The notes beneath the pieces were generated by a model. It was not told the DNA's origin. It did not search any database and saw nothing but the letters and a program-made list of their open reading frames with translations. DNA of 27,841 nucleotides from Myxococcota bacterium (GTDB lineage: Bacteria; Myxococcota_A; UBA9160; PR03): assembly GCA_041611735.1 (NCBI GenBank), contig JBFIML010000051.1, positions 1 through 27,841 of the forward strand, given 5' to 3'. This document shows positions 1 through 27,841 of the stretch, in pieces (position 1 is the first letter of the stretch; every line of letters begins with the position of its first letter). The translations under genes and the position numbers were made by a program.

Positions 1-2454
1 CCGACGCTGCTCATGGGCGGAACCATCCCGATGCTCACCCAGGCCCTGGCGCGCAGCCTCGACGACGCGACCCGCTTCCACGCCTACGTCTACGGCCTCA
101 ACACGGTGGGGGCCTTCGCCGGGGCGCTCGCCGCCGGCTTCGTGCTGATCCCCCAGCTCGGCCTGGTGGGCGTCATGCGGGCCATGGGCGCCGTCAACCT
201 CGCCGCGGGCGCCCTCTTCGTCTGGCTGGGACGCCGGGGGGGCGCCGTGGCGGTGACGGGCGCGCCGGCCGGCCTTCGCCGGCCGGCGGGCTTCCGGCTG
301 TGCGCCGCCGTGGCCCTGCTGACGGGCTTTGCCATGATGGCGGTGCAGACCACGCTGATCCGGCTCGGCGGCCTCTCCTTCGGCTCCTCCCCCTTCACCT
401 TCTCCATGGTGGTGGCGGTCTTCGTGCTCTGCATCGCGCTGGGCAGCCTGGCCGTGTCGGCCTTCTCGCGCATTCCCCCGGCGCTCGTCCTGGTCAACCA
501 GCTGGCCCTGGCGGCGCTGCTCGGCCTGCTCTTCTCGCGCCTCCCGGAGGCGCCCTACTGGGCCCACCTGATGCGAAGCTGGTTCCGGGACACCGACGCT
601 GCCTTCCCGGCCTTCTATCTGACCGGGTTCCTGGGTGTCCTGCTCTTCGTGGGGCCACCGGTGATCCTGTCGGGAGCGTCGCTGCCGCTCCTGTTCCATC
701 ACCTGCGGCGCCAGATGGGCGAGCTGGGAGCCGTGGCGGGCAGCCTCTACAGCTGGAACACGGTGGGCTCGCTGCTGGGCGCCCTGCTGGGCGGCTACGC
801 GCTGCTCTTCTGGCTCGACCTCCACCACGTGTACGCCCTGGCGATGGGTGCAGTGCTCGTCTCCGCGGCGCTGCTCGCGCGCGTGCTGTTCCCATCGTCG
901 CGACTCGCCGTGGCGGGACTGCTCGTGCTCGCCCTGGCTGCGGGCGCCCTGCTGCCCGCCTGGGAGCCCCAGCTCCTCTCGAGCGGGCTGTTCCGCTTCC
1001 GCAGCCGGCATGCGGCCGTGGAGGGAGGCATCGAGGCCTTCCTCGCCTGGCGCCGGCAGGTCTGGCAGATCGACTTCTACGACGACGACCCCACCGCGTC
1101 GGTGGCCGTGCTCGCGCCCATGCCGGCCCCTCCGCAGCCCGACCGCTCCATCCTGGTGAACGGCAAGGCGGACGGCGCCGTTGCGGGCGACTACCCGACC
1201 ATGGCCCTGGCGGGCCTGGTCCCTGCCCTCTTGAGCGAAGCGCCGCGCCGCGCCTTCGTGATCGGCTACGGGACCGGCGTGACGGCCGGGGAGCTGGCCG
1301 CCCTCGAGGAGGTCGAGCAGGTGGTAGTCGCCGAGATCTCGCCCGGCGTGATCGAGGCGGCCCCGCTGTTCGACTTCGCCAACTTCGGCGCCTCCGACCA
1401 TCCGAAGGTCGAGATCGTCCGCAGCGACGCCTACCGGGCGCTGCTGCGCAGCCCCGGCACCTGGGACGTGATCGTCTCGGAGCCGAGCAACCCGTGGGTC
1501 GCCGGCGTCGAGATGCTGTTCAGCCGGGAGTTCCTGGAGGCGGCCCGCGATCGCCTGACCCCCGGCGGCGTGTACGCCCAGTGGTTCCACCAGTACGAGA
1601 CCGATGCAAAGGTGGTCGAGCTCGTGCTGCGGACCTACGCCTCGGTCTTCGAGCGGGTTTCCGTCTGGTACACGATGAGCGCGGACCTGATCTTGCTCGG
1701 CTTCGGGGACGGCGTCCGGGCCCTCGACGTCGCGCGGCTCGAGCAGCGCGCCGGACGGCCGGACTTCGCCGCCGGCCTGACCCGGGCGGGGGTCACGAGC
1801 TTTGGGGCCCTGCTGGCCCACGAGCTGCTGCCGGTCGGCGTCCTGCACGCCGCCCGGCCGAGCGGTCCCCTGCACACGCTGCTCCACCCCCGGCTCACCT
1901 ACGCGGCGGGGCGGGCGTTCTTCCGGGGCGGCGCGGGAGAGCTTCCCTTCACCGGAGCCGGCGCCGCGGCGGAGGTGGGCCAGCGAAACGCGCTGCTGCG
2001 GCGGCACGCGGAGCGCAGCGGGGGAGCGCTGCCGCCGGCGGTGCGCGCGGAGGTGGCTGCCAAGGCCTGCCAGTATCGGACCCGTCTGTGCGCCACCCTG
2101 CTCGCCGACTGGTGGCGCGAGGCGCCGGAGTCCGAGGCCTTCCAAGCCGCGTTCGCGGCGGCGCGTCGCACGCCCGGGGCTGCGGAAACACTGACGCTCG
2201 CGACCCTCTCGCTGCTCGCCGAGCTGCTGCCCGGAACGGAGGCCGGAGGGCGTGGCCCCGTGGGCCCGGGTTGGGCCCGCCGCGCCACCAACGCGTTCCA
2301 GCAGTACTACCAGCACGCGGCGCCCTTCGCGCCCGGCCACCTGCTGGCGCTGTGGGACCGCTGCCGGGCGCCCCAGGGCAACCCGGCCGCCTGCGAGCAG
2401 GGAGCCGCCCGGGCGCGGCAGCTGCTGGCCGGGAACGGCGGAGCCGCGCCCTGA
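1..2454 (+). CDS. Fused membrane (MFS-like) / spermidine-synthase-like SAM-dependent transferase, 5'-truncated
   Basis: Frame is open from base 1 (PTLLMGGTIPML...). It has many hydrophobic helices with YxxNTxG repeats, followed by a class I SAM-binding fold (VIGYGTGVT, AEISPGV, DAYRAL, DVIVSEPSNPW, LFSREF). Stop TGA at 2452-2454. Confidence 0.85.
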   Translation, partial: PTLLMGGTIPMLTQALARSLDDATRFHAYVYGLNTVGAFAGALAAGFVLIPQLGLVGVMRAMGAVNLAAGALFVWLGRRGGAVAVTGAPAGLRRPAGFRLCAAVALLTGFAMMAVQTTLIRLGGLSFGSSPFTFSMVVAVFVLCIALGSLAVSAFSRIPPALVLVNQLALAALLGLLFSRLPEAPYWAHLMRSWFRDTDAAFPAFYLTGFLGVLLFVGPPVILSGASLPLLFHHLRRQMGELGAVAGSLYSWNTVGSLLGALLGGYALLFWLDLHHVYALAMGAVLVSAALLARVLFPSSRLAVAGLLVLALAAGALLPAWEPQLLSSGLFRFRSRHAAVEGGIEAFLAWRRQVWQIDFYDDDPTASVAVLAPMPAPPQPDRSILVNGKADGAVAGDYPTMALAGLVPALLSEAPRRAFVIGYGTGVTAGELAALEEVEQVVVAEISPGVIEAAPLFDFANFGASDHPKVEIVRSDAYRALLRSPGTWDVIVSEPSNPWVAGVEMLFSREFLEAARDRLTPGGVYAQWFHQYETDAKVVELVLRTYASVFERVSVWYTMSADLILLGFGDGVRALDVARLEQRAGRPDFAAGLTRAGVTSFGALLAHELLPVGVLHAARPSGPLHTLLHPRLTYAAGRAFFRGGAGELPFTGAGAAAEVGQRNALLRRHAERSGGALPPAVRAEVAAKACQYRTRLCATLLADWWREAPESEAFQAAFAAARRTPGAAETLTLATLSLLAELLPGTEAGGRGPVGPGWARRATNAFQQYYQHAAPFAPGHLLALWDRCRAPQGNPAACEQGAARARQLLAGNGGAAP

Positions 2455-2493
2455 CGGGCCGAAGCGAGCCGCGTACCACGACTGGGTGCAACC

Positions 2494-4122
2494 CTAGTGG
2501 ATGCGCTTGTCGCGTCCCGCCCACTCCTTCTCGCGCAGCTTGAACTTCTGGATCTTGCCGGTCGCCGTCTTGGGCAGCTCGACGAATGCCACCGCCTTCG
2601 GGCACTTGAAGTGGGCCAGGCGCTCGCGGCAGAAGGCGATGATCTCCTCCTCCGATGCCCGGGCTCCGCTGCGCAGCGAGACGAAGGCCTTGGGCACCTC
2701 GCCCCATTTCTCGTGGGGAATGGCCACCACGGCGCATTCGAGGACGGCCGGGTGCTTGGCGAGCGTGTGCTCGACCTCGATGGTCGAGATGTTCTCGCCG
2801 CCGCTGATGATGATGTCCTTCTTGCGGTCCACGAGCTCGATGTAGCCATCCGGGTGCATGACTCCGATGTCGCCGGAGTGGAACCAGCCGCCCTCGAAGG
2901 CCCGGGCCGTGGCGTCGGGATCCTCGAAGTAGCCCTTCATCACGTTGTTGCCGCGCATCACCACCTCGCCCATGGCCTTCCCGTCGGCGGGGACGTCGTG
3001 GATCCGCGCATCCACCACCCGCAGGTGCGTGGCCACGTGGTAGGGAACGCCCTGCCGGGCCAGCATCCGGGCGCGGGCCTCCCCGTCCAGCCCCTCCCAG
3101 CCCGGCTGCAGCTCGCAGTAGACGTGGGGCCCGTAGGTCTCGGTGAGGCCATAGAGGTGGGTCACGCGCACCCCGAGCCGTTCCATGCGCGCCAGCAGCG
3201 TCGGGGAAGGAGGGGCACCGCCCGTCGCCACCCGCAACGGCGGATCGAAGCGCACGCCGCGGGCCTCGGGGGCCTCGGCCAGCATGAGCAGCACCGTGGG
3301 GGCACCGTTCAGGTGCGTGACCTGGTGGAGCGGGACCAGGCGCAGGATCTCCGCCGGGTCCACCCGGCGCAGCATCACGTGGGTCCCGCCCACGGCCGTC
3401 ACCGCCCAGGGAAAGCACCAGCCGTTGCAGTGGAAGAGCGGAAGCGTCCACAGGAAGACCGAGTCCCGCTCGAGCCCGTGGGCCAGGATCTCGCCCAGGG
3501 CGTTCAGGTAGGCGCCCCGGTGGGTGTACATGACCCCCTTGGGGCGCCCCGTGGTGCCCGAGGTGTAGTTGATGGAGGTGATGCGCTGCTCGTCGTCGCA
3601 GGTGTTGCGCACCGGGAGCGTTTCGGCGCCGGCCACGAACTCGGCGAAGCGGGGGCCCGGGAGCGGCGTGCCGGTCACGCCTGCGCCGGGGTCCTCCACG
3701 TTCACCAGCAGCGGCCTGGCGGACAGGCCACCCGGGGCGTCGCGCACCAGCGGGGCGAGCTCCGGGTCCACCAGCACCACGCGCGCCCCGCAGTGGTTCA
3801 GGATGTAGCCGACCTCGTCGGCGGCCAGCCGGGTGTTGATGGCCACCAGGGCGCCGCGCACCAGCAGGACCGCGAAGTGGGCGGCCAGCAGCTCGGGCAC
3901 GTTCGGGGCCAGGAAGGCGACGCGGTCGCCGGGCGAGATCCCGGCCCGCACCAGGGCACCGGCGAAGCGGCCCACCTCCTCGGCGAACTCCGCCCAGGTC
4001 CAGCGCCGTTCGCCGTAGACGACGGCCAGCTTGCCGGGAAACACCCGCACGGTGCGTTCGAGGAGCGCGAGTGGGGAGAGCGGATCGTGGAAGACCGAAG
4101 CTTCGTCTGCAGCGTCCGGCAT
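2494..4122 (-). CDS. Acyl-CoA synthetase / AMP-dependent ligase (medium/long-chain fatty acid-CoA ligase family)
   Basis: Adenylate-forming motifs YTSGTTGRPKG, YGLTETYG, GWFHSGD, DRKKDIIISGGENI and LPKTATGKIQK. I moved the start from 4248 to ATG 4122 (MPDAADEA) because the upstream 42 codons are low-complexity and contain a TATAAT box. Confidence 0.93.
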   Translation of the reverse strand: MPDAADEASVFHDPLSPLALLERTVRVFPGKLAVVYGERRWTWAEFAEEVGRFAGALVRAGISPGDRVAFLAPNVPELLAAHFAVLLVRGALVAINTRLAADEVGYILNHCGARVVLVDPELAPLVRDAPGGLSARPLLVNVEDPGAGVTGTPLPGPRFAEFVAGAETLPVRNTCDDEQRITSINYTSGTTGRPKGVMYTHRGAYLNALGEILAHGLERDSVFLWTLPLFHCNGWCFPWAVTAVGGTHVMLRRVDPAEILRLVPLHQVTHLNGAPTVLLMLAEAPEARGVRFDPPLRVATGGAPPSPTLLARMERLGVRVTHLYGLTETYGPHVYCELQPGWEGLDGEARARMLARQGVPYHVATHLRVVDARIHDVPADGKAMGEVVMRGNNVMKGYFEDPDATARAFEGGWFHSGDIGVMHPDGYIELVDRKKDIIISGGENISTIEVEHTLAKHPAVLECAVVAIPHEKWGEVPKAFVSLRSGARASEEEIIAFCRERLAHFKCPKAVAFVELPKTATGKIQKFKLREKEWAGRDKRIH

Positions 4123-4131
4123 CGATCGGGC

Positions 4132-4137
4132 ATTATA
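4132..4137 (-). promoter_or_regulatory. Sigma70-type -10 box (TATAAT) of the acyl-CoA synthetase gene
   Basis: Minus strand reads CGG-TATAAT-GCCCGATCG-ATG: a perfect consensus hexamer in very GC-rich DNA, 9 nt before the start codon, with no SD. Confidence 0.6.
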
Positions 4138-4155
4138 CCGGTCGGCGAGGGAGAG

Positions 4156-4246
4156 GCCGCGCGCGGAGGCCACGAAGCGCCCGGACGGGGTAGGGCCGGT
4201 CCGGTCCTTCCGAACCAACCGGCGCCCCCGCGCCTCCGCGCGCGGC
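4156..4246. repeat. Perfect 15-bp inverted repeat in the divergent intergenic region
   Basis: GCCGCGCGCGGAGGC (4156-4170) and GCCTCCGCGCGCGGC (4232-4246), flanked by GAGAG (4151-4155) / CTCTC (4252-4256). Confidence 0.7.
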
Positions 4247-4364
4247 ACGGACTCTCACCCCGAAGAACGGCTTGGAGCATGCACGACGCGGGCGGTTCGG
4301 GCTGTGTCGAAGGTCACAGGGTCCCCGGGGGCACGCGCTTCGTCGCCGCACGGGAGGAGCAGGC

Positions 4365-4772
4365 ATGGGACAGCGATGGTTGGTGAAGACGGAGCCCGGT
4401 GCGTACGGCTTCGACGATCTCCTGAGGGACGAACGCACCGTGTGGGACGGCGTTCGCAACGCCCTCGCCCGTCGCCACCTGGGGGGCATGCGCTCGGGCG
4501 ATCCGGTGCTCGTCTATCACTCGGGAGCCGAGAAGGCCGTGGTGGGAACGGCGCGGGTCGGCCGTACCGACGGCCCGGATCCGGAGCTCGTGGCGGGGCG
4601 CCGGCTGTCGCGTCCGGTGCCGCTGGCGGAGCTCAAGGCGGATCGTCGCCTGGCCGGCTGGGCCCTCGTGCGCATGCCGCGACTCTCGGTCATGCCGGTC
4701 ACGGAAGCCGAGTGGCAGGCGGTCGTCGCGCGGGCGAAGGCAGGAAGCAAGAAACCCCGGGAGTGGGCCTGA
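4365..4772 (+). CDS. EVE domain-containing protein (PUA-like fold)
   Basis: WLVKTEP, TVWDGVRNALARRHL..MRSGD.VLVYHS, PVPLAELKAD and LVRMPRLSVMPV are EVE signature segments. SD GGAGGAG at 4353-4359 precedes ATG 4365. Confidence 0.92.
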   Translation: MGQRWLVKTEPGAYGFDDLLRDERTVWDGVRNALARRHLGGMRSGDPVLVYHSGAEKAVVGTARVGRTDGPDPELVAGRRLSRPVPLAELKADRRLAGWALVRMPRLSVMPVTEAEWQAVVARAKAGSKKPREWA

Positions 4773-4808
4773 AAGCCCATCGCGGCTACGGCACCCGCGC
4801 TCCCGGGG
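4745..4808 (-). terminator. Terminator-like three-way junction followed by a U-rich tract
   Basis: Outer 9-bp stem 4800-4808/4755-4763 encloses hairpins 4781-4785/4795-4799 and 4764-4768/4775-4779. The minus strand then reads TTTCTTGCTT (4754-4745). Confidence 0.55.
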
Positions 4809-4871
4809 CGGTGGCTCTGGGAACTTGCGTCCCCGGCTACACCGAGACGATCGAACGATTCGGCGTGGCGC

Positions 4872-4916
4872 CTAGGACGCCGCCACCTCACTCGCCGTAG
4901 AGTCAGGTTTTGACAC
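4872..4916 (-). CDS. Candidate 14-aa micropeptide MSKPDSTASEVAAS
   Basis: Minus strand GGGAGGTGAT-TCG-GTG...TAG. GGAGGTGAT (4928-4920) is a 9-nt perfect complement of the 16S rRNA 3' end, with 7 nt between GGAGG and the GTG. Confidence 0.45.
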   Translation of the reverse strand: MSKPDSTASEVAAS

Positions 4917-5087
4917 CGAATCACCTCCCATCCCGGCGTTGGAACGACCCAGCGAGGCCCAGTCCTCGCTTCCGGGTCCCGGGAGAACCGCGGTCGCCGT
5001 TACCGCCGTCCCGGGCCGCCCCGGCCGGACGGGCCTCGTGCCCGACCGGCGCGGAACTCGGGGATGAGTGAGATCCCCTGGCGGCGG

Positions 5088-5116
5088 ACGGTACCAGACC
5101 GCTGCCCGGGGTGCAG
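5088..5116 (-). promoter_or_regulatory. Putative sigma70-type promoter of the structured RNA
   Basis: CTGCAC (5116-5111) - 17 nt - TACCGT (5093-5088), with an extended -10 TG (TGGTACCGT). This would start transcription near 5079, just before the first hairpin. Confidence 0.35.
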
Positions 5117-5179
5117 GCGCCCGGGAGTCCAGCGCCGGAGACGTGTGCAAGCGGGGCCGGAAGGCCGCGCCGCCTCGGC

Positions 5180-5185
5180 TAGACT
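5180..5185 (+). promoter_or_regulatory. -10 box TAGACT of a probably leaderless purU transcript
   Basis: TAGACT-GCGCCC-ATG: TANNNT 6 nt before the start codon, no SD. Confidence 0.5.
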
Positions 5186-5191
5186 GCGCCC

Positions 5192-6061
5192 ATGCCGGGA
5201 CCCCCCGCGGAGCGGGTCGCCACGCTCCTCGTCTCCTGTCCGGACCGGCGCGGGCTGGTGGCCGCCCTGGCCCAGCTCCTGTACGGGCACGGGGCCAACA
5301 TCCTGGACGCGGACCAGCACACGGACCCCGAGGCCGGCCAGTTCTTCCAGCGCATCCGCTTCGACCTTTCCGAGATCCACACCGACCGCACCGCACTGCA
5401 AGGGGCGGTGTCCGAGGTGGCGGAACGCTTCTCGATGGGTTGGCGCCTCTGCTACGGGGATCGCGTGCCGCGGATGGCGATCTTCGTTTCCCGCCACGAT
5501 CACTGCCTGTACGACCTCCTGTTGCGACATCGGGCCGGAGAGCTGGTCTGCGAGATCCCCCTCTTGATCAGCAACCACCCGGACCTCGAGCGCGTCGCCG
5601 AGCAGTTCGGGATCCCCTATCACCTGTTTCCCATCTCCTCGAAGGGCAAGCGCGAGCAGGAGCAACGCGAGATCGAGCTGCTCGAAGCCGAGCGGATCGA
5701 CCTGGTGGTGCTGGCCCGCTACATGCAGATCCTGAGCCAGGACTTCGTGACCCGATTCCCGACCCGCATCATCAACATCCACCACTCGTTCCTGCCCGCG
5801 TTCGTGGGCAGCAAGCCCTACCACCAGGCTGCCACACGCGGCGTGAAGCTGATCGGGGCCACCGCCCACTACGCCACCGTCGATCTGGACGAGGGTCCGA
5901 TCATCGAGCAGGACGTAGTGCGGTGCTCGCACCGGGACACGGTGGGGGATCTGGTGCGCAAGGGACGCGACCTGGAGAAGGTGGTGCTCGCACGCGCAGT
6001 GCGTTGGCACCTGGAGGATCGGGTGCTCGTCTACGGCAACAAGACGGTGGTCTTCGAATGA
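5192..6061 (+). CDS. purU: Formyltetrahydrofolate deformylase
   Basis: N-terminal ACT domain (CPDRRGLVAA), HCLYDLL, ISNHPDL, LVVLARYMQILS, IINIHHSFLPAF, RGVKLIGATAHY, LDEGPIIEQ and C-terminal NKTVVF. Confidence 0.97.
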   Translation: MPGPPAERVATLLVSCPDRRGLVAALAQLLYGHGANILDADQHTDPEAGQFFQRIRFDLSEIHTDRTALQGAVSEVAERFSMGWRLCYGDRVPRMAIFVSRHDHCLYDLLLRHRAGELVCEIPLLISNHPDLERVAEQFGIPYHLFPISSKGKREQEQREIELLEAERIDLVVLARYMQILSQDFVTRFPTRIINIHHSFLPAFVGSKPYHQAATRGVKLIGATAHYATVDLDEGPIIEQDVVRCSHRDTVGDLVRKGRDLEKVVLARAVRWHLEDRVLVYGNKTVVFE

Positions 6062-6080
6062 GCCCCGGGGAGGTCCGAGC

Positions 6081-7043
6081 GTGGCCGCTCGCGTGTTGCT
6101 GATCTTCCTGCTCGCCGCGATCGCCACCATGAGCTGGCTGGCCACCTGCGCCCTGTGGCACTACCGCCAGGTGGCCGCGGGCCTCGAGCCCCTGGAGACG
6201 CGTCGCTTCGAGACGCTCACCTTGATCACCGTGGGGACGGGCGGGGCCTACGAGAACCCGCAGCGGCTCGGCCCCGCCACGGCGGTCGGCCTGGGCGAGC
6301 GGCTGGTGCTGGTGGACGCGGGCCGTGCGGTGGCGGAGGCCCTGCGCCAGGCGCGCATTCCGGTGGCCCAGCCCGACACGGTCTTCCTGACCAGTCTCGC
6401 CCCGGAGAACACGGTCGGTCTGGACGACCTCCTGCTCACGGGCTGGCTCGCCCCGCGCAGCGCGCCCCTGCGCCTGATGGGACCGCCCGGAACCCGTGCC
6501 CTGGCCGAGAGCTTGATGGCCGCACACCGGGACGCGGTGGCGGCGCTCGGGGAGCGCATCGGGCTGCCGCCCGAGGCGGCCGCCCTGGAGGCGATCGAGG
6601 TCCCGGACGGATGGTCCGAGACCCGCGCCGGCCTGGGCGTGCGGGCCACCGCGCTGGCAGGCGGGCCGCTCCCGGCGCGCGCGTGGCGCTTCGAGGCGGG
6701 CGCACGCGCGGCGGTGGTGGGGGGGCCCGGCTGGGACCCGGACGCCCTGGTGACGCTGGCGCGCGGGGCCCACGTACTGGTGCAGGCCGCCGTCCACCGA
6801 CCCTCGGTGGAGATGGCCGTGGAGGCGGGCACGCCGGAGCCGGAGCGGCTGCGACGCGAGGCGGACCTCTACACGGCGACCACGGACGTGGGACGGCTCG
6901 CCCGGCGCGCGGGCGTGCAGCAGCTCGTCCTGGTGCGCCTGCGTCCTCCGCCGCTCTTCGCCCAGCAGTACCGCAGGCTCGTGGGCGAGAGCTTCGCGGG
7001 TCGGGTGGTCGTCGCCGAGGACGGCGACGAGATCACACCCTGA
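6081..7043 (+). CDS. Membrane-anchored RNase Z/arylsulfatase-like MBL-fold protein with degenerate metal-binding motifs
   Basis: N-terminal hydrophobic helix, then TVGTGG, VLVDAGR, VFLTSLAPENTVGL (in place of THxHxDH), LRLMGPPGT, LARRAGVQQLVLVRL and GRVVVAEDG. SD GGGGAGG precedes GTG 6081. Confidence 0.8.
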   Translation: MAARVLLIFLLAAIATMSWLATCALWHYRQVAAGLEPLETRRFETLTLITVGTGGAYENPQRLGPATAVGLGERLVLVDAGRAVAEALRQARIPVAQPDTVFLTSLAPENTVGLDDLLLTGWLAPRSAPLRLMGPPGTRALAESLMAAHRDAVAALGERIGLPPEAAALEAIEVPDGWSETRAGLGVRATALAGGPLPARAWRFEAGARAAVVGGPGWDPDALVTLARGAHVLVQAAVHRPSVEMAVEAGTPEPERLRREADLYTATTDVGRLARRAGVQQLVLVRLRPPPLFAQQYRRLVGESFAGRVVVAEDGDEITP

Positions 7044-8460
7044 CGCCGGGCTCCGGGAACTCGGGCAGGGGCGGGCCGGGCTCCGTGGGCGGCGGCTCGC
7101 GGGGCGGCTCGGGGCGGTCGTCCGGGGCCCGCTCGCCGGTGAAGCGGCGGCGCTGCTCGCGGAAGTAGGCCTCGTTCGGAGCCAGGGCAATGGCCTCGTC
7201 GATGGTGGCGATCGCCTCCTCCTCGCGTCCCACCTGGAACTGCACCTCGGCCAGCGTATCCAGCAGGTTCGGGTCGCCGCGGCGGGTCTCCGACACGGCC
7301 CGCTCCGCCAGCTCGAGGGCGCGCTCCAGGGACTCGGAGGGAGGCCCCGATGCGCCGGTCACCATGAGCCAGGCGGCGTTGTTCAGCACCATGGGCATGG
7401 TCTGCGGCAGGCTCAAGAGCCGCTCGGCGTGGCGGGCCCAGGCCGCCGGACGACCCGCCACCAGCGGCGTCGCTCCCACCAGGGCCGCCACCAGGAGGAT
7501 GGCCAGCAGCGCGTTGGCCAGCACGAGGGCGGGCCGCAGCGCATCGCGACGCAGCCCGGGACCCGTCACGAGCGCGGCGGCAGCGAGCCCCGCCCCGAAG
7601 CCACCGGCATGGGCGGAGCCTGCCACCACGGGCACCACCAGCGGCAGCAGCGCGTTGCCCAGGAGGGCGCCCACGAAGAGGCGGCGCGGAACGCGCCAGG
7701 CCACCGGCAGGCGCTCCGGGGCCCAGAATTCGAGCCAGAGCGCGGCGCCGGCCAGGCCCGAAACGATCCCCGAAGCGCCCACCGCGTACTCGTAGCCCGC
7801 CAGGGCGCCGGCACCCATGGCCCCGAGCGCCGAGCAGCCGAGCACGAAGGCCGTGCGGGCCGCACCGAGCGGGAGCTCCACCAGCGCGCCGACCCCGAGC
7901 AGGCCGATCAGGTTCAGGACCAGATGTGCCACGCCGAGCGAACCGGCGCCGGGCAGGCCGTGCAGGAGGTTCGCGGTGATGGCCCGCCAGGCCTCGCCGT
8001 GGGCGGCCAGGGAGGCGCTGAAGAAGCCCGCGTGCGCCACCACCGGGCCGAGCGCCCGCTCGAGACCCCACACGCCCAGACAGGCCAGGGCCAGCAGCGG
8101 GACGGCCCGTGGAGCACGCGGCAGCCGCACCGCCTCCTCCACCTCGGCCATGCGGGCGAGCTGCGCGGTGCCGTCCGGCTCCTGCGCCACCCGTGCCACG
8201 AGCGATCGCACCAGGCGCTCCGGGTCGCTCGGGTCGGCGAAGTCGGCCCGCCGCAGCCAGAAGACACCCCGTCGCGAGCCGATCCGGACCCAGCGTGCCC
8301 CGAGCTCCAGGTGGGTGAGCTCCCCGTAGCCGACGAACACCTCGCCCGGCACGATGCGCGAGCGCGGCAGCCGCACGCCGGTCTCGTGCAGCGCGACGGG
8401 GTGCCGTCCGCGGCGCAGGGGCAGGCGCTCCGGGGCGGGGGCCAGGCTGGTCGGGGGCAC
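7033..8460 (-). CDS. Rhomboid-family intramembrane serine protease with N-terminal soluble domain and C-terminal TPR-like region
   Basis: EAWRAITANLLH, HLVLNL, catalytic AVGASG and AHAGG. C-terminal LNNAAW...LLDTLAEVQFQVGREEEAIATIDEAIALAP is TPR-like, followed by a Pro-rich tail. Confidence 0.88.
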   Translation of the reverse strand: MPPTSLAPAPERLPLRRGRHPVALHETGVRLPRSRIVPGEVFVGYGELTHLELGARWVRIGSRRGVFWLRRADFADPSDPERLVRSLVARVAQEPDGTAQLARMAEVEEAVRLPRAPRAVPLLALACLGVWGLERALGPVVAHAGFFSASLAAHGEAWRAITANLLHGLPGAGSLGVAHLVLNLIGLLGVGALVELPLGAARTAFVLGCSALGAMGAGALAGYEYAVGASGIVSGLAGAALWLEFWAPERLPVAWRVPRRLFVGALLGNALLPLVVPVVAGSAHAGGFGAGLAAAALVTGPGLRRDALRPALVLANALLAILLVAALVGATPLVAGRPAAWARHAERLLSLPQTMPMVLNNAAWLMVTGASGPPSESLERALELAERAVSETRRGDPNLLDTLAEVQFQVGREEEAIATIDEAIALAPNEAYFREQRRRFTGERAPDDRPEPPREPPPTEPGPPLPEFPEPGVRV

Positions 8461-8479
8461 CCCCGGAAGCTAGCGCGGA

Positions 8480-9790
8480 TCAGGAGCGCCGCGGGACTGG
8501 GATCGAGGGCAGGACACGGCTGAACACGAGGTACACGGCCGCGAACGCGCCCAGGAAGCCGGCGGCGACGCCGAACTGGATCGCCCCGGCCCAGGACCAC
8601 GTCTCGCCGGGCACCAGGGACGGCCACACCAGCACGTTGCGCTCCAGCCAGAAGCCCACCAGGACGGCGAAGGCCACGGAGCCCAGGATCGCCGGCGTCT
8701 GCTTGGGCCGCTGCCCGAGCAGCGTCCAGAAGGGGACGATCCAGCACAGGGCCCACACCGCGAGGGTCGGCTTCACGTAGGGCTCGCGCAGGCGTTCCCA
8801 CATCAGGTTCCAGTCCCACGTGTTCACGAGGAACGTCTCGTTGATGCCGGACTTGTCCTGCAGGAACTGGGTCCCGAGCCGTGCGTAGAGGAAGCCGGTC
8901 TCCTCGGGCAGGTTGCCGTACCAGATGATCAGATATTGCGACCAGAACAGGTACATCCAGAAGATCGAGAAGGCGAAGATCATCTTGCCGAGGTCGTGCA
9001 TGCGCGCGCGGGTGATCTCGGGGCCGAGCGCAGGATCTCGCCGCAGCAGCACCGAGATGAGCGCCGTGGCCGCCACCGCCGACAGGAACCCGCCCCAGGC
9101 GAAGTAGCCCCCGAACAGGTTCGAGAACCACATGGGCGAGAGCGACATCACCTGGTCGAAGGCGATCACCGTGAAGCCGAAGGCGTAGAGCAGGCAGATG
9201 ACCGGGGCGATGCGGCGCAGGATGCGGTCCGAGCGCTCGCGCTCCGCCTCCTCGCCGCGCCAGCCGGCGGTCCAGCGCTCGATCAGCGTGCGGGTCGAGC
9301 CGCTGGCGCGCTCCGCGGCCCCGTGCAGGGCGGGTCTCAACGAGTGGTAGAGGAACGCGAGGCCGAGCAGGACGAAGACCAGCAGGATGCCGAGATCGGT
9401 CAGGAACAGGCGCGGCCCGTTCAGCCAGGCCTGCTTGACGGGCACGGGCTCCTCGATCCAGGGATAGACGTGGCGCCGGCCCAGGAAATCGACCAGGAAC
9501 AGCACGAGTCCCACCGGGAGCCACGCCGCAAGCCCGGCGGCCACGTGACGCACTGGCCCCGGCCAACGCGCGCCGACGATCACGAAGATGGCGCCGAGCA
9601 CCAGGCCGCCGTGGGCGAGGCCGCTCCAGTAGAGATGATTCACGTGGAAGGCGCGCCAGGTCGTCGCTGCGTCGGTGGCCAGTCCGGCGACGAGGGCCAC
9701 GACCCCGAGGGCCACGCCCACCGCGCACGCGGTGAACGCGGCGCGCGGGAGCGCTCGCGGCCGACCCTCTTGCGGGGCGCTCGCGGTCAC
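8480..9790 (-). CDS. actF: Alternative complex III membrane subunit F (NrfD/PsrC-like)
   Basis: About 10 TM helices; KQAWLN, FDQVMSLSPMWFSNLFG, HDLGKMIFAFSIFWMYLFWSQYLIIWYGNLPEE. GTG 9790 overlaps the upstream stop (GTGA). Confidence 0.88.
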   Translation of the reverse strand: MTASAPQEGRPRALPRAAFTACAVGVALGVVALVAGLATDAATTWRAFHVNHLYWSGLAHGGLVLGAIFVIVGARWPGPVRHVAAGLAAWLPVGLVLFLVDFLGRRHVYPWIEEPVPVKQAWLNGPRLFLTDLGILLVFVLLGLAFLYHSLRPALHGAAERASGSTRTLIERWTAGWRGEEAERERSDRILRRIAPVICLLYAFGFTVIAFDQVMSLSPMWFSNLFGGYFAWGGFLSAVAATALISVLLRRDPALGPEITRARMHDLGKMIFAFSIFWMYLFWSQYLIIWYGNLPEETGFLYARLGTQFLQDKSGINETFLVNTWDWNLMWERLREPYVKPTLAVWALCWIVPFWTLLGQRPKQTPAILGSVAFAVLVGFWLERNVLVWPSLVPGETWSWAGAIQFGVAAGFLGAFAAVYLVFSRVLPSIPVPRRS

Positions 9791-10401
9791 GGCTGCTCTC
9801 CTTGCTGCTCCTTCCGCTCCAGGTAGCGGACGTAGTTCACGATGTCCCAGCGGTCCCGGGACGGGATGCGTACGTAGTTCGGCATGCGGCGCCGCCCGTG
9901 GCGGATCGTCACGTAGAGGTGGCCGTCGCTGCGCACCCGGGCGATGCCGCTCGGTCCCGTGAGCGGAAGCACCCCCGCCAGCGGTCCCTGGCCGAAGGGC
10001 GGACCCGCCACCGGCCCGTCGCCGCGGCCGGTGGACCCGTGGCACGGAGCGCAGAAGATGCCGTACTGCGTGCGTCCGTTCTCGAGCGAGCGCAGGTCCG
10101 GCTCGACCGGGCTCTGGAGCGCGTCCGCCTCGGCGTCCGCCACGTTCGAGACGGGCGGCTCCCAGCCGGTCACCGGAATTGCGCCCTCCGGCGGGGACCA
10201 GGCCTCGACGCGGCCCTGTATCGCCTCGCCGCCGCGGTTCACCTCCACCGCCGTGTTCACGGCCTCGTAGGCCTGCACCGCCGGCTGGCGCTTCATCTGC
10301 GGAAACCACTGCCCGCCGTCGAGCTGCTCCCAGCAGGCCAGCGGGCCCGCCAGGGCGAGCGCGGCCAGGGTCGCCGACGCCCGGGCGCTAACCCTCCACA
10401 A
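9787..10401 (-). CDS. actE: Alternative complex III monoheme cytochrome c lipoprotein subunit E
   Basis: Signal peptide ending PLAC (lipobox-like), single CAPCH, G.GDGPV, MPNY and RDRWDIVNYVRYL. TTG start is preceded by SD AAGGAGGTGA. Confidence 0.88.
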   Translation of the reverse strand: MWRVSARASATLAALALAGPLACWEQLDGGQWFPQMKRQPAVQAYEAVNTAVEVNRGGEAIQGRVEAWSPPEGAIPVTGWEPPVSNVADAEADALQSPVEPDLRSLENGRTQYGIFCAPCHGSTGRGDGPVAGPPFGQGPLAGVLPLTGPSGIARVRSDGHLYVTIRHGRRRMPNYVRIPSRDRWDIVNYVRYLERKEQQGEQP

Positions 10402-10891
10402 GGTTCACCTCCTTGGCCGCATGGGCGCGCAGGAGCGCATCGACCTCCGCCACGTCGCGCTCCCCGCAGCGCACCACCAGCCCGAACTCCTCGGCCGAGA
10501 AGCGGGGGCTGTAGGCGGGATCGGCCTTCACGCGCGGGAGCTTGCCCACGGCCAGCAGGCCCAGCAGGGTGGCGAGGCCGCCCAGAAGGATGGTGAGCTC
10601 GAAGGCGATGATGGTGTAGGGAGGAATCGAGGCGTAGGGCTTGCCGCCCACCACCAGAGGCCAGTCGTAGGACATCCAGATCGTCATGGCGTAGCCGGCA
10701 GTCACTCCCGTGAGGCCACCGATCAGCGTCCACCAGCGTACCCGGCTCGGGCGTTCGTCCAGGGCGTCGTCGAGCTCCGGGAAAGGGGCCGGCGAGTAGA
10801 GCTGCAGCTCGCGGAAGCCCCGTCCGCGCAGGCGCCGCACCGTCTCGGCCACCGGACCCGGCTGATCGAAGATCCCCACCAGGGTCGGCAT
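10388..10891 (-). CDS. actD: Alternative complex III subunit D (DUF3341)
   Basis: YSPAPFPELDDAL, two TM helices around DWPLVVGGKP and IIAFELTILLG. ATG 10891 overlaps the actC stop (TGATG). Only the 3' part of the tracked ORF 10388..11947 is coding. Confidence 0.9.
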   Translation of the reverse strand: MPTLVGIFDQPGPVAETVRRLRGRGFRELQLYSPAPFPELDDALDERPSRVRWWTLIGGLTGVTAGYAMTIWMSYDWPLVVGGKPYASIPPYTIIAFELTILLGGLATLLGLLAVGKLPRVKADPAYSPRFSAEEFGLVVRCGERDVAEVDALLRAHAAKEVNLVEG

Positions 10892-12270
10892 CAGTGCGCC
10901 CCTCCGTTGGCGTGGGCCCTCTCGTGGATCTCGAGCTCCTTCACCTCGTTGATGGCGATCACGGGAAAGAGCTTGAGGAAGATCAGGAAGAACATGCTGA
11001 ACCAGGCGAAGCTGCCGGCCAGGATCGAGAGCTCCACCCAGCTCGGCGTGTACTGGCCCCAGACGGCGGGGTTGTACTCGCGCGACAGGCTGCCCACGAT
11101 GATGACGTAGCGTTCGAACCACATCCCGATGTTGACCAGGACCGAAACCACGAAGACCGTCGGAATGTGGGTGCGGGCGCGCTTGAACCAGAACACCTGC
11201 GGAAAGAACGCGTTGCAGCTGATCATGATCCAGGTCGAGATCCAGTAGGACCCGAAGGCCCGCAGCCAGAACGCGGTGCGCTCCGGCTCCACGCCGCTGT
11301 ACCAGGCCACGAAGTACTCGGTCGCGTAGGCGTAGCCCACGATCAGGGACGTGAGCAGGATGAAGCGCGACATGTTCTCGAAGTGGTAGTCGGTGATGTA
11401 GCGCTCCAGCCCGTAGATGCGCCGCACGGGGATCATCACGGTGAGCACCATGGCGAAGCCCGAGAAGATGGCCCCGGCCACGAAGTAGGGCGCGAAGATC
11501 GTGGCGTGCCAGCCCGGCACGATGGAGGAGGCGAAGTCCCAGGACACCACGCTGTGCACCGACAGGACGAGCGGCGTGGCCAGGCCCGAAAGGTGCAGCA
11601 CGGTGCGGTTGTGGGCCTTCCACTGCTTCGTGGTCCCCTGCCAGCCGAGGGCGAGGATCGAGTAGAGGACCTTGCGCCAGCCCGTGGCCCGGTCCCGGGC
11701 GATGGCCAGGTCGGGGACCAGACCCACGTAGAAGAAGACGATCGAAATCGTCGCGTAGGTGGAGATCGCGAACACGTCCCACAAGAGCGGGCTCTTGAAG
11801 TTGACCCAGAGCGCCCGCTGGTTGGGATACGGGAGCAGCCAATAGAACTTGAAGACCCGTCCCAGGTGGATCAGCGGGAAGAGCCCGGCCGTGGCCACCG
11901 CGAACACCGTCATGGCCTCGGCGCTGCGGTTGATGGCGTTGCGCCACTTGGCCCGGAACAGATAGAGGATTGCCGAGATCAGGGTTCCCGCGTGGGCGAT
12001 TCCGACCCAGAACACGAACGTGACGATGTACACGCCCCAGAAGATCGGATGGGAGTAGCCCGCGACGCCGAGCCCCACGTAGGTCTGGTACACGAAGGTG
12101 CCGAGGGCCCAGCCGACGGTGCTCACCACCAACGCGAGCAGCGCCACGTAGCCGATCGTCGGTCGCCCCATCACCGCGAGGATGTCCCGGTTGGCCCGCG
12201 AGTCGGCCGGCGCGGGCATCGGCCGGATCATCGCGGCCACGGATGCGGGCGGAGGCGGCGGAGGCGTCAT
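10891..12270 (-). CDS. actC: Alternative complex III quinol-oxidising subunit C (polysulfide reductase NrfD family)
   Basis: WGVYIVTFVFWVGIAHAGTLISAIL, RSAEAMT, NFKSPLLWDVFAISTY, LATPLVLSVHSVVSWDF, PGWHATIFAPYFVAGAIFSG, NIGMWFER. ATG 12270 overlaps the actB stop (ATGA). Confidence 0.95.
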   Translation of the reverse strand: MTPPPPPPASVAAMIRPMPAPADSRANRDILAVMGRPTIGYVALLALVVSTVGWALGTFVYQTYVGLGVAGYSHPIFWGVYIVTFVFWVGIAHAGTLISAILYLFRAKWRNAINRSAEAMTVFAVATAGLFPLIHLGRVFKFYWLLPYPNQRALWVNFKSPLLWDVFAISTYATISIVFFYVGLVPDLAIARDRATGWRKVLYSILALGWQGTTKQWKAHNRTVLHLSGLATPLVLSVHSVVSWDFASSIVPGWHATIFAPYFVAGAIFSGFAMVLTVMIPVRRIYGLERYITDYHFENMSRFILLTSLIVGYAYATEYFVAWYSGVEPERTAFWLRAFGSYWISTWIMISCNAFFPQVFWFKRARTHIPTVFVVSVLVNIGMWFERYVIIVGSLSREYNPAVWGQYTPSWVELSILAGSFAWFSMFFLIFLKLFPVIAINEVKELEIHERAHANGGAH

Positions 12271-15200
12271 GCTTCTTCCTCGAAGACGCCCCGCTTCACC
12301 TTGGCCAGGTACGTGATGGCGGGACGCGTGTTGAGCTCGTGGAGTGCGTGGTAGGAGCGGACCGGGTCGTGGCTCGCCTGCACCACGCGGCTCTTCTCGT
12401 CCTTCAGGTTGCCGAAGGTGATCGCCTGGGTGGGGCAGGCCTGGGCACAGGCGGTCGTGACCTCGCCGTCGCGGATGGTCCGTCCTTCCAGGGTGGCCGT
12501 GTGCCGCGCGGCGGCGATGCGCTGCACGCAGAACGTGCACTTCTCCATCACGCCCTGGCCGCGCACCGTGACGTCCGGGTTCAGCATCAGCGAGAGGAGG
12601 CCCGGCCAGTTCTCGCGGCTGTAGTCGAAGTAGCTGAAGCGTCGAACCTTGTACGGGCAGTTGTTGGAGCAGTACCGCGTGCCGACGCAGCGGTTGTAGA
12701 TCATCCCGTTCAGGCCCTCGGGAGTGTGGTACGTGGCCAGCACGGGGCAGACGGGCTCGCAGGGCGCGGCACCGCAGTGCTGACAGAGCTGCGGGGTGTG
12801 GCGCACGTCCACGGCGCCGGGCGCCTCCTTCGCCCCGATCGGGAGCTTGCGGCCGCCCTCCAGATCGCCGTCGCCCACCCAGCGTTCCAGGCGCAGCCAC
12901 GACATCTGGCGAGCCTGGAGGGTGCGCGTCTCCCCCACCACCGGCACGTTGTTCTCCACGTAGCAGGCCACCACGCACGCGTTGCAGCTCGTGCAGCGGT
13001 CGAGGTCGATGGCCATGCCCCAGCGGTAGGGGCTGTCGGGCGCCGAGTCCTTGGCGGCGTCGTAGGGCTTGAGGAGCTCGTGCTCGTGGCCATCCCCGTG
13101 CGTCTCGGCGGCCGCCTCCCCGTGGCCGTTCGCGGCCGGGGCGTGAGCGTCTCCGGCGGCCAGGGCCGCCAGGGACACCGCCTCGCCCAGGCGACGCTTG
13201 CGCTGGTTCTGGCTGGTCTGGACCACGGCGACCCGCTGGAAGCGTCCGGTCTTCTGGACCCGGGCCCGGGCCGCCAGCCAGGCGCGGCCTCCCGCCTCGT
13301 CCGTCGCCGCCGGGAGCACCTGGATCACGTTCACGCCGCGGGGCGCATCGGGTCGCCCGTGCTCGGCGTCCGACGCGTAGCGGCCCACCGTGTGCCCCTG
13401 ACCGATCGGGACGCCGATCACGTCGTCGCGGATCCCGCCGCGTGGGAAGGCCGGCACCTCGAGCCGGCCCGCGGGGGTCTCCACCGCCAGCACGTCCCCG
13501 AGCTCCACACCGAGGCGCCCGGCGGTGGCGTGGCTGATCTCCGCCCAGGACTGCCAGGCGACCTTGGTGACCGGGTCCGGCACCTCCTGGAGCCAGGGCA
13601 GGTTGGCGCCGCGACCGTCGTAGAGCAGACCCGAGGTCACCGGCAGCAGCACCCACTCGCCGTCGCCCTCGAGGAGCGGCTCCGCCACCTCGAGCCGGGT
13701 GGCGCCGGGCGTCAGGGGGAGCGACGGCGCCGGCGACGCGCCTTCGAACACCCCACCGCCGGCCAGGGCGGTGCGCCAGTCCGTGTCCGCCCAGGCCTCC
13801 TCGAGCAGGTTGCGGAAGCTCCCGGGCGGGAGCTTCGCGGCCACCTCGGAGCCCATGGCGCGCCCGACGTCCAGGAGCGTGTCCACGAAGGCGCGCGTGT
13901 CGTGCAGCGGACGCACGGTGGGCTGCAGGAGCGATCGCACGCCCAGCCGCGGCGCGGCATCGCCCCAGGACTCGAGCGGCGTGTGATCGGGAAGGATCAG
14001 GTGGGCCCGCGCGGAGGTCTCGTCGGCCGCCGAGGCGAAGGAGACCACGAAGGGCACCTTCTCCAGCGCCGCCGCGAAGCCCGAGGCCACCGGCAGCGAG
14101 TAGAGGGGGTTTGCGTCGGCGACCAGCAGGAGCTTCACCTTGCTCGACTTCATGGCGTCGACGAGCGCGAGCGTCTCCCGGTAGCTCGGTCGGCGGCGGC
14201 CTTCGGCCGGGGCGGGCGGGATGCGCACGCTCCGGCCCACGGCGCCGAGGAGGTGGTTGAGCAGGAGCACGGCGGCGGCGCTGGCCTTGGCGCGCCGTGC
14301 GGTCACCGAGACACCGGGCGGCAGGGCCACGGCGTGGCGCGCGCGCGCCGCGGCACGACCGAGGCGCACGATCGTGGCGGCGTCCACGCCGGTCTGGCCC
14401 GCCACGCGCTCCGGCGCGAAGTGCTCCAGCAGCCCGGCGAGCGCCTGGCGCGCTTCGGGGGAGCCCGCCCCGGCGTCGAGGGCGGCCCGGGCCACCGCCA
14501 GGGCCAGCAGGCCCTCGCTGCCCGGCCGGGCCGACACCCACTCGTCCGCGTTGGACGCGGTCATGGACAGGCGCGGGCCCACGGAGACCAGGCGCGCCGT
14601 GCGCCCGCGCGCCGCCGCCACATCCCGGGCCGCGGCGAGCTGGCGTCCGTGCTCGACCGGCGACGGCCCGATCTCCAGGAAGTCGGAGGCAAAATCGAGC
14701 ACCAGGTCGGTGTCCGAGAGGTCGAAGAGGGGCTCGCTCGCCACGCCGAAGACCGCCGACGTCGCCTCGCGCACCGCCTCCGGCGCGAAGGGCTCGTGGA
14801 CGACGCGGCCGCCGGCGCCCACCGCCGTCAGCCAGCGGTCGATCCAGCGTCCGGCCGTGGGCCCGGGCTCCCCCGAGAGCAGCCAGGTGCCCGGACCCGC
14901 CTCCTGGACCTTGCGGGCCAGGAGCCGGATCGCCTCGTCCCAGGAAACCGGCTCGAGCTGGCCGGCCTGGTTGCGCCGCTGGGGCCCCGGGTAGCGGTCC
15001 GGATGGTAGGTGCGGCCGATGGCCGCCTGGCCGCGCGCACACAGCGAGCCGCGATTGATGGGGTGGCTCGGATTGCCCTCGAGCTTGATGGGACGCCCCT
15101 CCCGCGTCTTCACCAGCAGGCCGCAGCCCGCGGGACACTCCTGGCAGGTGGAGGCGTAGTAGACCGGGATCCCGGGCGTGATCTCCTCGGGCTGGATCAC

Positions 15201-15305
15201 GTAGGGGATCAGCTTCTCCACGGGCTCCGAACAGCCGGCGGCGGCGGCCGCTCCGGCGCTGGCTCCCACCAGCTTCAGGAATTCGCGTCGGTCGATCTCG
15301 GGCAT
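12267..15305 (-). CDS. actB: Alternative complex III subunit B (Tat-exported molybdopterin-oxidoreductase-like domain fused to Fe-S domain)
   Basis: Tat motif DRREFLK with lipobox AAGC; EGRPIKLEGNPSHP; C-terminal Fe-S motifs CTSCNACVVAC, CQHCGAAPCEPVCP, CVGTRYCSNNCP and KCTFC...CAQACP. Confidence 0.93.
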   Translation of the reverse strand: MPEIDRREFLKLVGASAGAAAAAGCSEPVEKLIPYVIQPEEITPGIPVYYASTCQECPAGCGLLVKTREGRPIKLEGNPSHPINRGSLCARGQAAIGRTYHPDRYPGPQRRNQAGQLEPVSWDEAIRLLARKVQEAGPGTWLLSGEPGPTAGRWIDRWLTAVGAGGRVVHEPFAPEAVREATSAVFGVASEPLFDLSDTDLVLDFASDFLEIGPSPVEHGRQLAAARDVAAARGRTARLVSVGPRLSMTASNADEWVSARPGSEGLLALAVARAALDAGAGSPEARQALAGLLEHFAPERVAGQTGVDAATIVRLGRAAARARHAVALPPGVSVTARRAKASAAAVLLLNHLLGAVGRSVRIPPAPAEGRRRPSYRETLALVDAMKSSKVKLLLVADANPLYSLPVASGFAAALEKVPFVVSFASAADETSARAHLILPDHTPLESWGDAAPRLGVRSLLQPTVRPLHDTRAFVDTLLDVGRAMGSEVAAKLPPGSFRNLLEEAWADTDWRTALAGGGVFEGASPAPSLPLTPGATRLEVAEPLLEGDGEWVLLPVTSGLLYDGRGANLPWLQEVPDPVTKVAWQSWAEISHATAGRLGVELGDVLAVETPAGRLEVPAFPRGGIRDDVIGVPIGQGHTVGRYASDAEHGRPDAPRGVNVIQVLPAATDEAGGRAWLAARARVQKTGRFQRVAVVQTSQNQRKRRLGEAVSLAALAAGDAHAPAANGHGEAAAETHGDGHEHELLKPYDAAKDSAPDSPYRWGMAIDLDRCTSCNACVVACYVENNVPVVGETRTLQARQMSWLRLERWVGDGDLEGGRKLPIGAKEAPGAVDVRHTPQLCQHCGAAPCEPVCPVLATYHTPEGLNGMIYNRCVGTRYCSNNCPYKVRRFSYFDYSRENWPGLLSLMLNPDVTVRGQGVMEKCTFCVQRIAAARHTATLEGRTIRDGEVTTACAQACPTQAITFGNLKDEKSRVVQASHDPVRSYHALHELNTRPAITYLAKVKRGVFEEEA

Positions 15306-15314
15306 CGAGGATCC

Positions 15315-15941
15315 TTAGTAGTGGCAGGCAAAGCAGTCCTGCGTCGCCTCGTTCTCGCGGTGGCAGCTGATGCACCAGCCCATCTCGAGCTTTCGGGCCG
15401 GCGTGCCCCAGGGCCACCACTTGGTGTCCGGCACCAGGTAGACCTTGTGCATCTCCTGAACCGGCCCGTGACAGGTCTGACAGGCGACGCCGGCCTTCAC
15501 GTGGCGGTGGTGGGGGAACTGGACGTGTTCGGGAAGCCGGTGGATCTGGACCCACTCGATGGGCTTCTTCTCGTCCCAGTAGCGCTGCAGGATCTGGACG
15601 CCTTCGAGGTCCGCGCCGAACTGACTGTGGCAGCCCATGCAGGACTCGACGGAAGGCACGCCCGCCGCCATGGAGCGGTCGGTCCCCGTGTGGCAGTAGA
15701 GGCACTCGATCTGGTAGGTGCCGGCGTGCAGGGCGTGGCTGAAGGGAATCGGCTGCTTGGGTCCGGGCGCGCTCTCGTCTCCGGCCAGGGTCTGGGCCTC
15801 GCGCGCCGCGGCCGACGACTGGCCCTGGGCGCCCACCGGCTCGGGGCCCGGCAGGGCCAGCAGCGAGGCGGTCACCAGCGCGCTCGCCCCCAGCAGACCG
15901 AGCGCGCGTCGCGAGGGACGCCACCGTGCACGCGAAGCCAT
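15315..15941 (-). CDS. actA: Alternative complex III pentaheme cytochrome c subunit A
   Basis: Five CxxCH motifs (CLYCH, CMGCH, CQTCH, CISCH, CFACH), QPIPFSHALH and LEMGWC. Start set at ATG 15941 (MASRARW), preceded by GAGGTGG. Confidence 0.92.
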   Translation of the reverse strand: MASRARWRPSRRALGLLGASALVTASLLALPGPEPVGAQGQSSAAAREAQTLAGDESAPGPKQPIPFSHALHAGTYQIECLYCHTGTDRSMAAGVPSVESCMGCHSQFGADLEGVQILQRYWDEKKPIEWVQIHRLPEHVQFPHHRHVKAGVACQTCHGPVQEMHKVYLVPDTKWWPWGTPARKLEMGWCISCHRENEATQDCFACHY

Positions 15942-16011
15942 TTCCCACCTCGACGCCGGGTTCGCTTCCGCTCCTGGCGGCCCCGGGACCGGAGGGAGAC
16001 GGACATCCGGT

Positions 16012-16063
16012 CCGGCTGCGAGCCATCCCCGCCAGCGAATCACCGGCTGCGAACCGGCTGCAA
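16012..16063. repeat. Three direct repeats CCGGCTGC(G/A)A upstream of actA
   Basis: Copies at 16012-16021, 16043-16052 and 16054-16063; the last two are 11 bp apart. Confidence 0.55.
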
Positions 16064-16150
16064 ACCATCGGGCTTCGCGCCCGGCGTCGACTGGAGGAGA
16101 ATCCTGACCCGAAAGCCGGCGCGACCCCTCCTGCCGGGCGCTGGGGTGCT

Positions 16151-16179
16151 TGCTTAGACCTTCCCTCGGGCGCCGTCAA
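16151..16179 (-). promoter_or_regulatory. Putative sigma70-type promoter of the act operon
   Basis: TTGACG (16179-16174) - 17 nt - TAAGCA (16156-16151). The -35 is good, the -10 imperfect. Confidence 0.35.
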
Positions 16180-16260
16180 CATCCGCAGGGCCCGAAAAGG
16201 CTGACGTCGGGTCAGCTCCCGCGGGGGGAGCAAGGCTCGTGCCCCGGCGTGCAACCCGGT

Positions 16261-16281
16261 GATCGGATAGAGTTTCCGATC
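16261..16281 (+). promoter_or_regulatory. Palindromic operator-like site enclosing a candidate -10 box of the thiolase operon
   Basis: GATCGGA-TAGAGTT-TCCGATC: a 7-bp perfect inverted repeat with TAGAGT in the spacer, ending 72 nt before the thiolase ATG. Confidence 0.45.
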
Positions 16282-16353
16282 GGGTCGCTGGCGCGCGCAC
16301 CTGGTTGGCTGCGGCCGCGGGAACACCACCCCACCGACGAAGGAATCCACAGC

Positions 16354-17589
16354 ATGGGCGAAGCCTGGATCGTAGACGCCGTTCGGACCCCGCGCGGCCG
16401 GGGCAAGAAGGAGACCGGGGCGCTCTCCGGCATCCATCCCCAGGAGCTGCTGGCCCAGACGCTGAACGCCCTGGCCGAGCGCACCGGCATCGAGCGCCGC
16501 CACGTGGAGGACGTGGTGGTGGGGTGCGTGAGCGAGGCGGGCGAGCAGGGCGGCTGCATCGCCCGCATGAGCGTGCTCGCCGCGGGCTGGGATCCCGAGG
16601 CGGCCACGGGCGTGACCTTGAACCGCTTCTGCGGCTCCGGTCAGCAGGCGGTGAACTTCGCCGCCCTCGGCGTCATGGCGGGGCAGCAGGATCTCGTCAT
16701 CGGAGCCGGCGTCGAGTCCATGTCGCGCCAGCCCATGGGAAGCGACGGGGCGGGCCTCGACGGCCACAACCGCCGGCTCCGCCAGTTGCATCCCCTGGTT
16801 CCCCAAGGCATCTCGGCGGATCTGATCGCCACCCTCGAAGGCTTCTCGCGCGAGGACGTGGACCGCTTCGCGGTGCGCAGCCAGGAGCTTTGTGCCGTGG
16901 CCCAGAAGGAGGGGCGGTTCGAGCGAAGCCTCGTCCCGGTGCGCGACGCCGAGGGCCGGGTCGTGCTGGACCACGACGAGCACCCGCGGGCCGGCACCAC
17001 CCTGGACGGGCTGGCCAAGCTGCCGGCCTCCTTCGAGCAGCTCGGCCAGTACGTGCAGAAGGGGGACACGCTCTCCTTCGACGCCAAGGCGAAGCAGCGC
17101 TACCCGCAGATCGAGCGCGTCAACCACGTCCACAGCGCCGGCAACTCCTCGGGCATCGTGGACGGCGCGGCGGCGGTGCTGCTGGCCTCGCCCGAGTACG
17201 CCCGGGCCCACGGCCTGAAGCCCCGCGCGCGCATCCTGGCCATGGCCACCGCCGGCGACGAACCGGTGATCATGCTGACGGCTCCCACTCCCGCCAGCCG
17301 CCGCTGTCTGGAGAAGGCGCGCATGGGGGTCGGCGACCTGGACCGGATCGAGATCAACGAGGCCTTCGCGGCCGTGCCGCTCAAGGTGATCCGCGACCTG
17401 GACATGGACCCCGACCGGGTGAACGGCAACGGCGGCGCCATCGCCCTGGGCCATCCGCTCGGGGCCACGGGCGCCATGCTGATCGGGACGCTGCTCGACG
17501 AGCTCGAGCGGCGCGACGAGACCACGGGCCTGGTCACCATGTGCATCGGCGGCGGCATGGGGATCGCCACGATCCTGGAGCGGATCTAG
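16354..17589 (+). CDS. Acetyl-CoA C-acyltransferase (thiolase)
   Basis: [17 protein letters not shown] (catalytic Cys), [39 protein letters not shown] and MCIGGGMG. Start set at ATG 16354 behind GAAGGA. Confidence 0.96.
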
Positions 17590-17593
17590 ACCC

Positions 17594-18682
17594 ATGATCG
17601 ACTTCGAGCCGACCGAGGAGCAGCAGCTCGTCATCGACACGGTGCGCCAGTTCGCCGCCAACGAGGTGCGGCCGCGGGCGCGGGAGTGCGAGGAGGCGGC
17701 CAAGCTGCCCGAAGACCTGCTGGCGCGGGCCCACGAGCTCGGCCTGGTGGCCAACGCCCTGCCGGAGTCCGTGGGCGGCGGGGGCGCGCGCAGCGCGGTC
17801 ACGTCCGCCCTGATCGCGGAGGAGCTGGCCTGGGGGGACCTCTCCCTGGCGCTGGCCATGCTCTCCCCCACCCTGCTCGCCCTGCCCGTGGCCGAGTTCG
17901 GGACCGAGGCCCAGCAGCAGGCGCTGCTGCCCCCCTTCCTGGAGCCCGGCTTCCGGCCCGGCTCGCTCGCCTGGGTGGAGCCCGCGCTGCGCTTCGATCC
18001 GCTGCGGCCGGCCACGCGTGCGCGCCGCCAGGGCGACGGCTGGGTGCTGGAAGGCGCCAAGTGCCTGGTCCCGTGGCTGGCGGGGGCCGACCCCCTGCTG
18101 GTGATGGCCGACGACGGCGGCTCGCCCCAGGCCTTCCGGGTCCCCCGCGACGCGGCGGGCCTCACCGCCACCCCAGAGCGCAACATGGGGCTGCGGGCGC
18201 TCCCCACCGTCGAGCTCGAGCTGCGGGACGTGCGGGTTGCCGCCGACGCCCGGCTGGGCGGCCCGGCGGGCGTGGACGGGCGGCGGCTGCTGGCCCAGGG
18301 CCGCGTCGGCCTCGCCGCCGCCGCGGTGGGCGTGGCCCGCGCGGCCTTCGAGACGGCGCGCGACTACGCCAAGCAGCGCCACGCCTTCGGCGTGCCCATC
18401 GCCACGAAGCAGGCCATCGCCTTCAAGCTCGCCGACATGGCCATCGAGATCGACGCGGCGCGCCTGCTGGTCTGGGAAGCAGCCTGGAAGCTCGATCGCG
18501 GCGAGGACGCCACCCGCGAGGCGACGCTGGCCCGCCGCCAGATCGAGCGGGTGGCCCTGGACGTGACCGACGGCGCGGTGCAGGTGCTGGGCGGCCACGG
18601 CTACATCCGCGACTACCTGCCCGAGCTGCTGCTGCGCAACGCGCGCGGCTTCACCTGCTTCGAGGCCCTCACCCTGGTCTGA
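17594..18682 (+). CDS. Acyl-CoA dehydrogenase family protein, short degenerate partner subunit (FadE24-like)
   Basis: EELAWGD, YAKQRHAFGVPIATKQAIAFKLADM, AVQVLGGHGY. It lacks the TEPxxGSD motif (WVEPALRFD) and ends FEALTLV without the EGTxxI helix. Confidence 0.88.
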   Translation: MIDFEPTEEQQLVIDTVRQFAANEVRPRARECEEAAKLPEDLLARAHELGLVANALPESVGGGGARSAVTSALIAEELAWGDLSLALAMLSPTLLALPVAEFGTEAQQQALLPPFLEPGFRPGSLAWVEPALRFDPLRPATRARRQGDGWVLEGAKCLVPWLAGADPLLVMADDGGSPQAFRVPRDAAGLTATPERNMGLRALPTVELELRDVRVAADARLGGPAGVDGRRLLAQGRVGLAAAAVGVARAAFETARDYAKQRHAFGVPIATKQAIAFKLADMAIEIDAARLLVWEAAWKLDRGEDATREATLARRQIERVALDVTDGAVQVLGGHGYIRDYLPELLLRNARGFTCFEALTLV

Positions 18683-18692
18683 GGAGGATTCC

Positions 18693-19910
18693 GTGCCGAT
18701 CTCCTTCGATCCCACCCCGGCCACCATCGACGCCCGCGAGCGCATGCACCGCATCGCCGTGGAGCAGATGCGCCCGGTCTCCCGCAAGTACGACGAGCAC
18801 GAGCACGAGATGCCCTCGGAGTTCGTGCGCTTCTGGTGGGAGCGCGGACGCATGGAGCGCGGACGTGGAGAGGGGCCAGGGGACGGCTGGGTGCAGGTGT
18901 GCGTGCAGGCGGAGGAGCTGTGCTGGGGCGATGCCGCCCTCTACCTGCGCATCCCGGGTCCGGCCCTGGGCGGCGCGGCGGTGGCGGCGGCGGGCACCGC
19001 GGAGCAGAAGCAGCGCTTCCTGGCCCCGTTCGGCAGCGGCGAGCCCAAGTGGGGCGCCATGGCCATCACCGAGGCCCAGGCCGGCTCGGATGCCGCCGCC
19101 ATCCAGACCACGGCGCGGCTCGAGGGCGACGAGTGGGTGCTGAACGGCACCAAGATCTTCTGCACCGCCGGCGAGGCGGCGGCCACCCAGCCGGGCGGCT
19201 TCGTGGTGGTGTGGGCCACCGTGGACAAGAGCGCCGGCCGGGCCGGCATCAAGTCGTTCGTCGTGCCGGCCGGGACACCGGGCATGAAGGTGGGGGGTCT
19301 CGAGAAGAAGCTCGGGATCCGAGCCTCCGACACGGCCACCCTCGTGCTGGAGGACTGCCGGGTCCCGCGGGAGAACCTGCTGGGAAGCGCCGAGGTCAAG
19401 AAGAAGGACGCCAAGAAGTCCGGCGACAAGGGCTTCAAGGGCGCCATGGCCACCTTCGACGCGAGCCGGCCCATCGTGGCCGCCATGGCGCTCGGGGTCG
19501 GCCGGGCCGCCCTCGACTTCGTCAAGGAGGAGCTGGCCAAGCAGGGCTTCGCGCCGCGCTACGACGCCCCCGCCCATGCCCTGGGTGCCGTGGAGCGCGA
19601 CCTGATGGAGATGGAGGCGGAGCTCCAGGCGGCGCGCCTGCTCACCTGGAAGGCGGCCAAGATGATGGACCACGGCCGCCCCAACAACCTGGAGGCCTCC
19701 ATGGCCAAGGCCAAGGCGGGGCTGGCCGTCACCCGCATCACCCAGAAGGCGGTCGAGCTGCTCGGCCCCCTGGGTTATTCCCAGAAGCTGCTGGTGGAGA
19801 AGTGGATGCGGGACGCGAAGATCAACGACATCTACGAAGGCACGCAGCAGATCAATCAGCTCATCGTGGCGCGCCGCATCCTCGACTATCCGTCGAGCAT
19901 GCTGCGCTGA
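18693..19910 (+). CDS. Acyl-CoA dehydrogenase (FadE23-like catalytic subunit)
   Basis: AMAITEAQAGSD, LNGTKIF, EKKLGIRASDT, EASMAKAKAG, EKWMRDAKINDIYEGTQQINQLIVARRIL. SD GAGGAGG precedes GTG. Confidence 0.93.
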   Translation: MPISFDPTPATIDARERMHRIAVEQMRPVSRKYDEHEHEMPSEFVRFWWERGRMERGRGEGPGDGWVQVCVQAEELCWGDAALYLRIPGPALGGAAVAAAGTAEQKQRFLAPFGSGEPKWGAMAITEAQAGSDAAAIQTTARLEGDEWVLNGTKIFCTAGEAAATQPGGFVVVWATVDKSAGRAGIKSFVVPAGTPGMKVGGLEKKLGIRASDTATLVLEDCRVPRENLLGSAEVKKKDAKKSGDKGFKGAMATFDASRPIVAAMALGVGRAALDFVKEELAKQGFAPRYDAPAHALGAVERDLMEMEAELQAARLLTWKAAKMMDHGRPNNLEASMAKAKAGLAVTRITQKAVELLGPLGYSQKLLVEKWMRDAKINDIYEGTQQINQLIVARRILDYPSSMLR

Positions 19911-19919
19911 GGGGTGTCC

Positions 19920-20180
19920 ATGTCCGTCAGCCCGGAGCTGCTGGAGATCCTGGTCTGTCCCGAGACGAAGCAGCCGGTGCGGTCGGCGCCGCCGGAGCTG
20001 CTGGCGCAGCTGAACGCGCGCATCCGCGCCCGGACCCTACGCAAGCGGGGCGGCGAGCCGGTGGAGAAGGAGCTCGACGAGGCCCTGCTGCGGGAGGACG
20101 GTCGCGTCCTCTACCCGGTGGACGATGGCATCCCCGTGATGCTGATCGAGGAGTCGATCGAGGTCGGGGAGGCCGGGTGA
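19920..20180 (+). CDS. Trm112-like (YcaR/UPF0434) protein, long form
   Basis: LLEILVCPETKQP ... YPVDDGIPVML.EE. ATG 19920 is preferred over GTG 19914. Confidence 0.88.
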   Translation: MSVSPELLEILVCPETKQPVRSAPPELLAQLNARIRARTLRKRGGEPVEKELDEALLREDGRVLYPVDDGIPVMLIEESIEVGEAG

Positions 20181-21631
20181 GCCTGCGCCGGGCGCCCCTC
20201 GCCCTCGCGCTCGTCCTGGCGGCGGGCGCCCTTGCGGCCCGCGCCGAGCTCCCGCCCGAGAACACCTGCCCCGCCCTCTCCGGCGGCCCCGCCGCCGAGA
20301 GCGCCGAGGACACGGGCCCGACGCTGCTGCGCGAGGGCACCGTGCTCGGCATCCGCGACCTGCTCTCGCTGCGGGATCTCGTCCCCCGCGAGGTCTGGAC
20401 CCATCGCGAGGCCTTCTTCTTCGAGGGCATGCGCATGGAGATCGGGCCCTGCCACCGGCGCTACCCCGTCGGCGCCTGGTATGCGGAGGCCACCGATCGT
20501 TTCGCCGGGCGCGCCTGGATCGACGACCAGGGAAACCTGCGCGACTACGTGGCCGGCCTCCCCTTCCCCTTCGAAGCCATCGATGTTGCGGCCCCGGACG
20601 CGGGCATCCGCTGGGCCTGGAACTTGGAGCAGCGCTACCGGGGTGCCGGGCCCCTGGGGAGCTTCCGCATCACCGACCTGCCGAGCCGGATCGGCTCCGT
20701 GGAGACCTACACCGGCAGCTTCTACTTGGTGCGCACCGGCCACCGCGCGGACCTGGCCGCCAGCGACTACACGGTCCCCGAGGCGAAGCAGAAGGTCTGG
20801 GTGGCCGGGGGGCGCTTCGACGAGCCCTTCAACGCCCGCCACCTGGCCTGGCGCCAGCTGCGCCCGGTGCGCTCCGAGCAGCGCTACCAGGAGCCGGACG
20901 ACACCTTCGTCTACGTGCCCACCATGCGCAAGGCCCGGCGTGCCGCCACCGCCTGGGTCGATGGGCTCTACACGCCGCGCTACACGGTGAGCGGCACCGA
21001 CGGGGGCGGCGGGGGCGTGCCCTTCGGCGCCGGTCCCTACGGCCCGACGGACACCATCCAGCCCACCGCCGGCCTCTCGATCGCCGCCACCGAGAACCTG
21101 CGCAAGGGTTTCGTGGGCGTCTCGCTGCGCCCCAACGCCTACGTGTGGAAGCTGGCCGGCGAGCGCGACGTGCTGGCGCCACTCAACGGGACGACTCCCG
21201 GCTACCCGACCAGCGAAGAGCGCAACTTCGGACCGAGTGGCCTCTCGGTGGCCAGCGACCGCTGGGACGTGCGCCGCGCCCTGGTCCTGGAGGGCCGGGC
21301 GCGCCGGGTGGTGGACGAGGTGGCCTGGCTCGTGCTGTGGGTGGACGTCCAGACCCAGCAGCCGCTCTACGTGATCACCCGGCGACCCAACGGGCTGCTG
21401 CTCGAGGTGGGGATCCTGGTGCATCGCTTCAGCGGCGACCTGCCGAGCTATCCCGACTGGCCGGGCGGCGGGAAGGCGAACGTCTTCGACCCGGTGGCCG
21501 CGAGCTTCTACACCGCGGCGGAGGGCGGCAGCGGCTGGCGCCGCGAGTCCTACGACCTGGTCTCCGTGCCGCCGGAGGACGGGAAGATCCGGCGCCTGGT
21601 CTCCACCGATCCGCTGCTCCAGGGCCGCTGA
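20177..21631 (+). CDS. Exported DUF1329-family protein (LolA-like lipid-carrier-related fold)
   Basis: GTG 20177 overlaps the Trm112 stop (GTGA). Signal peptide MSLRRAPLALALVLAAGALAARA; YVAGLPFP...PDAGIRWAWN; DDTFVYVPTMRKARR; YVWKLAGERDVLAP; WDVRRALVLEG; LVLWVDVQT. Confidence 0.75.
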   Translation: MSLRRAPLALALVLAAGALAARAELPPENTCPALSGGPAAESAEDTGPTLLREGTVLGIRDLLSLRDLVPREVWTHREAFFFEGMRMEIGPCHRRYPVGAWYAEATDRFAGRAWIDDQGNLRDYVAGLPFPFEAIDVAAPDAGIRWAWNLEQRYRGAGPLGSFRITDLPSRIGSVETYTGSFYLVRTGHRADLAASDYTVPEAKQKVWVAGGRFDEPFNARHLAWRQLRPVRSEQRYQEPDDTFVYVPTMRKARRAATAWVDGLYTPRYTVSGTDGGGGGVPFGAGPYGPTDTIQPTAGLSIAATENLRKGFVGVSLRPNAYVWKLAGERDVLAPLNGTTPGYPTSEERNFGPSGLSVASDRWDVRRALVLEGRARRVVDEVAWLVLWVDVQTQQPLYVITRRPNGLLLEVGILVHRFSGDLPSYPDWPGGGKANVFDPVAASFYTAAEGGSGWRRESYDLVSVPPEDGKIRRLVSTDPLLQGR

Positions 21632-21654
21632 CCCGCCCGGCCCCTCGGGCCCCC

Positions 21655-24600
21655 TCAGAACGAGTAGCGGACGCGCAGGAAGATCTCGTCGCGGTCGCGG
21701 ACCGCCGACAGGCCGTTCTCCCAGAAGGACTTGTAGGCGTCCCCCCCGACCCGGTTGCGGTGGGTTCCGATCGGGCGCAGCTCCGTCGGCCGCTCGTCCC
21801 AGCCGCCGAAGAAGAGGTTCAGGCCCACGGTGGCCGAGAAGTTCTCGGTGAAGCGATAGATCACCTGGGGCAGGAAGCCCCCGGAGTTCGACTCGAAGTC
21901 GTAGACCCCCGTCACGAAGGTGAGCAGCCGGTCCTGGGAGTAGCCGGTGAAGACGGTGAAGGTCGCCAGCATGTTGAAGGGGCCGGTGGTGATGAAACCC
22001 CTCTGGTAGCCATCCACGTACTGGAAGAACCACTGGGTGTTGAACAGGAAGGTGCGGTTCGGGTTGAGGAAGTTGATGAACGTGGGCCGGTCCGCGGAGA
22101 GGGTGAGGTTGAAGGTGTCGGCGGTAGTGCGCTGGTCCTCCTGGTTGACGTCCAGGAATTGCAGCCCCTCGATCCAGGTGGCTTCGAGGCTCCAGTTGGA
22201 CTTGCTTCGGTCCTCGGCGAAGTCCAGGGCGAACCCGAGCACGTTGCGCCGCTCGTAGCGCAGCACGGCGGTGCCGCCGCTATGCCACTGGAAGTCGCGG
22301 CGACCGAAGCGCTCGTTGCCCGCCGCCCGCAGCGAGTTGCGCTGCACGCCGCTCAGGTTGAAGAGGCCGATCACCGCGAAGCAGAACTGGGGGCGCCGGA
22401 AGCTGCAGGCGTTGTCGGGGCGGCCCAGGCCGAAGGGGTCGTCGATGTCGAACTCGCTCAGCAGGGGGTCGTCCGGGGTCGGCGTCACCGCGAAGTCGCG
22501 CGGCGAGGAGAAGGACACCAGGGCCTGGAGGAAGTTCCAGGACAGGGCCGACATCTCGCTGGCGAAGGGCTGGCCCACCGCCGGCCCCAGGGTGTTGGTC
22601 CCGTCGATCACGGTGCCGGGGATGGCCAGGGTGGCCGCCCCGGCGCACTCGGGCGAGCCGTCGTCCCGGGCACAGCCGTCCACCAGGGGATCGTAGGCGC
22701 CCGACGCGTTGGGGATGCCGTACAGGGTGCGCAGCACGTCCTCGTTGTAGTCGGGGCCCCGGCAGCCCGGCAGGATGAAGAGCTGGCCGTCCTCGAAGCG
22801 GGTGCAGGGGGAGCCGGCCGTACCGGAGAGCACGAAGTCCTGGGTGCCGGCCTGCGGGCGCCCGTCGACCACCCAATCCCCGAAGGTGCCCTCGAAGCCG
22901 GGCCAGGACTGCATGATGGCGCTGGTCTCGACCAGGCCGAGGTCGATACCGTCGTCGTCGCAGTGTGTGCCCCAATGGGGGCCGCAGCCGAGCAGGGCCT
23001 CCTGCTGGGGGGTGAGGCGCTGGCCCAGGGTCTCGTCCAGGGCGGCGAACTGGCTGAAGCTCGGGTCAACCGGGTTCTTGCGGGCGGGCGGGCCGAAGTC
23101 GCTCCCGGGCGTGGCGTCGCCGGGATCGCGGTTGAGCTGGATGAGGGGAAGCGTGATGCCGGGGATCAGTCCGCTCGGCAGCGCCAGGGCCGTGCGGGCC
23201 GAGGGGCTGCCGGCCAGCACCGCCGAGAACAGCTGGGCCAGGGTGAAGAAGCCCTGATCCGACTGGCTGTTGAATACGTTCTGGCCGCACGACTCCGGCG
23301 CCACGTCGCTGGCGCCGAAGCTGGTGGCGCAGACCATGGCGAAGAGCCACTGGTTCACCGAGGCGTTCGCCAGCAGGTCGAGGCGCTGCTCGTGGGGGAT
23401 CGCGATCGAGCCCGGGTCGGCGTCCGGGTTGCAGCGCGGGTCGTCGGGCGCAACGCCGTCGCAGTCGAGATCGCCGAAGCGGTCCGGGTTGCCGTCGCCG
23501 TCCAGGTCGGTGAAGGGATTGCCCGCCGGCGAGGCCGGGTTGAGTGCCACACCGAGACAGGCCGGCTCCGCCCCGGTCACGCAGGCACCGCGCAGGTTGA
23601 GCCGTCGCGGACGGCCGCTCTCCGGGTCCACGTTGCGCTCGAAGTCGAAGATCTTGTCGGCGAAGGGGAAGTCGTTGTAGCCGTAGAAGTCCGAGAGCTG
23701 GAAGCTGAAGCGGCCCCAGCGCCACTCGAGGCGGGCGCCGGCCTCGATGCCCTTGAAATCGTTCCAGGGGTCGGGGGGACGCACCTCGCCGGCCAGGCCG
23801 ACGCCCGTGAGCCCGTAGGCGAACAGCCCGAAGGTCTTGTCGCACACCGGGTTCGGGGAGAAGGGCTCTCCGCAGCGCCCGAGGTCCGCCGGCTCGAACT
23901 GGTCGTAGTTGAAGGCCATCTCCAGACGCAGGTCCTCCAGGGGACCCACGCTGTAGAAGGACCAGACGCCACGCAGGGCCCACAGCGCGATGCGCGACTC
24001 CTCCAGGGAGGGCAGCGACGCCAGCGCCAGGTCCTGGGGGTTGAACTGATCGGTGGTGCGGAAGAGCTCCGTCTTGCCCCACACGATGCTCTGCTTGCCG
24101 CCGCGGATCCAGAGCCGGCTGTCGAACATCTCGAGATCGACGTAGAGCTCCTTCAGCTCCTTCTCGTCCTGCTGGCTGGCGCCGCGATTCCACTCGAGCT
24201 CCGCCTGCCGGAAGTTCTGGTCGAAGGAGCCGAGATCCCCCTGCCGGATCAGGCGGGCCAGCTCGGGGTTCGGCAGGAAGATGCCCTGGGCGTCGTGCGG
24301 CGCGGCGCGCGCGGCGGGATCCAGGACGCCGGTGGCCACCAGATCGGGCCGCGGCGTGCCATCCGCCGCCAGGAAGAGGGGTGCCGGCCGGAAGGGCAGC
24401 TCGTTCGAGCCGCCCAGCACGCCGAACACGTTGGCGCTGGCGTCGTCGGCAGTGCCCTTGATCTGATCGGGACCGAAGAGCACCGGGTTCTCGTCGAAGG
24501 GGTTCAGGGGATTCGGCTTGCCCCGCAGCCGCCCGATCGGCTGCACCTTGCAGCCCGGGTTCCAGGGGCCCTGGGAGCGGAACGGATCCAGGCCGCCGTC

Positions 24601-25284
24601 GAAGCCCTTGAGCTTGCGGGCATTGAAGACGCAGTTGCGCAGGATTTCGTCGTAGACGAAGGGCGAGGGGTCGTCGCCGGTCTCCACCACGCCGTCGGGC
24701 CCGGCGATGCCGAACAGGATCGAGAAGCCCGGCGTCTGGAAGAACTGCAGCGGGGCCCGCGTGTCACCGCGCGGCACGTTCAGGAAGCCGTAGTCCGCCT
24801 CCACCTGGCCGACGCCGGCGTAGCCACGCCGGTCTCCCAGCTGGAGCTGCCCGGTGAAGCCCGAGCGGCGCTGGTCGATCACCCGCTTCGGCAGGTGCTC
24901 GGCGCGGTCGCCGAAGGCGTTCACGCTGGGGAACAGGCCACAGCCTCGGGTCCAGACGCAGTCGTAGCGGGCTTCCAGGCGGCTGAAGAAGGAAACCAGA
25001 TCCAGGGGCCCCCAGCCCGCCGGGGCGGCCTCCCACTCCACCTCCAGGTTCAACACGTGGTACCACTGGGCCAGGTCGAGGTCGTCCGTCGGGTCGAAGT
25101 CCCGCGACAGGCCGCGGATCTGCTCCTCGAAGAAGCCGTGGACCTGGAGCTTGCCGTCCAGGAACTCGAAGGCCTGGCCGGAGAGCGGCGCGCCGACGGC
25201 CAGGAGGAGGAGCAGCAGCCCGGCCGCGCGCCCCGCGCGCGGCCCCACCGGGCCTCCGTCCCCTCGCCTGGGCCTGCGCCGCAT
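21655..25284 (-). CDS. Large (1209 aa) DUF1302-like outer-membrane beta-barrel protein, paralog 1
   Basis: Signal peptide (LLLLLLAVGAPLSGQA-FE), LKELYVD...LWIRGGKQSIVWGK...DQFNPQD, amphipathic strands and C-terminal beta-signal RDEIFLRVRYSF. Start is ATG 25284 or in-frame GTG 25248. Confidence 0.75.
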   Translation of the reverse strand: MRRRPRRGDGGPVGPRAGRAAGLLLLLLAVGAPLSGQAFEFLDGKLQVHGFFEEQIRGLSRDFDPTDDLDLAQWYHVLNLEVEWEAAPAGWGPLDLVSFFSRLEARYDCVWTRGCGLFPSVNAFGDRAEHLPKRVIDQRRSGFTGQLQLGDRRGYAGVGQVEADYGFLNVPRGDTRAPLQFFQTPGFSILFGIAGPDGVVETGDDPSPFVYDEILRNCVFNARKLKGFDGGLDPFRSQGPWNPGCKVQPIGRLRGKPNPLNPFDENPVLFGPDQIKGTADDASANVFGVLGGSNELPFRPAPLFLAADGTPRPDLVATGVLDPAARAAPHDAQGIFLPNPELARLIRQGDLGSFDQNFRQAELEWNRGASQQDEKELKELYVDLEMFDSRLWIRGGKQSIVWGKTELFRTTDQFNPQDLALASLPSLEESRIALWALRGVWSFYSVGPLEDLRLEMAFNYDQFEPADLGRCGEPFSPNPVCDKTFGLFAYGLTGVGLAGEVRPPDPWNDFKGIEAGARLEWRWGRFSFQLSDFYGYNDFPFADKIFDFERNVDPESGRPRRLNLRGACVTGAEPACLGVALNPASPAGNPFTDLDGDGNPDRFGDLDCDGVAPDDPRCNPDADPGSIAIPHEQRLDLLANASVNQWLFAMVCATSFGASDVAPESCGQNVFNSQSDQGFFTLAQLFSAVLAGSPSARTALALPSGLIPGITLPLIQLNRDPGDATPGSDFGPPARKNPVDPSFSQFAALDETLGQRLTPQQEALLGCGPHWGTHCDDDGIDLGLVETSAIMQSWPGFEGTFGDWVVDGRPQAGTQDFVLSGTAGSPCTRFEDGQLFILPGCRGPDYNEDVLRTLYGIPNASGAYDPLVDGCARDDGSPECAGAATLAIPGTVIDGTNTLGPAVGQPFASEMSALSWNFLQALVSFSSPRDFAVTPTPDDPLLSEFDIDDPFGLGRPDNACSFRRPQFCFAVIGLFNLSGVQRNSLRAAGNERFGRRDFQWHSGGTAVLRYERRNVLGFALDFAEDRSKSNWSLEATWIEGLQFLDVNQEDQRTTADTFNLTLSADRPTFINFLNPNRTFLFNTQWFFQYVDGYQRGFITTGPFNMLATFTVFTGYSQDRLLTFVTGVYDFESNSGGFLPQVIYRFTENFSATVGLNLFFGGWDERPTELRPIGTHRNRVGGDAYKSFWENGLSAVRDRDEIFLRVRYSF

Positions 25285-25301
25285 CCGCTCGCTCCGCGCG
25301 G

Positions 25302-27841
25302 CTAGAACGTGTAGCGGATGCGCAGGAAGAGCTCCTCGCGGTCGCGCACCACGGCGAGCGCGTTCTCCACGAAGCTCCGATAGGCGTTGCGACCCACGCG
25401 GTTCGAGAGCGAGAGCGGCGCAATCGGCGAGTCCCGCTCCTCCCAGCGGCCCCAGAACACGTTGGCCCCGAAGCTGGCCGAGAAGTTCTCCGTGAAGCGG
25501 TAGGTGACCTGGGGCAGGAAGCCGCCGGAGTTCGAGCGCATGTCGTAGACCCAGGTGGCCGAGGGCAGCAGGCGGTCCTGCACGTACCCCGTCTGGACGG
25601 TGAAGGTGGCCAGCACGTTGAAGGGCCCGTTCACGTCGAAGTTCTGGGTGTAGCCGTCGATGTACTGGAAGAACCACTGGCTGTTGAAGAAGAACGTCCG
25701 GTTCGGGTTCAGGAAGTTGATGAAGGTCGGCCGGTCCACCGAGACGGTCAGGTTGAAGGTGTCGGCCTTGTTGATGCCGTCGAACTGGTCGTTGTCGGTG
25801 AAGCGCAGGCCCTCGATCCAGGTAGCCTCGGCGCCCCAGTTGGACTTGGTCACGTCCTCGGCGAAGTCGAGGGCGAAGCCGAGCACGTTGCGGCGCTCGT
25901 AGCGCAGGGCCAGGGTGCCGCCTCCCTGCCACACGAAGTCGCGCCGGCCGAAGCGGCCGTTGCCGCCGGCCCGGATCTCGTTGCGCTGGTGCCCGATGAT
26001 CGAGAAGACGGAGCGCAGGTTCGAGCAGAGATGGGGCCGCACGAAGGAGCAGCCGTTCAGGCGGGTCGGCCCCATGGTCTCGGGGTCGAAGCCGGCCTCG
26101 CCGGGCTGGTTCGCCGCCGGTGGCCCCCCGGGCGCGTTGAAGGTGTCGAACTCGTCGATCAGGGCCGGGCGGTCGGCCTGACCATCGGCGCCGGGCGTCC
26201 CGGCGGGCAGGAAGGCCGTGGAGTTCTGGACGGCATCGGGGATGCCCGACAGGGCGACGAAGGCCATCATGGCGTTCCAGGACGCGGCCGCCATCTCGCT
26301 TGCGAAGATCTGGCCCGTGGAGGGTCCGAAGTCCGGGTTGCCGTCTCCGTCGAGGTCCACGTTGGGGATGGCCAGCACCCGGGCCCCGGCGCCGCCGTTG
26401 GAGAGCAGGCAGTCGGGGTGCCCGTCGGGCCGCGTGCAGCCGTCGAAGAACGGGTTGTAGTCGCCCACCACGGGCAGGCCGAGCTGGGCGGACAGCGTCG
26501 CGGCGTCGTAGTCGGGGCCGCGGCAGCCCGGCAGGATGTAGACCGTCCCGTTCTCGAAGCGCGTGCACGGGGACCCGCCCACGAAGCCGACGGTCCCCGG
26601 CATGGCCTGGGCCGCCGCCAGGTCCGGGTCGCCGAAGTCCATGCGCCAGTTCCCGGTGGTGCCGTCGAAGCCGGGCCAGGACTGGACGATGGCGCTGGCC
26701 TCGGCGTTCAGGAGGTCGGGTCCGTCGTCGTCGCAGTGGTTGCCGTAGAAGGGACCGCAGCCCAGCAGCGCCTCCTGCCAGTCCGTGAGCGCCCCGGTGG
26801 AGGTCTGGAAGGCCAGGGCGAACTGGTTCGGCGTACCGCCTGGCCCGAGGTTGCCGGCTCCGGGCTCGAGTCCCAGGGGATCGTCGTTCGGGTCCCGGTT
26901 GAGCTGGACGATCGGGGGCGCATAGCCCTCGGTGAGGCCCACGCCCACGGCCCCCCGGGCAACGGGGGAGCCGGCCAGGAGGCCGCCGACGAGCTGGCTG
27001 ACGCGGAAGAAGCCCGCGGCGATGGCGGTGCTGTTGAGCACGCTCTGGGCGCACACGGAGGGGTCGAGATTGGAGAATCCGATGCTCGTGCCGCAGATCA
27101 TGGCGAAGAGCTGGTGGTTCACGGGCGAGTTCTGGACCGTGTCGGCCAGGTGCGCGGCGGGCGTGGCGATGGTGCCGTCGGGATTGCGGTCCGGGAGGCC
27201 GTCACCGTTCAGGTCCGTGAAGACGTTGCCCGAGGGTGAAGCCGGGTTGCTGGGCTCACCGAGGCAGTCCGGCTCGGTCCCGGTGACGCACGAACCGCGC
27301 GCGAGGGCGCGCCGCGGCCGTCCCTCCAGCGGGTCCACGTTGCGCTCGTAGCTGAAGATCCGGTCCTGGTGGGGGAAGTCGTTGTAGCCGTAGAAGTCCG
27401 AGAGCTGGAAGCTGAAGCGCCCCCAGCGCCACTCCAGCCGGGCGCCCGGCTCGATGCCCTTGAAGGCGTTCCACGGGTCCGGGGGCCGGATCTCGCCGGC
27501 CACGGCGAGAGCGGCGAAGCCGTGGGCGAACAGACCGAAGGTCTTGTTGCAGACCGGGTTCGGTGTGAAGGGCTCGCCGCAGCGGCCCAGGTCGGCGGGC
27601 TCGAACTGGTCGTAGTTGAAGGCCAGCTCGAGGCGCACGTCCTGCATGGGCCCGATCTCGTAGAAGGACCAGACCCCGCGCAGGGCCCACAGCGCGATGC
27701 GCGACTCCTCCAGGCTCGGCAGGGTGGCGAGGGCCACGTCCTGGGGGTTGAACTGGTCGGTGGTGCGGAAGAGCTCCGTCTTGCCCCACACGATGCTCTG
27801 CTTGCCGGCCCGGATCCAGAGCCGGCTGTCGAACAGCTCCA
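25302..27841 (-). CDS. Large DUF1302-like outer-membrane beta-barrel protein, paralog 2, 5'-truncated
   Basis: Frame is open to the window edge (ELFDSRLWIRAGKQSIVWGKTELFRTTDQFNPQD). It is colinear with paralog 1 and ends REELFLRIRYTF; stop TAG at 25302-25304. Confidence 0.75.
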   Translation of the reverse strand, partial: ELFDSRLWIRAGKQSIVWGKTELFRTTDQFNPQDVALATLPSLEESRIALWALRGVWSFYEIGPMQDVRLELAFNYDQFEPADLGRCGEPFTPNPVCNKTFGLFAHGFAALAVAGEIRPPDPWNAFKGIEPGARLEWRWGRFSFQLSDFYGYNDFPHQDRIFSYERNVDPLEGRPRRALARGSCVTGTEPDCLGEPSNPASPSGNVFTDLNGDGLPDRNPDGTIATPAAHLADTVQNSPVNHQLFAMICGTSIGFSNLDPSVCAQSVLNSTAIAAGFFRVSQLVGGLLAGSPVARGAVGVGLTEGYAPPIVQLNRDPNDDPLGLEPGAGNLGPGGTPNQFALAFQTSTGALTDWQEALLGCGPFYGNHCDDDGPDLLNAEASAIVQSWPGFDGTTGNWRMDFGDPDLAAAQAMPGTVGFVGGSPCTRFENGTVYILPGCRGPDYDAATLSAQLGLPVVGDYNPFFDGCTRPDGHPDCLLSNGGAGARVLAIPNVDLDGDGNPDFGPSTGQIFASEMAAASWNAMMAFVALSGIPDAVQNSTAFLPAGTPGADGQADRPALIDEFDTFNAPGGPPAANQPGEAGFDPETMGPTRLNGCSFVRPHLCSNLRSVFSIIGHQRNEIRAGGNGRFGRRDFVWQGGGTLALRYERRNVLGFALDFAEDVTKSNWGAEATWIEGLRFTDNDQFDGINKADTFNLTVSVDRPTFINFLNPNRTFFFNSQWFFQYIDGYTQNFDVNGPFNVLATFTVQTGYVQDRLLPSATWVYDMRSNSGGFLPQVTYRFTENFSASFGANVFWGRWEERDSPIAPLSLSNRVGRNAYRSFVENALAVVRDREELFLRIRYTF

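Follow-up and report, generated by a model that had tools for sequence, protein, structure and literature searches.

Dual-function small RNAs with a translated small ORF include SgrS/SgrT, RNAIII/delta-haemolysin and SR1/SR1P; in these, the peptide shows protein-level conservation and a region separate from the ORF does the base-pairing. In leader-peptide transcription attenuators, such as the trp, his, phe and pheST leaders, translation of a tiny ORF is itself the signal. Ms_IGR-5 (RF02471) is an actinobacterial sRNA first reported in Mycobacterium smegmatis and assigned by Rfam to its sRNA class; the original paper is that of Li et al. 2013. No description of an ORF or of pseudoknots in Ms_IGR-5 is present in the searchable papers, a set to which Li et al. 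2013 does not belong. One study (PMC4974804) reports that MS_IGR-5 carries ribosome footprints in both M. abscessus and M. smegmatis, and a second calls IGR-5 a validated but uncharacterised sRNA (bioRxiv 10.1101/2021.12.14.472595).

The window (the entire 27,841-nucleotide stretch of DNA that was analysed) contains an EVE gene at 4272-4772 on the plus strand and purU at 5192-6061 on the same strand, the latter encoding Formyl_trans_N and ACT domains. The initial annotation placed a structured minus-strand RNA in the gap between these genes and offered two readings of it, a stand-alone large non-coding RNA or a dual-function RNA. Both the structured RNA and the general inference are borne out by a conserved block, by covariation in both halves, by a -10 element and by a terminator stem, and the dual-function option proves to be the better half of the inference because of a conserved 14-codon ORF. 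The unit is about 335 nt long, running from ~5079 to 4749 on the minus strand, so that it is convergent with EVE and divergent from purU in the window. BLAST finds the block in 36 of 41 related genomes, and it is conserved across an order. On balance we lean towards the reading that this is a stand-alone RNA gene of ~335 nt with its own promoter and intrinsic terminator, in which the ORF acts as a ribosome-operated switch. Its parts, all on the minus strand, are as follows.

5088-5096, minus strand: candidate extended -10 element, TGgTACCGT, read from the sequence and from its conservation
5060-5078, minus strand: P1 hairpin with the loop UCACUC at 5071-5066 (93.4% of cells paired)
4941-5059, minus strand: rest of the 5' domain, with four more covarying helices (alignment, RNAalifold) and an invariant ACGGCGAC at 5000-4993
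4840-4938, minus strand: long irregular stem enclosing the ORF, from covariation
4938-4931 with 4847-4840, minus strand: outer helix of this stem (4/8 pairs compensatory, 89.6% of cells paired)
4920-4928, minus strand: Shine-Dalgarno GGAGGUGAU (GGAGG or GGGGG 5' of the start in 113/113 loci)
~4924-4914 with ~4865-4855, minus strand: Shine-Dalgarno/start helix (6/10 pairs compensatory, 73.6% paired)
4872-4916, minus strand: small ORF from GTG to TAG, 14 codons and the stop, M-S-K-P-D-S-T-A-S-E-V-A-A-S (start and stop in 113/113 loci)
4819-4834, minus strand: hairpin GGGGAC-GCAA-GUUCCC (78.9% of cells paired)
4810-4815, minus strand: GCCACC, 3' strand of a long-range helix with GGUGGC of the ORF at 4887-4882
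4749-4808, minus strand: three-way-junction terminator, from covariation of its closing stem
4808-4800 with 4763-4755, minus strand: closing stem of the terminator (99.4% of cells paired)
4799-4781, minus strand: inner hairpin of the terminator, whose loop GCCGUAG at 4792-4786 pairs with the ORF
4778-4765, minus strand: variable hairpin of the terminator
4754-4749, minus strand: U-tract

The folding energy of the minus strand is -197.5 kcal/mol (z = -4.41), a value matched by none of 100 shuffles. The plus strand folds nearly as well (z = -3.94), and energy alone therefore cannot choose the strand. Compensatory changes, in which both sides of a pair differ, occur in 19 of 49 pairs in the 3' half and in 25 of 34 pairs in the 5' half, the helices of the 5' domain being taken from alignment A3 and RNAalifold. 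Pairing is retained in 88.6% of cells in the 3' half, compared to 39-45% with slid partners, and in 86.7% in the 5' half, compared to 42-58%; in neither half did any of 500 shuffles reach the values observed. Most of the fold elements listed at the outset coincide with conserved covarying helices. The 5' hairpin at 5078-5060 changes on both sides in four of six pairs, the helix formed by 4925-4913 with 4866-4854 pairs the Shine-Dalgarno/start region with the stretch right after the ORF, and the 9-bp stem that precedes UUUCUU (4808-4800 with 4763-4755) is compensatory in seven of nine pairs. The GNRA hairpin at 4834-4819 is present, but its changes are one-sided, none of its six pairs differing on both sides. 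An alternative pairing proposed by RNAalifold, between GCGUCC at the ORF end and GGACGC in the arm of the GNRA hairpin, was rejected since both sides have changed to give a U:U mismatch in the L008 group.

Conservation in relatives begins sharply at ~5079 by BLAST, in agreement with the 5' end predicted near this position, and we infer that transcription starts at ~5079 and ends at ~4749. A -35/17/extended -10 promoter had also been proposed. Scanning with a strict consensus yields neither a sigma-70 site nor a terminator here, but 110 of 112 loci have a TAnnnT hexamer, in most cases preceded by TGn, 5' of the first hairpin. Contigs from metatranscriptomes, whole ones of 182-247 nt among them, fall only inside 4768-5079; these are a weak hint of expression, and as they were retrieved with this very stretch, the missing cover on the flanks (purU, EVE) proves nothing.

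The RNA had been described as unassigned, which holds insofar as no Rfam family matches the window at its gathering score. The one weak match is RF02471, which aligns over its full length (1-184 of 184) at 4745-4939 with 22.4 bits against a gathering cut-off of 45. The same family scores 26.1-32 bits in six of 19 relatives, at the same place every time; it exceeds the cut-off in none of 121 genomes of the phylum, and the weak match in the window is not listed when the window's own genome is searched. Models also match in the opposite direction. R1, a model built from Myxococcota only (aligned 1-206), was run against 80 actinobacterial loci, and 49 of its 58 matches fall on the right place and strand. 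The best E-value in this reverse test is 1.7e-5 and the top 20 matches are all on target, the bits including a surplus that arises because the actinobacterial loci were chosen by a motif sharing GTGAGGTG with R1. All nine nhmmer matches to these loci are in place (E = 0.005-0.4), and nhmmer finds zero matches there, and no counterpart, for the 5' domain. Judged by these alignments, the RNA is distantly related to Ms_IGR-5 over its 3' 200 nt, at a score below the Rfam cut-off of 45, and the 5' 140 nt is an extra folded domain.

This kinship extends to the order of parts (promoter, strong Shine-Dalgarno, and a tiny ORF ending E-V-A/T-A-x-stop), to a stop codon in a hairpin loop, to a CACC strand that pairs with GGUG of the ORF, and to a terminator enclosing a hairpin whose loop pairs with the ORF, in addition to covariance models that match both ways and a stand-alone gene with varying neighbours. 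The RNA in the window differs from Ms_IGR-5 in its score (22 bits against 45), in the extra ~140-nt 5' domain, in an ORF of 14 rather than 12 codons, in the sequences of its pairings, in its Myxococcota host and in its linkage to purU. The matching loci here come from Myxococcota or Deltaproteobacteria MAGs rather than from actinobacterial hosts. R1 detects the RNA in 22 of 23 genomes sampled from the order, and the family is present in one Myxococcota order, in a second phylum and in Actinomycetota. In a phylum-wide sample around one further genome, G178, the RNA occurs in one of 101 genomes, namely G178 itself alone, and among its relatives it is found in 14 of 31 (G178 counted). An uncharacterised actinobacterial sRNA family is thereby enlarged to a structured-RNA family in at least three phyla, at whose core a tiny ORF and the terminator domain of the same RNA interlock.

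The gap had been said to contain no plausible protein gene, and this view is overturned by the conserved 14-codon ORF with a strong Shine-Dalgarno at 4916-4872. The start codon keeps a single offset in all 113 non-identical loci (GTG 68, TTG 25, ATG 20), as does the stop codon (TAG 64, TGA 37, TAA 12), although these loci were gathered by an exact 22-nt core that fixes seven codons by construction, so that the free evidence consists of the start, the stop, the Shine-Dalgarno and the variable codons only. The length of the ORF is 14 codons in 106 of these loci and 15 codons in seven, and indels in its variable part come in threes. A Shine-Dalgarno and start are likewise present in 109 of 113 actinobacterial loci (TTG 82, ATG 22, GTG 5), and in 108 of these loci a 12-codon ORF ends ...T-x-E-V-A/T-A-x-stop; the two phyla place GAGGUG at an identical distance before the stop. 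Non-AUG starts are found in 93 of 113 loci here and in 87 of 109 in Actinomycetota. The Shine-Dalgarno together with the next two bases could pair over 11 bp with the 16S 3' tail of the order, the tails being taken from three genomes. The Shine-Dalgarno of the module is 11-13 bp long.

Within the conserved core of the ORF, the main variable base is a second codon position (A, V, E or G) and third positions are fixed, the reverse of protein-level selection. The residue at codon 12 here is A, V, E or G, and that at the last codon is S, F, T, P, L or H; codon 7 of the actinobacterial ORF specifies C, R or S. The encoded peptide varies wherever the RNA is unpaired. What is under selection is translation as such, with start, frame, length and stop all preserved, rather than the peptide, and we therefore read the ORF, which is presumably translated in this organism, as a cis-acting, ribosome-operated switch. 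Such a pattern of selection marks a regulatory translation event, occurring here in a stand-alone RNA and not in a leader.

The locus might be a micro-protein gene, with the 14-residue peptide as effector and an RNA fold that merely controls its translation tightly. Consistent with this are the complete ORF signature in 113 of 113 loci, a C-terminal ...T-x-E-V-A-A-x common to Myxococcota and Actinomycetota, and the footprints reported for Ms_IGR-5 in PMC4974804. The shared residues are, however, exactly the codons that pair elsewhere in the RNA, so that RNA constraint accounts for them, while the peptide varies radically where the RNA is free (codon 7, codon 12 and the last codon) and the frozen third and variable second positions point the same way; we consider an effector peptide unlikely. 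Literature searches with the peptide string, with purU and "leader peptide", and for a Myxococcus small ORF RNA returned nothing relevant. Like the dual-function sRNAs, the RNA here is a structured, separately transcribed molecule holding a short frame; it differs from them in that the fold has the ORF as its hub and that conservation of the peptide fails wherever the RNA is free.

At the other extreme, the molecule might be a pure non-coding RNA in which the ORF is an untranslated by-product of conserved RNA sequence. Constraint on the ORF core does operate at the nucleotide level, the Shine-Dalgarno and start are sequestered in a helix, and Ms_IGR-5 is classed as an sRNA in Rfam. Nevertheless, a by-product would hardly show a start column restricted to GTG/TTG/ATG and a stop column restricted to TAG/TGA/TAA in 113 of 113 loci, indels in threes that leave 14 or 15 codons, and the same logic in Actinomycetota with a different start-codon preference. 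Given also the ribosome footprints described for Ms_IGR-5 in PMC4974804, we regard an untranslated ORF as decidedly improbable.

Two long-range pairings link the ORF with the terminator domain, and each is replaced as a whole from one lineage to another. In the first, CUACGGC of the ORF (4900-4894) pairs with the junction loop GCCGUAG in 99.3% of cells, one pair changing from C:G to U:A; four loci have the loop GCCGGAG, which mismatches its ORF partner. In the second, GGUGGC pairs with GCCACC in 58 of 58 sequences at five positions and in 54 of 58 at the sixth. The loop pairing in Actinomycetota is GGAC:GUCC, GUCC being present farther 3' in 113 of 115 loci, 93 of which have it within a hairpin loop; the bases flanking this pairing show no covariation (C:A in 12 loci against C:G in eight). 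The GGUG/CACC helix covaries, its outer pair in that phylum being U:A (96 loci), G:C (11 loci) or C:G (two loci). Two distant Myxococcota forms have GGUGA:UCACC and GUGAC:GUCAC as loop pairing, and GGUGGUG with CACCACC as the helix of the 3' part of the ORF. In addition, the P1 loop, which is UCACUC in 110 of 112 loci and has A at position 2 in the remaining two, probably pairs with GAGUGA of the ORF, a pairing of invariant bases only, with zero covariation and with a mismatch in L013.

The ribosome-binding site and start codon lie within a helix, the middle of the ORF pairs with the hairpin loop inside the terminator junction, and its 3' part GGUGGCG, which is also Shine-Dalgarno-like, pairs with the strand just 5' of the terminator stem; GAGUGA probably engages the loop of the first hairpin. 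In the switch that we favour, a translating ribosome would have to break these ORF pairings and the closed fold would have to impede the ribosome, and being mutually obstructive the two would make the RNA toggle between two states, one compact and untranslated, the other open and translated. Translation of the ORF and formation of the fold would thus exclude each other, and the switch may couple translation status to RNA stability, termination efficiency or trans-acting activity. M. smegmatis expresses IGR-5 and is genetically tractable, and a result there would supply the mechanism of an RNA whose conservation spans Mycobacterium and Myxococcota. The purU product destroys 10-formyl-THF, the formyl donor for initiator tRNA. 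It is a more speculative idea, and one we hold to be doubtful, that the Ms_IGR-5-like module is an old cross-phylum ribosome-operated switch in which translation of a pairing-dictated micro-ORF unlocks a pseudoknotted terminator domain and so reports initiation capacity, and which beside purU could tie this capacity to one-carbon balance.

Linkage to purU is limited to this Myxococcota order; the gene lies near the RNA in 76 of the 101 loci having flanks. It might be argued that the RNA is a cis-acting leader or attenuator, in which the three-way-junction terminator would form or not depending on translation of the ORF, with consequent control of read-through into purU where this gene is downstream, or of an antisense transcript where the next gene is convergent. 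An ORF followed by an intrinsic terminator is indeed the build of a leader-peptide attenuator, both ORF pairings extend into the terminator domain, and purU is downstream on the same strand in eight loci, in three of which it begins 18-40 nt past the U-tract. On the other hand, purU is divergent in 68 of the 101 flanked loci and the downstream EVE gene is convergent in the window; for Actinomycetota, a rough GC3-based gene call places a convergent gene next to the RNA in 52 of 71 loci, and the identity of the next gene varies. Moreover, co-directional purU genes have their own -10-like hexamers just 5' of the start (for example TAGAAT or GATACCTT). Unlike the known leader-peptide attenuators, the RNA has no consistent downstream gene and no run of regulatory codons, and no conserved antiterminator pairing was found, the candidate CCGGGG at 4836-4831 with 4808-4803 being lost in relatives. 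We therefore regard attenuation as very doubtful, and a purU leader was rejected as a general reading on the divergent orientation and separate hexamers. An antisense regulator of EVE was rejected as well, EVE adjoining the RNA in only eight of the 101 flanked loci.

The absence of tmRNA hallmarks noted in the initial annotation is corroborated, as ARAGORN is negative on the window and RF00023 gives no match there at its gathering score. Like tmRNA, the RNA is a pseudoknotted molecule of ~350 nt with a short internal reading frame, but it has a Shine-Dalgarno and a start codon, whereas the tmRNA tag frame has no start codon; tmRNA was rejected given that the window lacks a tRNA-like domain by ARAGORN and that the genome's tmRNA lies elsewhere (contig C78, 135.6 bits). 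ZTP, THF and other riboswitches were also discarded, no aptamer model matching 4500-5400 even at E up to 10, and the RNA being divergent from purU. There is some likeness to 6S RNA and Ms1, which are abundant stand-alone structured RNAs. 6S RNA was rejected in that RF00013, a rod with a central bubble, has no match in the window and the genome's 6S RNA is on contig C13 at 53 bits; a link of 6S RNA to the folate gene ygfA is mentioned in PMC9130861. Ms1, an RNA that binds the RNA polymerase core, was rejected on synteny and shape, since according to PMC9130861 and PMC4191392 it is flanked by HAD-hydrolase and oxidoreductase genes and folds into a long hairpin with a central bubble, whereas the flanks here are EVE and purU and no such hairpin is seen.

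It is very improbable that the RNA would bind the ribosome through the 16S 3' end, with its long Shine-Dalgarno and a further, Shine-Dalgarno-like GAGGUG located 9 nt ahead of the stop holding 30S or 70S particles as a sensor or sponge of free ribosomes or initiation capacity. In favour of it are the potential of GGAGGUGAUUC to pair over 11 bp with the 16S tail of the order, AAGGAGGUGGUCC in Actinomycetota, the constant GAGGUG-to-stop spacing in both phyla and the predominance of non-AUG starts; against it, several sub-families have GGAGGU only, and many members do not keep the match between the GNRA hairpin and 16S helix 45. Mimicry of, or antisense pairing to, helix 45 was rejected on the loss of this match in many members and in Actinomycetota. 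The sequences considered for this were an 11-mer of the GNRA hairpin and CUACGGC, both complementary to the 16S tail.

A structured RNA in the gap between the EVE-domain gene and purU, as the initial annotation had proposed, is borne out by comparison of relatives. BLAST matched the stretch in 36 of 41 genomes (the window's own and 40 relatives out of 12 families) at 69-85% identity, with alignments running mostly from ~5079 and ending at 4781-4746 in window coordinates, and covariation is seen in both halves. In the 3′ half (58 representatives, <85% identity), 88.6% of cells in 49 proposed pairs are paired versus 39-45% with slid partners, and both-side changes occur in 19 pairs versus 12.0 ± 2.0 in shuffles (0/500 reach 19). 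For the 34 pairs of the 5′ half, 86.7% of cells are paired versus 42-58% with slid partners, and 25 pairs are compensatory versus 18.1 ± 1.7 in shuffles (0/500). The helices drawn individually in the initial annotation are the conserved ones. Minus strand 4745-5085 has a folding energy of -197.5 kcal/mol and, on the shuffle test suggested at that stage, z = -4.41, but the plus strand gives z = -3.94, so that energy alone neither proves an RNA nor picks its strand; comparison of relatives does both. The minus strand, as first proposed, is fixed by the G-U pairs, the U-tract, an ORF and a -10 element. We conclude that the RNA is real, stand-alone and structured. The host genome is 4.09 Mb, high in GC and 95% complete in 118 contigs, and public records with the same element are titled as Myxococcota or Deltaproteobacteria MAGs. 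The features of the region are as follows.

2494-4248, minus strand: AMP-binding enzyme gene, beyond the EVE gene
4272-4772, plus strand: EVE-domain gene (Pfam E = 7e-31)
4808-4800 with 4763-4755, minus strand: terminator closing stem, then UUUCUU
4916-4872, minus strand: micro-ORF of 14 codons, GTG at 4916 to TAG at 4874-4872
4928-4920, minus strand: GGAGGUGAU, Shine-Dalgarno
5096-5088, minus strand: candidate -10, TGgTACCGT
5192-6061, plus strand: purU (Formyl_trans_N plus ACT)

The gap is not devoid of a protein gene as originally stated, since the 14-codon micro-ORF had been overlooked. It is conserved in 113/113 non-identical loci, which were collected via an exact 22-nt core that fixes seven codons by construction and leaves the start, stop, Shine-Dalgarno and variable codons free. 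All 113 have GGAGG or GGGGG 5′ of the start, and both the start (GTG 68, TTG 25, ATG 20) and the stop (TAG 64, TGA 37, TAA 12) keep a constant offset. ORF length is 14 codons (106 loci) or 15 (seven), and the same pattern is seen in an unbiased BLAST set of 20 sequences. Residues 2-6 vary, and the final residue can be S, F, T, P, L or H. Variation inside the conserved core falls mainly on one second-position base (giving A, V, E or G), and the third positions do not change. The predicted peptide sequence is thus not the conserved feature. Since start, frame, length and stop are selected and the remainder is constrained as RNA, the pattern suggests that translating the ORF is what counts, not the peptide made.

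The ORF also appears as the hub of three long-range pairings. In the first, CUACGGC (4900-4894) is complementary to GCCGUAG (4792-4786) in the loop of the hairpin inside the three-way-junction terminator; 99.3% of cells are paired, one position switches from C:G to U:A, and all four A-initial loops are matched by U in the ORF, C:A never being observed. The corresponding sites are GGAC(A) and (U)GUCC in Actinomycetota, where GUCC lies downstream in 113/115 loci and within a hairpin loop in 93, and GGUGA with UCACC or GUGAC with GUCAC in two distant Myxococcota forms, so that this pairing has been replaced as a unit. The second joins GGUGGC(G) (4887-4881) to (C/A)GCCACC (4815-4810), directly 5′ of the terminator stem. 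Among actinobacterial loci, 96 have U:A as the outer pair of this helix, 11 have G:C and two C:G, and the distant Myxococcota forms have GGUGGUG with CACCACC. The third would join GAGUGA (4893-4888) to its complement UCACUC, the invariant loop of the first hairpin, and both are missing in Actinomycetota; we only infer that this pairing forms, because it shows no covariation and one member is mismatched. All three cross the covarying stem around the ORF, in which its Shine-Dalgarno and start are sequestered, and a ribosome on the ORF and the closed fold would therefore be mutually exclusive. On balance we lean slightly towards the RNA being a switch between translation and fold, a claim that leaves aside the output of such a switch.

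The invariant ACGGCGA occurs twice on the minus strand, at 5000-4993 in the 5′ domain and at 4898-4891 in the ORF, and the junction loop (U/C)GCCGU can pair with either. The 5′-domain copy, which RNAalifold picked on alignment A1, may be an alternative partner. Three conserved pieces (4834-4819, 4900-4894 and 4928-4918, minus strand) show complementarity to neighbouring stretches of the order's 16S 3′ end, namely GCCGUAG, GGGAACCUGCG and GAUCACCUCC (16S ends L288-L290). The junction loop is identical to 16S GCCGUAG, and the middle-piece match is missing in many members.

In 110/112 non-identical loci a hexamer TAnnnT, mostly with TGn in front of it, is kept 5′ of the first hairpin, and the position of TGgTACCGT implies a start near A5079, the point at which conservation sets in. 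The candidate extended -10 of the promoter first suggested is conserved, the -35 is poor, and a strict consensus scan of the locus gave no promoter and no simple terminator. A three-way junction, not a plain hairpin, makes up the terminator, and its 9-bp closing stem, already recognized in the initial annotation, is the best-supported helix (7/9 pairs compensatory, 99.4% of cells paired). Metatranscriptome contigs confined to 4768-5079, with whole contigs of 182, 217 and 247 nt entirely within the RNA, give a weak hint of expression. Their sources are four runs labelled as metatranscriptomes, from three studies and with one run flagged as probably DNA; these runs were found by searching with the RNA stretch itself and carry no strand information. 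Among 101 loci with flanks, some places being counted twice, 68 have purU upstream in divergent orientation, eight have it downstream in the same orientation, and in 25 it is not seen; the flanks of second-phylum and actinobacterial loci lack it. Downstream purU genes have their own -10-like hexamers directly before the start, and in the window TAGACT (within 5180-5194, plus strand) ends 6 nt before the ATG at 5192, a position that would leave the purU mRNA leaderless or nearly so. About 113 bp would be common to the two divergent promoters. We therefore regard the purU link as order-specific and reject a purU leader as the general role of the RNA.

A covariance model built from Myxococcota 3′ halves only (R1) found the RNA once in the window's genome, in 22/23 other sampled genomes of the order, weakly in one of four from a sister family and in three further genomes (27/150 in the phylum sample). 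A sub-type in records titled Nitrospirae or Nitrospirota falls in another phylum; the phylum sample around genome G178 has no genome in common with those around the window's own. Of 31 genomes searched around G178, itself among them, 14 have the sub-type. The predicted family is thus present in at least three phyla, Actinomycetota counted. The Rfam scan initially proposed found no family at cut-off on the locus; a permissive scan aligned RF02471 ("Actinobacteria sRNA", Ms_IGR-5) full length at 4745-4939 with 22.4 bits versus a cut-off of 45, and at 26-32 bits in the same place in 6/19 relatives. True actinobacterial loci, collected with a motif of the Rfam consensus (Mycobacterium, Rhodococcus, Nocardia, Gordonia, Streptomyces, Propionibacteriaceae and others), have the same build as the Myxococcota RNA: Shine-Dalgarno and start in 109/113 (TTG 82, ATG 22, GTG 5), a 12-codon ORF in 108 (M-x-x-x-W/R-T-C/R/S-E-V-A/T-A-x-stop) and a constant GAGGUG-to-stop distance. 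Against these loci, 49/58 R1 hits at E <=1 were full length in the right place and strand and the top 20 were all on target (best E-value 1.7e-5), scores somewhat inflated because the selecting motif has GTGAGGTG in common with R1. The RNA is a cross-phylum form of the Ms_IGR-5 kind with a 5′ extension, and at its core is a micro-ORF that is probably translated.

Ms_IGR-5 is reported to lie between MSMEG_5794 and MSMEG_5795 and to be NAD-capped, and is termed "validated but yet uncharacterized" (bioRxiv 10.1101/2021.12.14.472595). Ribosomes protect it in M. abscessus and M. smegmatis (PMC4974804), and RNA-seq detects it in S. lividans (PMC8079986). Most actinobacterial loci (L155-L274) have GGGTACGGTC...GTACACA ~25-45 nt upstream of the Shine-Dalgarno, and their GGGTA agrees with the promoter motif described for NAD-capped transcripts in bioRxiv 10.1101/2021.12.14.472595. 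Neighbour genes vary among actinobacterial genera. Mycobacterial loci (L167 from Mycolicibacterium, L155-type) have a class IV aminotransferase gene upstream, a neighbour not seen in the other actinobacterial genera. We take its M. tuberculosis counterpart to be annotated PabC, a folate-pathway enzyme, and a PabC-type gene would place the RNA beside a folate gene for a second time, after purU.

In one collected locus (L007:67-361), a GC-rich stretch gives several matches below threshold to microRNA families of eukaryotes, which look like chance hits to a hairpin. Beyond the EVE gene, minus-strand 2494-4248, which encodes an AMP-binding enzyme, is the real gene; the long overlapping plus-strand ORF (2497-4386) has no Pfam match. 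Elsewhere in the window, 7033-8460 (minus strand) combines a rhomboid protease domain and TPR repeats in one fusion.
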